A stretch of DNA of 64,000 bases from SAR202 cluster bacterium (lineage in GTDB: Bacteria; Chloroflexota; Dehalococcoidia; Lucifugimonadales; UBA1123): positions 10,832-74,831 of the forward strand of contig JASMDM010000003.1 of the NCBI GenBank assembly GCA_030752795.1, written 5' to 3'. Within the stretch, counting starts at the first letter, position 1, and every line of letters starts with the position of its first letter. The position numbers and the translations under genes are program-made. Below the pieces are notes generated by a model. That model was given only the letters and a program-made list of their open reading frames with translations. It was not told where the DNA came from and did not search any database. Shown here in pieces: positions 1 to 64,000 of the stretch.

Positions 1-2
1 TT

Positions 3-359
3 GCTCGCGAGGACCAGGAAAAAAAGATCGAATGGACGAAGCTCGGTTTTCGATTCTTCGACGCTCCCGCGGCGATCATCCTTTATATCGACGAGTCGAT
101 GCGAGACGTGTCGCAATTCGACATCGGCACGATCACGCAAACGATCGCCCTCGCTGCGATGCACTACGGTCTGGGAACTTGCATCCAGGGCCAGGGGCTC
201 ATGTATCCGGAAGTTATACGAAAGCACACTGGCATCCCTGAGACCAAACGGCTCAGCATCAACCTGGCCATCGGCTATCCCGACTGGGACTTCCCAGCCA
301 ACAAAGTGCAGAGCGAACGCGAGCCTCTCGAGATCGCCACGACGTGGTTCGGCGTATAG
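3..359 (+). CDS. Nitroreductase family protein (5'-truncated at window edge)
   Basis: Frame open from nt 3: AREDQEKKIEWTKLGFRFFDAPAAIILY...DIGTITQTIALAAMHYGLGTC...LAIGYPD, the typical nitroreductase C-terminal motifs. Confidence 0.85.
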   Translation, partial: AREDQEKKIEWTKLGFRFFDAPAAIILYIDESMRDVSQFDIGTITQTIALAAMHYGLGTCIQGQGLMYPEVIRKHTGIPETKRLSINLAIGYPDWDFPANKVQSEREPLEIATTWFGV

Positions 360-403
360 GCGCATCCAGGAAGCCGCTGCCTCGATACACCGGGTAGGAT
401 CTG

Positions 404-880
404 ATGGAAAAGTACGCTTTCGCCAGGGTTGTGCACATTATCGCCATCGTGCTTTGGATCGGCGGAGTCGCGATGGTGACTACCGTGCTGCTCCCGGCGA
501 TTCGGCGCATGGCCTCGAAGGACGACCGGGTCGCGATCTTCGACAAGATCGAATCTCGATTCGCCCTGCAGGCGAAGATCACGACGGTCCTGACCGGCGC
601 CTCCGGCTTCTATATGCTGTACTACATCGACGCGTGGAGCCGATACGCCGAACTCAGGTACTGGTGGATGCACGCGATGACCATCGTCTGGGTCATCTTC
701 ACGCTCGTGCTGTTCGTGTTCGAGCCGTTGTTCCTACATCGCCTGTTCGAGAAGCACGCCGGAATCAACCCGACGAGGACGTTTGCCATCGTGTTCCGGC
801 TGCACCTGGTGCTGCTGGCGCTGAGCCTCGTGGCAATCGCGGGAGCGGTCGCCGGCAGCCACGGATGGCTGCTGTTCTAG
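404..880 (+). CDS. Hypothetical 4-TM membrane protein (CopD/DUF2269-like)
   Basis: 158 aa with four hydrophobic segments and His residues in helices (VHIIAIVLWIGG, WWMHAM, RLHLVL); AGGA RBS. Confidence 0.7.
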   Translation: MEKYAFARVVHIIAIVLWIGGVAMVTTVLLPAIRRMASKDDRVAIFDKIESRFALQAKITTVLTGASGFYMLYYIDAWSRYAELRYWWMHAMTIVWVIFTLVLFVFEPLFLHRLFEKHAGINPTRTFAIVFRLHLVLLALSLVAIAGAVAGSHGWLLF

Positions 881-937
881 CGGAGAGAACCGCCGACTGA
901 GTTCAGGCGGAAACGACATCGCGGATGTCCGATGCCC

Positions 938-2488
938 TTAAATGAGGTCGCGTGCTTCGGCTGGATCTCGGAGGATTCGAGGCACTTTGCGATGCCCCTG
1001 TTCGCCGGTTCGAGCTTGGAGCCACAGCTGAAACTTTCGAGGCTCGACAAGCGCAACTCGGCAAGAGCCGATCTGCGGTTGAATTCTGGAGAAATACTCG
1101 TAATTCTTGCTGTGTACGCACAGGCGTTCATCGAGCCTGGCGGCGATCGACTCCAGTGGAGTATCGGACCACGTCGAGTCGTCTTCGATCACCCAGACGT
1201 AATTTGGCTTTTCTCCGCTCGTGTCGACGGTCACGAAGAACTCAACGGATGACGCGCCCAATTCTTCGGAAACATCAAGCAGCGTCTTTTCCACCGCCTC
1301 CACCGAGGTCTTCTCGGCGACAACGTCCAGCGTCAACACTGTACGGCCGGCGATCTGGAACCTTGGCGCCGCGCCGACCGACGTGCATCGAAGAACGTCT
1401 CCGACAACGTAGCTGAACGCCCCACTCCCAGTGGTGATCAACAGGGTGTACGGCGCGCCGGCCTCCAACCGGTCCACCCCGACCCTGCGGCTGTAGTCTC
1501 CCGCCAAATAGTCAACGTGCAGGATGAATTTGAAGAGGGTCTCGCCCGCGAACAACTCCAGGCACGTCGGATCGTCCACGGGTTCGTGGCCCAGCACTCC
1601 CTCGCTGGCCATGTAGAGATTGATGTACTCAGGATCTTTTACGAGCGATGTTTCGATCTTGCTTCTGTAGGGAAGATGACTCAGCCCTGAAGACACGATT
1701 AGCTCCAAATTAGAAGCAAAGCACCGATATCTCTCCGGCGACAAGACCGTTGTCGTTCGCTCAAGAAACGACACGATCGAAGAAGGTATTCCAGCGATGA
1801 ATCCGATGGTTTTGCCATCGGATTCTTGTGCCATTCGGGTCAGCTTCTCGTCCCAATATTCAATATTGAGCGGGGCCATTGACGGGACGCCTCGAGCGCG
1901 CAAAACCGGATAAGTGATCTCGATCCCAATTCCCGAAATCAGGCCACACGGGATCCCAGCCGCCGTCTTCGTCACGCGTGATCGTCCGGTGATCCCCAGG
2001 CCTGCCTTGAACAACAGACCGGATTCGGGGTGTCGGATCAGATAGATCGACAATGCGTGCACGAGCTGTCGACGGCTGTTCTTGGTGAACGATTCAGTGA
2101 CGGGCACGAGTTTCCTGGCGCCGGTCGTTCCCGCCGTCATCGCGAAATGTGTGACGGTTTCATCGGTGAATACCTGATGTTCGCCACGTTCCGCCCGTTC
2201 CCAATACGGCTTCAGGTCTTCAAAATGCAGAACGGGCTTGGCATCGACATAATCGACCATCGTCCCGACGCGATCCAAGCCATAGTCGGACGCGAATCTT
2301 GACCCCTGAGCGTGTTTCAGTATCCGCATCAGCGCCCGTTCCTGCGCCAAGAATGGGTCGGATTTCTGCCGTGCGTACCGGACGAACATATGATTGAGAA
2401 CACGGAACATAGACTGCATATAGCGCCGCCTCAGTACGGGGAACTGCGGTAAAAGAGCGACCATGAACGGAAGCGCGCTCACGATCAC
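938..2488 (-). CDS. GH3 family acyl-adenylate/amido synthetase
   Basis: GH3 motifs MTAGTTG..K.VP, YMASEG, YVVGD, IAGR and C-terminal HRKVPR; start codon uncertain. Confidence 0.8.
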   Translation of the reverse strand: MIVSALPFMVALLPQFPVLRRRYMQSMFRVLNHMFVRYARQKSDPFLAQERALMRILKHAQGSRFASDYGLDRVGTMVDYVDAKPVLHFEDLKPYWERAERGEHQVFTDETVTHFAMTAGTTGARKLVPVTESFTKNSRRQLVHALSIYLIRHPESGLLFKAGLGITGRSRVTKTAAGIPCGLISGIGIEITYPVLRARGVPSMAPLNIEYWDEKLTRMAQESDGKTIGFIAGIPSSIVSFLERTTTVLSPERYRCFASNLELIVSSGLSHLPYRSKIETSLVKDPEYINLYMASEGVLGHEPVDDPTCLELFAGETLFKFILHVDYLAGDYSRRVGVDRLEAGAPYTLLITTGSGAFSYVVGDVLRCTSVGAAPRFQIAGRTVLTLDVVAEKTSVEAVEKTLLDVSEELGASSVEFFVTVDTSGEKPNYVWVIEDDSTWSDTPLESIAARLDERLCVHSKNYEYFSRIQPQIGSCRVALVEPRKFQLWLQARTGEQGHRKVPRILRDPAEARDLI

Positions 2489-3025
2489 GGAGTCGACCGC
2501 CCGATCGTGGGGGCGCCAACCAATCTTGCCGCGATGATTGACGACGCCGACGGATCACGAACGGACCCCATGAATCCGGGCGCCTGGAGCTAATTCGCGG
2601 AAAGCAGCAGCATCCGAAATTGCGCGGCGGGAATCGCCGCGTCGATACAAGCCTGCCAACGAGAATTGCTACCCGCGAATGGGCGACAAACATCCCAACA
2701 GAATTTGACCGTGATGATATCGATGCAAGGCGCCAACGTCAACGCAATATTGGACTGAATCTCGTGGCGTAAGACGTGATGTGCGGCGAGATCGGCTCAG
2801 TCACTGGGCGCCCGAGGATCGATGCCCGCGCCGCAGCTCGCGAAGAGATTTCGAGCGCCTGAAATAATCGGGTGCGGGGATTCGCCGCACGGTGACACGC
2901 CACGCATTCTGTGATAGCTTTGCAGCCGTCACGGGTTCGATCTTTGGGCGTGCGCCGAATCGAACCTCGCGGCCTGATTCGGGCTCGCACACCATGAAGA
3001 ATTCAACAACCCAGGGAGGTTGACT

Positions 3026-4717
3026 ATGGCGGAAACTATTCAGACCGATGTGTTGGTCGTCGGCGGCGGTGGGGCGGCAGCCCGCGCGGCAGCCGAGGCC
3101 AACAGAGCTGGCGCATCGGTGGTTCTAGCGACTAAGGGACGATTCGGCGCGACAGGCGTTCGCGGCGGGGGCGCCACGGGCATATCGATTTCCGAGGCGA
3201 CCGGCTCCCATGGACTGGGCCGTGTCGGCATGCGCGGCTGGACGGCTGAACAGGTCTTCGACGACGTCATCCAAGTCGGCCTCGGTATGGCCGACCGCAA
3301 GATGGTTCAGATACTTATCGAAGACACCATCGATTCGAGAAATGCGCTCGACGAATGGGGCATCGTGCACCCCGGCGGCCAGGGCATGGGCGCCCGCCAG
3401 CACGGCGTGCCGATCATGGACGTGCTGCACAGGGTCATCCGGCAGAGCGATGTTCGGATACTCGAGCAGTGCCTCGTGACTGACCTCGTAATCAACGATG
3501 GCGAATGCGTTGGCGCGGTCGGCGTGGGCGACGACGGAACCCAATACATCTTCCAAACCAAGGCCGTGGTTCTCGGCACCGGCGGCAACGGTCAGCTCTT
3601 CCGATTCAACATGAACCCGACCGATGTAACCGGCGACGGGTATTCGATGGCCTACAACGCGGGCGCCGACCTGATGAACATGGAGTTCATGCAGATTTTC
3701 CTGGGCACCGTCTATCCGACGACCAACCTCGTCCATAGCTGGGCATGGAGGCGCGGCGAACGGATGACCAACACTCTAGGCGAGGAATTTGCCGCGAACT
3801 ACATTCCCGAAGGCGGAACTCTGGCGCAGGCCCAAACCGAGCACGGAAGGCACAACCCATTCTCCGCGCGCGACCAGTACTCGCGGTACCTCGACATCGG
3901 CATGGTCAATGAGGTCGTCGAAGGTCGCGCTAGCGAACACGGCGCGCTCAACATGTATCTGTCGGACCCGGAGGCGATCCCGGCCGAGCTCAGGGATTGG
4001 TACAACTACCGAGGCATACGCTGGGAGGACGGCCCGCTGCAGGTCGCGATCTGCCACCACTGCTCCAACGGCGGTCTGGTCATCGACGAGAACGCACAGA
4101 GTACGCTCCCTCGGCTTTATGCCGCGGGCGAACAGGCCACGGGCCCCCACGGCGGCGACCGGCTGGGTGGCCACATGCTCACCGCCTCGCAGGTGTTTGG
4201 CGCCAGGGCTGGCAAGCACGCGGCCCGGGTGGCCAAGGGTGCCGCGCCGACGTTCGACTTCGAGGGCGCTCAGGACTCGATCGTGGCGATCGAGGCGTTC
4301 GCAAACAGCAGCGGCGACGAGTCGCCGGCCGCGCTGAAGTCGGAGCTCCAGCACAGCGCTTGGGCGAATTTGCTGGTGGCACGGTCACCCGAGACCTTGA
4401 GCCAGGTGCTGGCGGACATCGGATCGATTCGAGAACGGCTGGCGAACGTCTCGATCAGTAAGCCAACCGACGTCGTACAGGCCCTTGAGGTTCGAAGCCT
4501 GCTGACCGTCGGCGAGATGGTCGCCACCGTTGCGATGAATCGCACCGAGAGTCGCGCAGGCCATTATCGCGTTGACTACCCCGAGCAGAACGACACCGAC
4601 TGGTTGAAGACGATCAAGGTCCGGCGCGCGGGCAGCAAGATGGAACTTGAGTCATTCGCCATCGATCCGGACTGGACATCGCGTGAAGGCGACATGGGAG
4701 AGATGGGCTGGGGCTAG
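3026..4717 (+). CDS. FAD-dependent oxidoreductase, SdhA/FrdA/NadB flavoprotein family
   Basis: GGGGAA dinucleotide fold, LGTGG, TGDGY, HHCSNGG, LYAAGE, HGGDRLGG, RTESRAGHYRVDYP; GGAGG RBS before ATG 3026. Confidence 0.88.
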   Translation: MAETIQTDVLVVGGGGAAARAAAEANRAGASVVLATKGRFGATGVRGGGATGISISEATGSHGLGRVGMRGWTAEQVFDDVIQVGLGMADRKMVQILIEDTIDSRNALDEWGIVHPGGQGMGARQHGVPIMDVLHRVIRQSDVRILEQCLVTDLVINDGECVGAVGVGDDGTQYIFQTKAVVLGTGGNGQLFRFNMNPTDVTGDGYSMAYNAGADLMNMEFMQIFLGTVYPTTNLVHSWAWRRGERMTNTLGEEFAANYIPEGGTLAQAQTEHGRHNPFSARDQYSRYLDIGMVNEVVEGRASEHGALNMYLSDPEAIPAELRDWYNYRGIRWEDGPLQVAICHHCSNGGLVIDENAQSTLPRLYAAGEQATGPHGGDRLGGHMLTASQVFGARAGKHAARVAKGAAPTFDFEGAQDSIVAIEAFANSSGDESPAALKSELQHSAWANLLVARSPETLSQVLADIGSIRERLANVSISKPTDVVQALEVRSLLTVGEMVATVAMNRTESRAGHYRVDYPEQNDTDWLKTIKVRRAGSKMELESFAIDPDWTSREGDMGEMGWG

Positions 4718-4738
4718 GATAGCCACTGTGCTTCGATT

Positions 4739-4773
4739 CCCGGGGCGGCGCACTCGACCCGCGCCGCCCTGGG
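4739..4773 (+). terminator. GC-rich stem-loop downstream of the flavoprotein gene
   Basis: cccggggcggcgc / gcgccgccctggg 13-bp stem (one G-U); no clear U tract. Confidence 0.45.
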
Positions 4774-5012
4774 TGAATGTATGCGGTTTCCGACCGACGG
4801 TTGTTAGATTACAAGACACGTGGCTTGCCACAGCGCCACCCGCCAGGCGACCTCGGATATCGTCGGTCTGATTCCTCCATCGAATTTGCTGAAGTTGCGT
4901 CACAAACGGGACAGGCCAACACCGCGGATTGTCGTCAGCGGAACGCATCAAGCTCATAGATCGAGTTGAACCTTGTCGATCCGGATCTGTCCCACCCGCC
5001 CACCCGCGAAAG

Positions 5013-5060
5013 TTCTGTGGGGACACCCCACACCCCGGCAGGGCTTCGCCCTTGCATCCC
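5013..5060. repeat. REP-like double-hairpin element
   Basis: tgtggggacaccccaca followed by cagggcttcgcccttg; degenerate relative near 38974-38998 (tttctcggggacaccacac). Confidence 0.5.
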
Positions 5061-5311
5061 GATTCAATCCGATTGATGCCGACAGTTGTCCAATCTGATC
5101 ATTCTGTCGTCGGATTGAATCAGCAAGGTTGCGTAGACCTTCACCACAAATGCGGTGAAGTCGTTGACCCATAGCAGGGTAAATGTTTCGACTGATAACG
5201 CGAGTCAGGCAGAATTCTTGCGTGCGGGAACATCGTGTCCTTCGCGGGGCGTAGGGCGCCACAAGTGCGAGTGGGATTGGTTTGGAACGCTCGCGGATTG
5301 AGGGAAAACGT

Positions 5312-6508
5312 ATGCCACTAGGATTCGGAATAATTGGCGCCGGGCAGCGGTGTATGTACTTCTTTGGACCTGACATCCAGCGCAATGCCGACCGCGCGAA
5401 GTTGGTCGCGCTGGCCGAACCTGACCAGGGACGCCGCAGCAGCGCGATCGACGACCTTGGCGGCGACATCCGCGCGTACGGCGACATCGAAGAACTGCTC
5501 GGAGACCCGAAGGTCGATGCGGTCATTATCGCGTCCCCGGACTTCACCCACCAAGAGCTGCTCGACAAGGCGCTGGACGCGGGCAAGCATGTGATCTGCG
5601 AGAAGCCGATGGCGACCACGTTGGACGACGCCCGCCACATGGCGCGTCGAGCGCAGGCAGCGCCCCAGGTCGTGCAGATCGGTTTCATGCTGCGTTACGC
5701 GCCCATGTTCGTGCGCATCAAAGAGATCGTCGATTCCGGGATCATCGGTGACTTGGTCCAGGTCAGCGCCGCCGAGATTATCGAGTACTATCACGGGGCA
5801 TCGTTCTACCGGCGGTGGCAGCGATTTCGGAAGAACAGCGGCGGTCTTCTGGTGCACAAGGCATGCCACGCATTCGACGTCGTCAACTGGATCGTGGGCT
5901 CGGCGCCGACTCAGGTTAGCGCCACCGGCAACAATGACACGTTCGTAGCAAAACCCGACGCCGCCTCGCGTTGCCGGGACTGCTCACTTGCTCCAACCTG
6001 TCCGGCGGTCTACCGGGACGATGCGTACAACTACGTCTACCCGACCGTCGCGGAGCGCGCCAATCCGGGCGAGCTCGGGAACGACATATGCGCGTTCAAT
6101 TCGGAAAAGGACATCATCGACAACGCCACGGGCATGGCTTCTTACGAGAACGGGGTTCGGTTGTCGTTCAACTTCGCGACGACCGGCCAGCGCCACGATC
6201 GGCGGTTCATGTTCGTCGGGCAGCGAGGCGTCGTGACGGCGAGTCAAGCCGACGGGACCCTCGTCGTAGAGCCGGTCGGCGGAGAGATCGAGACCACGGT
6301 GTTGCCGGAGGAGCTCCGCGACGAACACGGCGGCGGCGACGAATACTTGCTGCAGTCATTCCTCGACTCGGTCGCCGGCGGAGAGCCGCCCGCCGCCGAC
6401 GTTGTCGCGGGAATGCACAGCCTCGCGCTTGCTTTGGGCGCAACGGAGTCGATCGATCGTGACGGAGCGGCGGTTGATCTGCGTCCGCATCTCGAAGGTC
6501 TGTCGTAG
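5312..6508 (+). CDS. Gfo/Idh/MocA family oxidoreductase
   Basis: GIIGAG, ASPDFTH, CEKPMA, GGLLVHKACHAFD, HGGGD. Confidence 0.9.
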   Translation: MPLGFGIIGAGQRCMYFFGPDIQRNADRAKLVALAEPDQGRRSSAIDDLGGDIRAYGDIEELLGDPKVDAVIIASPDFTHQELLDKALDAGKHVICEKPMATTLDDARHMARRAQAAPQVVQIGFMLRYAPMFVRIKEIVDSGIIGDLVQVSAAEIIEYYHGASFYRRWQRFRKNSGGLLVHKACHAFDVVNWIVGSAPTQVSATGNNDTFVAKPDAASRCRDCSLAPTCPAVYRDDAYNYVYPTVAERANPGELGNDICAFNSEKDIIDNATGMASYENGVRLSFNFATTGQRHDRRFMFVGQRGVVTASQADGTLVVEPVGGEIETTVLPEELRDEHGGGDEYLLQSFLDSVAGGEPPAADVVAGMHSLALALGATESIDRDGAAVDLRPHLEGLS

Positions 6509-6586
6509 ACGCCAGCGCAATCGTCGAAATAAAAACGCGGAGATCGCGCCATGCGATCCCCGCGCCGTCCAGCGTCCTGAGTGCTG

Positions 6587-7402
6587 TTACCTGTTATGGA
6601 AGACCGGCGGCCGCTTTTCCAACCACGCGCGCCGGGATTCCTGCGAATCTTCCGAGTTGCGCATCTTGGCCGTGGTTCCCTCCCAAAGGTACTCCCACGC
6701 CGTCCGCGGATGGTCCAACGGAAGATCTAGGCTGCGAAGCGCTACTTCTTTGGATGTCTGCACGCCGATTGGCGGGTTGGCGGTCAGCAAGCGAGCGTAC
6801 GCCTCGGCGGTCTCCATCAACTTGGCGTGCGGAACGACTTCATTGACGTAGCCGACGCTGTGCATGTACTGCGCGGACATGTACTGGCCGCTGAGCAGCA
6901 TCCACATCGCCACCTTATATGGGACCTGTCTGGGTAGACGGAATATGCCGCCGCCACCTGGCAACCCGCCAGCGTGCCGTATCTCCGGAACGCCGAACTG
7001 GGCGTGTTCTGAGGCGATCACGATGTCGCAGTGAAGCGTCATCTCCATGCCGCCGCCGACCGCGAATCCGTTGACCGCCGCAATCATCGGCTTCCAGATT
7101 TCGGTCGGCAGAGCGCCCGCCGGGCCGATTCGGTTGATGTCCGACTGGTAGTTCGACTCCCAGGGCGGGGATTCGTCGGGATTCTCAGTCCTCCACTTCA
7201 GGTCCGCGCCGGCGCAAAACGCCTGGTCGCCCGTTCCGGTCAAAATGACAACCCAGCTATCGTTGTCGTTCCGGAAATCGTTCAACGCGTTCCAAGTCTC
7301 TATCTGGGTGGGCGGATCGATGGCGTTTCGACGCTCCGGGCGGTTGAACGTTAGATAGGCGATGTGGTCTCGTTTTTCGTAGATGATGTTTTCGTACGCC
7401 AT
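6587..7402 (-). CDS. Enoyl-CoA hydratase/isomerase (crotonase) family, paralog 1
   Basis: FCAGADLK, KPMIAAVNGFAVGGGME, FGVPE; GGAGG RBS. Confidence 0.93.
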   Translation of the reverse strand: MAYENIIYEKRDHIAYLTFNRPERRNAIDPPTQIETWNALNDFRNDNDSWVVILTGTGDQAFCAGADLKWRTENPDESPPWESNYQSDINRIGPAGALPTEIWKPMIAAVNGFAVGGGMEMTLHCDIVIASEHAQFGVPEIRHAGGLPGGGGIFRLPRQVPYKVAMWMLLSGQYMSAQYMHSVGYVNEVVPHAKLMETAEAYARLLTANPPIGVQTSKEVALRSLDLPLDHPRTAWEYLWEGTTAKMRNSEDSQESRRAWLEKRPPVFHNR

Positions 7403-7499
7403 ATTGCCTCCTGCGCGGTTCGGGTTGCTCTATGATGTCGCGAGTGTTGCAGTCGTGGGCCGGATTCCCGTTGAACTCACTGTGAGACCCTCGACGCGA

Positions 7500-8315
7500 T
7501 TAACGGTTGTGGAACACTGGGGGCCGCTTTTCAAGCCATGCGCGCCGGGATTCTTGGGCGTCTTCCGAGTTCCGCATCTTGGCGGTGGTTCCTTCCCAGA
7601 GGTACTCCCACGCCGTTCGGGGGTGGTCCAAGGGCAGGTCCAGGCTGCGAAGGGCGACTTCTTTGGATGTCTGCACACCGATGGGCGGATTCGCCGTCAA
7701 CAAACGGGCGTATGATTCCGCTGTCTCCATCAGCTTCTCGTGCGGCACGACTTCGTTGACGTACCCGACGTTGTGCATGTACTCGGCTGACAAGTATTGG
7801 CCGCTCAACAGCATCCACATGGCGATTTTGTAGGGCACTTGTCTGGGCAAACGGAAAATGCCTCCGCCTCCGGGCAAACCTCCCACGTTCCGGACCTCCG
7901 GTACGCCGAATTGTGCGTGCTCAGACGCAATTACGATGTCGCAATGGAGGGTCATCTCCATCCCGCCGCCGGCGGCGTAGCCGTTGACCGCCGCGATCAT
8001 CGGTTTCCAGATTTCGGTCGGCAACGTGCCGGCAAGCCCAATCCTCTCGGGGTCCGACTGATAGTTGTGTCCCCAGTTGGGTGACTCGCCCGGATGCTCG
8101 TTCCCCCACTTCAGGTCATGGCCGGCCGAGAACGCGCGGTCTCCGGTGCCCGTCATGATTACGACCCAACTATCGTTGTCATTTTTGAAATCGATCAGCG
8201 CATCCCAGAGCTCGATTTGCGTAGGCGGGCTGATGGCGTTTAGGCGCTCGGGCCGATTGATGGTGATGTAGGCGATGTGTTGTCTCTTTTCGTAGATAAT
8301 GTTCTCGTACGCCAT
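7500..8315 (-). CDS. Enoyl-CoA hydratase/isomerase family, paralog 2
   Basis: FSAGHDLK, KPMIAAVNGYAAGGGME, FGVPE; near-identical to paralog 1. Confidence 0.93.
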   Translation of the reverse strand: MAYENIIYEKRQHIAYITINRPERLNAISPPTQIELWDALIDFKNDNDSWVVIMTGTGDRAFSAGHDLKWGNEHPGESPNWGHNYQSDPERIGLAGTLPTEIWKPMIAAVNGYAAGGGMEMTLHCDIVIASEHAQFGVPEVRNVGGLPGGGGIFRLPRQVPYKIAMWMLLSGQYLSAEYMHNVGYVNEVVPHEKLMETAESYARLLTANPPIGVQTSKEVALRSLDLPLDHPRTAWEYLWEGTTAKMRNSEDAQESRRAWLEKRPPVFHNR

Positions 8316-8789
8316 ATTGCCTCCTGGTGAGTGCGCGGTTTGGGTTGTTCGTGGCTCCGTCGTGACATCGAGTTAAACGCCGTTCAGATTATCGTGTTCT
8401 CGCGTCGATCTGGGTACCCGCAGGTCGGGGAGAAGCCCTCTACATTCGCGAGTTCATCCGTCCGGGGGCCACCGGCCTCGAGATTCTCCAAGCACGTCGT
8501 CGTCGCCGTCGCGGAGAAACGGCGCACCACATGTCAGTTGACGCGGAACGCTTCGGTAGGGCGCCCTCCGTCTTGAGGGACTGGCCTTCGACTGATGCTC
8601 TTCATCTGCGTAGAGGAGTTTGCGCTCTAGTCGACTCGCCCGATCTCGCGCGGTTATTTCGGACCCCGACAGCGCAAGCGCCTGTTACGTAATCGACCGA
8701 ATAAACCGTGCTCGACCCTTCTCGCGACGGCGTACCTTCAACAAAGGGAGAGGCATCCGGAGTCGCTTAGTCAAAGGTTCATGTTCTCC

Positions 8790-8834
8790 GACCAGATTCT
8801 TCGTCCTTCCGGGCTCGGAAGGATCTGAATGACA
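8790..8834. repeat. Interspersed palindromic repeat (GACCAGATTCTT...GAATGACA family), copy A
   Basis: gaccagattcttcgtccttccgggctcggaaggatctgaatgaca; matches 38154-38193. Confidence 0.7.
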
Positions 8835-8918
8835 AGAATTGTTCGACGCCAATAATCTCGTTGTTCGTCACCACGTGCGACGGCGGAATCCTCACCAAGA
8901 ATCCGATCCGAGGCGCGG

Positions 8919-9735
8919 CTATCTGTTATGGAACACGGGCGGTCGTTTCTCGAGCCAGGCTCGACCTTGATTCTTGCGCATCTTCCGAGTTCCGCATCTT
9001 GGCGGTGGTTCCTTCCCAGAGATACTCCCATGCCGTCCGAGGATGGTCCAACGGCAAATCCAGGCTGCGCAGGGCAACTTCCTTCGAGGTCTGCACACCG
9101 ATCGGCGGGTTCGCGGTCAACAGTCGTGCGTACGACTCCGCCGTTTCCATCAGTTTCTCGTGCGGCGCTGCCTCGTTTACGTAACCGACGGTGTGCATGT
9201 ACTGCGCGGACATATACTGGCCGCTAAGCAGCATCCACATCGCAGCCTTGTATGGCAACTGCCTGGGCAATCGGAATATGCCTCCGCCCGACGGCAGCCC
9301 TCCGACGTTGCGCACTTCAGGAACGCCGAACTGGGCGTGCTCCGAAGCGATCACGATGTCGCAGTGGAGCGTCATTTCCATGCCGCCTCCCACCGCGTAG
9401 CCGTTGACCGCTGCGATCATCGGTTTCCAGATCTCCGTGGGCAGCGCGCCCGCAGTTCCGACACGCTCGGGGTCCGATTGGTAGTTCGGCCCCCATGGCG
9501 GCGTCTCGTCGGGATGCTCGGACCTCCACTTCAGGTCGTTGCCAGCCGAAAATACGTGGTCTCCTGCCCCGGTCAGGATGATGACCCAGCTATCGCTGTC
9601 GTTGCGGAAATCAATTAATGCGTCCCACAGCTCGATCTGGGTCGGCGGGCTAATCGCATTGCGGTGTTCGGGACGGTCGATCGTAATGTACGCGATGTGG
9701 TCTTTCTTTTCGTAGATGATGTTTTCATACGCCAA
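8919..9735 (-). CDS. Enoyl-CoA hydratase/isomerase family, paralog 3, with a +1 frameshift near the C-terminus
   Basis: TTG start with GGAGG RBS. Removing one base near 8964 restores the C-terminus SRRAWLEKRPPVFHNR* shared with paralogs 1 and 2 (stop 8919-8921); as written it ends at 8926. Confidence 0.88.
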
Positions 9736-9800
9736 GTTACCTCCGGTCGCCTACACTGTCAAAACGGGGTCGGCGGTGCTCTGAATTGTGGATGGTTGTA

Positions 9801-11024
9801 TTAGAAGAAGACTCCCGCTTCCTGGAGCTCGTCCATGCGGCCGCTGTCGACGCCCAAGACTTCGCTGAACACGTAGTCGTTGTGCTCGCCGATCATGGGC
9901 GCCGCGCGCCGAACTTCCCCGTTGCTTCCCGAGAATTTGGGGACGACGCCTTCCATCCTTAAAGTTCCGACTTCTCGGTCCGGATGCCAGGCGTCCACGT
10001 AGTGTTCGCGGTCCGCCATTTGTTCGTCGTGGTCCATCAGGTCATGTATGTTCTGGACAACCGCCGCGCCTATGCCTGCCGCCTGCAGCGCATCCATCAC
10101 GTCTTCGGCGGTTCGATCTTGGGTCCATTTCCGCACTTCGGCTTCCAGGGCTTCCCAATTTTCGACGCGGTCGGACACGAGTTTGAAACGAGGGTCGCCG
10201 AGGAGGTCCTGCCGGCCGATGGCCTGGCAAACGGCCTGCCACTCTTCGTCGGTGTAGACGCCGATGGCAACCCATCTATCGTCGCCCTGGCATCGGAACA
10301 CGCCCTCGACAGAAGCGGCCGGATGGGACAACCGATTCCCGTTGGCTCGGGGTTCGTTGCCGTTCGCGGCGTACTCGAGATACGCACTGCCCATGACATG
10401 GGCCATAGAAGTAAGCTGGGACGCGTCGATGTACTGCCCCTGCCCTGTTTTGTTCCGGTACTCGAGCGCCATCAAAATCGCCGCCGCCGCGTGCAATCCG
10501 GACGTGGTGTCACCGTAAGCTCCCGTGACCACCGGAACGTCGCCTTCGTATCCAGTCAGTTGCGTGAAGCCGGGCATGGCCTGCGCTATGTGGTAGTGCG
10601 ACGCGTATGTCGCGTAGGGACCGGTTTGCCCGTAACCGGAGAGGCTGATGTAGATGATGTCCGGCTTGGCCTTCCGCATCTCTTCGTAAGTCAGGCCCCA
10701 GCTCTGGAGCACGCCGCCCCTGAAGTTTTCGACCACGACGTCGCTGACTGAGATCATGTCCTTGATCAGGGCCAAGCCCTGTGGGTCACGAGCGTTTACT
10801 GACACACCCAACTTGCTCCGGTTGAAGTTGTCGAACGTGCCATAAGGGAACGGTTTGTCGAGATCGTTGTAACGGTTGACGTAGTTGCGCATGCCGTCGG
10901 GCCTGATCCGCGCCTCGATCTTGATCGATTCGGCGCCCATGTCGGCCAGAGTCTTGGTGCAGAACGGACCTGCGACCACCCAGGTAAAGTCTGTAATGCG
11001 GACTCCGCTCAAAGGTCCTGCCAT
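9801..11024 (-). CDS. Family III (CaiB/BaiF) CoA-transferase, catalytic BbsF-like subunit
   Basis: GPLSGVRITDFTWVVAGP, LADMGAE, NRSK, DVVVENFR, SLSGYGQTGP, YGD (catalytic Asp position), APMIGEHN. Confidence 0.92.
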   Translation of the reverse strand: MAGPLSGVRITDFTWVVAGPFCTKTLADMGAESIKIEARIRPDGMRNYVNRYNDLDKPFPYGTFDNFNRSKLGVSVNARDPQGLALIKDMISVSDVVVENFRGGVLQSWGLTYEEMRKAKPDIIYISLSGYGQTGPYATYASHYHIAQAMPGFTQLTGYEGDVPVVTGAYGDTTSGLHAAAAILMALEYRNKTGQGQYIDASQLTSMAHVMGSAYLEYAANGNEPRANGNRLSHPAASVEGVFRCQGDDRWVAIGVYTDEEWQAVCQAIGRQDLLGDPRFKLVSDRVENWEALEAEVRKWTQDRTAEDVMDALQAAGIGAAVVQNIHDLMDHDEQMADREHYVDAWHPDREVGTLRMEGVVPKFSGSNGEVRRAAPMIGEHNDYVFSEVLGVDSGRMDELQEAGVFF

Positions 11025-11144
11025 TGCCGTCCTCCGGTCTGTGTGATTCTGTCGAGCCACTGTCCGTGGCCCGATATTGGTTGAAATGAAATCGGCGAAC
11101 TGCCGGTCGCATCCGACCGGCAAATGCCGAGGAACTCGACCTGG

Positions 11145-12380
11145 TCAGATAATGCCTTCTTCGGCCAGAACGGTCAGCTCTGGCTTCGAAAGCGAGAGCT
11201 CTTTCTCGTAAATCGCTGTATTGTCTTCGCCGGTCAACGGCGCACGCCGCCGCATCGTCCACGGGGTGTCCGAGAATTGATATGGGGCGCCCGGGTACTT
11301 GATCTCGCGCCCGAGCTCGTTATGTTCGACGTCGACCCAGAATTCCCTGCTCTCCAATTGAGGATCGGCAAACACTTCGGATACGGAGTTGAGCGGAGCA
11401 CACTCGAGACCTCTGGCTTGTCCTTGATGAAAGAACTGTGCTTTGGTCTTGGTCATCGCCCAAGCGGTAACCACTTTTACGACATGGTCGACGTTGGCGC
11501 GCCGGTACTTGGGGTCCTGCCACTTCTCGTCGGTCAGGTCGCCCGCGGACTCCTCTTCGTCCATCCATTTCACGATCTGGTTTCCTCTCGGACTCCATCC
11601 GACGTTGATGTGCACCCAGCCGTCTTTGCACTGGATGACTTTGGTGCCTCCGAAGCCATTGACGTGGTCGTTGCCTCTACGGCCCGAGACGATGTTGTCG
11701 CCAACGTAGAACGAGACATCGTGCTCGACCTGTGCGGCGACGGCTTGCTGGAGCGATATGTCGACGTGCTGACCTTGACCCGTGCTCCAGCGCACATAGG
11801 TCGCAGCTAACGCCGATCCCACGGCAAACAGGCATCCAGCCTGCGAGGCTTGCCGCGCCCAGGGTCGTGTCGGCTGTTGCCAGCTCCAGCCGGTAGTGAA
11901 CATGTATCCGCTCGACGCCCAGCCGACCAGGTCGCCGCCTTTAAGGTGACCTTTCGGGCCGCCGCGACCGAACGGGCTGATCGATACATACACCAGCGCC
12001 GGGTTAACCTCCTTGAGCTCGTCGAACGACAAGCCTCTGTCGTCCATATACCCCGGGGGCATGCTCTCGACAAGGATGTCCGCGGTTTTGACGAGCCGTG
12101 CGAAGAGTTCTCGGCCTTCCGGTTTGTCCAACGAGAGCGTTACGCTTTTCTTGTTTGTGTTGTAGTGCCAGAAATGTATGCTTCGTTCGGGATGCGGCGC
12201 TTCATCCAGGAAGGGCCCTATCCGGCGTGTCTCCGCGCCTCCGGGCGGCTCGACGCGAACCACGTCGGCGCCCATGTCCGCAAACATCTTGCCGCAAAGT
12301 TCTCCCATGTCGTCCACGACCTCCAGCACACGCAGGTGCCCAAGGGCGGACGGTCGGGTGTCAGCACTCTCTTGAATCAT
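11145..12380 (-). CDS. Family III CoA-transferase, BbsE-like subunit
   Basis: ADMGADVVRVEPPGG, NTNKKSVTL, SISPFGRGGP, GQGQHVDIS, RRAPLTGED; no Asp at the expected catalytic position. Confidence 0.88.
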   Translation of the reverse strand: MIQESADTRPSALGHLRVLEVVDDMGELCGKMFADMGADVVRVEPPGGAETRRIGPFLDEAPHPERSIHFWHYNTNKKSVTLSLDKPEGRELFARLVKTADILVESMPPGYMDDRGLSFDELKEVNPALVYVSISPFGRGGPKGHLKGGDLVGWASSGYMFTTGWSWQQPTRPWARQASQAGCLFAVGSALAATYVRWSTGQGQHVDISLQQAVAAQVEHDVSFYVGDNIVSGRRGNDHVNGFGGTKVIQCKDGWVHINVGWSPRGNQIVKWMDEEESAGDLTDEKWQDPKYRRANVDHVVKVVTAWAMTKTKAQFFHQGQARGLECAPLNSVSEVFADPQLESREFWVDVEHNELGREIKYPGAPYQFSDTPWTMRRRAPLTGEDNTAIYEKELSLSKPELTVLAEEGII

Positions 12381-12747
12381 CGTCGAGCCTCCTCTTGGCA
12401 AACTGCCTTCGGCGGTCGGAATTATAGAACAGCTAATCAGGTTTCTCAATGCTGTTATCTTTGAGTGTCATGTTGCGATAGATCCAACCATGGCCAGATA
12501 TCCGCCCTAGAAGCGAATTTGTTGGAGGAATCATTGCGTTTCGCTGTTGGATACAACCTTAACCATCTGATTCGAGGTGGGAAGACAAACAAACTGAGGT
12601 TTGGAGATCGCTCATTGCGCGCGTTTGCCAACTGCTCCGTTAAGTCAACATGAGGTTCACGTATACACCGCCAGGTAATTGTGGCAGGATCGGATGGTTC
12701 ATAACGAACCGCCTGATTAGGGTCGCTTTGATCCTGCAATTCCTGTA

Positions 12748-12776
12748 TTGACATGCGCATATCGCAGTGCTATCGT
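12748..12776 (+). promoter_or_regulatory. Sigma70-type promoter of the ABC operon
   Basis: TTGACA (12748) - 17 nt - TATCGT (12771), with extended -10 TG. Confidence 0.65.
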
Positions 12777-12972
12777 ACCCATCCAAGCGTGCCAAGAGGG
12801 GCAGCGCGATTCAGTTGGCCCTAGGAATTGTGTAGGGACGCCGATCAATTCGACGTCGCGTGGGGGGTCCTGCATCCGCATACTCGCCATTACGAAGCGG
12901 TCTTGAGTCCGTACAGGGATCGTCTCATTTCATTGAGTCGACGAGAACCCAGAAGTTTGAAGGAGGGAAGTA

Positions 12973-15216
12973 ATGAGTTTTTGGAAGAAGAGTAGGTCGA
13001 CGACGACGTTGGCCTTTGTAGCGATGTTGGTATCGCTGGCCTTGATCTTCGGGGCTTGCGGAGCCGACGAAGAAGACGAACCGGATACGCCGGCAGCGCC
13101 TGCGCCGGCTCCCGTTCCGGCGGCGACCACCGCTCCCGCCCCGGCCCCTGCTCCGGCGCCCGCCCCGGCTCCCGCCCCCGCCCCGGCGCCGGCTCCGGTA
13201 ACGCCGTCAACGCCTTCGTCGTCCGGCACCGATCTGGTCGGAGTACTCGAGGGCCCGGTCACTTTGACCGACGTCAGCACGTTCCCGACATCCTTTGGCG
13301 AAGCGCCTCAACTGGCCGCCATGGTCGCCGCGGGCAAGCTTCCACCGGTCGAAGAGCGACTGCCAAGCGCAGAAGGTTTGCTCGTAATCCAGTCCGTTGA
13401 CGCTGTCAGAGGCGAAAACGGCATTGGTGAGTACGGCGGCATTTGGCGGCGAGGCTTTACAGGCCCAGCCGACAAGTGGAACGGCTACCGCTGCTGCTCC
13501 GGACCGGACCACGTGTTGTTCTGGGACTTCACAGGATCCGTCCCTCAGCCGAACATCGCGAAAGGCTGGGAATTTAATTCAGACGGCCGAGAGTTGACCC
13601 TTTTCTTGCGTGAAGGCATGAGATGGTCTGACGGCGACCCGTTTGATGCGGACGACTTCATGTTCTGGTTCGACGTTCTGTATCAGAATGAAGAGCTTGT
13701 GCCAAACAAAACGCCATGGTTTGCCATCAATGGCAAACAGGGCACCATGTCGAAAATCGACGATTACACGCTCAAGATCACGTTCCCTGACCCATACTTC
13801 TTCTTCGCGGACGTGTTGGCAGGCGCAACGGCGTTGGGCGGGCATGCGTACCAAGGCCTTCGAGGCATGGGCTTTTTCGCGCCGAAGCATTACCTCGAGC
13901 AGTTCGTCCCCGAAATCGCTGGTCAGGACGTCGTCGACAAATTGGCGTCGGACGAAGGCTACGACAACTGGGTGAACCTGTTCAAGTTCAAGAATGACTG
14001 GGCGCTCAACCCAGAGGTGCCGGTAGTCACCCCCTGGCAAACCGTAACACCGATCAACACCCCGACGTGGAAGCTCGAGCGCAACCCGTACTACTTCGCG
14101 GTAGACACGGAGGGCAATCAGCTCCCCTACATCGACACCGTCATTCTGTCGTTGGCTGAAGACCTCGAGGTCATTAACCTGCGAGCAATCGCCGGTGAGT
14201 TTGACTGGCAAGCCAGGCATCTGAACATGGCCAAGGTGCCGGTGTACATCGAAAACCAGGAGAAGGGCGACTACACGCTCTACTTCGACACACAAGAGGT
14301 CGGAAGCGACGTCGCGCTGAAGTTCAACATGGACTTCACACTCGACCCAGAGGTGGGCAAGTGGCTCGCCAGCGCCGACTTCCGCCGAGCCGTGTCCATG
14401 GGCATCGAACGGGACCAGCTCAACGAGGTGTTCTGGCTTGGTTTGGGCGTTCCCGGTTCCCACTCGCCAGCTGCATCGAACCTGTATGCTCCGGAACCAG
14501 AATCTGAATGGCGCGACAAGTGGTCGACGTTCGACCCCGAGCTCGCAAACCAGATGCTGGACGACCTGGGCTTGGACAAGCGAGACAGCGACGGCTTCAG
14601 GCTGCGCACCGACAACGGCGAACGCTTGGTCATGGAGATCAGCGGCCGCACGGCGCAGTTCATGGAGTTCGTGCAGATCGCAGAGATGGTCGCCGAGCAG
14701 TGGGGCAATAACCTGGGCCTCAAGACCAACGCGATCGGAGTCGAGCGAAGCCTTGAAGGTGAGCGTGAGGTCTCCGGTGAGATTCAGATTTCGTCCGCCT
14801 GGGGTGACGGCAGCGACCACCTGTTCACGTTCCCCGGACACGTATTCACGTCCAACGCGTTCGGATACCAGTTGCAGTTGTGGCGCATTACGAACGGCGA
14901 GAAGGGCACAGAGCCCCAGCAGCCGTTCAAGGATGTCATCGCGAAATACGTGAAGGCATTCGGCGTACCTGCTGACGAGCGGATCAAATTGGGCAAGGAA
15001 CTCTGGGAGATCGTCATCGACCAGGCGTGGATCGTTGGCCTCGTCGGCCAGTCTCCCGCCTCACTAGGTGTACGAGTTGTGAAGAACGACCTGGGCAACA
15101 TCCCCGCCAGGCAGTACAACAACCCAGACACCAAAACCCCCAGCATTTCTCGACCAGTCACGTGGTACTGGAAGAGCGCTGAGAATCGTCAACCACAACC
15201 CCTGTCCTACGAATAA
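12973..15216 (+). CDS. ABC transporter substrate-binding lipoprotein, family 5 (Opp/Dpp-like)
   Basis: Lipobox FGAC, (AP)n linker, [47 protein letters not shown]. Confidence 0.92.
   Translation: [747 protein letters not shown]
13096..13200 (+). repeat. Coding tandem hexamer repeat (GCNCCN)n encoding the Ala-Pro linker
   Basis: [33 protein letters not shown] with varied synonymous codons. Confidence 0.85.
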
Positions 15217-15410
15217 CCTGTAAGACGAACCCAGGGAAACCATATGGGCTGCCTCAGGGAGACGCGCCATGCCAACCGAATGGATGTGCGAGTCGCCCTG
15301 GGGCGGTCCATCAATCGTGTCACAAGCCGCTGGGCAACTGTTGATTGAGGAGCCGGGAGTGTCCCAATGGCTCGTGGTCCAAATCTCCGTGAAATCATCA
15401 AAGGTCTGAA

Positions 15411-16400
15411 GTGCTAGGCTTTATAATTCGTCGTCTCCTGCTCTCACTGCTGACCATATTTGCGGTGTCGGTCATTTCTTTTGCAATTATCCAACTCCCC
15501 CCCGGCGACTACGTTTCGACGTATATCGCACAGCTCCTGACATCTGGTGAGGTGATCGACGAGACCGAGGCGGCAAACTTACGTGCCCAATACGGTCTGG
15601 ATAGTCCGTTTCCCGTGCAGTATTACAAATGGGTAAGCAGCGCCATTCAAGGCGATTTCGGCCTTTCCATGGAGTATCAACGGCCTGTCGGTGACGTTAT
15701 CGGAGATCGCCTCGCGTTAACGGCAGCGCTGGCGTTCGTCTCCATTGTTTTTACCTGGGTATTGGCGATCCCGATAGGCGTCTATTCTGCGGTGAAACAA
15801 TACTCTGTCGGCGATTATGTATTCACGTTCATAGGCTTTTTGGGCTTGGCCATCCCTAACTTCCTGCTGGCACTCGTATTGCTGTATTTCGGGTTTGTAT
15901 ATTTGGACGCCAACATCGGCGGGCTGTTCTCACCTGGAATGGTTGACCAACCGTACGGCCCCGCCAAAGTCTGGGACCTGTTGACTCACCTATGGCTGCC
16001 GTCGCTGATACTTGCTGTGGCAGGCACGGCCCAACTCATTCGCGTATTGCGGGCGAACATGCTGGACGAACTGCGAAAACCGTACGTGGTCACTGCTAGG
16101 GCGAAGGGGTTGGGTGAGTGGCGCGTCGTGACCAAGTACCCTTTGCGCGTCGCCATGAACCCGCTGATGAGCACGGTGGGTTATTTGCTGCCCCTGCTGG
16201 TGTCCGGCAGCATCATCGTTTCCATCGTGATGAGCCTGCCAACTGTCGGTCCGATGTTGCTTCGGTCCCTGCTGGCTCAGGACATGTTTTTGGCTGGCAC
16301 CATCATCATGCTCATTGGAGTCATGACCGTAATCGGAACTTTTATCTCAGATTTATTGCTAGCGTGGATTGATCCTCGTATAAGAGTGGAGAACTCATAG
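15411..16400 (+). CDS. ABC transporter permease (DppB/OppB-like)
   Basis: LPPGD, YGLD, GDFGLS, EAA loop YVVTARAKGL. Confidence 0.92.
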   Translation: MLGFIIRRLLLSLLTIFAVSVISFAIIQLPPGDYVSTYIAQLLTSGEVIDETEAANLRAQYGLDSPFPVQYYKWVSSAIQGDFGLSMEYQRPVGDVIGDRLALTAALAFVSIVFTWVLAIPIGVYSAVKQYSVGDYVFTFIGFLGLAIPNFLLALVLLYFGFVYLDANIGGLFSPGMVDQPYGPAKVWDLLTHLWLPSLILAVAGTAQLIRVLRANMLDELRKPYVVTARAKGLGEWRVVTKYPLRVAMNPLMSTVGYLLPLLVSGSIIVSIVMSLPTVGPMLLRSLLAQDMFLAGTIIMLIGVMTVIGTFISDLLLAWIDPRIRVENS

Positions 16401-17546
16401 ATGGCCGAAGAAAGCGCTGCTCTGGGGAGAGCCTTGGACGACGCAGCGGATCGTTCGTCGGAGCGAGTCTATTCTGCCACTCAGTGGCAGTTGATGTGGT
16501 GGCGACTCCGCAGGCACCGACTGGCGATGGTCGCGGCTGTTGTATTAATTGGGTTCTACATAGTAGTCCTTGGCGCGAATTTTTTGGCAATTTCTGATCC
16601 GCAATTCAGTGAGGCCTTTCGGGGTGAAATGCCGCCTCAGCGTCTGCATTTCTTTGACGGTTGGTCGCCAGGCTTGTACGTCAATGGTGTGTCCGGTGCG
16701 CGAGACCTCAAGACTTTCAAGAAAATCTACGTGAACGACCCCGAAGTCAAAATTCCGGTGAGGTTGTTTGCGCGCGGGTATGAATACAAATTCCTGGGCC
16801 TCATCAGGACCGACAGGCATTTGCTTGGAGTCAGTGCTCCTTACAAATCCGAGGAGACCCTATTCTTGATTGGCACCGACGTTCAGGGCAGAGACGTCTG
16901 GTCACGGCTGATGTTGGCGACCAGAATATCCATGCTCATTGGTTTGGTCAGTGTGGTGATTAGCCTCATACTGGGAGTCGTGCTTGGAGGAGTATCGGGT
17001 TACTACGGAGGTTGGCCGGACATAATAATTCAGCGCGTGATCGAGATCCTTCGATCCATTCCCACGATTCCTCTCTGGATGGGCATCGCGGCGGCAGTGC
17101 CTCGAGAGTGGTCCATCATCAAGATATATTTCGCCATCACCATCATCATCTCACTGATCGGCTGGACGACACTGGCACGCGAAGTACGCGGTCGGTTCCT
17201 CTCATTGAGAGACGAAGACTTCGTAACGGCCGCCGAACTCTCGGGCGCGAGCAAGATGCGGATCATCTTCCGCCACATGGCGCCGTCGTTCTTGAGCCAC
17301 ATCATCGCATCGACGACTCTAGCGCTGCCGGCGATTATCATTAGCGAAACATCTCTGAGTTTCCTTGGGTTGGGACTTCGGCCGCCGGCGATCTCTTGGG
17401 GCGTCATGCTCCAAGCCGCGCAGAACGTGCAGACGATCGCCCTCACACCGTGGTTGATGGTCCCTGCAGTCCCCGTGATCGGCGCCGTCTTGGCGTTCAA
17501 CTTCTTGGGCGACGGCCTTCGGGACGCCGCGGATCCTTACGGGTAA
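16401..17546 (+). CDS. ABC transporter permease (DppC/OppC-like)
   Basis: GTDVQGRDVWSRL, DFVTAAELSGAS, LSFLGLG, NFLGDGLRDAADP. Confidence 0.92.
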   Translation: MAEESAALGRALDDAADRSSERVYSATQWQLMWWRLRRHRLAMVAAVVLIGFYIVVLGANFLAISDPQFSEAFRGEMPPQRLHFFDGWSPGLYVNGVSGARDLKTFKKIYVNDPEVKIPVRLFARGYEYKFLGLIRTDRHLLGVSAPYKSEETLFLIGTDVQGRDVWSRLMLATRISMLIGLVSVVISLILGVVLGGVSGYYGGWPDIIIQRVIEILRSIPTIPLWMGIAAAVPREWSIIKIYFAITIIISLIGWTTLAREVRGRFLSLRDEDFVTAAELSGASKMRIIFRHMAPSFLSHIIASTTLALPAIIISETSLSFLGLGLRPPAISWGVMLQAAQNVQTIALTPWLMVPAVPVIGAVLAFNFLGDGLRDAADPYG

Positions 17547-17562
17547 ACTATTGGAAGTTAAC

Positions 17563-18585
17563 GTGAGCAATCAGACAGAAGAATTCCTCTCCGTGCGCAA
17601 TCTGGTAACCCACTTCCCGCTCGACGAAGGAACCGTCGTCGCGGTCGATGGAGCGAGTTTCGATGTCCAGGCAGGCATGACACTCGGGATCGTTGGAGAG
17701 AGCGGTTGCGGAAAGAGCGTCGCCGCCCGGTCCATACTGCGCATATTGGATAAACCCGGCGTTATTGTCGACGGCGAAATACGGTTCCGGCGCAGAAGCG
17801 CCAACGGCGAAGTCGGCGAAGTCGTCGACCTAACCACGTACGACGCGGACGGAGACGAGATGCGCTCCATCCGCGGTGGTGAAATCGCGTACGTATTCCA
17901 AGAGCCGATGACTTCCTTCAGTCCTGTCCACACAATCGGCAACCAACTTATGGAAGCCATACTGCTCCATCGGAACGTTTCTAAAAAAGAAGCCGAAGAA
18001 ATCGCATTAGACATGCTGAGGCAAGTGGGCATTCCGTTGCCGGAAGAGCGCATTCGCCAGTATTCGTTCGAGTTGAGCGGAGGACTGAGGCAGCGGGCTA
18101 TGATTGCGATGGCCTTGTCGTGCAACCCTAGCCTCCTGATCGCCGACGAACCTACAACCGCATTGGACGTAACGACCCAGGCGCAGATTCTCGAGTTGCT
18201 CCAGAACCTGCAAAAAGATTTCGGGATGGCTGTGATGCTGATCACCCACGACCTTGGCGTGATCGCTGAAATGGCCGACAACGTAGTCGTCATGTACCTG
18301 GGCAAAGTCGTGGAGAGTGCGCCGGTCGACGATATCTTCCACAACCCGAAGCACCCATACACCAAAGCTTTGCTCGAATCGATTCCCCGTGTTCAATCGG
18401 GGTCGAGAGAAAAGCTAGCGTCCATAACGGGATCAATCCCCCATCCGTATGACAGACCCACCGGATGCGCGTTCAATCCTCGTTGCCCCGCGTTCATGGA
18501 GGGCACTTGCGACGTTGGAGAACCCGAATTAACAAACGTGGAAAGCAATCATCAGGTGAGCTGCTTTCTGTTTCAGGGAGGATGA
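17563..18585 (+). CDS. ABC transporter ATP-binding protein (DppD/OppD-like)
   Basis: GESGCGKS, LSGGLRQR, IADEPTTALD, C-terminal Cys-rich oligo_HPY domain; start GTG 17563 or TTG 17551. Confidence 0.93.
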   Translation: MSNQTEEFLSVRNLVTHFPLDEGTVVAVDGASFDVQAGMTLGIVGESGCGKSVAARSILRILDKPGVIVDGEIRFRRRSANGEVGEVVDLTTYDADGDEMRSIRGGEIAYVFQEPMTSFSPVHTIGNQLMEAILLHRNVSKKEAEEIALDMLRQVGIPLPEERIRQYSFELSGGLRQRAMIAMALSCNPSLLIADEPTTALDVTTQAQILELLQNLQKDFGMAVMLITHDLGVIAEMADNVVVMYLGKVVESAPVDDIFHNPKHPYTKALLESIPRVQSGSREKLASITGSIPHPYDRPTGCAFNPRCPAFMEGTCDVGEPELTNVESNHQVSCFLFQGG

Positions 18586-18588
18586 CGC

Positions 18589-19641
18589 GTGGTTGAAAGT
18601 ACCCAGCAAGCTCCTAAAAGGCTTTTGGACGTCACCGACCTCCGCAAGTACTTTCCGATCAAAAAGGGGTTCCTCAGAAAACAAGTTGGCGCCATACGCG
18701 CCGTTGACGACGTCAGCTTTTTCATCAACGAGGGCGAGACATTAGGGCTTGTCGGCGAAAGCGGTTGCGGCAAGACAACGACTTCACGTTGCATTCTGAG
18801 GGCGGTCGAACCAACCTCAGGACAGATAATGTTCAGGAGCACGATCGGCGAAGAAGTCGATGTCGCAAAGCTCCCGTCGTCGCAACTCCGGCTGCTGCGA
18901 CGCGAGATGCAGATGATCTTTCAGGATCCTTTCTCGTCGCTGAACCCGCGTATGACCCTTTTGGACATCGTGGGCGAGCCTCTGACGAATCACAACATCG
19001 GCAACCGCAGCGAGCGCGAAGACCGGGTTGCGGACGCTTTGAAGTTGGTGGGGCTGCGCCCCGAATTCATGCGGAGGTTTCCGCACGCTTTCAGCGGAGG
19101 CCAAAGACAGCGCATCGGCATTGCGCGAGCGCTTGTGCTCAGGCCGCGCCTGATAGTTGCAGACGAACCGGTGTCGGCGCTCGACGTGTCAGTCCAGGCC
19201 CAAGTGCTCAACTTAATGTTGGACCTGCAAGAAGAACTCGATCTAACATATCTGTTCGTCGCCCACGACCTCAGCGTCGTCAAGCACATCAGCGATCGAG
19301 TCGCGGTGATGTACGTCGGAAAGATGGTCGAGGTTGCGACGTCGGAGGAACTGTTCGCTCAACCCAAGCACCCGTACACGTCCGCCCTTCTGTCGTCCAA
19401 CCCTCAACCAGACCCCAGAACCCGTTCCGAACGAGTGGTGCTTCAAGGCGAGGTCGCCAACCCAGCCGACCCGCCTCTGGGATGTTATTTCAATCCGCGT
19501 TGCTCATATGCGACAGATGTGTGCCGATCGCAACCTCCACAGTTGACTGAGATCTCACCCAACCACTTTGTGAGTTGCCATCGAGCGGAAGAGCTTGAGT
19601 TGCCCGGTGTCGCAATGGCCAAAGCGGACGGCATTGGCTGA
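18589..19641 (+). CDS. ABC transporter ATP-binding protein (DppF/OppF-like)
   Basis: [38 protein letters not shown]. Confidence 0.93.
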
Positions 19642-20308
19642 CAACCGCACCGATCGAGAGATCGAGGCTGCCGAAACATTAAGAGCGCGGAGTCATTGGC
19701 GCAAGATCCGCCGCATTCGGCTGGTGGTGTCAGTGGCGATTTGCGGCGGAGGGGTCGGCGTTGCCGCTCTGTATCTGGTCTTCTTGGCGGCGACTGAATA
19801 TCCGAAAACCCCTGAACACCTCGACTTCACGAACGCGCTGATATTAGGCCTCGGGGCTTTCGTGCCCACCGCACTTTTAGCAGCAGCAATTACGTGGGCG
19901 ATAAGCGAGAGGGTTGAGAACGCCCGCGGGATTCTTGTTTGGGTAGGCGTCGGTTTCAGCTTCGGCATATCATCCTCGTTTGTGACCGGCTTGTTCATTC
20001 CGTTCGGCACGGTGTTCGTCCGGTTCTTCACTGGGAAGATCGCGGCTGGCGACGTGTTCGTCGACGCGGTGGATTCGTTGTTCCGCGGTATTTCGGTCGC
20101 TTTCTCCCACGGCGCGTTCGGCGTGTTCACGGGCATGACGGCCGGAGTGATTTTGAGCGTGGGCGCCTACGTGATCGACCGCACAAACTCAATGTTGAAC
20201 TTGACGGTCCAGCGTTTCGCTCCACCCACGATCGCGGTTGTGATCGCGATCATTGTCGTCGCAATCGCGTCATTCGGCCCTGTCGAATTCTTGGCGAAAC
20301 TCGGATAG
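19634..20308 (+). CDS. Hypothetical integral membrane protein
   Basis: About 5 hydrophobic segments; probable TTG start overlapping the end of the upstream ATPase gene. Confidence 0.6.
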
Positions 20309-20506
20309 ACCCCACTTCACACTCTTCACTCGAAGCCCAACCGGACCTTGAATCCGAGAGACAAGCGTCAGTACGGAAACGTCGCCGAGGCAAGCTACCT
20401 TCTGCGGTAACCAAGCTTGCGAGTCCGCTTGACCGACGCATAGCGCCGGTGATAGCTAGCTTGCAGCAAAACGTCTGTTAATTCGAGAAACGTTCTTCAG
20501 GTAAAC

Positions 20507-21790
20507 ATGCGTTTACGACGATCCCCGGCTCCACCAACCGACGCTTCGACAGCCAAACCCACGCTGCTGTCAGCCCTGGCTCAATTCCGGATGTTCGAAT
20601 CGCTGCAGATTCGCGACTTCCGGTGGTTGTGGCTAGCCTCCATGGGCTCGTTCATGGCCATGAACATGCAGATGATCACGAGAGGCTGGCTCGTCCTCCG
20701 CCTGGCCGACGACTCTCCCCTGGCGCTGGCATTCGTAATGATGACGTTCTCGGTGCCAATGACACTGGTCTCGCCGCTGGCTGGAGCTCTGTCGGACAGA
20801 ATCCCCCGAAAACGTCTGGTGATTATGAGCCAGGCCGGCAATGGCGTGTTTACGCTCATGCTTGCAGCCCTGGATCTATCCGGAGTTGTCACGTTCTGGA
20901 TGGTTTTGGTAATCGGCGTATTGAACGGATCGATGTCCGCTTTCCAGATGCCGAGTCGCCAGGCGATGATTGCCGACATCGTGCCCGAGTCCAAGCTGAT
21001 GAATGCGATCTCTCTGAACAATTCGGGGATGAACATATCGCGCATCGTTGGCCCTGCTCTGGCGGGCGTGCTGATCATTTTCATCGAGACCGCCGGTGTT
21101 TTCTTCGTAGTGGGCGGCGTGTATCTGGTCTCGGTTGCGGCGGTCATGAGGATCACCGGGACGCAGGTGATAATCGACCGCCCTCGCAAGAGCGTTCTAG
21201 GAGACATACGCGAGGGCCTGGTGTACGTTGCCGCCGACCCAGTGCGACGCGGTCTCATTATCATGGCGATCATTCCGGAGCTATTCGGGTTCTCGTTCTT
21301 CGTCCTGCTTCCCGCGTGGGCGCGAGAGGCTTTGGACGTGCAATCGGACGGCCTTGGGATGCTCCTAACGTTCATGGGAATCGGCGCGTTGGCGGGAACC
21401 CTCATCCTCGCTTCAATGAACAATTTGAGCCGACGAGGGATGGTCGTCGTGGTCTCGTGCGTGCTGTGGGGAATCGGGTTGACGTTCAGCTCGCAAGTGA
21501 CATCCTACGTCCTGGCGGTGCCGCTGCTGCTGTTTGTCGGCTTTGTCAGCGCGCTGTTTATGTCCCTGAGCGTGACGCTCATACAGCTCAACTCCGCTCC
21601 CGAGATGCGGGGCCGGATGATGAGCGTACGCATGATGACGCTCGGGTTCATGCCGGTGACTTCCGTGCCGTTTGGGGCCGTCGCGGAGCGCATCGGGACT
21701 CCGGACGCGCTGCTCATCAGCGGGGTGCTTCTGATGGTGGTCACAATCGTGTTCGCGCTGGCCAGCCCCGGTTTCAGAAGGATCAAGTGA
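20507..21790 (+). CDS. MFS transporter (MFS_3/EntS-like)
   Basis: RDFRWLW, GALSDRIPRK, PSRQAMI, NAISLN, GPALAG, PEMRGRMMS. Confidence 0.9.
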   Translation: MRLRRSPAPPTDASTAKPTLLSALAQFRMFESLQIRDFRWLWLASMGSFMAMNMQMITRGWLVLRLADDSPLALAFVMMTFSVPMTLVSPLAGALSDRIPRKRLVIMSQAGNGVFTLMLAALDLSGVVTFWMVLVIGVLNGSMSAFQMPSRQAMIADIVPESKLMNAISLNNSGMNISRIVGPALAGVLIIFIETAGVFFVVGGVYLVSVAAVMRITGTQVIIDRPRKSVLGDIREGLVYVAADPVRRGLIIMAIIPELFGFSFFVLLPAWAREALDVQSDGLGMLLTFMGIGALAGTLILASMNNLSRRGMVVVVSCVLWGIGLTFSSQVTSYVLAVPLLLFVGFVSALFMSLSVTLIQLNSAPEMRGRMMSVRMMTLGFMPVTSVPFGAVAERIGTPDALLISGVLLMVVTIVFALASPGFRRIK

Positions 21791-21967
21791 CGGCGAGGTC
21801 GGGTCGGGCGCTCCCGCATGCGGGATCTATCAACGGGCAGGTGCAACGAGCGGTTTTCGTGGCGTTCCCCAAGGCGCCAGAATATCCCAGCGCCGCGTCT
21901 GTCAACGATTGGCGCTTGGCTCGCGCCAATTTTTCCATTCACCGCCCCGGATATCGCTAACACTGCC

Positions 21968-22767
21968 ATGATTATCGACGCACACGTACATCTGTCGCTC
22001 TACGACGGCAACGCAAATTCCCTCGCAGACAGCAAAACCGTATTGCTGGACGAGATGCGTCGACGCGGCATCGATCGCGCGATCGTCATTCCGGACAGCC
22101 AAGAAGCGCGCTATGACATCGCGGGTTTCGAAACCGCGCGTACGCTCATCGACGATGCTGATCCACTCGATTTGTTAGGCAGCCCCGATATCCTGGACGG
22201 CCGAGTGCAGGATTTCGACCGATACGAAATATTACTGGCGGACAGGACGATTCACGGTTTGAAGTTCTTTCCTGGTCACGAGCCGTACTATCCCACTGAC
22301 AGCAGATGCCTTCCCTACTACGAGATTGGCCAGCGTCAACGCCTACCAGTCGTGTTCCACACAGGTGAGAATCCCGAAAATCGCGACGCGGCGAGATTCA
22401 ACGACCCCAAGTACATCGCCGAGGTCACCGAAAGATTTCCGGCCCTAAGTGTAGTAATCACCCACTATTTCTGGCCTCGGATCGAATACTGCTACGAAGT
22501 GACAAAAGATGTCCCCAACATTGACTTCGAGCTCGCCGGAACTGCAGACGGAGCAGTAGTTCGAGCATCTGGAGGGATAGGCGCGATGCGAGACGTGTTG
22601 GGACGCATGATTCAGGATCATCCGAGTCAAGTCATGCTCGGAACCGACTGGCCGATGTGCAACATTCAAGGTCACCTGGATCTTGTCGATTCGCTCGGAT
22701 TAAATCAACCGACCGCAACAGGGTGCTGGGTGGAAACGCGGCGGCCGTTTTCGAACTGCCGGTATGA
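21968..22767 (+). CDS. Amidohydrolase_2 family metal-dependent hydrolase, with a -1 frameshift near the C-terminus
   Basis: IIDAHVH, GLKFFP, VVFHTG, VITH, MLGTDWP. The family-like terminal helix (DRNRVLGGNAAAVFEL, stop 22765-22767) lies in another frame after about 22707; as written the ORF ends at 22783. Confidence 0.8.
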
Positions 22768-22915
22768 CATAACGAATCCGTGACGTGTGGTTCTTGATCA
22801 CGTTGATTCTCTGTTCCTGGGCGTCGAGGCCATAGCCGGGAGGCGGCTGCGGAATTGGTGGACGCATCGGCCGCGGGAACGAGCCGGGAGGGACGAGCCC
22901 CGCAATCGAGGATAG

Positions 22916-22958
22916 AAAGAAAAAAGAAAGGACGGGCGCATGCGAGAGCCCGTCCTTT
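22916..22958 (-). terminator. Rho-independent terminator of the deiodinase-like gene
   Basis: aaaggacgggc / gcccgtccttt stem followed on the minus strand by a T-rich tract (ctttttttctttc). Confidence 0.8.
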
Positions 22959-22997
22959 GTTCGTCTGATTGGTTCGGATGCCCGAGATGACTGAGTT

Positions 22998-23582
22998 CTA
23001 GTCCCCGTCACCGCCGACCGGCACGCTCACGTCGGCCATGCCTTCCGCTCGGAGCTCTTGGAGCACCTTCACGACCTCTTCGTGCATGGTCCACGTCGAC
23101 TTGTAGACGACCCTGCCCGTTTTGTCGATGACGTAGATCATGTTGGGCAAGCCACCGAACATCTTGTGGATCGCCTCGTCATATCCGTCGATCAAAACCG
23201 GAACTTTCATGCCATGGTCCTCAACGAGCTCGCACGCGTAGCCTGTCTTGTGTTCATAACTCGTATGCTTTGAGTACTGCTCGAATCGCTTTCTACCAGC
23301 ATGAGGCTCCCGCATGTACACGTTCAAAATCTGGATGTTGCCCGCGAACTCCTCGGCGGTTTCTTCCACTACGGCAACCTGCCGCAGATAGGGGGGTCAG
23401 GTGATCGCGCCGAACTCAATCACAAGATGCTTCTTGCTCAAGAAGTCGGCCGCGTCGATCCAGTCGCCTTCCGTGGTTTGCAACCGGAACGTTGGAGCCT
23501 GGGAACTTGGTTCGATGATCGTTTTGAAGTCTTTAAAAAAGCCGCCTTGTTCTCGGGTTGACCTTCCTCCGGGCTGTCGCAA
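22998..23582 (-). CDS. Iodothyronine deiodinase-like thioredoxin-fold selenoprotein (UGA=Sec at 23397-23399)
   Basis: ORFs 23397..23582 and 22998..23369 share a frame and join through TGA: HLVIEFGAIT-U-PPYLRQV...NVYMREPH...PVLIDG...GGLPNMIYVIDKTGRVVY. SECIS-like hairpin follows the TGA; 5' end uncertain. Confidence 0.85.
23369..23387 (-). promoter_or_regulatory. Bacterial SECIS-like hairpin
   Basis: mRNA CUGCGGC-AGGUU-GCCGUAG; loop starts 17 nt after UGA, G at loop position 2. Confidence 0.75.
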
Positions 23583-23825
23583 TTACGCTGACTTGTCGCT
23601 ACACGTCGACCGGTCGCGGTGGAAGACTCGGATAGTCTGCTCGTGGTTCCATGTGGGCTTCCTCCTGCCATGCAATCCTTGAATATATTCGTAACGCCGA
23701 GTCGCGACGACCAAGGCATTGCCCCATTTGGCGACCGGTGTGCATCAGCCTGCGATCGTTGTCAACCACGGCTCGCTTGACGTCTATACCGCATCGATCC
23801 GAGGCGCCGATTGGCTGCGGTGGTT

Positions 23826-23864
23826 TTGACCGCTGGCTATCATAGTGATATTATTTTCATAGCA
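23826..23864 (+). promoter_or_regulatory. Sigma70 promoter overlapped by a putative operator
   Basis: TTGACC (23826) - 17 nt - TATTAT (23849), overlapped by GCTATCA-tag-TGATATTA-ttt-TCATAGCA. Confidence 0.55.
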
Positions 23865-23938
23865 TATAGAGATTGAAGACCGTCCGTTGGACCGTGAATA
23901 TCGTCTCGAGAAAGCGGCACTCCCAGGAAGCATGGACA

Positions 23939-24799
23939 ATGATTCAGGAGAAAAGAGCTCTCGCAGTTAATGGTTGGCCGGTCGTGATTATAGGAGTCGC
24001 TTGCATCGCCGGATTTGCGGTCTCCGTCATCAACGAGGTGATCGCCGGTTGGATCGTGTCGGCCGTGGGCGTCGCGATCGGCGCGTTGATCGCGGCCGGA
24101 TTGTTCATCGTGAACCCGAACGAAGCGAAGGTCGTCCAGCTCTTCGGAAAATACGCTGGCACCGCTAAACAGCCAGGGCTCTGGTGGATGAACCCGTTCG
24201 CCTATCCGAAGCTAAAAGTGTCCCAGCGAGTTCGCAATTTCGAGAGCGGCCGGCTGAAGGTCAACGACCGCGACGGCAATCCCGTCGAGATCGCCTCAGT
24301 CGTCGTGTGGAAGGTCGACGACACGGCGGACGCCGTATTCCAGGTGGACGACTACGAAAACTTCGTGCAGGTGCAAAGCGAGGCGGCTCTTAGGAACATG
24401 GCCACCACGTACCCGTACGACACCGACGTCGACAGCGAGCTCGCACCGAGGCGCAGCAACGTAGAGATTACAGACAAGCTGCGCTCGGAGATCCAGGATA
24501 GGCTTACGAAGGCGGGCATCGACGTGATCGAAGCGAGGATCAGCCACATCGCCTACGCCGCGGAAATCGCGGGCGCGATGCTTCGACGCCAACAGGCCGG
24601 GGCCGTGGTGGCGGCAAGGACTCAGATCGTCGAAGGCGCGGTTGGAATGGTGGAGATGGCCCTCGAGGCCCTGACGAAGAAAGAGGTGGTCCAACTCGAC
24701 GAAGAACGCAAAGCCACGATGGTGAGCAACTTGATGGTCGTGCTATGCGGTGACAGAGAGGCGCAGCCCGTCGTCAACACCGGCACGCTGTATCAGTAG
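23939..24799 (+). CDS. SPFH (Band 7) domain membrane protein
   Basis: Two N-terminal TMs, LFGKYAGT, KVNDRDGNPVEIA, ISHIAYAAEIAGAMLRRQQA, VSNLMVVLC...QPVVNTGTLY. Confidence 0.9.
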   Translation: MIQEKRALAVNGWPVVIIGVACIAGFAVSVINEVIAGWIVSAVGVAIGALIAAGLFIVNPNEAKVVQLFGKYAGTAKQPGLWWMNPFAYPKLKVSQRVRNFESGRLKVNDRDGNPVEIASVVVWKVDDTADAVFQVDDYENFVQVQSEAALRNMATTYPYDTDVDSELAPRRSNVEITDKLRSEIQDRLTKAGIDVIEARISHIAYAAEIAGAMLRRQQAGAVVAARTQIVEGAVGMVEMALEALTKKEVVQLDEERKATMVSNLMVVLCGDREAQPVVNTGTLYQ

Positions 24800-24805
24800 C
24801 CGATC

Positions 24806-24991
24806 ATGGCGAAGAAGAAGGCTTTCCTGCTGCGGCTGGACCCTGTCGTCCTCGAATCCTTGCAGCGATGGGCGGCGGATGACCTCCGCAGTGCGAACGC
24901 CCAGGCCGAATTCCTGCTGCGTCGAGCGCTGCACAGCGCCGGGCGGCTGAACGACCGCAACGTCCCCGCAGCCGAAAATGGCGAGGAATAG
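24806..24991 (+). CDS. Small Arc/ribbon-helix-helix DNA-binding protein
   Basis: KKAFLLRLDP...WAADDLRSANAQAEFLLRRAL; the usual partner downstream of this SPFH subfamily. Confidence 0.8.
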   Translation: MAKKKAFLLRLDPVVLESLQRWAADDLRSANAQAEFLLRRALHSAGRLNDRNVPAAENGEE

Positions 24992-25037
24992 ACGGATCGG
25001 GACATTCCGCCCGCGGCGACTCAGTCTTGGGGGTGTG

Positions 25038-27137
25038 TCAGTCCGCTGGAGTGGACGCTACGTCGCGCTCCGGGGGCGTGGAGGCCATTTCCGTTAGCTC
25101 AGCGAGCGGTATGTGGCAGTAGACGTCGTGCCCTTCTTCGGTTCCTTCCAGGCGTGACGGAGGCGTTGAATCGCAGACATCGCCGACTTTCCGAGGGCAC
25201 CTGCCCGCAAAGAAGCATCCTTTGAACGCGGATCGGAGCGTCGGCACGGATCCTTCGAGGCGGATATGCGCCGGCTCGGCGTCGGGGTCCGGCACTGGGG
25301 CCGCCGACAGCAGCGCTTCAGTGTACGGATGCGACGGCGTGTTCAATACAGCTTCGGCTGGCCCGTATTCGGCCACGTGTCCCGCGTACAGTACGAGGAT
25401 GTCGTCGGACACGTACCGGACCACGCCGAGATCGTGCGTGATGAACATGTATGAGGTCCCTGTTTCGCGCTGATGTTCTTCGAGCAGGTTGAGCACCTGC
25501 GCCTGGACCGATACGTCCAGGGCCGAAACAGCCTCGTCAGCTACGATAAGCGTAGGATTGGCGGAGAACGCTCCAGCAAGTGCGACGCGTTGCTGCTCTC
25601 CCCCGCTGAGCTCCACCGGGTGTCGATCGAGATAGGTCGGGTCGAGCCCAACGGCTTCCATCAGCTCGACAGCTCGGTCCTCGCTTTCGCTTTTGCTGAG
25701 TCCGGCCAGTTTTCGCAGCGAGCGGATGATGGCGTGGCGAACAGGCAGTCTAGGATTCAACGACGCCGTCGGATTCTGGAACACCATTCGCATGGCGGCT
25801 CTCTGGTCACCGGTCCGATCCTCGACGCTTCGCGCCAGATCGTCGCCCTCGAGCTGCAGGTCGCCACTGCTGCGCGGCACCAGACCGACGACAGCGCGAG
25901 CCGCGGTCGTCTTTCCTGAGCCGCTCTCGCCAACAACGCCCAAGGTTCGACCGGAGCCTATGTCGAAGTCGATATCCACCAAGGCGCGGACAGGCGGCCT
26001 GCCCTTGGGTCCAAAGAATCCGTATCTTTTTCGCTGACGCCCGTAGAAACGGCGCAACCCGCGCGCCTCCAACACGGGCTCGGGTTCTTCGTCTGTCAGT
26101 TCTTCGACTCGTATTTGCGACTCGCCCCAGATTTCAGGCGCAACATCGTCCGGAAACAGACAACGTGCGAAGTGGCCGTCACCCGTGCTGGCCATCGACG
26201 GCGCTTGATTGTTGCAAGATTCCTGAGCGATCGGACATCGCAGCGCGAATAGGCATGACTCACCGCCCTCTTCCTGGGCCGTATACACGGCACCGGGGAT
26301 GCTGGTGAGCCGATCGCCCTGACCTTCGTCCGTGGGCGGCTGCGGCACGCACGAAATCAGGCCCGAGGTATACGGGTGCCTGGGAGACTTGAAAATGTCT
26401 CGTGCGAGGCCGTGCTCCACGGTCTGGCCCGCGTACATGACGGTCACTCGATCCGCGACTCGGGCGATAACGCCAAGGTTATGGCTGACGAATAGGATCG
26501 CGGCAGAAACTCGGTCTTTGAGTTCGATCACCAGGTCGAGAATCGTCGCTTCGGTGGTTACGTCGAGACCGGTCGTCGGCTCGTCCATGATCAGCAAGTG
26601 TGGGTCGCATGCCAACGCCATCGCTATGACAACGCGCTGCTGCATTCCGCCGCTCAGTTGGTGAGGGTAACGCCGCCCTATGCGCGTCGGATCCGCGAGG
26701 CCAACACTCTCGAACAATTCGGCCGTTCGCTCTCGAGATTGTTCGGAGTTGAGGTCTGTGTGACGCTTCAACACCTCTTCCAACTGCGGGCCGACCCTCA
26801 TCGTGGGGTTCAGCGCTGTCGCCGGGTCCTGATAGACCATCGCGATGCGGGAGCCTCGCAAGTCTTGGAGCTCCGCGGCAGGCATCGTCGAGACGTCGGC
26901 GCCTTCGAACAGGATGTCGCCGTCGACCCGGGTGATGCCAGGCAGGTATCCCATCATCGCGAATGCGACGGTGGACTTTCCGCATCCGGATTCGCCGACC
27001 AGTCCCAGGACTTCACCGGGCCTGATCTCGAACGAGACGTCACGCACCGCGCGTACGGTGCCTCTCGGAGTGAAAAATGTTACGGCGAGGTCTCGGACCT
27101 CAGCAACCGGCACATCGACCGGTCGTGCGTCAATCAT
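25038..27137 (-). CDS. Fused double ABC ATPase (DppD-DppF-like)
   Basis: Two Walker A motifs (GESGCGKS, GESGSGKT), two signature motifs, two Cys-rich HPY domains. Confidence 0.92.
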   Translation of the reverse strand: MIDARPVDVPVAEVRDLAVTFFTPRGTVRAVRDVSFEIRPGEVLGLVGESGCGKSTVAFAMMGYLPGITRVDGDILFEGADVSTMPAAELQDLRGSRIAMVYQDPATALNPTMRVGPQLEEVLKRHTDLNSEQSRERTAELFESVGLADPTRIGRRYPHQLSGGMQQRVVIAMALACDPHLLIMDEPTTGLDVTTEATILDLVIELKDRVSAAILFVSHNLGVIARVADRVTVMYAGQTVEHGLARDIFKSPRHPYTSGLISCVPQPPTDEGQGDRLTSIPGAVYTAQEEGGESCLFALRCPIAQESCNNQAPSMASTGDGHFARCLFPDDVAPEIWGESQIRVEELTDEEPEPVLEARGLRRFYGRQRKRYGFFGPKGRPPVRALVDIDFDIGSGRTLGVVGESGSGKTTAARAVVGLVPRSSGDLQLEGDDLARSVEDRTGDQRAAMRMVFQNPTASLNPRLPVRHAIIRSLRKLAGLSKSESEDRAVELMEAVGLDPTYLDRHPVELSGGEQQRVALAGAFSANPTLIVADEAVSALDVSVQAQVLNLLEEHQRETGTSYMFITHDLGVVRYVSDDILVLYAGHVAEYGPAEAVLNTPSHPYTEALLSAAPVPDPDAEPAHIRLEGSVPTLRSAFKGCFFAGRCPRKVGDVCDSTPPSRLEGTEEGHDVYCHIPLAELTEMASTPPERDVASTPAD

Positions 27138-28068
27138 GGTCCCCTCCTACAGGTAGGCCACGCGCCTGCCGGAGCCCGTCCGTCAACAGGTTTACGCCAA
27201 CGACCAACGAAGCCACGCCCGCGGCTGGTGCCAGCCCGATCCACGGGGCGTCTACCAGGAAGTTGCGGCTCTCGCTAATCATGAGGCCCCAATCCGGCGA
27301 CGGGGGTTGGACACCAAGTCCCAGGAACCCGAGTGAAGAGGCCAGCAGAATAGCGTAGCTCAATCGCACGGAGGCTTCCACGGCCAGCACTGGGATGGCG
27401 TTCGGCAGGATCTCCCTGAAGATGATGTACAGCGCGGGTTCGCCTCGGAGACGCGCGCTTTGGACAAATTCAAGAGTTTTCAGAGACAGCGTTACGCTGC
27501 GAAGCACCCGAGCGACTCTCGGCATGAACACCACGCCGATTGTCGCGATGATATTTTCGTGATTGGCACCGAGCGTGCTTAGGACCAGCAACGCGAGCAA
27601 CAAGGACGGGAACGACATCAGCCCGTCCATCACGCGCATGACGATCTCGTCGGTGCGGCCGCCTTTGTAGCCGCTGCTCATGCCGACGACCGTGCCCAGG
27701 AAGATCCCGAGCCCAGCTCCCGCAACGGATACGGCGATTATCGAGCTCGCTCCGGACATGACCCTGGACAAGACGTCCCGTCCAGCGTTGTCCGTACCTA
27801 GCCAATAGGTGGTATTGGGGCTCTGGAGTTGGAGCACCCTGTTATCCTCGTCGCGTTGAAAATCTGTTGCTGAATAAGGAGCCAACAGCGGCCCGACAGT
27901 CGCCAAGATCAAATGGAATATGACCAGCGGCAACCCGATTTTTCCCGCGGTGGTGCGCAGCGCCAACGCCAGTTCATTGCGCAGCATCCGCCCGGAAGCG
28001 GCCACTCCGTTGACAATCGCTTGCCCGAATCGCGAACCCTGTTGGGACGTCGTTGCTGAAGAAGCCAT
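27130..28068 (-). CDS. ABC transporter permease (DppC-like)
   Basis: LGTDNAGRDVLSRV, EFVQSARLRGE, SLGFLGLGVQPPSPDWG. Confidence 0.92.
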   Translation of the reverse strand: MASSATTSQQGSRFGQAIVNGVAASGRMLRNELALALRTTAGKIGLPLVIFHLILATVGPLLAPYSATDFQRDEDNRVLQLQSPNTTYWLGTDNAGRDVLSRVMSGASSIIAVSVAGAGLGIFLGTVVGMSSGYKGGRTDEIVMRVMDGLMSFPSLLLALLVLSTLGANHENIIATIGVVFMPRVARVLRSVTLSLKTLEFVQSARLRGEPALYIIFREILPNAIPVLAVEASVRLSYAILLASSLGFLGLGVQPPSPDWGLMISESRNFLVDAPWIGLAPAAGVASLVVGVNLLTDGLRQARGLPVGGDHD

Positions 28069-29012
28069 TACGCCAACCTTATCCGCGGATTGAGTACGCC
28101 GTAGCAAAGATCAGCCGCAAGGTTGCTCACCGCGTATGTGACCGCGATTAGCAACGACAAAGCCTGCAACAGCGGCACGTCACGTGAATCGATCGATTCC
28201 AAAAGCAGCCGTCCAAGACCGGGGTACGAGAACACGTTCTCGACGATGATAAGCCCACCGAGCATCCATCCCAGATTCATGGCGATGATGCTGATGGTCG
28301 GGAGCATGGCATTGGGAACGACATGGCGGAGGAGGACGCGTCGCATCGGGAGGCCTTTTAGGATTGCCGTGCGAACATAGTGTGTCTCCATGACTTCGAT
28401 GACGTTCGCTCGGGTCATGCGCATAACGTATGCAAATAAGACTCCGGTCAGTGTGAGGACCGGCAAAACGAGTATTGACGGGCTGGTTAACGGATTAGTG
28501 CCTGGGAATATGAAACTGGAAGACGGCAACCAATGCAGGGTGGTGGAGAAGATCACCATGAGCAATATTCCGGTGACAAACTCCGGCAAGGAGATCGCCA
28601 CGAGGCTGCCAACGCTCATCGTATGGTCGCCCCAGGAATCGCGCTTGACCCCCGCCCATATTCCGGCGAGTATCGCGGAGGGAACTGATACTGCGAACGT
28701 AAACACGGCGAGGATCAGGGAGTTCCCGATTCTGCCGCCGATGACCTCGGTTATCGGCGTTTTTCGAATTAACGATTCTCCGAGATCGCCGCGCACCACG
28801 CCGCCCATCCACTCCGCGTAACGTACAACGGGCGAACGGTCCAGTCCGAGCTCAGCTCGCCTGGCCTTCAGGTTTTCCTCGGTGGCGCCTTGGCGCAGGC
28901 TCATGACAGCCGCGTCGCCCGGGAGTATCTCAGTGACGGCAAAGATCGCCAGCGACACTACGAAAAGTGTCACGACTATGAGACCGGTCCGTACCATGAG
29001 AAAACGCGCCAT
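28068..29012 (-). CDS. ABC transporter permease (DppB-like)
   Basis: LPGDAA, LGLDR, GDLGES, YVRTAILKGL, FSYPGLG, NPRIR. Confidence 0.92.
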   Translation of the reverse strand: MARFLMVRTGLIVVTLFVVSLAIFAVTEILPGDAAVMSLRQGATEENLKARRAELGLDRSPVVRYAEWMGGVVRGDLGESLIRKTPITEVIGGRIGNSLILAVFTFAVSVPSAILAGIWAGVKRDSWGDHTMSVGSLVAISLPEFVTGILLMVIFSTTLHWLPSSSFIFPGTNPLTSPSILVLPVLTLTGVLFAYVMRMTRANVIEVMETHYVRTAILKGLPMRRVLLRHVVPNAMLPTISIIAMNLGWMLGGLIIVENVFSYPGLGRLLLESIDSRDVPLLQALSLLIAVTYAVSNLAADLCYGVLNPRIRLA

Positions 29013-29035
29013 TAAATGGGGCCACCCTTATGGGT

Positions 29036-29065
29036 GGAGGGTCGCCCTTTTGCGGGCGACCCTCC
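29036..29065 (-). terminator. Intercistronic stem-loop after the binding-protein gene (mRNA stabiliser or attenuator)
   Basis: ggagggtcgccc / gggcgaccctcc perfect 12-bp stem. Confidence 0.65.
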
Positions 29066-29079
29066 GGTTGATTCAGAGC

Positions 29080-31110
29080 TTAGTCGTCGAGCCACGCTTT
29101 GTGGAGCAGAAGCCACCGCGACGGATGCGCCGCAACGCCACGCACGTTGTCTCTAACGCCGAAGAACACCGGGCTGAACACAGGGATGATGCGGGGCACT
29201 TCTTCGACCACGAGGGCTTGGAGTTCTCCGTAGGTCGCCTTGCGGTCCGCCAGATCGGCCTGGCCTCGGGCCTGGACGATTAACGCATCGGCCGCGTGGC
29301 TGACCCAGAATGCTTCGTTCCAAACGGCATCTGACTTGTAGACGATGCTGAATGCCTGGTCCGGGTTTCGTCCGTTCCAGCCGACCGTGGTAAACGGCTC
29401 GGTCATCCAAACGCTGGCCCAGTATTTGTCTTCCGGAGCTCGCTCGATGCTGATGTTGATGCCAGCGGGCGCTGCCGACTCTTTGAGCGCGACTGCCATC
29501 TCGACCATACCTGGGGTGACGGTGCTCGTGTGGAGCGTAATGTCGAGCCCGTCAGCGAATCCGGCGTCGGCCAGAAGCTGTTGGGCTTTGGCTACGTCGT
29601 ACGCGGGGATGGCAACGCTGTCGTCGTAATGAGGGTCGTTCGGCGGGACGGGATGGTCGTTGGCGATCGCGCCTCGACCGAACAGCGCGACCTGGCGGAT
29701 CGTCTCTCGATCCGTGGCCGCCTGGATGGCTTGTCTCACGCGGACATCGTCGAACGGGGGAACTCGAACGTCCATCGAAAGGTTCAGGTAGGCAGATGAC
29801 GCCGTCTCCAACACAACCGCGCCGCGAGCCGATTCGACGCCGCTCACGCTGGAAGGCTCCAGCGGGAACTGGATGTCGACCTGGCCGGACTTGAGGGCCT
29901 CGGCTCGTGTTACGGGCTCAGGCATGTAGAAGATAGCCACCTTGTTCAGATAAGGCTTACCTTCGTCCCAATAGTCGGTGTTTCGGTCATAGGACACGAG
30001 TTCGTTCGGCCTGGACTCGGTGAGCGAGAACGGGCCGGTGCCGAACATCTCGGTTGCCAGCCTGTCTGCGTCGATGTCCGACGGGATGATGCGGCCTTGG
30101 TAGAGCGACAACGTGTCAGGCAGGAACGCGTTCGCTCCGGCCATGTCGATTGTGACCGTGTAGTCGTCCAGAACCGTAACTCCGGTAATAAAGTCGAGAG
30201 CCGATCTCGCCGGGGAACCGGTCGCTTCGTCAAGAATTCTCTCGAACGTGAAGACGACGTCTTCAGCGGTCATCTCTTTGCCGTGGACAAACTTGACGCC
30301 TTCGCGCAATTTGAACTCGTAGCTCGTCAAGTCGTCGTTTGGCGTCCATGACGTGGCCAGATGGGGCTCCAACGACAGATCTTCCATGCGCAAGATCAGA
30401 TTGTTGTATGCCTGCATCGTAGTTGTGTTGTCGATCGTGCTCAAGCTCAGCGCTGGATCCAGTGTGTTGCTGTCCGTGGGCATCACGACACGCAACGTCC
30501 CGCCGGTTTTGATCTCGCTCTGAGCAAACGTGGGAGTCGGTGTGGCCTCTGCCGCAGCAGCCTGCTGAGCCACGACCTGGTACACCGTTTCGGCTGCGGC
30601 TTCGGCGGCGGCGGCGGCTTCGGCAGCGAGAGCCGCCGCTGCACCGGACGCCTCAACGGCCTGGGTGATCAGCCCTTCGATATCTTCCCGGGAAGCCGAT
30701 CCGCTTGTGGCGGCAGCGAGCGCGGCCTCGACCATCGAGTTGATGTCCGCGGCGCTTAGCGGCTCGGTGGCCTGTGCGGCGGAGGCGGCGATTGCCGATT
30801 CCACCATGGCTTGGAGCTCTGCTGCAGACACCTGATCAGGAATCTCAGGGGCAGGGATACTCGAAACAGCGCCACTAACCATGGACTGGATCTCGGCTGC
30901 CGTAACTGGCGCGAGAGCGGCCGGAGCCGCCTTCAACGCCTCCGCAACCGCTTCTTGCACGGCGGACGAGATCGCGCCTGTGTCGATCGGCGCCGCCGGG
31001 GCGGGCTCGCTGTCGCTGGTGCATGCAGCGGCGATCAGGGCAAGCGCCACGACGACGAGCATCGACGGGAACAGCCTGTTCCAGTGTGGTTTACCTATCA
31101 TTGTTTCCAA
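29080..31110 (-). CDS. ABC transporter substrate-binding lipoprotein, family 5
   Basis: Lipobox AAAC, long Ala-rich N-terminal stalk, TLDP, LREGVKF, GTGPF, DVRVRQAI; start TTG 31110 or ATG 31101. Confidence 0.92.
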   Translation of the reverse strand: METMIGKPHWNRLFPSMLVVVALALIAAACTSDSEPAPAAPIDTGAISSAVQEAVAEALKAAPAALAPVTAAEIQSMVSGAVSSIPAPEIPDQVSAAELQAMVESAIAASAAQATEPLSAADINSMVEAALAAATSGSASREDIEGLITQAVEASGAAAALAAEAAAAAEAAAETVYQVVAQQAAAAEATPTPTFAQSEIKTGGTLRVVMPTDSNTLDPALSLSTIDNTTTMQAYNNLILRMEDLSLEPHLATSWTPNDDLTSYEFKLREGVKFVHGKEMTAEDVVFTFERILDEATGSPARSALDFITGVTVLDDYTVTIDMAGANAFLPDTLSLYQGRIIPSDIDADRLATEMFGTGPFSLTESRPNELVSYDRNTDYWDEGKPYLNKVAIFYMPEPVTRAEALKSGQVDIQFPLEPSSVSGVESARGAVVLETASSAYLNLSMDVRVPPFDDVRVRQAIQAATDRETIRQVALFGRGAIANDHPVPPNDPHYDDSVAIPAYDVAKAQQLLADAGFADGLDITLHTSTVTPGMVEMAVALKESAAPAGINISIERAPEDKYWASVWMTEPFTTVGWNGRNPDQAFSIVYKSDAVWNEAFWVSHAADALIVQARGQADLADRKATYGELQALVVEEVPRIIPVFSPVFFGVRDNVRGVAAHPSRWLLLHKAWLDD

Positions 31111-31721
31111 CCTTTCTCAAATCTGTCCGACGATATTTGTTCAATGGAGGCCCGTGGGTGGGAATCTTCCCGATTGTCCCCAGACGGAGCCTTTGAGCTT
31201 TTTTCAAAACGATCTCGATTGACCAACGCTCGTTTCGCGCTTCGCTGTTTGGTCTGTTCCCTTCAACCACTCCGTCGCTGATTCACAGGCGTGCATCTGG
31301 TGTAAACGAAGTCTGACTTCGATCCAACGGCCTGGGGTCTGTCGTCGTAAATTTCCGCCGAAATTGGCCGTTGGGCGACCGCAGCGGGACACAGACCGGA
31401 AAGGAGCGGGGACGAACCTACACTACAATAGGGAGCGCGCTGAGGTGATACGCGAGTGCAAAAACTGGGTGTAGAGCCGAAGGGTGGAGATCGGGTCTAG
31501 CCGTGGATCAAGCGATCCACGAAAGGTTCGGGACAACCTAATAATGGCGTGGTCACCTCAAGGGTCGTCGAGTCTGCTCATGTTGTGTTCTCCAATCATG
31601 ACGGTCCTAAATGTCGCCCCATTCTTCTGAGACCGCCCTGCTCATCGTAGCTTCTGACTTTCCGCCATCGCAGCACTCTGCAATTTGACCCAAGGTCGAC
31701 GATCAGCCGCTAACACGCTAC

Positions 31722-31750
31722 ACGGTAGCACCCCGCGAGGAGTCAGTCAA
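31722..31750 (-). promoter_or_regulatory. Sigma70-type promoter, minus strand, about 600 nt upstream of the ABC operon
   Basis: TTGACT - 17 nt - TACCGT, with extended -10 TG. Confidence 0.5.
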
Positions 31751-31914
31751 ATTACCTGAACTGATTGAAATCCCCGTCGATGAGACCTGAACTAGCTCTA
31801 TTTAGTCTCTAATCATCGACGCATCGCGGTTTCCCGCCATCGATACTCCGTGGTGACGAAAACGCCTCAATAGCTGAAATTTAGTTCGCGAACGCCCCTC
31901 TTATGACCGTACGA

Positions 31915-31943
31915 TTGACACTGAAAGTGCATGCTCATACACT
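31915..31943 (+). promoter_or_regulatory. Sigma70-type promoter
   Basis: TTGACA - 17 nt - TACACT, 33 nt before ATG 31977. Confidence 0.65.
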
Positions 31944-31976
31944 CGCGAATGATACGCACCGCCTCAGGAGGCCGAC

Positions 31977-33038
31977 ATGGACCAGGCGCGAATCGGCGTC
32001 ATCGGCGCCGGCTGGTGGGCGACCCAGCACCACATGCCTAGCCTCGTTGGCTACGACAGAGCCGAGTTGACCGGGATAGCGGACGTGGAAGCGGAAAAGG
32101 CTAAGCGCGCCGGTGAATTCTACGAGGTCAAAGACAGGTTCGAGGATCACCGCGAGCTGCTGGCCTCGGGAATCGACGGTGTCGTCATTGCCGTCCAGCA
32201 CGCCTATCACTACCAAGTCGCCAAGGACGCTCTCGACGCCGGGGTTCACGTCTTGGTCGAGAAGCCCATGACGTTGAAAGCGTCAGAGGCTTGGGACCTG
32301 GTTGAGCGGGCCGACCGACTCGGCCTTCACTTGATGGTCGGCTACACCTACCAGTTCACAAAGCACGCCGAAGCGGCCCGTAAGATCGTACAGTCCGGAC
32401 GGATCGGCGAACTGCAGTTCGTCAGCGGAATCTTCACGTCGATGGTGGAGTCTTACCTTCGCGGCAAACCACAGGAGTACGCTTCGGAGTTCAACTTCCC
32501 GATTACCGGTCCGAGCGAGGACACGTACTCCGACCCCACCGTCGCGGGAGGCGGCCAAGGCGTGTTACAAGTCACTCACCCCATGGGTATGGTGATGCGC
32601 GTTACAGGCCTAAAAGCGACTCAGGTATTCGCGTTCATGGAAAGCTTCGACCTCGATGTCGATCTCGTCGACACGTTCAGTTACCGCCTAGAAAACGGCG
32701 CTGTCGGCACCATGAGTTCGACCGGTGGAGTTCGGCCGGGTCAACCGTCCGATCAACGGATTATCTATTTCGGGACCAAAGGCCAAGTTCGCCAGGACAT
32801 GATCAACGGCCGCCTCGACGCCCATTTTCACGACGGAACAACGGAAGAATTCACCGACCTGACCAAAGACGAGCTCTACCCCGCCCACGCAACCTCTCGA
32901 GCGCTGGTCGACCTGATCCTGGGAGACGGCGATAATCGCGCCCCAGGCGAGCAGGGGGCGCGAGTGGTCGAGTTCTTGGAGGCCGGCTATCGATCTGCAG
33001 AGACAGGCGCGCCGGTGACCGTGGCAAAGTTGCACTAG
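31977..33038 (+). CDS. Gfo/Idh/MocA family oxidoreductase
   Basis: IGVIGAGWWA, HVLVEKPM; AGGAGG RBS. Confidence 0.9.
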   Translation: MDQARIGVIGAGWWATQHHMPSLVGYDRAELTGIADVEAEKAKRAGEFYEVKDRFEDHRELLASGIDGVVIAVQHAYHYQVAKDALDAGVHVLVEKPMTLKASEAWDLVERADRLGLHLMVGYTYQFTKHAEAARKIVQSGRIGELQFVSGIFTSMVESYLRGKPQEYASEFNFPITGPSEDTYSDPTVAGGGQGVLQVTHPMGMVMRVTGLKATQVFAFMESFDLDVDLVDTFSYRLENGAVGTMSSTGGVRPGQPSDQRIIYFGTKGQVRQDMINGRLDAHFHDGTTEEFTDLTKDELYPAHATSRALVDLILGDGDNRAPGEQGARVVEFLEAGYRSAETGAPVTVAKLH

Positions 33039-33095
33039 CCGGTTGGTCCGTGCCTCTTCCTCGCCCGCCCGAGAGTCTCAGCAAAGGAGCAGACA

Positions 33096-33968
33096 GTGAG
33101 CAAGCTTGATTTCGTCGACACTCACGTCCATTTCTACGACATGCAGCAACCGGACCTGCACTATGCGCACTGGCAGCCGGACGTCGACCCGCCGATGATC
33201 GGCAAGCAGATGCGCAAACTAGGCGAGCGCAATTTCGTGGCCGAGGACTTCGTTGCACTGACGCGCGAGGCCAACGTGACCAAAGCGGTGCACGTTCAGG
33301 CGGCGATCGGATCGCCTGACCCGGTGATGGAGACGAAGTGGCTCCAGGAAGCATCCGACCGCACGGGCTTTCCGCACGCGGTAATCGCCTACGCCGATCT
33401 ACGAGATGCGGCCGTCGAAGAGGTTCTTGCCAGGCACTGCGAATATCCGATCATGCGCGGGATCCGCGATTTCTCGCACGGCGACTATCTGGTCGAGCCT
33501 GATTTTCACCGAGGCTTCGCGCTCCTCGAGAAATACAACCTACGTTCGAGTGTCGCCGTCCAATGGCATGACATGGAAAAACTGCGAGCGCTCGCGGGCA
33601 AATATCCGAACGTGCCTATTGTCGTCGATCATGCGGGTGTTCCGGCTGCGCGCAACTCCGAATACTTCGGGCGCTGGGCGCAGGGCATCACGACCGCCGC
33701 TCAGGCCGAAAGCGTTGTGATGAAGATTTCAGGCCTCGGCATGGGCGACCACAATTGGACCGTGGACAGCATTAGGCCGTACGTGCTCCGCTGCATCGAA
33801 GCGTTCGGGACCGAGCGCGTGATCTTCGCCACCAATTGGCCCGTCGACAGCCTGTTCAGCGACTACGACACAATCGTCGACGCCTACACCGAGATCGTTG
33901 CCGATTTCACCGTCGATGAGCAGTCAGCGATGTTCTCGAAGAACGCCGAGGCGCTGTACGAGATTTGA
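33096..33968 (+). CDS. Amidohydrolase family protein (sugar-lactonase-like)
   Basis: VDTHVH, VHVQA, RGIRD, VVDHAG, MKISG, FATNWPVD, NAEALY. Confidence 0.87.
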   Translation: MSKLDFVDTHVHFYDMQQPDLHYAHWQPDVDPPMIGKQMRKLGERNFVAEDFVALTREANVTKAVHVQAAIGSPDPVMETKWLQEASDRTGFPHAVIAYADLRDAAVEEVLARHCEYPIMRGIRDFSHGDYLVEPDFHRGFALLEKYNLRSSVAVQWHDMEKLRALAGKYPNVPIVVDHAGVPAARNSEYFGRWAQGITTAAQAESVVMKISGLGMGDHNWTVDSIRPYVLRCIEAFGTERVIFATNWPVDSLFSDYDTIVDAYTEIVADFTVDEQSAMFSKNAEALYEI

Positions 33969-33986
33969 GCGGCGCTTGCCCTGTGC

Positions 33987-34820
33987 CTATGCCGGCGCGT
34001 TAGGCATCACTTCTTTGGTGAACCACTCGATTCGCGACACCATCTCGTCCGCGGGGTACGCCCAGACGGCGCCATAGTTCGTGCAGCCGGCGTCGGCGTA
34101 GCTCCGGATTGTCGCCAGGAAGTCGTCGGTTTTTTCGTGCGGGGTGAAGTGCTGCAGCGAGGCTTTGATGTCCCTGGGTACGCCCAAATCGGAACGCAAC
34201 TTTCGCAGGTGTTCGATCCCGGTCCGATAGTCGTCCGGCTCGAGGTTGGTCGGTATCCAGCAATCGGCGTAACGCGCGGCGAGTCGCATCATCCGCCTGC
34301 CACGAGTTCCGAACCACAGTTGCGGCCTCGGTTGCTGCACCGGCAGCGGCGCGATCTGCGCCCCGGTTGCCGTGTAGTGGGTCCCGCTGTGGTCGACCGA
34401 ACCGCCTCGCCACAGGCGATCGATGAGCTCGAGCGCCTCGATCGTCTGATCGACACGAACGCGCGGCGCCTCCCAGCGACTGAAGCCGTCGAATTCGGGT
34501 TGATGCCAGCCGGCCCCGACGCCGAGTATCGCCCTGCCCTTCGACAGAACATCAACCGTTGCCACGATTTTCGCGAGTTGCGCCGGGGGCCGGAACGGTA
34601 TCGGAGTGACAACCGTTCCGAGCATGATCGACGAAGTCTTCCCCGCGACGAAGGCGAGGGTCGCCCAGGCGTCGAGCGTGTTGGGCCCGCCGGGGGTCAT
34701 GTAGTGGTCCCACACCAGGAACGATTGGAAGCCCGCGTTTTCGGCGGCAACGGCTGCTGCCGTGACGTGTTCAGGGTCGCAGTAGCCTTCCCGCACCGGG
34801 TAGATCAAACTGAATTCCAC
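33987..34820 (-). CDS. LLM-class (luciferase-like, probably F420-dependent) oxidoreductase
   Basis: VWDH, LGTVVTPIPFRPPAQLAK...DVLSKGRAILGVGAGW, PVQQPRP. Confidence 0.9.
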   Translation of the reverse strand: MEFSLIYPVREGYCDPEHVTAAAVAAENAGFQSFLVWDHYMTPGGPNTLDAWATLAFVAGKTSSIMLGTVVTPIPFRPPAQLAKIVATVDVLSKGRAILGVGAGWHQPEFDGFSRWEAPRVRVDQTIEALELIDRLWRGGSVDHSGTHYTATGAQIAPLPVQQPRPQLWFGTRGRRMMRLAARYADCWIPTNLEPDDYRTGIEHLRKLRSDLGVPRDIKASLQHFTPHEKTDDFLATIRSYADAGCTNYGAVWAYPADEMVSRIEWFTKEVMPNAPA

Positions 34821-34962
34821 GATTTTCTCCTTCCGGGAAACTCACATCGTATTGCTCGAAGATATGTCGATGTGCGATGTGCCCGGCATTTTCGATGCGC
34901 ATCGTTTGTGCCCCACCCTGGGTTTTGGGCGTAAATATCCGGTCGGACTGTCAGTCGGCCAG

Positions 34963-35793
34963 CTAGGAGACGACCGCTGGCCACAGGTTCGGAATGTCGA
35001 GCACCGGTTCGCCTTTAATGCTTTTCACGAGCTCGAACGTCTCGCGGACCCGTTCGTCGCTGCCGGCCATCGCGAGGACAACGCTGCCCTCGGAACCGGC
35101 GACTCCGCCCGATGCCACGAGGGTGGCTTCGACGCCGCCGAGCACAGCCAGCGCTTCGATCTCTGTGACCGCGTCGGCGTTCATGATCGGCACCAGACCG
35201 ACCTTGCCTCCCATCACGTATTGGTAGAGTTCCTGTCCAGAATTTCGCGCGGCCTCGGCGACGGACGGAACCAGTTTCTCTAGTCCGACAGGTGTAATCA
35301 GGTGGGCGCCGCGAGCCATTGCGATCGGCCACACGTCGCCGACCGTGCCACCCATGTTGTTCCCTGAAAGCACACCGACGTTGCCCAGCGAATCCAGAGC
35401 GTTGACGCCTTTGATGACCACGTCTTGAGCAGTGACTTCGCCCATCGCGTCCCCCATGCTCTGCTCCGAGAGCTGGCCGTCACGGATTACCCAGGGACCC
35501 AGCGGTTCGTCAGGGTTCGTGGAGCCGAGGATGCCGTCGGTTATGATGCCGGCAGTGCAGTTCGCCTTGTCCAGCGTGATCCCTAGCAGTTCCTCCGCAA
35601 CGTAGGCGGTGGTCACACCTCTGCAGACGACGATGATGCCCTTGTCCAGGGATCGCTGAACCTCCGGGAGCATGACCATCGCTTTGGCGAGGAGCCGCCG
35701 CGACTCGGGCGGTGTCAGAACAACGATGCCGTGGGTGCGGTCGTCCCGGCCGCCTTCGATATTCTCAACGAATCGTGATGCGTCGTAGTACAT
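34963..35793 (-). CDS. Conserved hypothetical protein
   Basis: 276 aa with GGAGG RBS; VLTPPESRRLLAKA, KGVNALD, GGTVG, PVGLEKLVP, GGVAGSEG; function unknown. Confidence 0.7.
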   Translation of the reverse strand: MYYDASRFVENIEGGRDDRTHGIVVLTPPESRRLLAKAMVMLPEVQRSLDKGIIVVCRGVTTAYVAEELLGITLDKANCTAGIITDGILGSTNPDEPLGPWVIRDGQLSEQSMGDAMGEVTAQDVVIKGVNALDSLGNVGVLSGNNMGGTVGDVWPIAMARGAHLITPVGLEKLVPSVAEAARNSGQELYQYVMGGKVGLVPIMNADAVTEIEALAVLGGVEATLVASGGVAGSEGSVVLAMAGSDERVRETFELVKSIKGEPVLDIPNLWPAVVS

Positions 35794-36206
35794 CTTTTGC
35801 CTCCATGCGCCCTTGCTCGGGCGGTGCTTAGCCTGTTTGCGGATTGAAAGGTTGTTTGAGCGGGTCGCTCGGCCGCTCGAACTCGGCAACACTGCATCGT
35901 AAGCGACGGTCGGCGCGAGTAAGGCGCCCTACTGAGTTCGCCCCGCCGATGGCTGCCGGAAGTAATCCGAAATCGATCCGTCGGGTCGCGAGTGCAAGCG
36001 GCCTAACGCAGAGCGGCAGCAGCCGCATTATCATCGTTGGCTGGCCGATCCGATGGTATGATTCGCGCACGCCGTTGTCAATCGGCGATCGCGTCGCGAC
36101 AATCCGTGCCGCGGCGCGGCGTCGCTGATAGAATGGGGCGGCCAGCAACCAAGGGCGACGGTCGACCGATCCCTGCTGATTTTACGAAAAACACGGAGGA
36201 CTCAAT

Positions 36207-36524
36207 TTGTATCTGATACGACGCATTTTCAACACCAAGCCCGGTGAGGCGCTAAACGTCGCGAACCTGTTGCATAAGCAGGCACAGCTCTATCACGACG
36301 CCGGACAGCGAGGCGAGTTCAGGGTCTCGTACAACGGCTACACGCTGCCAGGCGACCAGAATATCGTCGTGCTGGAGTGGACCGACGAGGCCATCCAATC
36401 GCCAGGGCGTCCGGGCAACGACCTGCCACAAGCGGCCCTCGAAGTCGGCGCGAAGGTTCGCCCGCTGATCGAGAGCCAACGCATTGAATTCATGGAGCTC
36501 CTGACGCCCGACCAGGTGGTCTAG
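36207..36524 (+). CDS. Small hypothetical protein (NIPSNAP/dimeric alpha-beta barrel-like)
   Basis: GGAGG RBS, TTG start, YLIRRIFNTKPG. Confidence 0.65.
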   Translation: MYLIRRIFNTKPGEALNVANLLHKQAQLYHDAGQRGEFRVSYNGYTLPGDQNIVVLEWTDEAIQSPGRPGNDLPQAALEVGAKVRPLIESQRIEFMELLTPDQVV

Positions 36525-36699
36525 AGGCGTCGAGCAGGGACGTTTCGCCGCGCGTAGTCGACTAGCGAGCCACGAATTGCTCGCCGCTCGCAGCCTCCGT
36601 TCTCGGAACCCAATGCTGTTCGTTCGTCTGACGAACGGATATGCCAAGTGCGACTGCTTGACCGCGACGACGCCCTGCTCCCGTCCATGTACACTCGAC

Positions 36700-37764
36700 A
36701 TGACAGATGACCGAATTCGGATCGTACTGCTGGCCGACACGCATCTAGGTTACGACTTTCCAGTCAGGCCGCGCGTCGAAAGGCGCAGGCGCGGGCCGGA
36801 TTTCTTCGACAAATTCCAACGCGTGCTCGACCACGCAACTCGAACGAAACCGGACATGTTAATCCACGGCGGCGACTTCTTTTTCCGGGCCAGGGTGCCG
36901 CCGAAGATCGTGGACATGTCGTACGAGATGCTGTACAAGTTCGCCCAGTCTGGCATCCCGACCTTGATCGTTCCGGGCAACCACGAGCGGTCGCGACTGC
37001 CGCCTTCAATCTGGTTGGGCCACCCGAACATTCTCGTCTTCGACCGACCCAAAACCTATCGGATCGAGACGAAAAACGGCTCGGTCGCGGTGGCAGGTTT
37101 CCCGTTCGTACGAGGCGACCTCCACGAGCAGTTCGGCCCGGTTCTCGACGAGACCGGATGGGAAGACGAGCCGGCCGACGTGAAGCTGCTCTGCATGCAC
37201 CAGGCGATCCAAGGCGCGCAGGTTGGGGCGAACAACTACACGTTCCGCACGGCCAACGATGTCGTCCAGATGGCTCAGATCCCTCCCGAGTTCGACGCCT
37301 TGCTCGCGGGCCACATCCACCGCGCGCAAATCCTGAAACGACCGAGAGACGACGACGACATGCCGGTGATATATCCGGGCTCGACCGAGCGGACATCGTT
37401 CGCCGAACGTTACGAACCCAAGGGGTTCTACGAAATCGACATCGTCAAAAACCCGGACGGCGGACGGCGTTCGGTCGAGGCGCGATTCCACGAGCTCCCT
37501 GTCCGCCCGATGGTCGATGTCGCTATCGACGACATTGTGAGCCCGGACGAGCTGAATAGTTTCTTGCGCGAAGAGGCCGCCGAAATCGACGCAAATGCCG
37601 TCGTGCGGATCACGTGCGAGAACGAGCTCGCCAACACGATTCACGATCGATTGACGGCGTCGTTTCTGCGATCGGTGTTCCCCGCCACGATGAGCGTGCA
37701 GTTGGGTGTAAACTTGTACGGCGAAGAGCGGCGGTCCCGGTCCGGGTCGAGGCGGCGGTCGTAA
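36700..37764 (+). CDS. Metallophosphoesterase, SbcD/Mre11-like nuclease
   Basis: DTHLG, GGDFF, PGNHE, MHQ, GHIH, YPGSTERTSFAE. Confidence 0.85.
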   Translation: MTDDRIRIVLLADTHLGYDFPVRPRVERRRRGPDFFDKFQRVLDHATRTKPDMLIHGGDFFFRARVPPKIVDMSYEMLYKFAQSGIPTLIVPGNHERSRLPPSIWLGHPNILVFDRPKTYRIETKNGSVAVAGFPFVRGDLHEQFGPVLDETGWEDEPADVKLLCMHQAIQGAQVGANNYTFRTANDVVQMAQIPPEFDALLAGHIHRAQILKRPRDDDDMPVIYPGSTERTSFAERYEPKGFYEIDIVKNPDGGRRSVEARFHELPVRPMVDVAIDDIVSPDELNSFLREEAAEIDANAVVRITCENELANTIHDRLTASFLRSVFPATMSVQLGVNLYGEERRSRSGSRRRS

Positions 37765-37992
37765 GTTGCGCGGCATCGAACGCCGAAGAAGATAGGGCTG
37801 CGCGGTCATGGAGTGCGCGGGCGAAGGATTGTCGGCTGTGGCATTGGCATGAAAGTGGCTGCACTGGGTCGGCCTGAAGGCCGAGCCCCCCATTCGATTG
37901 GTGCTCTGGCCCTTGTGATCATCAACTAAATAAGTTGTGCCCAACGCTCCTCGTGATGCTGGGCATCCGGCCATGGTGAGCCACGCACCCAT

Positions 37993-38018
37993 CCGTTCGC
38001 CCTGAGCCTGTCGAAGGG
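37993..38018. repeat. REP-like element CCGTTCG-NNN-TGAGCCTGTCGAA-NNN, copy A
   Basis: ccgttcgccctgagcctgtcgaaggg; inverted copy at 61689-61714. Confidence 0.75.
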
Positions 38019-38153
38019 TCGCACGCATGCAAGAGTCGCTTGAGCCGTTACTGTCATTGACCCAGTACGTTGTTCTCAACGTTTCTTGCCATCCTGGGTG
38101 ACCTGGAGAAAAAGAAACGTTTGGGGTCGCTCAGGCAACGAGCCGTGTTCAAC

Positions 38154-38193
38154 GACCAGATTCTTCTCCTTCCCCGGAAGGATCAGAATGACA
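38154..38193. repeat. Interspersed palindromic repeat (GACCAGATTCTT...GAATGACA family), copy B
   Basis: gaccagattcttctccttccccggaaggatcagaatgaca. Confidence 0.7.
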
Positions 38194-38321
38194 CATTTTG
38201 GACAATGCCGATTATTTCGTTTATCGCCATCAGGGCCAAGCCTAGTGTTCATGCCCTGACACAAGGTGGCAAGTGTCATGAGTGTTTCTGTCGCGAGGCC
38301 GGTTTGCGGTGGCAAGTAGCT

Positions 38322-38363
38322 GCGGGAGGTTTTCCCGCCTCCAACGGGACTCCCCTACGGATT
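38322..38363. repeat. Degenerate GTAG-type REP
   Basis: gcgggagg...tcccctacggatt, sharing both ends with 47129-47160. Confidence 0.5.
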
Positions 38364-38438
38364 ATCGCCAAGGTTCGCTGTTTTATTGGTCCGACACGAT
38401 GAATGTTACTTGGGAACAATGCATTTCGGAGGGTGTAT

Positions 38439-38852
38439 ATGGAATCGCCGTCAGAAGAGATAAAGCAGCTTGAAGGTTCGCAGACGATTGCGGTGTTCGG
38501 ATTTTCGCCCAACCCAGAACGGCCCAGCCATTATGTCGCCAAGTACCTTCAGGAAGTCGGGTATCGCATCATTCCGGTGAACCCGGCGCTTGAGGATGGT
38601 CTCGGCGAAAAGTGCTACCCGGACCTCGAATCGATCCCCGAGCCTGTCGACATGGTGGATGTCTTTCGCCGATCCGAATTCGTCGGGCCCGTCGTCGACG
38701 GCGCGATAGCAATCGGGGCAAAGTACATCTGGATGCAGGACGGCGTCGTGAACGAGGAGGCAGCGGTGCGCGCCAGGGATGCTGGGCTGTCCGTGGTCAT
38801 GGACAATTGAACGCTGCGGGTGCATCGTCGCCAGTTGGGCGACGCAAAATAG
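38439..38852 (+). CDS. YccU-type CoA-binding protein, probable selenoprotein (UGA=Sec at 38808-38810)
   Basis: TIAVFGFSPNPERPS, YRIIPVNP, VDMVDVFRRSE, IWMQDG. The TGA falls at the conserved Cys of VVMDRC; readthrough gives TLRVHRRQLGDAK*; SECIS-like hairpin follows. Confidence 0.82.
38826..38844 (+). promoter_or_regulatory. Bacterial SECIS-like hairpin
   Basis: CGUCGCC-AGUUG-GGCGACG perfect 7-bp stem; loop starts 23 nt after UGA, GU at loop positions 2-3. Confidence 0.68.
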
Positions 38853-39055
38853 GCCGGCGGCTTGGCAAACATATGTTTGGGGGTCTGCCTGCGCGGCTAT
38901 CTCAATACTGTGCCTCGCGTGGACCTGGCTCCCTAAAACCTCGGTCCGCCATGGGCGCTCTACACCCGTGTCCTTTCTCGGGGACACCACACAGCGCCGC
39001 CTCTGCCAAGTCAGGCGGCGCTGCTACTTTGCCGAATGTTGCCGGCGCACGTTAA

Positions 39056-39424
39056 CTAGTCCAGGATCGACTCCGTGTACAGGTCGAACCGTTGGCGAAT
39101 CATGTCGCAAGCCATTTCAAGCCCGTCCATCGCCTGCTCGGAGCTCGTGCCTTCAAGAAAAGTTCCCGTGATTCCGGACTCGTCGAAGCTAGCCGCGATT
39201 CGGGGCCTGTACAGCCACCGCGTGTACCCTCTGACCCAGTCGGCCAAGACGGGCGACGACTCCATGTTCAACTGTACCGCGTCGCCATTCGCGGCGTTGG
39301 ACGCTTCCAATCGAAAAGCGATCGATCCGGACTCGTCTTTCGCGCTGAGTCGGAACTCGATGCCGGCGTTTAGGAACGCTAGCTTCAGATTGATATCCGT
39401 TGATTCGTTTGTGCTCATGTCCAT
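39056..39424 (-). CDS. Hypothetical protein
   Basis: 122 aa ORF with coding-like composition and AAGG RBS. Confidence 0.55.
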   Translation of the reverse strand: MDMSTNESTDINLKLAFLNAGIEFRLSAKDESGSIAFRLEASNAANGDAVQLNMESSPVLADWVRGYTRWLYRPRIAASFDESGITGTFLEGTSSEQAMDGLEMACDMIRQRFDLYTESILD

Positions 39425-39535
39425 ATGCCTTTCGTACGATGCCTGCGCGTGTCAATCGGCCGTTGGTCAATTCCCGTGTCATCTGACGCAATGTGCCCGA
39501 TCGCCGATATTCTCACGACTAGCCTGAGACCGAGT

Positions 39536-40324
39536 TCAGTCCGTGTTGACCAGCGGGAGGTTTTTCGACGGATCGATCGGACGCCGCTCGATGAACGCCA
39601 GTCTGCGCTCTTCGGCTTCGTCCGACGTGATGTAATTCGGAGCGTAACGGCCCGCGGCCGCCGGGATGTTTTCCATATACGAGGTTACCTCGTTGAAGGT
39701 CAGTTTCTGGAGTTGAAGGATGACCGGGCTGTTGTTCTTGATCAGAGCGCAGTATCGGTTCACTTCGGCTTCGAGCTTGTCGTGCGGCACCACCGAGTTG
39801 ACCAGCCCCATGTCGAACGCCTGCTGGCCGCTGTACTGCTGGGTCAGCATCCACATCTCTCGGGCGCGCTTCTGCCCGAGGATTTGCGCGAGATACGCCA
39901 CGCCGAATCCGGTGGCGGGGCTGCCGACCCTGGGTCCGGTCTGACCGAACGTCGAACGCGTGGACGCGACCGTGAAATCGCAGGTATACGCGAGGATGTT
40001 TCCGGAACCGATCGCGAAGCCGTCCACCTCGGCGATCACCGGTTTCGGGAGGTTCCTGATGATCTTCGAATAGTCGACGTCCGGATCCCCGGAATACTCG
40101 GGGCTGCTTCGATCTTCAGCCTGGTCCCTTCCCGAGCAAAAGGCGTTGGGTCCGGATCCGGCAATCACAACCGCGCGAACTGACTCGTCAGCCCAGGCGT
40201 CTTTGAGAGCGACCGCCATCTCGTCGGTCGTCTTGCCTCTGATGGCGTTGTAGACCTCGGGTCGATTGATAGTGATGCGGGCGATCCCGTCATCTGCAGA
40301 GTAGAGAATATCCGAAAATCGCAT
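39536..40324 (-). CDS. Crotonase-family protein, MenB/BadI-like
   Basis: INRPEVYNA, AFCSGRDQ, PKPVIAEVDGFAIGSG, FGQTGPRVGS, GQKRAREMW. Confidence 0.85.
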   Translation of the reverse strand: MRFSDILYSADDGIARITINRPEVYNAIRGKTTDEMAVALKDAWADESVRAVVIAGSGPNAFCSGRDQAEDRSSPEYSGDPDVDYSKIIRNLPKPVIAEVDGFAIGSGNILAYTCDFTVASTRSTFGQTGPRVGSPATGFGVAYLAQILGQKRAREMWMLTQQYSGQQAFDMGLVNSVVPHDKLEAEVNRYCALIKNNSPVILQLQKLTFNEVTSYMENIPAAAGRYAPNYITSDEAEERRLAFIERRPIDPSKNLPLVNTD

Positions 40325-40480
40325 AGTGCTTGTGTCTCCTTGGATCATGTCTCAACACTCAATTCTTGGGCGTCGGCGAGGCGCCCGTGCGGGGTCCTGG
40401 CGTCTAATCCTGCAAAGCCCTCGCCGCGTCGGACGGCGCATATTGTATCACCTGTCACTCGGAGCATTGGGCGTAATTTG

Positions 40481-40509
40481 TTGTGCCAATAATTGGCTGT
40501 GCGTATAAT
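40481..40509 (+). promoter_or_regulatory. Promoter probably giving a leaderless thiL mRNA
   Basis: TTGTGC - 17 nt - TATAAT ending 6 nt before ATG 40516; no Shine-Dalgarno. Confidence 0.55.
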
Positions 40510-40515
40510 GCGGCC

Positions 40516-41565
40516 ATGCTTGTTGAGGACATCGGTGAGTTCGATCTGATAAACCGCCTGGTTGGCTCGATTGAGGCGCGAAACCAGCAATTCGCGTCTG
40601 CACTCGCGGAAGCGGGGGCGATCCTCGATCTTGGCATCGGCGACGATGCCGCGTCATGGTCGCTTGCAGGCGACGCCGTGGCGACCACCGACACGATGGT
40701 GGACGGCGTTCATTTCATCGCCGATCAGATCGGATGGGGCGACCTCGGGTACAAAGCGATCGCCACGAACCAGAGCGACATCGCGGCCATGGGATGCATG
40801 CCGACGTTCGCGTTGATCACGCTGGGTTTGCGCGGCGATCTATCGGTCGAGAATCTCGAGGAGATGTACGCGGGAATGGCCGACGCTTGCGAGCAGAGCG
40901 GCGGGATGATCGCAGGCGGCGATATCGTGAAGTCGCCCGTGTTTTTCATCGCCGTGGGATTAGAAGGAATGACGGCCGCCAATGGGCCACTGATGCGCCG
41001 AGACAGCGCCAAACCGGGCGATCTGATCGGTGTGACCGGCCACCTTGGCTGCTCTGGAGGCGGCTTGAGGTTGCTAATGGATGGCACGGCCTCGGAAAGC
41101 GACGATCGGGCACACCTCACGTCGGCGCACTGGCGACCGACGCCTCGTATCGCCGAGGGTACGGCGCTCAACAGCCTCGGCGTCAGGTCAGCGATGGACA
41201 TTAGCGACGGCCTGCTGGACGATCTGGGCAAGCTCTGCAGGGCCAGCGGAGTCGGCGCGACGGTGCAGGCGGGGCAAGTGCCCGCCGACGCCCCGTTGAA
41301 GTCGGCGTTCCCCGACGATTGGCTGAGTCTCGCGCTGGGCGGTGGCGAAGACTACGAGCTCTTGTTCACGGCGCCGGAAGCGATCATGGAGCGAGCCGTT
41401 CGGGGATTGGACACGCCAGTGAGCGTAATCGGAAACATACGTGAGGGTTGGCCGTCCGTCGAGGTATTGGACGAGGCGGGCGCCCCCATGGAGGTCACAT
41501 CGGGCGGCTGGGATCATTTCGCCCGAACTCGAAAAGCGACACGGTTGGAATTTCAGGAGGCATAG
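40516..41565 (+). CDS. thiL: Thiamine-monophosphate kinase
   Basis: GEFDLI, GIGDDAA, DTMVDGVHF, NQSDIAAMG, GGD, MDISDGL, GGEDYELLFT, GWDHF. Confidence 0.93.
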   Translation: MLVEDIGEFDLINRLVGSIEARNQQFASALAEAGAILDLGIGDDAASWSLAGDAVATTDTMVDGVHFIADQIGWGDLGYKAIATNQSDIAAMGCMPTFALITLGLRGDLSVENLEEMYAGMADACEQSGGMIAGGDIVKSPVFFIAVGLEGMTAANGPLMRRDSAKPGDLIGVTGHLGCSGGGLRLLMDGTASESDDRAHLTSAHWRPTPRIAEGTALNSLGVRSAMDISDGLLDDLGKLCRASGVGATVQAGQVPADAPLKSAFPDDWLSLALGGGEDYELLFTAPEAIMERAVRGLDTPVSVIGNIREGWPSVEVLDEAGAPMEVTSGGWDHFARTRKATRLEFQEA

Positions 41566-41567
41566 CT

Positions 41568-43160
41568 ATGACATCTTTGAGCCGATCCAGACGCTCGCTC
41601 GCGCCATACGAATCCTATCCAATGCAGGGCATCCTGACCCGCACCGCGGAACGCCTCCCGGATAAGATCGCCGTAATCGACGGGGACCGCACGTTCACAT
41701 ACCGCGAACTCAATGAGTTGAGCGACAAGTTCGGCGCGGCCCTTGCAACGTCTGGCATCTCTAAGGGCGACCGCATAGGGCTGCTCGCGCCGAACTGCGT
41801 CGAGTTCGTCATCGCCTTCTACGGCATCGCCAAGATCGGCGCGATCGCGACTACGATCAACTCTGGCTACCGCGAGCGAGAGATCGCCCACCAACTCAAC
41901 GACAGCCAGGCCGAGACTCTGATCGTCCACGACGCGTTGAAAGAGATGGCCGACGCCGCGAGCGAGTTGGCGGCCGGCTTGAATCGCACGATTCGGATTT
42001 CGCCGGACTCGAGCGATTCATCCTCCTTCTGGGGAATGATCGAGGGCTCCACCTCCGCGTTGCCCGAGGTCCGCATCGACCCCGAAAACGACCTCGTCGC
42101 GCTCCCTTACTCCTCCGGCACCACCGGGCTGTCGAAGGGCGTGATGCTCACCCACCACAACCTCACGTCCAACCTAAAGCAGCTTGTCGGCCACCCCGAC
42201 GAAGGCGCTTCGGTGACCGAGGACGACATCCTGTTAGTTCACCTCCCTCTGTTCCACATCTATGGATTGGAGGTGCTGATGAACGGCTGCATCGGAGTCG
42301 GCGCGACCCAGGTGATGATGGGGCGATTCGACATCGAAGAGTTCTTACAGCTCCTGTCGAGTCACAAGGTCACGGTGCTGTTCACCGTACCTCCGGTCGG
42401 CCTCGGCCTGACCCAATACCCCGACGTCGCCAACTACGACCTGTCGTCACTCAGGCTCGGATTCTTCGGCGCCGCCCCACTGTCCGCCGACATGCAATCG
42501 CGCATCCAGTCTGTACTCGGCTTCCCGATCATCCAGGGCTACGGCATGACTGAAACCTCGCCGGTCACCAACTTCGACTTCATGGAACCGGAGCGATCGC
42601 GACTCGGCTCCATCGGCCCTGCCGTGTCCGACACCGATGAGAAGGTTGTCGACCTCGAAACCGGCGAAACCGAGGTTCCGCGAGGCGAGCCCGGCGAGCT
42701 CATGGTTCGCGGCCCGCAGGTGATGAAGGGCTACTTCAACAACGCCGAGGCCACCGCAGAGACGATCACTGATGACGGCTGGCTCCACACAGGCGACATC
42801 GTGAAGATGGACGAAGACGGCTACGTCTGGGTCCTCGACCGCAAGAAGGAGCTCATCAAGTACAAGGGCTTTCAGGTGCCGCCGGCCGAGCTCGAAGGCA
42901 TACTGCTAGAACACCCCGACATCGCCGACGCCGCGGTCGTCGGCAAGCTCGACGACGAGTCAGGCGAGATCCCGAAGGCCTTCGTCGTCCGCGCCGCCAA
43001 CGCCGACGTGTCCGACGCCGACGTCATGGGCTTCGTCCGCGACAAGGTCGCGACGTTCAAGCAGATCCGCGAAGTCGAGTTCATCGACGCGATCCCCAAA
43101 AACGCCTCCGGCAAAATCCTCCGCCGCGTCCTGATCGACCAGGAGCGCGGGCAGGGGTAG
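41568..43160 (+). CDS. AMP-dependent acyl-CoA synthetase (4-coumarate-CoA ligase-like)
   Basis: YSSGTTGLSKG, QGYGMTE, GWLHTGD, DRKKELIKYKGFQVPPAELE, PKNASGKILRR. Confidence 0.93.
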   Translation: MTSLSRSRRSLAPYESYPMQGILTRTAERLPDKIAVIDGDRTFTYRELNELSDKFGAALATSGISKGDRIGLLAPNCVEFVIAFYGIAKIGAIATTINSGYREREIAHQLNDSQAETLIVHDALKEMADAASELAAGLNRTIRISPDSSDSSSFWGMIEGSTSALPEVRIDPENDLVALPYSSGTTGLSKGVMLTHHNLTSNLKQLVGHPDEGASVTEDDILLVHLPLFHIYGLEVLMNGCIGVGATQVMMGRFDIEEFLQLLSSHKVTVLFTVPPVGLGLTQYPDVANYDLSSLRLGFFGAAPLSADMQSRIQSVLGFPIIQGYGMTETSPVTNFDFMEPERSRLGSIGPAVSDTDEKVVDLETGETEVPRGEPGELMVRGPQVMKGYFNNAEATAETITDDGWLHTGDIVKMDEDGYVWVLDRKKELIKYKGFQVPPAELEGILLEHPDIADAAVVGKLDDESGEIPKAFVVRAANADVSDADVMGFVRDKVATFKQIREVEFIDAIPKNASGKILRRVLIDQERGQG

Positions 43161-43185
43161 GGCGTGGACGCGCTCGGTGATGTCG

Positions 43186-44331
43186 CTACGGCTCGATGAT
43201 GCTGGCGTGGGCGAGGTTACTTACCTGGTCCAGGCGGACGGTGTGCCACGGTTCCGGGGACTGGGTGTTCGACAGATAAGTGAACGATACGCCGGAGTCG
43301 GGGTCCGTCCACGAGTATGACGAGCCCGCGCCGCCGTGTCCGTAGGTGTTGGGCGAGCCGATCGAGCCCAGGCCGCGGATCGTTGGGGTGTAGCCTCGGA
43401 CGTGCGGACCTAGGCCGCGATGCATGGGCATGCCCATGCTTTCGTCGAGGCGTTCTCCGGTGTGGTTTTGGGTTGCGAACTGGATGACGCGGGGGCTGAG
43501 GACGCGCGCTCCGTTGAGCTCACCGCTTGCCGCGAGCATCTGATAGAACGCTGCCATGCCTGCCGCGGAGGCGTATCCGCCGCCGCCAGGGATTCCCGCC
43601 GCCTTGTGCTCCGGGCGATTCATTCTCGCCGGCGCGACCATCGCGTCGTCTTCGAGCACGTGCATGGCTGCGCATCGGTCCTGCGACGCCGGAGGCACGC
43701 CCACGAAGATTTCGTTGGCCAAACCGATGGGCGCCAACAGGTCGTCTCTGACCACGTCGCGATAGTCTCGGCCGGTGATCGCTTCAATCAGGATTGCGGC
43801 CGTCCAGTGAGCCGAGCCGGAATGGTACTTGACCCTTGATCCGGGTGTCCACTCGAGCGTGAAGTCGCAGACCTCTTGTCTGAGACGATCATGCTCTTCC
43901 CATGTATCTTCCGATACGGCGGCAGCCGGGAATCCGCCCTGGTGCGTCAGAATCTCAAACAGCGTGATGTTGCCCTTCCCGTGCTTGCCGAATTCGGGGA
44001 TGTAGTCGGTGATCTGATCAGCGAACCGCAGCGCTCCTTTGTCGACGAGCTGCCAAACGGCGGCGGTGACGAGCACCTTGGTCTGCGAGAACAGCAGCCA
44101 AAGCGTGGATTCGTTCGCCGGGGTGGACGGGTCGAGCGACGCGCGACCGAACGTCTTCAGGCGGGCGATTTTGCCGTGGCGCGCGATTGCGTATTGTGCG
44201 CCGGGGTATCGGTCGGCTTCGATGTGCCCTTCGATCAGGCCGTCGAGTTGGTTGAGACGCACGGGATCGAGGCCTGCGGCTTCGAGTGTCGTCGATTCGA
44301 TGGGGAGGGTCGTTCCGGTTGTAGTTGCCAT
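43186..44331 (-). CDS. Serine hydrolase, beta-lactamase class C-like family
   Basis: SxxK motif FSQTK, LTHQGG, YH, GIPGGG, GHGGAG. Confidence 0.88.
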   Translation of the reverse strand: MATTTGTTLPIESTTLEAAGLDPVRLNQLDGLIEGHIEADRYPGAQYAIARHGKIARLKTFGRASLDPSTPANESTLWLLFSQTKVLVTAAVWQLVDKGALRFADQITDYIPEFGKHGKGNITLFEILTHQGGFPAAAVSEDTWEEHDRLRQEVCDFTLEWTPGSRVKYHSGSAHWTAAILIEAITGRDYRDVVRDDLLAPIGLANEIFVGVPPASQDRCAAMHVLEDDAMVAPARMNRPEHKAAGIPGGGGYASAAGMAAFYQMLAASGELNGARVLSPRVIQFATQNHTGERLDESMGMPMHRGLGPHVRGYTPTIRGLGSIGSPNTYGHGGAGSSYSWTDPDSGVSFTYLSNTQSPEPWHTVRLDQVSNLAHASIIEP

Positions 44332-44574
44332 ATGCGTCACCTCGGCGGCTCGCCGTCTGATTTCTTGGGTTGATGCAGCGTTGAGATCGTGCCAGGGCCC
44401 AGGACTGCTTGTACGTGAGCAACCACCATTGGACCGAGCTCATCTTGGTGCGCGGCCTACTTTGGGAAGGTCCTTCGACAGGTCCCGACAACGCCGGGAT
44501 CCCGATGCGTCGGGACTCAGGACGAACGGATGGGGTCGCAGGTCGACCTACCGGCTCTGAGCTCCGAGTGCGGC

Positions 44575-45846
44575 CTAGTCCGCGACTCGGAGGAAGGCTG
44601 CATTCATCCGCTCGCTGGCCAGTTCGAGTTCTTCGACGGACGCGTTCGAGAACGCCAGCCGAAAATGGCTCGTATCCGATTCGAAACCGTCTTTGAAGAA
44701 GAACGAGCCTGTCGGAAACATCAGTCCTTCTTTGGCAGCCGCGTCGGCGAGCTCGGCTGACCCGACTCCGATGCATTCGACCCACAGGAAGAAGCCGCCG
44801 GCGGGCCGGATGAACTTGATGTACGGCTCGCAATCTTCCATGAGGCGATCGCTGAGCGTTTTGCACTTCAACGCATAGAGAGCACGCATTCGCTCGACGT
44901 GGGGTTCGAGCGCTCCCGAGTCCACGTAGCGTGCCAGGGCTCGCTGGACCAGCGGGTTGTTGCCCATGTCGAATCGAACGCGGGAAAGGGCATCGATGTA
45001 CTCGGGGGTCGCTTCGACCCAGCCCACTCGGACGCCGGTCGCGATGATCTTGCTGAACGACCCCATTCGGAGCACGCCCTGTCCACCTGACAAAGCGAAC
45101 ATAGACGGCGGGGGCGGCTCGTCGAAGTAGAGCTCGGTGTAGGCGGCGTCTTCGAGGATCATGATGCCGTACTCGGCACAGATGTCGAGAAGTTCCAGGC
45201 GGCGCTTCAGCGACATCGTCAGGCCGGACGGGTTATGAAAGTCAGGGATTACGTAGACGAACTTCACGCGCTTGCCGTCCGCCACCGCGCGCTCGATGCA
45301 AGCCTTGACGCCGTCGACCGAGGTTCCTTGCTCGTCGATCCCGGTCTCGACAACGTCCGCCATATGGCCCCGGATCGTGCGGACTGTGCCGGAAAAGCTC
45401 GGGCCCTCGACGATCGCGATGTCGCCTGGGTTCAGAAACGCGTTGCAGATGTTGTCGAGGGCGCCGGAACTTCCGTTGTGCATCGTGAAGTTTTCGGGTT
45501 TGAGGTCTATGTCTTCGATCATGCTCTGCCGCCGGGCTACGGACTCGCGAAGCCCTTCGAAGCCTACAAGGCCGCCGTAGGTCATGGAATCGTCGCGTTC
45601 TTCTGCGAGCACGGCTAGCAGCGATTCGCGGAGCTCGGCCACCGGAACTGTCAGGCTGTCAGGAATTCCTCCGGCTAATGCGATGGGATTTGGGACGTCC
45701 GTGGGCGCGATCCAAGATCTGCCCGCGTCCGTCGGACTGCCGGCGCCGATTGTGATAGCGGAGATTGACAGCAGGTCTCGAAAATCCCGTTGTTCCCAGC
45801 TATGGGCCAATCGGCCGGCCAAATCACCGACATCGCTAACTGCCAT
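44575..45846 (-). CDS. PLP-dependent class I aminotransferase (LysN/MocR-type)
   Basis: LAGGIPD, PDFHNPSG, EDAAY, GSFSKIIATGVRVGW, GGFFLW, RLAFS. Confidence 0.9.
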   Translation of the reverse strand: MAVSDVGDLAGRLAHSWEQRDFRDLLSISAITIGAGSPTDAGRSWIAPTDVPNPIALAGGIPDSLTVPVAELRESLLAVLAEERDDSMTYGGLVGFEGLRESVARRQSMIEDIDLKPENFTMHNGSSGALDNICNAFLNPGDIAIVEGPSFSGTVRTIRGHMADVVETGIDEQGTSVDGVKACIERAVADGKRVKFVYVIPDFHNPSGLTMSLKRRLELLDICAEYGIMILEDAAYTELYFDEPPPPSMFALSGGQGVLRMGSFSKIIATGVRVGWVEATPEYIDALSRVRFDMGNNPLVQRALARYVDSGALEPHVERMRALYALKCKTLSDRLMEDCEPYIKFIRPAGGFFLWVECIGVGSAELADAAAKEGLMFPTGSFFFKDGFESDTSHFRLAFSNASVEELELASERMNAAFLRVAD

Positions 45847-46272
45847 CGTTGCTCCTTATCATTCGCATCATCATCCAACATTGTCGCGACGGTCGTTCCG
45901 CGCACCGGGCCGAAACGTCGCGGTTGCCGACGGATCGATTCTCCAGCGTGCACTCATTCCGCCACCGGTGAACGATCGACGCTCCGAACGTAGCGGTCGG
46001 AGCGCACAGGGTAGTATCACACATCGAGCCGCCGTGTTGCGAGTCATTGGGGTCCTACGACAGGTTCGCTTGATGAACGGGTTTGAACCTCGATCACACT
46101 GACGGCGCCACGCTCTTTCCAATCGATGCCCGGCCTCCAAATCTTCACGCGGCGAGACGTCTTGAAATCGTTCGCCTCAGCCACGCAGGCGATTCGGCGA
46201 GTGGGTCGCAGTTCTGCTAGGATGTTGACTCCGAAAGAACCAAAATCGAACACTGAAAGATAAGGTGATCCC

Positions 46273-46938
46273 ATGGGCAAACACTACGACGACGCGGCCA
46301 TACCGGACGAGTTGCGACGGAACTTCAACGTCTACGATCGGATCACAGAGTTGGGCGTGTCCCTGGGGTCGTTCGAGAGCGAAGTCACTTCGCTGGCCGG
46401 CGCCGGGATTGCCGGAGTCGTCCTCCACGAGGGCGGCCTCGTGTATCTTTCCGGAACTGGCGGCGGGAAGTACCCAATGAACGACGACGCCGAACGAATC
46501 GAGCACGGCCAGGCAGGCGCCCGCGACGCTGCGGATGTGCTGATCCGTAGGCTGCACTGGGCGCTGAGCTGCGGCGGCGAGGGAGACTTGAACGACGTGT
46601 TGTACACGGTCAAGGCGCTGGGCATGGTCGTCACCCCAGGCGGCGGAACGACGAGCGCCGGACCTCCCGTGACGAACGGTTTCTCGTTTCGCTGGCAATC
46701 GGTGTTCGGCGGTCCGAGAAGCGACTACGCGGTCGACGGCGTCGATCCAGGCGGATTCGCCGGAATCCACGCACGGAGCGCCATCGGCGGGTTCGACGGC
46801 AGGTTCTCGATCGAGCCGGAGATCATCGTGGCGGTGCCGGCGTCGTTGGCGCGTAAGATCATCATGAATCGCGGCTGGTTGTTTCCGCTGCCGCCTGTCA
46901 TGCTGGAGAAGGTCACGGGGGCGCGAGCCGGGGCGTAG
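46273..46938 (+). CDS. Extended RidA/YjgF-like family protein
   Basis: LVYLSG, VKALGMV, NGFS, HARSAIG, IEPE. Confidence 0.7.
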   Translation: MGKHYDDAAIPDELRRNFNVYDRITELGVSLGSFESEVTSLAGAGIAGVVLHEGGLVYLSGTGGGKYPMNDDAERIEHGQAGARDAADVLIRRLHWALSCGGEGDLNDVLYTVKALGMVVTPGGGTTSAGPPVTNGFSFRWQSVFGGPRSDYAVDGVDPGGFAGIHARSAIGGFDGRFSIEPEIIVAVPASLARKIIMNRGWLFPLPPVMLEKVTGARAGA

Positions 46939-47128
46939 TTCAACGTGGGCGGCTGGCGGGTTAGGCTTGGCCGTGAACTGCCAGAGCACCGCAGGCGGGT
47001 CAGGTGGGTCAGGCGGCGCTAGTAGACCTCCAACATGCCTGCGTTGGTTTTTGCGACGACATACGTTATGGTTACGCATTTTGGCAAGCTTTATTATGTC
47101 ATGGCAAGCGTTGTGTTGAGCCAGACAC

Positions 47129-47160
47129 GCGGGAGGGTTTGAAACCCTCCCCTACGGATT
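47129..47160. repeat. GTAG-family REP element
   Basis: Reverse complement reads GTAG-GGGAGGGTTT-C-AAACCCTCCC: a GTAG tetranucleotide followed by a palindrome. Confidence 0.75.
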
Positions 47161-47305
47161 GTTGCGTATCCTGGCGCCTCTGATGCGTGCCCGCGGTTGA
47201 ATCGTTCCGTAATACCTTGGCCCAATCCTTGACCATGTGCCTGGTCGCTCCGTACACTGTGGCGCATCGTTTACGTCACGTTGATTGCCGGATGGAGGCG
47301 CTGTT

Positions 47306-48673
47306 TTGAGTCGATCGGAGCTATCCGACGCTCTGTTCACCGACCTGTACCAGTTGACCATGGCGCAGGCGTACTGGCAAAACGACGTGATCGGCGACGC
47401 GACGTTCGACCTGTACTTCCGCAACTTCCCGCCCAATCGCTCGTACTATGTTTTCGCAGGCCTTGAAGACATCCTCAACTACCTAGAAGACTTCAGTTTC
47501 AGTGACCGCGACCTGACGGCGCTCGAATCGCTGGAAATCTTCGATCCGGGTTTCGTCGAATTTCTGTCGATGCTGCGGTTCACGGGCCGAGTCCGCGCAA
47601 TGCCCGAGGGCACGTTGCTGTTCGCCGAAGAACCGGTGCTTGAGGTGTCCGGGCCGATCATCGAGTGCCAGTTCGCCGAGACGTTCATCGTCAACCAGAT
47701 CGGCCTGCAAACGATGCTGGCCACGAAGTCGGCGCGAATCGTGCACGCGGCGCAAGGGCGAATGCTGGTCGACTTCGCGGCGCGCCGCACACACGGAACC
47801 GATTCGGCGATGAAGCTGGTGCGAGCGTCGTACATGGTCGGCTTCGCCGGGACCAGCAACGTCCAGGCGGCGGCTACCTACGGCATCCAGGCCCACGGAA
47901 CCATGGCTCACTCTTTCGTCACCGCGTTTCCGACTGAGCTCGAATCGTTCAGGGCTTACGGCGAATCGTTCCCAAATTCGAGCACTTTCCTCGTGGACAC
48001 TTACGACACCGAATCCGGGGTCCGCAACGCGGTCAACGTTGCCAATGAGATGAAGAGCCGCGGTCAGATGCTGCGAGCCGTGCGACTGGACAGCGGCGAC
48101 ATGTTGGAGCTGTCAACAATCGCTCGTGGGTTGCTCGACGAAGCTGGTCTCGAGGATGTGATGGTTCTCGCGTCGGGCGGGCTCGACGAGTACTCGATCG
48201 ACGAGCTCGTGAAAGCCGGAGCGCCGATCGGCGGGTTCGGAATCGGCACCAGACTTGGGTCATCGGAGGATGCGCCCAGCACTGAGTTCGTCTACAAGCT
48301 GGTGTCGTTCGAGGGAGCGCCGGTGGTGAAGCTGAGCTCCAAGAAAGCGAACCTGCCCGGCGCGAAACAGGTGTGGCGAGAATCGGTTGAAGGCGGCTTG
48401 ATGCGCCGAGACGTGATCGCACTCGAGCATGAACCGAGCCCGTCCCCGACAGCCGCGCCGCTCCTGCGCAACGCGATGCGGTCCGGCAAGGCGTTGGCGC
48501 CCCATCCTGATCTCGGCGAGATGCGGGAGCGGTTCCAGAGCCAGTTCGCGTGCCTGCCGTACCGGTACAAGGAGCTCGAAGCGGCTCCGCGATTCGATGT
48601 CACGACGTCCGACGCTCTGCGAGAGCTGACCGACAATACACAACAACAGGCAAGAGAGCGCACTTCCTCATGA
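47306..48673 (+). CDS. pncB: Nicotinate phosphoribosyltransferase
   Basis: LFTDLYQLTM, DFAARR, GTSNV, GTMAHSFV, LVDTYD, VRLDSGD, GIGT, VYKLV, PGAKQV. Confidence 0.93.
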   Translation: MSRSELSDALFTDLYQLTMAQAYWQNDVIGDATFDLYFRNFPPNRSYYVFAGLEDILNYLEDFSFSDRDLTALESLEIFDPGFVEFLSMLRFTGRVRAMPEGTLLFAEEPVLEVSGPIIECQFAETFIVNQIGLQTMLATKSARIVHAAQGRMLVDFAARRTHGTDSAMKLVRASYMVGFAGTSNVQAAATYGIQAHGTMAHSFVTAFPTELESFRAYGESFPNSSTFLVDTYDTESGVRNAVNVANEMKSRGQMLRAVRLDSGDMLELSTIARGLLDEAGLEDVMVLASGGLDEYSIDELVKAGAPIGGFGIGTRLGSSEDAPSTEFVYKLVSFEGAPVVKLSSKKANLPGAKQVWRESVEGGLMRRDVIALEHEPSPSPTAAPLLRNAMRSGKALAPHPDLGEMRERFQSQFACLPYRYKELEAAPRFDVTTSDALRELTDNTQQQARERTSS

Positions 48674-49578
48674 CACAGTTCGAGAAACTGAAATCGAGAA
48701 TCGACAGCGGCGAGGTCATCATCCTGGACGGCGCAACCGGCACCGAGCTCCAGCGTCGCGGAGCGCCGATGCACGGCGTGTGCTGGAGCGCCACGGCGTT
48801 GTCTACTCATCCCGAAATCGTGCGCGAGACACACGAGGACTACATCCGCGCCGGCGCCGACATCATCATCACGAACACGTTTTCGACAGACCGCCCTACC
48901 CTGGCGCTCGCAGGGATGGGAAACAGAGTCGGTGAGCTCAACGCCCGGGCCGTCGCGCTTGCGATGGAAGCGCGCGACTCGACCGCCGACAAACCCGTGT
49001 GCATAGCCGGTTCCATGGCGCGACACGGCGGGGGGTTGGAGCGCGCGCCGACCGCCGATCAGACGAGGACCGGGTATCGCGAGATGGCCCATCTGCTGGC
49101 CGAGGGCGGCGTCGATCTAATCATGCTCGAGATGATGCGCGACATCGAAAGCACTGCCTTCGCGATCGAGGGGGCGCTGTCGACTGGATTGCCGACGTGG
49201 GTCGGATTTAGCGTCAAGTTCGACGAGGACGGGCAGGTCGTGCTGCTCGACAGTCGAGGCGAAAGCTTCGCCGACGCGTTGGATGCGCTGACACCGCTGG
49301 GCGCGAGCCTGGTCTCGGTGATGCATTCCGATCTCGAACAGACCAACGCGGCGCTCGAGATCGTCCGAGAGCGATGGTCAGGGCCGTGGGGCGCCTACGC
49401 GCAGGCGGGCCGGATGACCATGCCGGATTGGCAGTTCGAAGGGATCGCCACTCCCGACGAATACTTGTCTGAAGCCCAGGGTTGGGTTGACGCCGGCGGA
49501 CAATTGATCGGCTGCTGCTGCGGGCTTGGCGCGGAGCACATTCAGGCGCTGAGCGAGGGGCTGTCGAACGACGGCTGA
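48670..49578 (+). CDS. Homocysteine S-methyltransferase family protein
   Basis: ILDGATGTEL, HEDYIRAGADIIITNTF, IAGSM, IGCCCG; ATGA overlap with the pncB stop. Confidence 0.88.
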   Translation: MTQFEKLKSRIDSGEVIILDGATGTELQRRGAPMHGVCWSATALSTHPEIVRETHEDYIRAGADIIITNTFSTDRPTLALAGMGNRVGELNARAVALAMEARDSTADKPVCIAGSMARHGGGLERAPTADQTRTGYREMAHLLAEGGVDLIMLEMMRDIESTAFAIEGALSTGLPTWVGFSVKFDEDGQVVLLDSRGESFADALDALTPLGASLVSVMHSDLEQTNAALEIVRERWSGPWGAYAQAGRMTMPDWQFEGIATPDEYLSEAQGWVDAGGQLIGCCCGLGAEHIQALSEGLSNDG

Positions 49579-49649
49579 CGTCATTCCGGCGGCGCAGCGT
49601 ACTTCCAACGGCTGGCAACCAACCTGCTCAGAGACGCGAGCTCCATCGA

Positions 49650-50269
49650 CTCGCTCGCATACCTTTGCCGCAGCGGCGTCTACGATGTCGGTCGCGGACA
49701 CGCCGGTGAGCGGTTCAGTGTACTCGGGGGCGTATTTGTCGATGGTTCACGCCACTCGTCAAATCCCTCGGTTCGGTATTCGACGAACTTCTCGTCATGA
49801 GGTCCCTGGTCGGGGATCACGCGGGCGATTCCGTTGAACAATGCAACGTCCGTGCCCGGTCGCGGGCGCAGCCAGAGATCGGCGATGTCGCACATCTCTA
49901 TGCGGCGCGGATTGATGACGATCGGCTTGGCGCCACGCTCCACGACCGCGCGCCGCATTCGAGCCGCGGCCACGGGATGGTTCGAGTTGGCGTCTGAGCC
50001 GACGATGACCAGGCATCCGGCCTCATCGTAGTCGACGTACGAATTCGATGTTGCGCCGCTTCCGAGCGCCGCCAGCATCGCCTCGACCAAGGGCGAGTGG
50101 CACAGGCGCGTGCTCGGTCGATGTTGTTGCTCTGCATGACGAGGCGAGCGAACTTCTGCTGGACGTAGTCGTCCTCGTTGGTCGCCTTGGCCGAGCACAG
50201 CGTTCCGAATTCGTCGCCGCGATACCCGCCGAGGCGCAAAGTGACGTAGTCCAGCGCCTCTGGTCCCAC
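49650..50269 (-). pseudogene. Internal fragment of formate dehydrogenase alpha subunit (FdhF-like), frameshifted
   Basis: EALDYV...SAKATNED.YVQQKFAR..SNNID / TRLCHSP...GSGATSNS...HPVAA...RPGTDVALFNG / KYAPEYTEPLTGV, spread over different frames; no N- or C-terminus. Confidence 0.85.
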
Positions 50270-50277
50270 TTACCGGC

Positions 50278-50550
50278 GTGAATTCGGCGACGCAGCAGAA
50301 CACCGCCGCAGCGCAGGAGATGGCTGGGAGCTCGGGCGGGGTCGTAGACTCCATTGAGCTGATCAGCGCGATCTCGCGGCAGAACAGCGCGGCGTCCCAG
50401 GAGATGAGTGCATCCGCCGAAGAGATGAGCGCGCAGGTCTAAGAGGTTGTCGCCTCGGCGCAAAGCCTTGACTCGATGGCACAAGAACTGCAAAAGGCCA
50501 TGTCGGTCTTCAAGCTGAGCAAGAATGGGCAGGCGGCAGACGTCGCCTGA
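50278..50550 (+). pseudogene. C-terminal fragment of a methyl-accepting chemotaxis protein with an internal stop
   Basis: VNSATQQNTAAAQEMA...QNSAASQEMSASAEEMSAQV*EVVASAQSLDSMAQELQKAMSVFKL; TAA at 50440-50442. Confidence 0.8.
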
Positions 50551-50636
50551 TCGCCCTGTAACGTGGAGGCCAGGTTTGCCTCCCGGCTTCCACGGTCCAT
50601 CTAGAACGTACACCCGGCTCGCATAGGGAGCGACAA

Positions 50637-51134
50637 GTGAGCACTACTACTGACTTGGAACGAACCGAGGAGCAATTGGTCGTGTTCGACCTCGCTGCCG
50701 AAGCATTTAGCGTCGACATCGGCTCGGTCCGTGAAATCATCCGAATGCAGGACATCACGCGGGTTCCGGGAGCGCCGGGATTCGTCGAGGGCATCATCAA
50801 CCTTCGTGGCAACGTGATCCCGGTCATCGACCTCAGAAAGAGGTTCGATATTTCGGTGAATGAACTCCACAAGGACAACCGCATCGTCGTCATGGACATC
50901 AGCGGTCAGGACATGGGCGTCGTCGTCGACGCCGTGACCGAGGTGCTGCGGATCTCCGCGGCGTCCGTGGAGCCGCCGTCGTCGGTGATCACAACGGCGG
51001 ACTCGGTCTATCTTCTCGGAATCGTGAAGATGGAAAACCGGATGGTCATCCTGTTGGACCTGGACAAGGTTCTCTCCGACAGGGAAAAAGGCGCCTTGAC
51101 CGATGTCGCCGCAATGGCTGACGCCGCTGACTAA
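50637..51134 (+). CDS. cheW: Chemotaxis coupling protein CheW
   Basis: QLVVFDL, VREII, ITRVPGAPGFVEGIINLRGNVIPVIDL, GVVVDAVTEV, LLDLDKVL. Confidence 0.93.
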   Translation: MSTTTDLERTEEQLVVFDLAAEAFSVDIGSVREIIRMQDITRVPGAPGFVEGIINLRGNVIPVIDLRKRFDISVNELHKDNRIVVMDISGQDMGVVVDAVTEVLRISAASVEPPSSVITTADSVYLLGIVKMENRMVILLDLDKVLSDREKGALTDVAAMADAAD

Positions 51135-51373
51135 CCGGACAGGCGCCGGCTTGATTGATTGAGGCGATTGGTTTGCAGCGAAGGGTTCCCTTCGACTTCT
51201 TCGCACGAGATGCAAGGCAAGCGTAGTATTGCGCCGGAGACGGGTTTTGCGGCCCGTCTCCGGCGCATCGCTTTTTCGTCGCTTGGCCCGTTGATGCGAA
51301 TAGACCCGACCGGCTCTCTTCCCGATGACACCGCCGCCGTCATCATCAGCCGCCGCAACCACAAAAAGTTGGC

Positions 51374-52675
51374 CTAGGCTTGTTCGCGAAGCCTCTTAGA
51401 CACGATCGCGAACGGCACCGCCACAACCAGTCCGGCGACTCCCATCGCGACCATCGCCGCCGTCGCGGACGTCACACCGGCGAACCAACCAACCAGCAAA
51501 CTCGAGCCGACGACGAACCCGTGTCCGTATCGCTGCAGACTGGTCACTCTGCCGCGGAGTTCGTCCGGCGTGAGCGTCTGGATCATTGTCCCCGATGTGG
51601 TGCGAAACGTGTTTTGACTGCCGGCAAAGACAGCAATGGCCACCAGCGCCGCCGGGAGCCACACCGCCTGAGTCAGCGCCAAAGCAATGCAACAGCTAGC
51701 GATTGCGGTAACAAGACAGACCTTTCCACGACCGTAGATGAAGCCGAACGACGCAATGACCACTGCCATAACCAATCCGCCGAAGCCGCTCGCGGCCATC
51801 ATGTAGCCGCCGACATCGGCGCCTCGACCGAGAACTTCCGACGTGAACAGAGGAAGCAAAAACATGACCGGCTGAAGGGCCACGTTCGGCACTAACGTTA
51901 GCATCATCACCAGGAACAGAACGCGGTTTCCGGACCAGACAAACCTTAACCCTTCCGCCATGTCCGACAACATTCCGCTCACCCCGGACGCCACGCCACT
52001 CCTGGAAATCGTGTATGGCGTCTTCATCGGCAGGTAGGCCAATATCATGCCGACGTACAGCATTGACTCGATCGTAAAGTTCCAGAAGAAACCAAGAGTC
52101 GCAACGATGATGCCGCCGATGAAAGGACCGATCATCCGCGTCCCGGGGATTGTCAGGACGTTGGCCGCATACGCATTGATCAATGCTTCCCGAGGGACGG
52201 TGTTGGCTATCAGCGCCTGGCGCATCGGCTGGCTCACCGAAAGGCAACCGCCGCTGACGATCGCGTATGCGTACACGTGCCATACGGCGACGGCGTCCGA
52301 GCGCACCAACATCGCGAACGAAAAGGCGAAAACCCCCATGAAGATCTGGATCGAAATCACGAGCTTGCGCCGGTCGACCCTATCGCCGAGGACGCCGCCC
52401 CAAGGTCCGATCAACAGGCCGGGCAGCGTATTGATCCCGCCAACCGTGACTACGAGCAGTGAGGAATTCGACGATCCTTCGGTCAGGTGATGGATAAGCC
52501 AACCCAGCGACATCAGTTGCAACCATTGTGCCGAGTTGGCGCAAAAGTTTCCGGTCCAAAGAAACCGGTAGTCGCGGTATTTCGCCCAGGCGTCGAACGT
52601 CCGCGGACGCGGCAACCTAGTGGTGAATCGTTGACCTATGGCGCTGCTCTTTTCGTGCTGGATGAAGACGGGCAC
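51374..52675 (-). CDS. MFS transporter
   Basis: RDYRFLW, GVLGDRVDRRK, PMRQALI, GPFIGG, PDELRGRV; start uncertain. Confidence 0.88.
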   Translation of the reverse strand: MPVFIQHEKSSAIGQRFTTRLPRPRTFDAWAKYRDYRFLWTGNFCANSAQWLQLMSLGWLIHHLTEGSSNSSLLVVTVGGINTLPGLLIGPWGGVLGDRVDRRKLVISIQIFMGVFAFSFAMLVRSDAVAVWHVYAYAIVSGGCLSVSQPMRQALIANTVPREALINAYAANVLTIPGTRMIGPFIGGIIVATLGFFWNFTIESMLYVGMILAYLPMKTPYTISRSGVASGVSGMLSDMAEGLRFVWSGNRVLFLVMMLTLVPNVALQPVMFLLPLFTSEVLGRGADVGGYMMAASGFGGLVMAVVIASFGFIYGRGKVCLVTAIASCCIALALTQAVWLPAALVAIAVFAGSQNTFRTTSGTMIQTLTPDELRGRVTSLQRYGHGFVVGSSLLVGWFAGVTSATAAMVAMGVAGLVVAVPFAIVSKRLREQA

Positions 52676-52838
52676 AAGCTTACTACAAAGGGGATGTGGC
52701 GGGCTACGCAGACGTCCCGCCGACCCGGCTTTCAGCACATTTTACGATCTGTCCTGCTAGCCGATTTCAAAGCGTCGCGTCCGTTCGACAGCGATTCAGC
52801 AGCGGTCGTGTGTTCATGGCGAGCACCGGAATCGCGGC

Positions 52839-53726
52839 ATGGCAAAAACTACTCGCACCGCAACAAAGCATCGAACCGGAATCTACGTAGACGTCCAGAA
52901 CTTCCAAGAGATAGCCCGCGAACTACTCTGCATCTTGATCAGCCGCTGGCTCGACGTTATGCCGGAACCTTCGACCCTGAACCTTTACGTCCGGGCAGAC
53001 CACCAGCAACTTTGGCGCGTTTGGGCCACCTACCAGTTCAGCGACCTCGAAGTCACGGTCAAGGGCGTTCAGCACTACAGCCTTGCCGCGACCAAAAACG
53101 CGGCCGACATGGCGATCGCCGTCGATGCGATCTCCGACCTGCTTCATGAGCGCATCAGCCACGTCGCGGTCGTCAGCGACGACTCGGACTTCATCGCGCT
53201 ATTCGCAAAGCTCGCCGAGGAGATCGAGGACAAGCCAGACGAGTTCGACCGAGTGCCGTTCTTGTGGGTGCTGACGGATCGACGAGACACCAATTCCGTG
53301 CTCCTCAAGGAGTTCTTCCCGTGGGAGTACCTGCACGTCGTGGACAGGTCGTTGCCTCCAGTCGAATTCGATGACGATATCGTCGCCGAAGCTGGCCCTG
53401 AGCTCGAAGAAGAACCAGCCGAAGAACAGGATCAAACCGACGCAAACGACTCGTTGTCGCCGGCGCAGATCAACGAGCAGATCGCCATGATGTTGGTCAG
53501 CGAAATGCCGGTAGGCAAGTTCAAGAGCATAGGCTGCCAGTTCATCATTCGCGACAATTTCCCGCAACATACGCTGTCAGGCGCGGACGGTCCGGCGTTC
53601 GGTCAGATCTTCGAACGCGAGATACTTCCGATTCTCGAGAACTGGGGCTGCCGCGAAATCGGGGCCCAGCGACCATGCCTGTATGAGATCACGCAAGAGG
53701 CCAAGCAGGCATTGTCCCAAGGATAG
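52839..53726 (+). CDS. NYN domain (LabA/PIN-like) protein
   Basis: IYVDVQN, KNAADMAIAVDA, VSDDSDF, acidic linker and C-terminal domain. Confidence 0.8.
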   Translation: MAKTTRTATKHRTGIYVDVQNFQEIARELLCILISRWLDVMPEPSTLNLYVRADHQQLWRVWATYQFSDLEVTVKGVQHYSLAATKNAADMAIAVDAISDLLHERISHVAVVSDDSDFIALFAKLAEEIEDKPDEFDRVPFLWVLTDRRDTNSVLLKEFFPWEYLHVVDRSLPPVEFDDDIVAEAGPELEEEPAEEQDQTDANDSLSPAQINEQIAMMLVSEMPVGKFKSIGCQFIIRDNFPQHTLSGADGPAFGQIFEREILPILENWGCREIGAQRPCLYEITQEAKQALSQG

Positions 53727-53741
53727 CGACTCGAAGCACCG

Positions 53742-54587
53742 TCACTCGCCTGAAGACGAAGCGCCGCCGAAGACGTTCTGTTTGCTTGCGTGAAGGTACC
53801 TCGTGGCGATGAACGTCAGCGGCTTTCTCGCGGCCGGGAATTCGCTCTTCAACGATGCGAACACGTCGGTAAGCTCGAGCGTCCGCGCCGTCGGATGGTT
53901 CTGCGTCATGCCGTAAAACTTTCGCCCGTCCCGCTCGTAGTCCTCCAAGGTTCGGCGAAGCCGCAACGATCTTGGCACAACACCGCCCCTGCCCTTGTCG
54001 GTCCGCCCGTGGGATCGCTGAGCATGATCCGGAAACACGCCGGTCACGAACAAGCAAACGTCCGCGATGCGTTTGTAATAGCCAAACCGCTCCACCGGGT
54101 CTACGGTCGCGACGAATCGGACCAAGCTGTCGACGTCCATGTCGTCGTATCGGATCCGTCTCCGTATCCCCTTCCGTACCCTGACCGGAACGACGTAGCT
54201 TTGAATGCGGGTGAACGATGCCAGCATCGAAGCCAGATACTCGATGATCTGAGGACGCTTCATGAACTCCAGCACGTCGTCGGTATCGAAAACCGGAATG
54301 CTTTCGCGCCCGGACCTTTCGATGGTGTACGTTTCGGTTTGCAATTCGCGATGCGCCCGACGGAGCAGCACCTCGAAGTAGAGGGAGGGCGACACGTGAA
54401 GGAATATCTCTTCGTCGTTCATCACGCGCTCGAATAGACCGTCGTCGCCAACCATCGCCGCCCTGAACTCGGCGTCTTCTCCCAGCAACCGCCGAAGCCG
54501 CCCCGGCGAATCCGAGCTCGGCGCCGCTGCGTCGATGATGAAATCCAGATCCTTGTCGGGAATCCAGCCGTGTGTTTGTGATGTCAT
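53742..54587 (-). CDS. Conserved hypothetical protein
   Basis: 281 aa; VSPSLYFEVLLRRA, YLASMLASF, KRIADVCLFVTGVFPD. Confidence 0.7.
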   Translation of the reverse strand: MTSQTHGWIPDKDLDFIIDAAAPSSDSPGRLRRLLGEDAEFRAAMVGDDGLFERVMNDEEIFLHVSPSLYFEVLLRRAHRELQTETYTIERSGRESIPVFDTDDVLEFMKRPQIIEYLASMLASFTRIQSYVVPVRVRKGIRRRIRYDDMDVDSLVRFVATVDPVERFGYYKRIADVCLFVTGVFPDHAQRSHGRTDKGRGGVVPRSLRLRRTLEDYERDGRKFYGMTQNHPTARTLELTDVFASLKSEFPAARKPLTFIATRYLHASKQNVFGGASSSGE

Positions 54588-54767
54588 GCCACCGGTGACC
54601 TCAAGCGACTGAGCATTCTCACCTGGGCCTCGCCTGGATTGGGCGTCCAAGAAAGGCGGTCAGCTCTGCGAAGCCGCAGCCATCTTCGAACTGTCAGGAC
54701 AAGCAATTTCAGAGGAGACGGCGATAAGGTTCGCCCTGCAGAACTGGACGTCAGAGATTCCGACCCG

Positions 54768-55721
54768 TTAACGCTGGTCGAACATGGCGCCGACGGACTG
54801 GCCGGCGTGAATGCGGCTCATAGCCTCGCCGAGGAGCGACGCCACCGATAGGATTTTGGTCTTGGATGTGCGTTTGCCGTCGCCGATGGGCAGCGTGTCG
54901 GTCACGACGAGCTCTTTCACGACGCTGTTGTTGATGAGCTCGGGCGCGCGAGCCGACAGAACGCCGTGGGTCACTCCGCACCAGATCTCTTTGGCGCCGT
55001 GTTTTTGTAGCAGCTCCGCGGCAGCGATGACGGTGCCGCCGGTGCCGATTTCGTCGTCAACAATGATCGCCGTCCGGCCTTCGACTTCGCCGATCAGGTT
55101 TTCCGCCTCAACCTGTTCTTTGTTGCCGATGCGATGTTTCTCGATGATGGCAAGGTCGGCGTCCAGGAACCTGGCGGTGTCTCCTGCCCTCTTGGCGTCG
55201 CCGACGTCGGTCGCGGCGACCACCATGTCTTTGAAGTTGTGCCCCATGTAATACTGGGCGAGCATCGGGATGGCGGAAAGTTCGTCCACAGGGATGTTGA
55301 AAAAGCCTTGGATCTGTCCGGCGTGCAGGTCGATGGTCAAAACGCGGTCAGCTCCGGCGGTCTCAATTAGGTTTGCAACGAGGCGAGCCGTGATCGGTAC
55401 ACGTGGCTGGTCTTTCTTGTCGCTGCGACCGTAGGCGTAGTAAGGAACCACGGCGGTGATCCGGCCGGCCGAAGCACGCTTCGCCGCGTCGAGCATGATA
55501 AGCAGCTCCATGAGGTTGTCGTTAACAGGGGTGCTTATCGGTTGAACGATGAAGACGTCGCATTCACGGATATTCTCGAGGATCCGGACGAAGGTGTTGT
55601 CGTTGGAGAACTTAAACACTTCAATCTGGGCGGGGCTCACGCCCAAGTAGACGCATATGTCTTTGAGCAACTGTGGATGGGCGTTTCCGGAAAATACTTT
55701 GAGATCCTCGAAAACCGGCAT
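54768..55721 (-). CDS. prs: Ribose-phosphate pyrophosphokinase
   Basis: VVPYYAYGRSDKK, DLHAGQIQGFF, IIVDDEIGTGGT, THGVLS. Confidence 0.95.
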   Translation of the reverse strand: MPVFEDLKVFSGNAHPQLLKDICVYLGVSPAQIEVFKFSNDNTFVRILENIRECDVFIVQPISTPVNDNLMELLIMLDAAKRASAGRITAVVPYYAYGRSDKKDQPRVPITARLVANLIETAGADRVLTIDLHAGQIQGFFNIPVDELSAIPMLAQYYMGHNFKDMVVAATDVGDAKRAGDTARFLDADLAIIEKHRIGNKEQVEAENLIGEVEGRTAIIVDDEIGTGGTVIAAAELLQKHGAKEIWCGVTHGVLSARAPELINNSVVKELVVTDTLPIGDGKRTSKTKILSVASLLGEAMSRIHAGQSVGAMFDQR

Positions 55722-55930
55722 CGTCACCTCCCGAGTGCCGACGTGCTGCAGCTCCGCGCGGCGCCGCGACAAGGCGAGTTGTCCGTCGGTCGGAACGTAC
55801 GCCCGAGGATCGCGAGCGCCACGAATTATAGCATAAGGATCAGGCTAAATACCGCAGATTTAGCCGCATTCGACACCGTCTTGTGATAGCATTCACTAGT
55901 CTTTGAAGAGCCAATCAGACAGCGGATCCG

Positions 55931-57175
55931 TTGACCTTGAACACCAACATCCCCGAACGTCCCCGTCTGCGCCCCGTCGAGCCGCATTGGATAGAGCACC
56001 AAGGAATGCCGTGCCTGTACCTGCGCGACCCGTTGAACCTGTCGGACTTCACGATCTTGCTGCCACAAAGTGTCGCTCCTGCCGTCGCGCTCATGGACGG
56101 AGAGCGAACCATCGCCGAGATCCGCACCTCGCTGGCCCTCCGCGCCGGCATCACGATGACGGATGCGAACTTGACCGACATGGTCGCGCAGCTTGATCGC
56201 GCCCTGCTCATCGAGAACGGCGCGTACGTCGGCGCCGTCGCTGAAGCGCTGAACGCGTATCGCGAGGCCGAATATCGGCCGCCGTCGCATGCCGGGGCCG
56301 TCTACCCTGAGCGGGCTGACGAGCTCGCGGAGACGCTGAACGGTTATCTGGCGGCTGTCCACTCCTCGAGCGAACGATCGGCGACCGGCTCACTTGTCGG
56401 CATGGTTTGCCCTCACATCGACTACAACCGGGGCCACGCCACGTATGCCGAGGTCTGGCAAGCTGCGGCGCCGGATCTGGCAGACGTCGAGCTTGTTGTC
56501 ATCCTGGGCACCAATCACAGCGGAAGCCCGGGCAGCGTGACGTTGACTCGCCAAAGCTACGCAACCCCGTATGGCGCCTTGCCAAACGACACCGAGATCG
56601 TCGACCGGTTAGCCGACGCGATGGATGGCGCCGGCGCGTTCGGCGAAGAGATACACCACACATCGGAGCACTCCATCGAACTAGCCGCCGTTTGGCTGCA
56701 CCACTTCACGCGATCGAGAGACGTGAAGGTCGTGCCTGCATTGTGCGGATCGTTCGCCCATGTCACCAGCGGCGTCTCCGAACCCGGAGACATCGGACGG
56801 CTCGACGCGTTCATCGACGTCATGGGCGGCGTCATCGCCCAAAGGCGGGCGTTGGTGATCGCGGCCGGCGACCTAGCCCACGTCGGACCGGCGTTCGGCG
56901 ACCGGCTTCCGTTGGATGCTGACGCGCGGTCCAACCTGGCCACCGCCGATCAAAAGTCGATCGATGCGATTTTGGCAGGTGACCCAGAAGCGTTTCTCGA
57001 TCTGTCACGACAGGAAGAGGATGCCCGAAAGATCTGCGGATTGTCAGCGATCTACCTGACATTGCGGTTGCTCCAAGGAGCCCAGGGCGAAGCGTTTGGC
57101 TACGATCAGTGCCCGGCCGACGATCAGAACGGCTCAGCGGTGTCGATCGTCGGCGCGCTGCTGTATGATGGCTAA
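55931..57175 (+). CDS. MEMO1 family / AmmeMemoRadiSam protein B, long form with N-terminal extension
   Basis: HAGAVYP, PHIDY, LGTNH, EHSIE, GDLAHVGPAFGD, ICG, SAVS. Confidence 0.88.
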   Translation: MTLNTNIPERPRLRPVEPHWIEHQGMPCLYLRDPLNLSDFTILLPQSVAPAVALMDGERTIAEIRTSLALRAGITMTDANLTDMVAQLDRALLIENGAYVGAVAEALNAYREAEYRPPSHAGAVYPERADELAETLNGYLAAVHSSSERSATGSLVGMVCPHIDYNRGHATYAEVWQAAAPDLADVELVVILGTNHSGSPGSVTLTRQSYATPYGALPNDTEIVDRLADAMDGAGAFGEEIHHTSEHSIELAAVWLHHFTRSRDVKVVPALCGSFAHVTSGVSEPGDIGRLDAFIDVMGGVIAQRRALVIAAGDLAHVGPAFGDRLPLDADARSNLATADQKSIDAILAGDPEAFLDLSRQEEDARKICGLSAIYLTLRLLQGAQGEAFGYDQCPADDQNGSAVSIVGALLYDG

Positions 57176-57222
57176 TCATCAATTCCCGAAGCAACTTGCG
57201 TGCCCAGGCGGTGCCGGTAGAC

Positions 57223-58005
57223 ATGCCAGATAATTCCTCTCCCAAATACCCATCGGTCCTGACAATAGGCGTTGTAGGCTTGCCTGAAATCGAGCCCGGC
57301 GTGAACCTGGGGCATATGATCGCCGAGGCTGCCGAACGGCAAGGAACGCCTATATCTCATGACGACATCCTGGTTGTGACGCAGAAGATCGTGTCCAAGG
57401 CGGAAGATCGCGTCGTCGAGCTCAGCAGCGTCGAGCCGTCGGAGTTCGCGGCGGCGTACGCGGCGGCGGCAGGTCGCGACCCCCGGCTCGTCGAGCTAGT
57501 TCTGCGAGAGAGTGCGGCCATCGTGCGGATGGACGCCGAACGAGGCGTGCTCATCACGGAGACGCATCACGGTTTCGTTTGCGCCAACGCTGGCATCGAC
57601 ATGTCCAACGTGCCAGACGAAGAGTCCGCTTGCCTGCTTCCTGTAGACCCGGACGCATCGGCGAGACGGATACGTGCCGAGGTGGAGAAACAAACCGGCA
57701 TCGCTCCCCCCATCATTATCTCCGACACTTTCGGTCGGGCGTGGCGGGACGGTCACGTGAATTTCGCTGTCGGCATCGCGGGAATGGATCCGATGGTGGA
57801 CTATCGCGGCACCGATGACGCGCACGGCAGAACGATGCACGTGACTACCATCGCGGTGGCAGACGAGTTGGCGGCGACCGCCGAGTTGGTCACGGCCAAA
57901 GCGATCAACGTGCCCGTGGCGATCATTCGGGGACTGCCCTACGCGAGTGCGGTTGGATCCACGTCGGCTCTACTTCGAGAGCGATCGCGCGACATGTTCA
58001 GGTAG
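57223..58005 (+). CDS. cofE: Coenzyme F420-0:L-glutamate ligase
   Basis: GLPEIEPG, VVTQKIVSKAE, CANAGIDMSN, LLPVDPDASA, SDTFGRAWRDG, AVADELA, DMFR. Confidence 0.93.
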   Translation: MPDNSSPKYPSVLTIGVVGLPEIEPGVNLGHMIAEAAERQGTPISHDDILVVTQKIVSKAEDRVVELSSVEPSEFAAAYAAAAGRDPRLVELVLRESAAIVRMDAERGVLITETHHGFVCANAGIDMSNVPDEESACLLPVDPDASARRIRAEVEKQTGIAPPIIISDTFGRAWRDGHVNFAVGIAGMDPMVDYRGTDDAHGRTMHVTTIAVADELAATAELVTAKAINVPVAIIRGLPYASAVGSTSALLRERSRDMFR

Positions 58006-58395
58006 CCGGCGCCCGCCGTCGATCTCTGGGCTCTGGCGAAGAAGCAAATACGCCGCGAAGATCGCGGTCCCCGTATCGCATCGACGCCGGATTCGTGCCT
58101 CGAACGGCTGACATTGCCATCATGCCGTGGCAGCAACGACCCCCATTCATCCTCTCATGGCTCTGTGGTTGGCATTCGGCATAGGCATTATTCGAGGCGC
58201 CTGATCCGGAGCAACGCCAGGACGACGCCTTGCCCAAGCATAACAGCATCGACCTGCACCAAGAATATTGCTGTTGAGGAAACAACCGGTCGGGACATGC
58301 CCGGGTGCTGGCGCCGTGAAAAGCCGCCTTTCAACCGGTGCATGGTGAGGAAAATGTGAGAAGTTCAATATTTCGACGCATTTAATGCATTTTAG

Positions 58396-58425
58396 TTGAC
58401 ACATTCGGAGAACCAATTCTATACT
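58396..58425 (+). promoter_or_regulatory. Sigma70-type promoter
   Basis: TTGACA - 18 nt - TATACT upstream of the AGGAGG RBS. Confidence 0.65.
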
Positions 58426-58460
58426 TGGGAAAGCCTGTTCAAGAGTAGGAGGCGGCCTGC

Positions 58461-59093
58461 ATGGAAGGAACTCGACTTCGAATCCTGGAGTTGTTGCAGA
58501 AAAACAGCCATGACACGGTCGGTGGTTTGGCGACCGAATTGGGTTTGGCCCCGGCGACTGTGAGGCGTCACCTGGACATCTTACAGCGCGATCGCATGGT
58601 TACTTTCGAAGAAGTCCGCAAGAAGACCGGCCGGCCTGAGTACTCCTTTTACCTCACAGAGGAGGGGCAGGAGGCGATGCCGAAAGGCTATGACCACCTG
58701 TTGCGCCTGCTTGTCGAGGAATTGGGAGTCTTGACGTCCAACGAACTCGACGGCCTCGGCGGTCAAGACGTGTTGGAAGTTGTGTTCGGTAGACTGTCTG
58801 CAAAATTGGGGATGGACAACGCAGCCAACTCGGAGTCCGACAGCATCGACGACCGCAAGGACGCGTTGTTGGGCATCCTTCAGAGCGAGGACTTTGTGCC
58901 CGAAGCTGCCATCATCGACGGCAAGCTTCAGATCAGGCTGCAAAACTGCCCATTCCGTTCAGTGGCCATGGCCAACACGGCCGTGTGCGACTTCGACGCC
59001 GCTGTGATCAACGCATCGATCGGTCAAGAGATGACTCGTATCGAGTGCATTCACGACGGCGACCCTGCCTGCATTTATGTGCAGGCTGAATGA
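58461..59093 (+). CDS. wHTH transcriptional regulator, SufR-like with C-terminal Cys cluster
   Basis: TRLRIL, LATELGLAPATVRRHL, GRP, NCPF...VC...C...C. Confidence 0.82.
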   Translation: MEGTRLRILELLQKNSHDTVGGLATELGLAPATVRRHLDILQRDRMVTFEEVRKKTGRPEYSFYLTEEGQEAMPKGYDHLLRLLVEELGVLTSNELDGLGGQDVLEVVFGRLSAKLGMDNAANSESDSIDDRKDALLGILQSEDFVPEAAIIDGKLQIRLQNCPFRSVAMANTAVCDFDAAVINASIGQEMTRIECIHDGDPACIYVQAE

Positions 59094-59200
59094 TCGTCAC
59101 CACTTCCTGAAATCTGAGCGCACAGCGATCATTTGATCGTGGAACACGTCGGCGGACTTCGACCGCCGAATTCGCGCCATGATGGTCGCGAGCTCTAATC

Positions 59201-60199
59201 CTAACTCGTGTAGGCAGGGCTCAGCGACCTGATGTTCGCTTCAGGGGCTTCGTGCGAGTACGTGCAGCCGGGTCCCAGCATCCAACGACTGTCGCTCATG
59301 TCTCGGCGTACTCGCGCAACTTCTCTCTCCACGTCGGCAGGCGAACCGTTCACCAGCGCGTCCTTGTGGGAGATCCCACCGATCACCGGTATGTCCGCCG
59401 ATCGTTCACCTTCATCTAACCAGACGTTCGTCCCATCCTGCGTGTCCCAATTCAGCGCCGCAACGGGATAGTCGGACAGCGTCGACAGCATATTGTTCGA
59501 GCCGCAAACGTGAAGGACGTTGAATTCGGCTTCGGGCAACGCCTCGAGCAGGCGAAGATCGTACGGACGGCCGAATTCGGCGTACTGTTCGTCGGTCATC
59601 CGGTCGTAGCTACCCCATCGAGTGGTGGCAAAGAAGATGCCGCTGGCGCCGATGGACAGGCATTCGGTGGCGAACCTGGTGTATGTTTCGGTCACGATAT
59701 CCAACACCCGATGCGCCTTCGCGGGGTCACGCTTCAGATGCTCCGTCATGGCGTCTTCGGATTCGGTCAGCCGGCCGACAATCGATAGCGGCGAAAAGAT
59801 CGTCATCAGAAACGGGACTTCGCCATCCAGGCCATTGGCGATCAGACGTAACGACTCGAGGTGTTCGCCGAGCACGCCCCGGCCTACGTCAAGGGGCTCG
59901 ATGGCGTCCCAGTCTTCGGGACGCTTCACGGGCCGGTCCACGATCACCGAATCAACCGCGTCAGAATCGGAAAACCGCACGTCTACGCCCCAATCCTCGT
60001 TGTGGTAGGTCGCCCTGGGGTTGACCTTCATGAAGTCCCAGTCGTACTCGCGCTGGAATGCCAGCATCGCGCCTGCCAAGTCCGCGGCAGAGTTCTCCTG
60101 GCCGAAGAAGTGTCTCCACATGCTCACCGGCGGTCGATCGACTGCCGCGCCCGACAGCGCCGCTCGCACACGATCCCAATGCGTCATCCGATCGGCCAT
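59201..60199 (-). CDS. Uroporphyrinogen decarboxylase / methyltransferase (URO-D) family protein
   Basis: DRPPVSMWRHF, MTIFSP, GASGIFFA, LHVCG, LGPGC. Confidence 0.85.
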   Translation of the reverse strand: MADRMTHWDRVRAALSGAAVDRPPVSMWRHFFGQENSAADLAGAMLAFQREYDWDFMKVNPRATYHNEDWGVDVRFSDSDAVDSVIVDRPVKRPEDWDAIEPLDVGRGVLGEHLESLRLIANGLDGEVPFLMTIFSPLSIVGRLTESEDAMTEHLKRDPAKAHRVLDIVTETYTRFATECLSIGASGIFFATTRWGSYDRMTDEQYAEFGRPYDLRLLEALPEAEFNVLHVCGSNNMLSTLSDYPVAALNWDTQDGTNVWLDEGERSADIPVIGGISHKDALVNGSPADVEREVARVRRDMSDSRWMLGPGCTYSHEAPEANIRSLSPAYTS

Positions 60200-60277
60200 A
60201 GCGACCCTCCTTATGCTCACGGCGATGATACGCCGTCGATGCCGTGAAGCGAAGATTGTCGTCGCTTCAACAGTCGA

Positions 60278-61495
60278 TTACACGTTCATCTCCAGGACGT
60301 AAAGCCCGCCCTTAAACCGGTCGATAGCGTACACCAGGCCGTTTTCGTCGACGTAGACGTCGTTGACGTTGACGCCCTTCTCCTGATCCGGAACCTCGGG
60401 GATGAAATAGGCCACCTCTTCAGGGCGGAACGGGTCGCTGATGTCGTGGACCCGAACGCCGGCGTTGAAGTATGAGCCAACGATCAGCGTCTCGGACGAC
60501 CACGATGTCGGAACCGGCTGGTTCTCGTGAATGTTGTGTGCGCCGAAACGTCCTGGCCGCGCGCCGAAATCTTCGACGGGCGGGAGAGGGAGTGTGCTGA
60601 TTATTACGGGGTTCGTCTCTTCTCTGATGTCCATGATCCAGACCAATTTCGGATGGTCGGACAGGTCATCGGTGACAGACTCGTCCGTCACGATCATGAG
60701 CTCGCGTTCGAACAACGGTATCGCGGTGTGGGTGAAGCCAGGAAACGGCGGGTGATAGTCGACTCGGCTGACCATCTTGGGGTGGGCCTTATCGGCGATG
60801 TCGAGGATGATCGCGCCGGCGTCGAGATAACCCAGATACGCCCGGTCGGGACGCTGCGGATAGATGTTGGCATTGTGGATTCTGAATCCAGCATCGACGG
60901 TCGTGTGTCGAACGGGCGCCTCTTCAACATCGTCAACGCCGGTTCCGGGAAGCCACCAACGGCCGGCCTCGACCGGATGCGACGGGTTTCTCACATCGAC
61001 GATCATGTGGAACTGATCGTCTTTCTGGTTTCTGGGCGTAAAGTCGTCGGCGCCGGTGCTGACGTGCGCGTACTCGCCGTCGACGAACCACAAACAGTGA
61101 GCGCCACGCGAATACGGACCGCTGGTGTCGAAATGGGAGGCCTCGCGAGGATTCTCAGGATCGGCGATGTCGTAGACGCAGAATCCAGCGGGCTTCAATC
61201 CGGGGCGCGAGGTCTGATACGCCACCAACAGAAGATCGTCGAACACCGCAAGGGAGTTGGATCGCACGTCGGCGTGTGGAAGCTCGGTTTGTATCACGGT
61301 CTTGGGGTTCCTGGGATCGGTGACATCAACGGCAGTGTAGTCTTTCGGGCCGCTTTCGTGAGCGATGTAGATCACCCGGCGTCCGTCCTTGGTTGCCTGG
61401 AGGCCGATCCCTTCGCCACCGTTGCCGAATCCATCGAGGTCGTGCTGGGACAGGAGCGTCATGTTCTTAGCTTGCGCCGATCCGTCAGTCATCAT
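60278..61495 (-). CDS. LVIVD-repeat beta-propeller protein
   Basis: Repeats VDVTDPRNP, YDIADPENP, VDVRNPSHP, LDIADKAHP, MDIREETNP, HDISDPFRP; FGAHN. Confidence 0.85.
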   Translation of the reverse strand: MMTDGSAQAKNMTLLSQHDLDGFGNGGEGIGLQATKDGRRVIYIAHESGPKDYTAVDVTDPRNPKTVIQTELPHADVRSNSLAVFDDLLLVAYQTSRPGLKPAGFCVYDIADPENPREASHFDTSGPYSRGAHCLWFVDGEYAHVSTGADDFTPRNQKDDQFHMIVDVRNPSHPVEAGRWWLPGTGVDDVEEAPVRHTTVDAGFRIHNANIYPQRPDRAYLGYLDAGAIILDIADKAHPKMVSRVDYHPPFPGFTHTAIPLFERELMIVTDESVTDDLSDHPKLVWIMDIREETNPVIISTLPLPPVEDFGARPGRFGAHNIHENQPVPTSWSSETLIVGSYFNAGVRVHDISDPFRPEEVAYFIPEVPDQEKGVNVNDVYVDENGLVYAIDRFKGGLYVLEMNV

Positions 61496-61688
61496 GTTAC
61501 GCCTCCGCGTATCCTGGGGTTGGTTCAGCGACTATTGTAGTCGTTTGATTGACGTGGCGCCCGCTCTAGGCCAGGATTCGAGTTGGAACGAACCGGGATG
61601 TTCGGGTTCGGGGAGCAGGATTCGTAGGCCCGGCGTTCAGGGTTGGCCCGTTTCGGATCGGTTCGAAGACAAGGGATTGACGTCGGTG

Positions 61689-61714
61689 TGGTTCGACAGG
61701 CTCACCACGAACGG
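61689..61714. repeat. REP-like element, copy B (inverted relative to 37993-38018)
   Basis: tggttcgacaggctcaccacgaacgg. Confidence 0.75.
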
Positions 61715-61844
61715 ACGAGTCGAGCTTCTATTCGTGCCATTAGATCGCGCCAACAGCCTAGCCGGGGCGGTCAGGGTGGCAGGGTGATGACGAGGGGTTG
61801 CCGTGAAGCGTCTGCACTGCTGAGGTCGTGCCGGATTCGGCTTC

Positions 61845-62543
61845 CTAATACGCGAGTGCGCTCAGATCGAAGGGAACCATCGATGCCTTGTTGAGTAGCT
61901 GCAAGCCTTTGAGGGTGTCGCTTGCGATCTTTGCCTTGTCCGATACTCGAAGCCGTCGCTTGAACAGCCAATATGTAAATTCTTTGAGTCCGGTCAAGGT
62001 CATCGGGTCGTCTTCGCCGATGCCGTTGGCGACCTGATATTCGGCCAGCAGTTGGCTTTCAGTCGATCGGTAGATGCGGAAATAAGCCTCTTCGGCGTGG
62101 TCGATGCCGTAACGTCGTCCGTTGGCGTAGTGGCGTTTTTCGATCTCGCTTTCGACGGTCTGTTGTAGTGCAGTCTCCACCTCAACACCGTAGAAGTAGT
62201 TCAAGTGGCCGCGATGTTTGTCACCACCGAGGAGCTCTTCGAATTCTTCATCGCCGAACGGCGCGGGGAAACGGCCAGTGAACAGCATCTCTTCGATGTC
62301 TTCGCGCGGGATGAGGTCTTCGACTTCGCAGCTCAACCGGCTTGCCAAGGCCAGCCAATCGAATGCTTCGCCGCCGATGAAGTAGTCATAGCGTTGGCCA
62401 TCGAACTCCTCTTGCGGTTGAGTCCACAACGCCATCGTCTCGACAAAGGCCGTGGGCCAATCCTTGCCGTCACGAAGGGCCGCACGCAGCCGTTCAATGG
62501 CTTCGGGCACCCCAGTTCCCTGAATAGCCCCGCCTTCAATCAT
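61845..62543 (-). CDS. Conserved hypothetical protein
   Basis: 232 aa; IGGEAFDWL, HLNYFYGVEVE, KEFTYWLFKRR, ASDT; overlaps the end of polX by 8 nt. Confidence 0.7.
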   Translation of the reverse strand: MIEGGAIQGTGVPEAIERLRAALRDGKDWPTAFVETMALWTQPQEEFDGQRYDYFIGGEAFDWLALASRLSCEVEDLIPREDIEEMLFTGRFPAPFGDEEFEELLGGDKHRGHLNYFYGVEVETALQQTVESEIEKRHYANGRRYGIDHAEEAYFRIYRSTESQLLAEYQVANGIGEDDPMTLTGLKEFTYWLFKRRLRVSDKAKIASDTLKGLQLLNKASMVPFDLSALAY

Positions 62544-64000
62544 GACCAGATGATGACACGATTCTGCTGCGCTTGTCCAGTTTCAGCCAGAAAATGAACT
62601 TGTCCGCCGGCATCGTGTTCAGGATGTCGTCGACGCGACAAAGTCCTCTGCGCGCAACTTTGACACCGTACTCCAGATTGCCCAGTGACTCCGTCGTGTG
62701 GGCGTCGGTCGTGATGACCAACATCGCGCCCAGTTTCCGAGCTCGCTCGACGCGCGCGTCCTTGAGGTCCAGTCGCTCCAGCGAGCCGTTGATCTCCAGC
62801 GCGGTGCCGGTTTCGGCCGCAGCCCGGAAGATCGCATCGTAGTCGGCTTCGATGGGTTTGCGTTCACCGATCAGTCGGGTGCTCAGGTGACCGATCGCCG
62901 AGACGTGGGGGTTGTTCATCGCCGTTATGATTCGCTCGGTCATCACCGACGATTCCTGTCCCATGGCCGAGTGTATCGACGCGACGACCCAATCGAGCTC
63001 ACGCAACAGATCGTCCGAGTAGTCCACCGATCCGTCGGCGCGAATGTCCATCTCAGTTCCTCGCAACACTTTGATTCCGCCGACTTCGCGTTCGACTTCC
63101 TTCACAGCCGCCATATGCGCCAATAGCCGCTCCAGGCTCAGTCCGTTCGCGATGCCTCTGCCCGACGAGTGGTCGGTGATCGCGATGTACTCAAGCCCGC
63201 GGCCTTTGGCCTCGCGGACCATTGCCGCCATCTCGTCGCGTCCGTCGCTCCAGTCCGTGTGGGCGTGCAGATCGCTTTTGACGTCTTCCAGGGTGACCAA
63301 CTTCGAGAGGTCTCCGGAAACAGCCTGTGTGATCTCGTTTCCACCCAGTCGTTCTTCGGGGCGAATAAATGGCATCTCAAGTCGATCATACAAGGATTCT
63401 TCGCCAGCAAAGGTCTCCAGTACGCCCGTTGATATGTCGGCCAGGCCACGTTCCGACAACTCAAAGCCCTGTTCCGCTGCCCGTTGGCCGAGCAGTTGAA
63501 CGTGGCCCGAGTTCCCGATGAGGTACAGGATCGCAGCGCCCTGGGTTGCGGGGTCGACCACGTGGATCGTCACGCGCACACCGGATTCGAACTCGATCGT
63601 CGATTCGGAATCTCGCGTGACGAGGAGAGCGGCAAAGCCGGGAAGTGAACTCGCGGCGCCAAGCACCGATTTAGGCTTCGAGGTGACGCACGCCAGGACG
63701 ATCTCTTCGACCTCTTCGTCGAACCGGCTGACCCCGCCGCACGGAATCACTCTGTCGACTTCAGAGCAGCGCTCCAAGATCGCTGCCGTCAACTGCCTGG
63801 TCACCGCAAGCGCCCTGGATATCGGCAGGCGATTGCTTTTGGATCGTGAGAACTGCACCGCCCGCAGGATGTTGTCTGCGCTCTTGCGGCCCATCCTCGG
63901 CAGTGCGGCCAGCGCACCGGTCTCGATTGCCGCTTCGAGCTGGTCGAGATCGGTGACGCCCAATTCTTTCCACACACGCAACGTGGTTTTTAGGCCGAGA
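62536..64000 (-). CDS. polX: Family X DNA polymerase / PHP exonuclease, non-canonical; 5' end outside the window
   Basis: HhH motifs (LGLKT, LPRMGRKSA) and intact PHP motifs DLHAHTDWSDG, ITDHS, E, IH, GH, TDAH; polymerase aspartates replaced. Confidence 0.9.
   Translation of the reverse strand, partial: LGLKTTLRVWKELGVTDLDQLEAAIETGALAALPRMGRKSADNILRAVQFSRSKSNRLPISRALAVTRQLTAAILERCSEVDRVIPCGGVSRFDEEVEEIVLACVTSKPKSVLGAASSLPGFAALLVTRDSESTIEFESGVRVTIHVVDPATQGAAILYLIGNSGHVQLLGQRAAEQGFELSERGLADISTGVLETFAGEESLYDRLEMPFIRPEERLGGNEITQAVSGDLSKLVTLEDVKSDLHAHTDWSDGRDEMAAMVREAKGRGLEYIAITDHSSGRGIANGLSLERLLAHMAAVKEVEREVGGIKVLRGTEMDIRADGSVDYSDDLLRELDWVVASIHSAMGQESSVMTERIITAMNNPHVSAIGHLSTRLIGERKPIEADYDAIFRAAAETGTALEINGSLERLDLKDARVERARKLGAMLVITTDAHTTESLGNLEYGVKVARRGLCRVDDILNTMPADKFIFWLKLDKRSRIVSSSGHD

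What the first reader, a model, noticed from the sequence alone, without database searches (positions are those of the whole stretch)
22998..23582. Split ORFs join into an iodothyronine-deiodinase-like selenoprotein
Seen: ORFs 23397..23582 and 22998..23369 are in one frame, separated only by TGA plus 9 sense codons, giving FGAIT-U-PPY followed by NVYMREPH. A hairpin CUGCGGC-AGGUU-GCCGUAG has its loop 17 nt after the UGA, and a clean terminator follows the gene. Established: animal deiodinases have FGSxT-U-PxF and YIxEAH motifs, and deiodinase-like selenoproteins are known from bacteria with unknown substrate. Inference: a Sec enzyme possibly acting in reductive dehalogenation of halo-organics or as a peroxiredoxin-like reductase. 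It also independently supports Sec use in this genome.
Basis: partly seen in the sequence, partly recalled or inferred. Interest (0 to 1): 0.78.

Follow-up and report, generated by a model that had tools for sequence, protein, structure and literature searches.

The report
Deiodinase-like selenoprotein gene, damaged start
This is a real selenocysteine-encoding gene of the bacterial deiodinase-like family, known since 2005 with its substrate still unknown; in this marine genome its original start region is broken.

Summary
On the minus strand, 23582..22998 is one frame of 194 codons with a single in-frame TGA (23399-23397), giving FGAIT-U-PPY. A hairpin follows it (23387-23369) and a terminator follows the gene (22955-22920).

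The read-through protein matches Pfam T4_deiodinase above its cut-off across both sides of the TGA. A family profile finds mouse Dio3 and Dio2 as the best solved structures.

- The TGA is at the same codon in 71 of the 71 related loci where I could find the motif, out of 80 fetched.
- In 22 of 25 full-length database homologues that position is Cys.
- The genome has tRNA-Sec, selA, selB and selD.

Bacterial deiodinase-like selenoproteins were described in 2005 (PMC1088965), so this is a new member of a known family. Its function is still untested.

One point is new. Close relatives start about 70 nt further upstream (MEPRADYPS...). Here that stretch carries a TAG in place of Met18 and a one-base insertion. 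The same sequence is in independent metagenome assemblies. The catalytic core is intact. I read the gene as 5'-truncated and probably still working; early decay is the main rival.

The parts
22998..23582 (-). Main open frame of 194 codons: TTG 23582, Sec at codon 62, stop TAG 23000-22998. It encodes the whole deiodinase-type thioredoxin-fold core.
   Evidence: Searches give the frame. Pfam T4_deiodinase scores 45.9 bits (cut-off 27) over residues 16-163. The family profile finds Dio3 and Dio2 as the best solved structures.
23397..23399 (-). In-frame UGA read as selenocysteine (FGAIT-U-PPY).
   Evidence: TGA is at this codon in 71 of the 71 loci where the motif was found, out of 80 fetched; no Cys codon was seen. 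In 22 of 25 full-length database homologues the position is Cys. The Sec machinery is in the genome.
23369..23387 (-). Candidate bacterial SECIS hairpin: 7-bp stem with loop AGGUU, the loop starting 17 nt after the UGA.
   Evidence: It is in the minimum-free-energy fold. In 37 aligned sequences 82.2% of cells pair, 4 of 7 pairs show changes on both sides, and 0 of 500 shuffles reach this. 33 of 38 sequences have a perfect stem of at least 5 bp with a G in the loop. Against: RNAalifold did not recover it, and a hairpin this good follows 9.8% of TGA triplets by chance.
22920..22955 (-). Intrinsic terminator: GC-rich stem followed by a U-run, 43 nt after the stop codon.
   Evidence: Fold at -26.6 kcal/mol, z = -3.34. 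The consensus scanner missed it, because its loop is longer than 8.
23599..23666 (-). Remnant of the ancestral 5' end: AGGAGGA (23666-23660), ATG 23652, 17 codons (MEPRADYPSLPPRPVDV), then TAG 23601-23599 where relatives have ATG (Met18).
   Evidence: Translation. L125 and four clusters of 84-residue N-terminal pieces begin with the same peptide or one differing at two residues. Against L125 this stretch shows 6 synonymous and 0 non-synonymous differences.
23533..23598 (-). Continuation of the ancestral frame (RQVSVIATARRKVNPRTRRLF, then TAA 23535-23533), one base out of register with the main frame.
   Evidence: 17 of 21 residues are identical to L125, with dN/dS 0.09.
23531..23541 (-). C-TTTTTT-AAA-G: one base more than in the relative L125. 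This shifts the ancestral frame into the main frame.
   Evidence: Comparison of the window with L125. The same letters are in independent Logan contigs of runs X17 and X4, and in a contig of an RNA library (X19/X20), with 0 differences.

Best explanation
The minus-strand gene at 23582..22998 encodes a cytoplasmic selenoprotein of the iodothyronine-deiodinase family (Pfam PF00837), built on a thioredoxin/peroxiredoxin-like fold.

Decoding (inferred from the standard bacterial pathway; the parts are shown, the event is not). UGA 23399-23397 is read as selenocysteine by SelB carrying Sec-tRNA(Sec), recruited by the hairpin just downstream at 23387-23369.

Subfamily (shown). The gene belongs to a marine subfamily with active site FGAIT-U-PP[YF] and a conserved HTSYEHK in the deiodinase-specific insertion. 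No conserved second cysteine is present.

The 5' end (shown). In this genome the ancestral 5' end of about 39 codons, starting at ATG 23652, is broken by a TAG at codon 18 and by a one-base insertion at 23541-23531.

What is made (inferred, about 0.6). A 194-residue protein starts at TTG 23582. Ribosomes that finish the 17-codon leftover ORF 16 nt upstream may feed that start.

Chemistry (inferred, about one chance in three). Sec62 attacks an electrophile. By analogy with animal deiodinases I favour a halogen on an aromatic ring. The Tyr89-Glu92-His94-His106-Thr61 network would supply the proton, and an external thiol would reduce the oxidised selenium, because no resolving Cys is present.
For: Identity.
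- Pfam T4_deiodinase is the best hit, above its cut-off and across the UGA.
- 43 of 43 aligned family members hit PF00837.
- The profile search of solved structures ranks Dio3 (E 1.3e-26) and Dio2 (E 6.5e-22) far above ResA (E 2.6e-15). Its alignment to ResA leaves a 15-residue gap where the Dio insertion lies.

Sec.
- TGA is conserved in 71 of 71 motif-bearing loci, out of 80 fetched.
- 10 of 13 matches in 41 related genomes carry exactly one TGA.
- 18 of 20 database hits are 107-130-residue C-terminal pieces, as expected if gene callers stop at the UGA. The other two carry G or W at that codon.
- 22 of 25 full-length homologues have Cys there.
- tRNA-Sec, selA, selB and selD are all over their cut-offs, and selD itself contains a TGA.

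Hairpin.. The close relative L125 turns the window's G-U pair into G-C.

Catalytic residues.
- Y89 and E92 are invariant in 43 of 43; H94 is present in 41 of 43; H106 in 35 of 43.
- These align with Dio2 Tyr157, Glu160, His162 and His182. Those residues, with Ser127 and Thr129, are the proposed proton relay (passages of PMC11592359).

The 5' lesions are real.
- L125 and four clusters of 84-residue pieces show the intact form.
- The window's letters recur with 0 differences in contigs of runs X17 and X4.
- 18 DNA runs from 12 studies hold at least 99% of the sampled words. All 18 are flagged as possible sources, and only one can be the source.

The core is still kept.
- No lesion lies in the 178 codons after the frameshift.
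- dN/dS against L125 is 0.10.
- Lineage-specific changes number 9 here against 4 in the L125 type (p = 0.27).
- Both lesions lie in the first ~120 nt of a ~650-nt gene. I put the chance of that for two randomly placed lesions at about 0.04 (my arithmetic).
Against: - No experiment shows Sec insertion or any activity for this protein or for any bacterial family member. My four literature searches and the passages I read found none.
- The hairpin is not statistically unusual on its own. RNAalifold on the 37-sequence alignment predicted a different, weak structure with no covariation. The compensatory changes come from few sequences (the window, L049, L066, L080).
- The TTG start has no Shine-Dalgarno sequence. 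No sigma-70-like promoter was found on the minus strand between 22700 and 23950.
- The lost N-terminal segment is under purifying selection in relatives. An aromatic motif in it is conserved family-wide. Its loss could therefore inactivate the protein.
- The window has Arg at a position that is Glu, Asp or Gln in 17 of 17 other Sec-form loci.
- Dio2 Ser127 of the proton relay is Ala in this subfamily: the window and 12 of the 17 other Sec-form loci in alignment A3.
- The RNA-library contigs cover only 23411-23800, and DNA carry-over cannot be excluded.
- Gene neighbourhood gives no clear functional link.
Confidence: 0.8

Rival explanations
1. The gene is a selenoprotein gene in early decay. 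With its start region destroyed it is no longer translated usefully, and the intact core only reflects how recent the damage is.
For: There are two independent lesions, a TAG at codon 18 and a +1 base, in a segment that relatives keep under purifying selection (0 non-synonymous against 6 synonymous differences, and dN/dS 0.09). No Shine-Dalgarno sequence precedes TTG 23582. The window has Arg at a site that is Glu, Asp or Gln in 17 of 17 other Sec-form loci. Its terminal branch is longer than L125's in the quick tree, 0.34 against 0.09, although that figure includes the out-of-frame N-terminus. No orthologue was found in two same-genus genomes, so the gene is dispensable in the lineage.
Against: Both lesions lie in the first ~120 nt, and the remaining 178 codons, the UGA, the hairpin and the terminator are intact. 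The excess of lineage-specific substitutions is not significant, 9 against 4, p = 0.27. The same allele recurs in runs of 12 studies dated 2017-2025. The TAG sits 16 nt before an in-frame-B TTG, an arrangement that allows termination-reinitiation (sequence).
Confidence: 0.28
2. The protein is made, but it works as a peroxiredoxin-like peroxidase or thiol-disulfide reductase and not as a dehalogenase.
For: Redoxin (33.2 bits) and AhpC-TSA (32.7 bits) also pass their cut-offs. 41 of 43 family members hit AhpC-TSA. A JGI source names a close relative's C-terminal piece 'peroxiredoxin'. The 2005 authors proposed a redox function, because thyroid hormones are not expected in bacteria (passage of PMC1088965). 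Sister subfamilies carry U/C-x-x-C motifs typical of thiol oxidoreductases.
Against: This subfamily has no second conserved Cys (C117 is not conserved, and +3 is Tyr or Phe). From memory, the Prx motif is P-x-x-x-T/S-x-x-C, and by that recollection it is not met: Thr is at -1 and Ala at -3. The residues shared with animal deiodinases are those of the deiodinase-specific insertion and proton relay.
Confidence: 0.35
3. A full-length protein is still made by recoding: read-through of TAG 23601-23599 and a +1 ribosomal slip at CUU-UUU-UAA-A (23541-23532).
For: The ancestral frame between the lesions is still well conserved, 17 of 21 residues. The frameshift site is a slippery UUU-U followed by a stop, with AGGCGG three bases upstream. 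That resembles the RF2 (prfB) +1 site as I recall it (sequence; the resemblance comes from memory, not from a call).
Against: No pyrrolysine machinery was found: PylS and PylD matches are far below their cut-offs in a genome 91% complete. No tRNA with anticodon CTA is among the 41 found; the only stop-reading tRNA is tRNA-Sec. Relatives have neither feature. Two separate rare events would both be needed.
Confidence: 0.03
4. The UGA is a real stop, and the two ORFs are separate small genes or noise.
For: Gene callers in public databases treat it that way.
Against: One protein domain spans the UGA. The TGA is conserved at one codon in 71 of 71 loci. Cys homologues are uninterrupted. The 84-residue pieces of relatives all end exactly at FGAIT or FGSIT.
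Confidence: 0.02

Closest known systems
Bacterial deiodinase-like selenoproteins (Zhang, Fomenko and Gladyshev 2005, Sargasso Sea; also the GOS 2008 survey and later reviews)
   Same: The Pfam family is PF00837. Sec is encoded by UGA with a downstream bacterial SECIS, Cys homologues exist, the origin is marine metagenomic, and the function is unknown (passages). The GOS table lists no UxxC motif for the family, which fits U-P-P-Y/F.
   Different: The 2022 and 2026 review tables give the family's motif as UxxC, whereas this subfamily has Tyr or Phe at +3. I could not see the papers' figures or supplements, so I cannot say whether this exact subfamily was among their sequences. The window's copy is 5'-truncated.
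Animal iodothyronine deiodinases Dio1-3 (structures 4TR3 for Dio3 and 9H48 for Dio2)
   Same: The active-site string matches: FG-x-x-T-U-P-P-F/Y against FGSATUPPF (Dio2) and FGSCTUPPF (Dio3). Y-x-x-E-x-H is shared. The deiodinase insertion has H-x-S/N-x-E-x-K/R. They are the best solved-structure hits. Five of the six proposed proton-relay residues are kept.
   Different: There is no membrane anchor. The first 65 positions of the Pfam profile are unmatched. Ala replaces the relay Ser. The alignments show neither the 'proximal' nor the 'distal' Cys. The SECIS is bacterial and lies inside the coding region, not in a 3' UTR. Thyroid hormones are not an expected substrate.
NCBIfam NF038285, 'deiodinase family protein' (347 positions)
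   Same: The C-terminal half of that model (positions 180-325) aligns with the core.
   Different: The score is 79.1 bits against a cut-off of 250. Three relatives and the genome's own paralogue also score only 63-95 bits. This gene is not a member of that model's family.
Peroxiredoxin, ResA and TlpA-type thioredoxin-fold reductases (PF00578, PF08534)
   Same: The overall fold class is shared, including the N-terminal beta-hairpin module. Pfam scores are just over the cut-offs.
   Different: Their scores are lower than for the deiodinase model. They lack the deiodinase insertion (gap in the ResA alignment). No C-x-x-C and no resolving Cys is present here.

Membership tests
Pfam PF00837 T4_deiodinase | Score over the curated gathering cut-off | tested here: met
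   45.9 bits against 27, residues 16-163. 43 of 43 aligned relatives also match.
Pfam PF00837 T4_deiodinase | Active-site Thr-Sec-Pro in F-G-x-x-T-U-P | tested here: met
   FGAIT-U-PPY. It aligns with Dio2 and Dio3 FGS(A/C)T-C-PPF in the Cys-substituted crystal constructs.
Pfam PF00837 T4_deiodinase | Deiodinase-specific insertion with the conserved His, and the Y-x-x-E-x-H strand (the proton-relay residues of PMC11592359) | tested here: met
   Y89, E92, H94, H106 and T61 are present. The position of the relay Ser is Ala.
Pfam PF00837 T4_deiodinase | Deiodinase fold in three dimensions | not testable with these tools
Only sequence-profile matches to 4TR3 and 9H48 are available.
Pfam PF00837 T4_deiodinase | Reductive dehalogenation activity | not testable with these tools
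   This needs an enzyme assay. My searches found no assay of any bacterial member.
Bacterial selenoprotein gene | In-frame UGA aligned with Cys in homologues, with homology on both sides | tested here: met
   TGA in 71 of 71 loci; Cys in 22 of 25 database homologues, Ser in 2, Gly in 1.
Bacterial selenoprotein gene | Stem-loop with G in a small apical loop shortly downstream of the UGA (the rule quoted in PMC1088965; the 16-37 nt distance is from memory) | tested here: met
   The window has a 7-bp stem, loop AGGUU, at +17. The position is kept in 33 of 38 sequences and the pair counts agree. Caveats: chance rate 9.8%, and RNAalifold did not recover it.
Bacterial selenoprotein gene | tRNA-Sec, SelA, SelB and SelD in the same genome | tested here: met
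   All four are over their cut-offs. The genome is a 116-contig assembly, 91% complete with 5.6% contamination.
Bacterial selenoprotein gene | Selenium actually incorporated | not testable with these tools
   This needs 75Se labelling or mass spectrometry.
NCBIfam NF038285 deiodinase_rel | Score over the curated cut-off (250 bits), full 347-position architecture | tested here: not met
   79.1 bits, and only profile positions 180-325 are matched.
Peroxiredoxin (AhpC-TSA, PF00578) | Score over the cut-off | tested here: met
   32.7 bits against 26, but lower than the deiodinase model.
Peroxiredoxin (AhpC-TSA, PF00578) | P-x-x-x-T/S-x-x-C peroxidatic motif (the motif is from memory) | tested here: not met
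   The sequence before U62 is V-I-E-F-G-A-I-T, with Ala at -3 and no Pro at -7.

The most novel reading that the evidence does not exclude
The marine T-U-P-P-Y/F subfamily has no second cysteine, keeps five of the six deiodinase proton-relay residues, and has a longer deiodinase insertion than the Cys forms. It could be a true selenium-dependent reductive dehalogenase for natural iodo- or bromo-aromatics in seawater, that is, a prokaryotic counterpart of thyroid-hormone deiodination chemistry. A second and much less likely reading (about 0.03) is that the TAG and the UUU-UAA +1 site are bypassed by recoding.
Probability: 0.2. Interest if true: 0.75.

Novelty: new member of a known kind. Interest (0 to 1): 0.3.

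Why it matters
The practical gain is annotation. Public gene calls split this gene and its relatives into an 84-residue piece and a piece of roughly 105-125 residues, named 'hypothetical protein' or 'peroxiredoxin'. They should be joined as one selenoprotein.

The family has had no known substrate since 2005. The comparison here picks out a subfamily whose active site is closest to the animal enzymes and which is common in Nitrospinota. That gives a defined set of proteins on which to test dehalogenation against peroxidase chemistry.

The window's own copy, with its N-terminal segment knocked out by nature, could serve as a natural truncation to compare with the intact relatives.

None of this would surprise a specialist much.

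Tried and rejected
- Structure prediction and fold search. Structure prediction took no jobs on three tries spaced as the tool asked. There is therefore no model and no Foldseek or VIA-align comparison.
I sent nothing else to it.
- RNAalifold on the 37-sequence alignment did not return the hairpin. The alignment mixes two registers of the stem (Val-Ala-Gly and Val-Pro-Gly versions), so I counted pairs for both named registers instead.
- Rfam at E up to 1 over 22800-23900 gave only CrfA at 20.7 bits against a gathering score of 38, which I take as chance.
- The terminator and promoter scanner found no terminator and only a plus-strand promoter-like site.
- RNA libraries X19 and X20 gave contigs over 23411-23800 only. 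The uncovered 3' part says nothing, and transcription is not shown.
- Synteny. A DNA search of 20500-25000 in two same-genus genomes and one same-family genome matched little beyond the MFS gene (80% in G002). There is no informative empty site.
- GC profile: 0.55-0.58 over the gene against 0.55-0.64 nearby, not informative.
- Closer orthologues in the organism's own lineage. The best non-self identity was 36% in 40 relatives, 39% in 400 genomes of the class and 38% in 400 of the phylum. The nearest species-level relatives, at 43-50%, are Nitrospinota assemblies.
- My early guess that the U-P-Y-C subfamily equals NF038285 was wrong; all four sequences tested score below the cut-off.
- Gene context. 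A luciferase-like monooxygenase lies downstream in 12 of 24 orthologue loci, with a flavin reductase next to it in 7. These 12 are near-identical sequences of one clade, so this counts as one event. MFS and Amidohydro_2 neighbours recur loosely (the window, L040, L041, L043, L071) but prove nothing.
- DOI 10.1073/pnas.1323873111 (the Dio3 structure paper) is not held. Residue roles are taken from passages of PMC11592359 instead.
- The careful tree did not finish, so only the quick tree was used.
Full report
**Observation**

On the minus strand, the ORF listing gives 23397..23582 (61 aa, TTG start) and 22998..23369 (123 aa). They share one frame and are separated by TGA 23399-23397 and nine sense codons. 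Read through, the frame has 194 codons with U62 in FGAIT-U-PPY, and NVYMREPH further on.

The hairpin CUGCGGC/AGGUU/GCCGUAG lies at 23387-23369, and its loop starts 17 nt after the UGA. A terminator lies at 22955-22920. It has an 8-bp GC core within an 11-bp stem, folds at -26.6 kcal/mol with z = -3.34, and is followed by UUUCUUUUUU.

**Is it a selenoprotein gene?**

- Family match.
  - Pfam T4_deiodinase scores 45.9 bits (cut-off 27) over residues 16-163, which spans U62. Redoxin (33.2) and AhpC-TSA (32.7) score lower.
  - A single-sequence search of solved structures finds Dio2 (9h48, E 7.4e-7) and Dio3 (4tr3, E 8e-5) first.
  - A profile of 43 family members raises these to E 6.5e-22 and 1.3e-26. 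The next hit, ResA, is at 2.6e-15 and lacks the segment that aligns with the deiodinase insertion.
- Sec machinery. The genome is a 3.5-Mb, 116-contig assembly, 91% complete with 5.6% contamination.
  - It has tRNA-Sec (71.9 bits; ARAGORN anticodon TCA).
  - It has selD (366 bits, itself with one in-frame TGA), selA (545 bits) and selB (302 bits). All are over their cut-offs.
- Database pieces. In the protein database, 18 of 20 hits are 107-130-residue pieces that begin after the UGA. The two longer ones carry G and W at that codon. I read those as translations under other genetic codes.
- Species genomes. A scan returned 80 loci. My motif search found the active site in 71 of them, and all 71 have TGA at the Sec codon and none a Cys codon. 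In the other 9 my pattern found no motif.
- Cys homologues. The exhaustive representative search gave 1252 proteins at E up to 1e-3 and 283 at up to 1e-10. I fetched 30 of these and put 25 into alignment A3. Of those 25, 22 have Cys at the Sec column, 2 Ser and 1 Gly.

This is the classical Sec/Cys signature.

**The hairpin**

Taken alone it is weak evidence.
- The local fold is no better than shuffles.
- 9.8% of all TGA triplets in the window are followed by an equally good hairpin.

Across 37 distinct sequences of the subfamily the named 7-bp helix fares better.
- It pairs in 82.2% of cells. Four of its seven pairs show changes on both sides.
- None of 500 shuffles reaches this, and slid registers reach at most 60.6%.
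- 33 of 38 sequences have a perfect stem of at least 5 bp with a G in the loop at the expected distance.

Against this, RNAalifold did not recover the helix. The compensatory changes come from only a few sequences, and the stem overlaps conserved codons. I call it a good SECIS candidate but do not take it as proven.

**What is already known**

Zhang, Fomenko and Gladyshev (2005) reported Sec and Cys forms of deiodinase-like proteins with bacterial SECIS elements in the Sargasso Sea and proposed a redox role (passages of PMC1088965). The GOS survey lists 22 Sec sequences with no UxxC motif (PMC2398784). Reviews of 2022 and 2026 list the family with motif UxxC and say that functions remain largely unknown. 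My four searches found no enzymology of a bacterial member.

The window's gene is therefore a new member of a known family.

**Subfamilies**

The 71 motif-bearing loci fall into two groups.
- 42 have FGA(I/V)T-U-PP(Y/F). They are mostly Nitrospinota, 43-50% identical to the window, and share HTSYEHK.
- 29 have (F/L)GS-x-(T/S)-U-P-(Y/F)-C. They come mostly from Chloroflexia, Thermomicrobiales and related assemblies and are about 30% identical.

In a quick tree the window pairs with L125 (support 98) and the U-P-x-C group forms a clade (98). The U-P-P group as a whole is only weakly supported, at 18 (the careful search did not finish). Neither group reaches the cut-off of NF038285.

The window's subfamily has no conserved second Cys; C117 is Lys, Arg, Gln or Thr in most. 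It keeps the residues that align with Dio2 Tyr157, Glu160, His162, His182 and Thr129. These are part of the proposed proton relay in passages of PMC11592359. Ala stands where Dio2 has Ser127.

**The start of the gene**

This was not in the finding.
- The intact form in relatives.
  - A metagenome relative, L125 (78% identical), has one open frame: RADYPSLPPRPVDVMRQVS...FGAIT-U.
  - Four database clusters are 84-residue pieces that start MEPRADYPS or MKPRADYNS and end exactly before the UGA.
  - 39 of the 42 U-P-P loci have a comparable N-terminal extension by my pattern, with full lengths of 207-218 residues (one locus is cut at the contig end). The other three look similar by eye.
- The same peptide in the window. 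It is encoded from ATG 23652, which is preceded by AGGAGGA at 23666-23660.
  - Codon 18 is TAG (23601-23599) where relatives have ATG.
  - The frame then runs on as RQVSVIATARRKVNPRTRRLF to TAA 23535-23533.
  - One extra base in C-TTTTTT-AAA (23541-23531) puts the rest of the gene into the frame that opens at TTG 23582.
- The lesions are not a one-off assembly error.
  - A second metagenome contig, L124, is identical apart from about 6 mismatches in 2959 nt.
  - 18 DNA runs of 12 studies hold at least 99% of the sampled words. All are flagged as possible sources, and only one can be.
  - Logan contigs of X17 and X4 show 0 differences. A contig in an RNA library spans both lesions unchanged.
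- TAG is not read in this genome. No PylS or PylD match is over its cut-off. None of the 41 tRNAs found has anticodon CTA.

**Truncated or dying?**

Against L125, the leftover 5' peptide shows 6 synonymous and 0 non-synonymous differences. The inter-lesion stretch has dN/dS 0.09 and the core 0.10. The lesions are therefore recent relative to the divergence.

The core shows no significant excess of lineage-specific changes, 9 against 4, p = 0.27. All damage is confined to the first ~120 nt. The retained 194-residue frame still covers everything that aligns with the crystallised deiodinase cores.

The TAG lies 16 nt before the TTG, so termination-reinitiation after a well-initiated 17-codon ORF is a plausible way to start without a Shine-Dalgarno sequence. 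That step is inference.

I put about 0.6 on a truncated protein that is still made, about 0.3 on decay, and about 0.03 on recoding.

**Function**

Nothing here decides it.
- For deiodinase-like reductive chemistry: the active site is near-identical to Dio2, the insertion and relay residues are shared, and no thiol partner is present in the protein. The source is marine, and from memory halogenated aromatics are common there. Modelling suggests that highly brominated compounds can engage the deiodinase selenium much as thyroid hormones do (abstract and passages of PMC7144113).
- For a peroxidase or thiol-reductase role: the fold class, the Pfam Prx-type hits, and sister subfamilies with U/CxxC motifs.
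- Gene neighbours do not settle it. In the window they are Amidohydro_2 and MFS (convergent) and Band_7 (divergent). In one Nitrospinota clade they are a luciferase-like monooxygenase and a flavin reductase.

I favour Sec-mediated reductive dehalogenation at about one chance in three.

**Distribution**

No orthologue above 39% identity was found in 40 relatives, 400 genomes of the class or 400 of the phylum. The genome does have a second Sec-containing paralogue (U-P-D-C) and a third homologue without a stop. The gene is thus a patchily distributed accessory gene.

**Verdict**

This is an ordinary new member of a known but uncharacterised selenoprotein family, with a damaged 5' end in this genome.

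Noticed in passing
G000:C65:1198-1932 (L037 1198-1932, +); also G000:C33:53069-53452: The same genome has a second deiodinase-like gene with an in-frame TGA (FGSIT-U-PDC, 245 codons, 30% identical) and a third homologue without any stop (23% identical).
   Followed up: partly
G000:C44:28477-29397 (L009): The genome's selD match (366 bits) itself contains one in-frame TGA, which suggests a Sec-containing selenophosphate synthetase.
   Followed up: no
L045, L056, L057, L064, L076, L108, L061, L070, L072 (about 3600-5500); L048, L058, L077: In one Nitrospinota clade the deiodinase-like gene is followed on the same strand by a luciferase-like monooxygenase (12 of 24 loci examined). A flavin reductase follows that in 7 of them. 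In three loci an HNH endonuclease gene sits between the two.
   Followed up: partly
window 23532-23547 (-): AGGCGG-CTT-TTT-TAA-A: a slippery UUU-U before a stop codon, with a Shine-Dalgarno-like hexamer three bases upstream. It lies exactly where the ancestral frame passes into the main frame and resembles the RF2 +1 frameshift site (from memory).
   Followed up: partly
database proteins P0007, P0008, P0179, P0185: Public gene calls split these genes at the UGA into pieces named 'hypothetical protein' or 'peroxiredoxin'. Two ENA translations instead read the TGA as Gly or Trp, apparently because another genetic code was chosen for short contigs.
   Followed up: partly
alignment A4, columns about 140-150: The U-P-P-Y/F subfamily has four or five more residues in the deiodinase insertion (HAGEKR-FENYSQH) than the Cys forms and the U-P-x-C form (HPGE-----K...H).
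   Followed up: no
window 20507-21790 (+), 21818-22783 (+), 23873-24799 (+): The neighbours are an MFS_3/MFS_1 transporter and an Amidohydro_2 protein, both convergent with the gene, and a Band_7/SPFH protein that is divergent. An MFS gene is also convergent in L040, L041 and L043, and an Amidohydro_2 gene lies upstream in L071.
   Followed up: partly
window 22900-23800: Exactly this sequence is held by marine, seawater and hydrothermal-vent metagenome runs of 12 studies dated 2017-2025. The population is therefore widespread in the sea.
   Followed up: partly

Follow-up and report, generated by a model that had tools for sequence, protein, structure and literature searches.

A gene in a 64,000-nucleotide stretch of DNA from a SAR202 cluster bacterium, called the window below, very probably encodes a genuine bacterial selenoprotein. 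Judging from comparative sequence data, selenocysteine (Sec) would replace in it the single invariant cysteine of a CoA_binding_2 protein.

The gene and its product

The features of the gene are given below in positions of the window.

38428..38433, + strand: Shine-Dalgarno-like GGAGGG, read from the sequence, 5 nt upstream of the ATG
38439..38852, + strand: full CDS of the putative Sec-containing CoA_binding_2 (YccU-type) protein, 137 residues including U124, plus TAG, from translation
38808..38810, + strand: UGA, putative Sec codon for residue 124, aligned with the TGC/TGT Cys codons of homologues
38811..38849, + strand: 13-codon C-terminal tail TLRVHRRQLGDAK, read only if the UGA is decoded
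38826..38844, + strand: SECIS-like hairpin, 7-bp stem 38826-38832 / 38838-38844, AGUUG loop 38833-38837, from sequence and folding
38850..38852, + strand: true stop TAG, from sequence and translation

The start was placed at 38439 because of the GGAGGG upstream and the 123-aa length of public orthologues. An earlier note on this DNA had described an open reading frame ending in VVMDN-TGA at 38808-38810, a read-through continuation TLRVHRRQLGDAK closed by TAG, and a perfect 7-bp hairpin with its loop 23 nt after the UGA, and had expected annotation pipelines to shorten the product. The frame and its continuation are as described, and the exact coordinates of the hairpin are 38826-38844. The public records of Sec-form orthologues, named 'CoA-binding protein [SAR202 cluster bacterium]', do stop at 120/123 aa, with the key residue missing, against 137 residues for the read-through protein. 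The reading given here corrects the annotation of these SAR202/Dehalococcoidia records, which are cut to 120/123 residues.

In Pfam, the read-through protein matches PF13380 (CoA_binding_2) with an E-value of 1.4e-41 and 142 bits against a cut-off of 22.8, and the match, which covers residues 16-129 and model positions 2-115 of 116, spans the UGA. The solved members of the family (2duw, 2d59/2d5a/2e6u and 1iuk) match with E-values from 2.3e-34 to 2.9e-24 and are aligned through the tail. The structure 2duw, which ends in VVMDRC, has an E-value of 2.3e-34 to the read-through protein, and 2d59 (PH1109) has one of 4.3e-30 in an alignment that reaches residue 135 and pairs the tail nCtlrvhrrqlgd with RCMMREHERLLGE. 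Relatives ending in VVMDRC plus a short His-containing helix, which the earlier note had described, are seen in these two alignments. Against the 144-aa PH1109, the read-through protein aligns from end to end. With a single domain, 137 residues and the C-terminal VVMDN-U-TLRVHRRQLGDAK, it is of the standalone YccU/PH1109 type, and it is predicted, by homology only, to bind CoA. The invariant Cys position closes the last strand (VVMDN-C), ahead of the short His-containing tail. It resembles the Cys-type proteins 2duw (Klebsiella/E. coli YccU-type), PH1109 (Pyrococcus) and TT1466 (1iuk, Thermus) in domain, length, VVMD-x-C and His-containing tail, and differs from them in the putative Sec in place of the invariant Cys and in the SECIS-type hairpin within the last 13 codons.

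The UGA codon, the tail and the hairpin in relatives

The codon at residue 124 alternates between TGA and Cys. A full-length orthologue is present in 24 of 41 related genomes, 8 with one in-frame TGA and 16 with none; the 8 TGA forms come from five genera, and in the codon alignment their TGA falls exactly on the TGC/TGT of the Cys orthologues, the nearest of which share 60-70% identity. A metagenome scan with patterns that leave out the Sec/Cys column found TGA in 77 of 80 loci (55 of 58 unique), and the Sec form is therefore common rather than rare among these closest loci. The column was likewise TGA or Cys in 80 further genome loci. Pooled over 184 loci, a number that includes duplicates and relatives, the column holds 119 TGA, 52 TGC and 13 TGT (65 Cys codons) and no other codon. 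The alternation of TGA and Cys with a downstream peptide and hairpin kept, which the earlier note had named as the pattern to look for, is thus present, and its proposal of Sec in place of Cys is supported; all the refutation tests that it had named were run, and none went against it.

The bases around the codon are also uneven. Of 88 unique Sec forms, 76 have U just before the Sec UGA, with Asp always written GAU (25/25), and 87 have A just after it; Cys forms write the preceding Asn as AAC in 12 cases and as AAU in 8. These flanking bases may reflect a context preference for Sec decoding. The Sec-type tail HRRRFGG also occurs in six ENA metagenome proteins (P0006-P0011), which are Cys forms of full length.

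The tail beyond the UGA behaves as a coding sequence. The 39 unique Sec forms from Dehalococcoidia have T, L/M, R, Q/E/V and H at codons +1 to +5. Up to six synonymous codons are in use at these positions, and the codon entropies are 1.72, 1.89, 1.99, 1.00 and 0.94 bits. Such constancy of the amino acids beside variable synonymous sites means that selection acts on the protein frame beyond the UGA. The conserved pattern of the tail in Sec forms is T-L-R-[EQV]-H-R-R-[RQ]-[FLY]-G. In a 30-sequence alignment (A2), the column residue Cys124 and His129 do not vary; more distant members of the family have Tyr in place of the His (tails VKIEYARLF and PKIDYPRLF).

The hairpin of the window, CGUCGCC-AGUUG-GGCGACG, has seven perfect pairs, with the loop beginning at the 23rd nt past the UGA. 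Folded singly, 38805-38860 has an MFE of -21.6 kcal/mol and a z of -1.61, and 17 of 200 shuffles are as stable, so that this value is not significant. A search of 38700-38950 against Rfam gave no family match at E <= 1. Since the hairpin by itself is not beyond chance, the case rests on comparative data.

In all 88 unique Dehalococcoidia-type Sec forms, the hairpin position and the GU at the loop start are kept, and 72 of them have the inner seven pairs complete. The 3-nt loop is GUU in 71, GUC in 13 and GUA in 4 of the 88 forms. Of 40 unique Sec forms, 35 have the loop start at the 23rd-24th nt past the UGA; the loop window of the bSECISearch model is 16-37 nt. One pair, 24:38, switches among CG (70), UA (8), UG (4) and GC (3) in the 88 forms. 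In alignment A1, the paired share of cells is 85.3%, compared with 26.6-58.3% when the partners are slid, and the covariation score of 0.137 compares with 0.070 for shuffled alignments and is reached by none of 500 shuffles, but the covariation is modest, with change on both sides in only two of eight pairs, and the shuffle controls overstate it because the Sec sequences are related.

Synonymous sites inside the hairpin are frozen in Sec forms only. The codon entropies there are 0.65, 0.29 and 0.31 bits for Arg +6, +7 and +8, 0.19 for Phe +9, and 0.68 and 0.23 for Gly +10 and +11, whereas Arg +3, which lies outside the hairpin, has 1.99 bits. In 26 Cys forms with a like tail, Arg +7 and +8 have 1.91 and 2.04 bits, Phe +9 0.99 and Gly +10 1.39. 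The mean local MFE is -14.1 kcal/mol in 40 Sec forms versus -8.7 kcal/mol in 56 Cys forms, with a Mann-Whitney p of 1.5e-11 that is overstated, the sequences being related. In L083, L096 and L102, three Cys forms that nest within the Sec forms, synonymous changes have removed the closing pairs.

Classical bacterial SECIS elements, such as those of E. coli fdhF and of Moorella, are coding-region hairpins that follow the UGA closely on its 3' side and have a small apical loop containing G-U. The hairpin described here shares this location and the small G-U loop; the loop reads G-GUC-U in 13 of the 88 Dehalococcoidia forms and is a GGUC tetraloop in one Planctomycetota form. Unlike the classical elements, the present hairpin has a short stem (7-8 bp) and no bulged U, and it is wholly contained in a 13-codon tail that ends 6 nt later; its binding by SelB is putative.

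A second lineage carries the codon at the same site. A Planctomycetales MAG encodes VVADS-TGA-IMVVHRMLMR with an 8-bp hairpin, CACCGCAU-GCUG-AUGCGGUG, and in the same MAG, the one Sec-form Planctomycetota genome searched for it, a tRNA-Sec scores 59.3 bits. A search of 31 relatives of this MAG gave 20 matches in 19 genomes, and in the 13 Planctomycetota loci examined, TGA stands at the column in three genomes and Cys in ten loci. The hairpins of these Sec forms differ from the Dehalococcoidia type; in two of the three, the loop starts at the 21st nt after the UGA, and the third (L157) has a different, 6-bp hairpin. A fourth Planctomycetota 'TGA' match (G052:C237) was rejected, as the locus is a Cys form and the TGA flagged in it is the normal stop of the gene. 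The same genome, G052, holds two Cys-form paralogues, L150 and L160. For SECIS models, it would be useful to have two lineages whose hairpins at this site differ in build.

The history of the column was viewed in a quick unrooted tree made from the 112 residues upstream of it, and thus from few columns. In this tree, the 39 Dehalococcoidia Sec forms lie in a clade of 67 that requires at least 7 changes of label, 3 of them forced by well-supported branches, and the Planctomycetales Sec form lies in the other major clade, with a support of 96. Two Cys forms from Fidelibacterota/Marinimicrobia MAGs (L097 and L116) are nested inside the Dehalococcoidia clade, which suggests lateral transfer among marine bacteria.

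Selenocysteine machinery and other readings of the UGA

The genome that holds the window is a 3.5-Mb MAG (91% complete, 5.6% contamination), and selA, selB, selC and selD, which the earlier note had proposed to look for, are all found in it. The tRNA-Sec scores 71.9 bits, and ARAGORN concurs (SeC, anticodon tca); selB (301.7 bits), selA (545.2 bits) and selD (366 bits) are over their curated cut-offs, and selD has a UGA of its own (CAG-U-AAK) with the hairpin GGCGCAG-GUU-CUGCGUC. Both selA and tRNA-Sec are over cut-off in 39 of the 41 related genomes, including all 8 TGA-form genomes, and the two genomes without selA over cut-off have no orthologue. Because nearly all of these genomes have them, the machinery is consistent with the Sec reading but not discriminating.

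At least eight further selenoprotein genes with in-frame TGA are present in the genome. Scanned ab initio for an in-frame TGA followed by a hairpin, this GC-rich genome yielded 191 candidates, most of them in non-coding frames; ten were picked by eye, and the eight regions put to Pfam all matched. Six of the eight genes fall in families where Sec forms are known (UGSC, two OsmC-like, AhpC/TSA, DUF3179 and deiodinase-like), and the seventh is a thioredoxin-like/AhpC-TSA plus NHL protein whose domain families have known Sec forms. The eighth is a MerB-like ORF (alkylmercury lyase, PF03243, E 2.1e-19; locus L144, G000:C73:1862-2527, - strand) with two in-frame TGA codons (SWFAQ-U-GFE and NRPYR-U-AGM). 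The MerB-like selenoprotein in the table of a recent review has a single CU motif (PMC13188914), and the double-Sec form may be a different subfamily. The hairpins of the eight genes have 7-10 bp and a small loop with GU or GG, and start 17-26 nt past the UGA. The window itself contains a second selenoprotein gene, at 22998-23582 (- strand); it is deiodinase-like/redoxin (PF00837, E 5.8e-12), with TGA at FGAIT-U-PPY and the hairpin CUGCGGCA-GGU-UGCCGUAG, whose loop begins 17 nt after the UGA.

Three readings would do away with Sec in this gene. The first concern with a MAG is that the codon is an assembly or sequencing error, or that the gene is a recent pseudogene, but the stretch or part of it is present in 20 runs, which belong to 15 studies and come from metagenomes of marine, seawater and hydrothermal-vent origin. 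Two of these runs, X11 and X12, are independent DNA assemblies from other studies that show no difference at 38808-38852 and differ only at 38327, 38333, 38339 and 38881, and TGA recurs in 119 loci of many genomes and metagenomes. The earlier note had considered that reads might hold TGC/TGT; the independent assemblies read TGA, and the chance of an error is next to negligible. The UGA could instead be an ordinary stop that yields a 123-residue product without the Cys and the tail, the hairpin being a terminator or regulatory RNA. Public pipelines do give such 120/123-aa records, the hairpin is near the 3' end of the gene, and TGA is the commonest stop in the genome (928 of 2226 long frames). 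This reading is nevertheless highly improbable in view of the purifying selection on codons +1 to +5 past the TGA, the match of the tail to the C-terminal stretch of solved homologues, and a column that is TGA or Cys only in the 184 loci; moreover, the in-frame tail is 10-23 codons long in all Sec forms, and no T-run follows the hairpin.

It is also very unlikely, if slightly less so than an ordinary stop, that the UGA is read through without selenium, by a near-cognate Trp/Cys tRNA or a local recoding signal, to give a full-length protein that is no selenoprotein. Sequence alone cannot show which residue is inserted, and the hairpin could in principle stimulate such read-through. The complete Sec machinery speaks against it, as does the specific replacement of Cys by UGA, which is the usual Sec/Cys pairing, and the stem length, small GU-containing loop and spacing of the hairpin match those of selD and the eight other selenoprotein genes. 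The stop usage of the 2226 long frames gives no sign of a genome-wide reassignment of TGA.

If the gene is a selenoprotein gene, as we hold to be very probable, its decoding would presumably follow the established bacterial Sec pathway. A ribosome reaching the UGA at 38808-38810 would meet, 15 nt downstream, the hairpin that recruits SelB with Sec-tRNA(Sec); Sec would be inserted, 13 further codons would be read, and termination would take place at the TAG. In the RNA-library run X17, a contig spans 38693-38890 with no mismatch, which is a weak hint of expression, as a contig from an RNA library is no proof of transcription. Contigs of another RNA run (X15) end at 38732, short of the TGA.

Published inventories and possible chemistry at the CoA thiol

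The selenoprotein family is apparently missing from published lists, as the earlier note had tentatively supposed, though some supplement may list it. Table 1 of a review of May 2026 holds 119 prokaryotic selenoprotein families (PMC13188914), and PF13380, YccU or a CoA-binding protein is not among them. In the main texts, supplements aside, of BSepDB (PMC13326102), GOS, deep-Sep (PMC12013277) and Peng 2016, 'CoA' is absent, and the Haft 2022 preprint has CoA in unrelated contexts only. Searches of full-text literature for selenoprotein plus CoA-binding gave nothing relevant, and those on SAR202 with selenocysteine, YccU and PF13380 gave nothing relevant by title. The known selenoproteome consists mostly of thioredoxin-like folds (PMC13188914), and the present family would add a Rossmann-type CoA-binding fold to it.

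Sec is used almost only where Cys does chemistry. Its presence at the single invariant Cys would therefore mark this residue as the active centre of the CoA-binding family, for whose Cys forms of the YccU/PH1109 type we know of no established function. A concrete hypothesis follows, namely chemistry at the CoA thiol, at a position homologous to the GPNC cysteine of CoA ligases. In a comparison by hhalign, a profile of 96 family members matched ACD-type acyl-CoA synthetases plus the SucD of the same genome with a probability of 98% and an E-value of 1.9e-13. In this profile alignment, VVMDN-C falls on ISGPN-C, and the Cys of LIGPNCPG in the SucD stands in the same column; BLASTP of the protein itself against this SucD gave no significant match (E = 13). 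The profile alignment indicates that the Sec/Cys column is homologous to the GPNC cysteine of the succinyl-CoA synthetase (SCS) alpha subunit and of NDP-forming acyl-CoA synthetases. In E. coli, we take this cysteine to be Cys123alpha, a residue of SCS that was reportedly the title subject of a study in 2007. In SCS, the GPNC Cys sits close to the thiol of CoA, with which it can make a disulfide.

The protein shares with SucD and the ACD-type enzymes a homologous CoA-binding domain, with the Sec/Cys column on the GPNC Cys that ends this domain. Unlike them, it is without ligase, phosphohistidine and ATP-grasp domains and ends 13 residues past the GPNC-equivalent column. There is no dedicated NCBIfam model for it; only the first domain of acyl-CoA ligase models is matched, weakly, with 43.5, 33.3 and 31.1 bits against cut-offs of 1200, 567 and 1300. 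As these scores are far under cut-off and the ligase domains are absent, the protein is not a ligase subunit.

A redox role, which the earlier note had proposed along with a catalytic one (for example Se-CoA chemistry), is one form that such chemistry could take. Sec124 would pass through a redox cycle in which it reacts with the thiol of bound CoA, and the resulting CoA-S-Se-protein selenenylsulfide would act on CoA disulfide, CoA persulfide or CoA-modified proteins, with the thioredoxin system recycling it. A redox cycle of Sec124 at the CoA thiol is a serious possibility that falls just short of being probable. More doubtful, and offered tentatively, is the broader view that YccU-type proteins, rather than binding CoA passively, are CoA-thiol redox enzymes with a catalytic C-terminal Cys/Sec, whose Sec form would reduce CoA disulfide, CoA persulfide or CoAlated proteins together with thioredoxin/thioredoxin reductase. 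If this broader view is true, it would point to a selenium-dependent CoA redox system in the abundant SAR202 of the deep ocean and to a function for a widespread orphan family. The protein has no conserved resolving Cys, and Cys59 is Ser in many Sec forms. Indirect support for a redox role comes from the homology to the GPNC Cys and from a TrxB-like gene (TIGR01292, 336.8 bits, just under the cut-off of 343.45; CATC motif) that immediately precedes the CoA-binding gene, in the same orientation, in 11 of the 96 unique loci. In this arrangement, seen in one Dehalococcoidia subclade, the TrxB-like gene is about 50-400 nt upstream, and nine of the loci are Sec forms (L066, L072, L075, L078, L088, L090, L101, L107 and L109), the other two being Cys forms of the adjoining clade (L096 and L102). 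In the window, the neighbours are a metallophosphoesterase gene and a divergent enoyl-CoA hydratase gene, not trxB. Many uncharacterized selenoproteins resemble thiol oxidoreductases or bear redox motifs and are most likely redox proteins (PMC13188914). The same review lists in its Table 1 a Sec-containing CoA-disulfide reductase, an FAD-dependent oxidoreductase (TIGR03385); the chemistry of this selenoprotein, like that proposed for the present one, is at the CoA thiol, and it shows Sec in CoA redox biology (PMC13188914). Unlike the present protein, it is a flavoprotein of about 440 aa with a UGxP motif; the folds are unrelated, and no flavin domain is found here.

The same homology would also fit a real selenoprotein in which Sec124 is an acyl-accepting nucleophile, forming a selenoester from an acyl-CoA thioester in a thioesterase or acyl-transfer reaction, perhaps helped by the His at +5, since the ligases with the GPNC Cys form acyl-CoA. 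His129 is invariant in the 30-sequence alignment, and the enoyl-CoA hydratase gene is the divergent neighbour in 26 of the 96 loci, including the window. However, this neighbour is not specific to Sec (7 Sec and 19 Cys loci), the His gives way to Tyr in the more distant members, and both the TrxB adjacency in 11 loci and the probable redox nature of most uncharacterized selenoproteins (PMC13188914) point the other way, so that we consider acyl chemistry unlikely.

No universal gene partner was found among the 96 unique loci, and the largest neighbourhood 'cluster' was discarded, as it consists of antisense ORFs of the gene itself. Two ORFs beside the gene in the window, at 39056-39424 (- strand, 122 aa) and 36207-36524 (+ strand, 105 aa), have no Pfam match. 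A pair of DUF1800 and DUF1501 genes lies downstream on the same strand in L068 (3532-5085), in L104 (5205-6335) and in 14-17 other loci. These genes are mostly beside Sec forms, in 15 of 17 and 13 of 14 loci, respectively, an adjacency that may reflect only shared ancestry.
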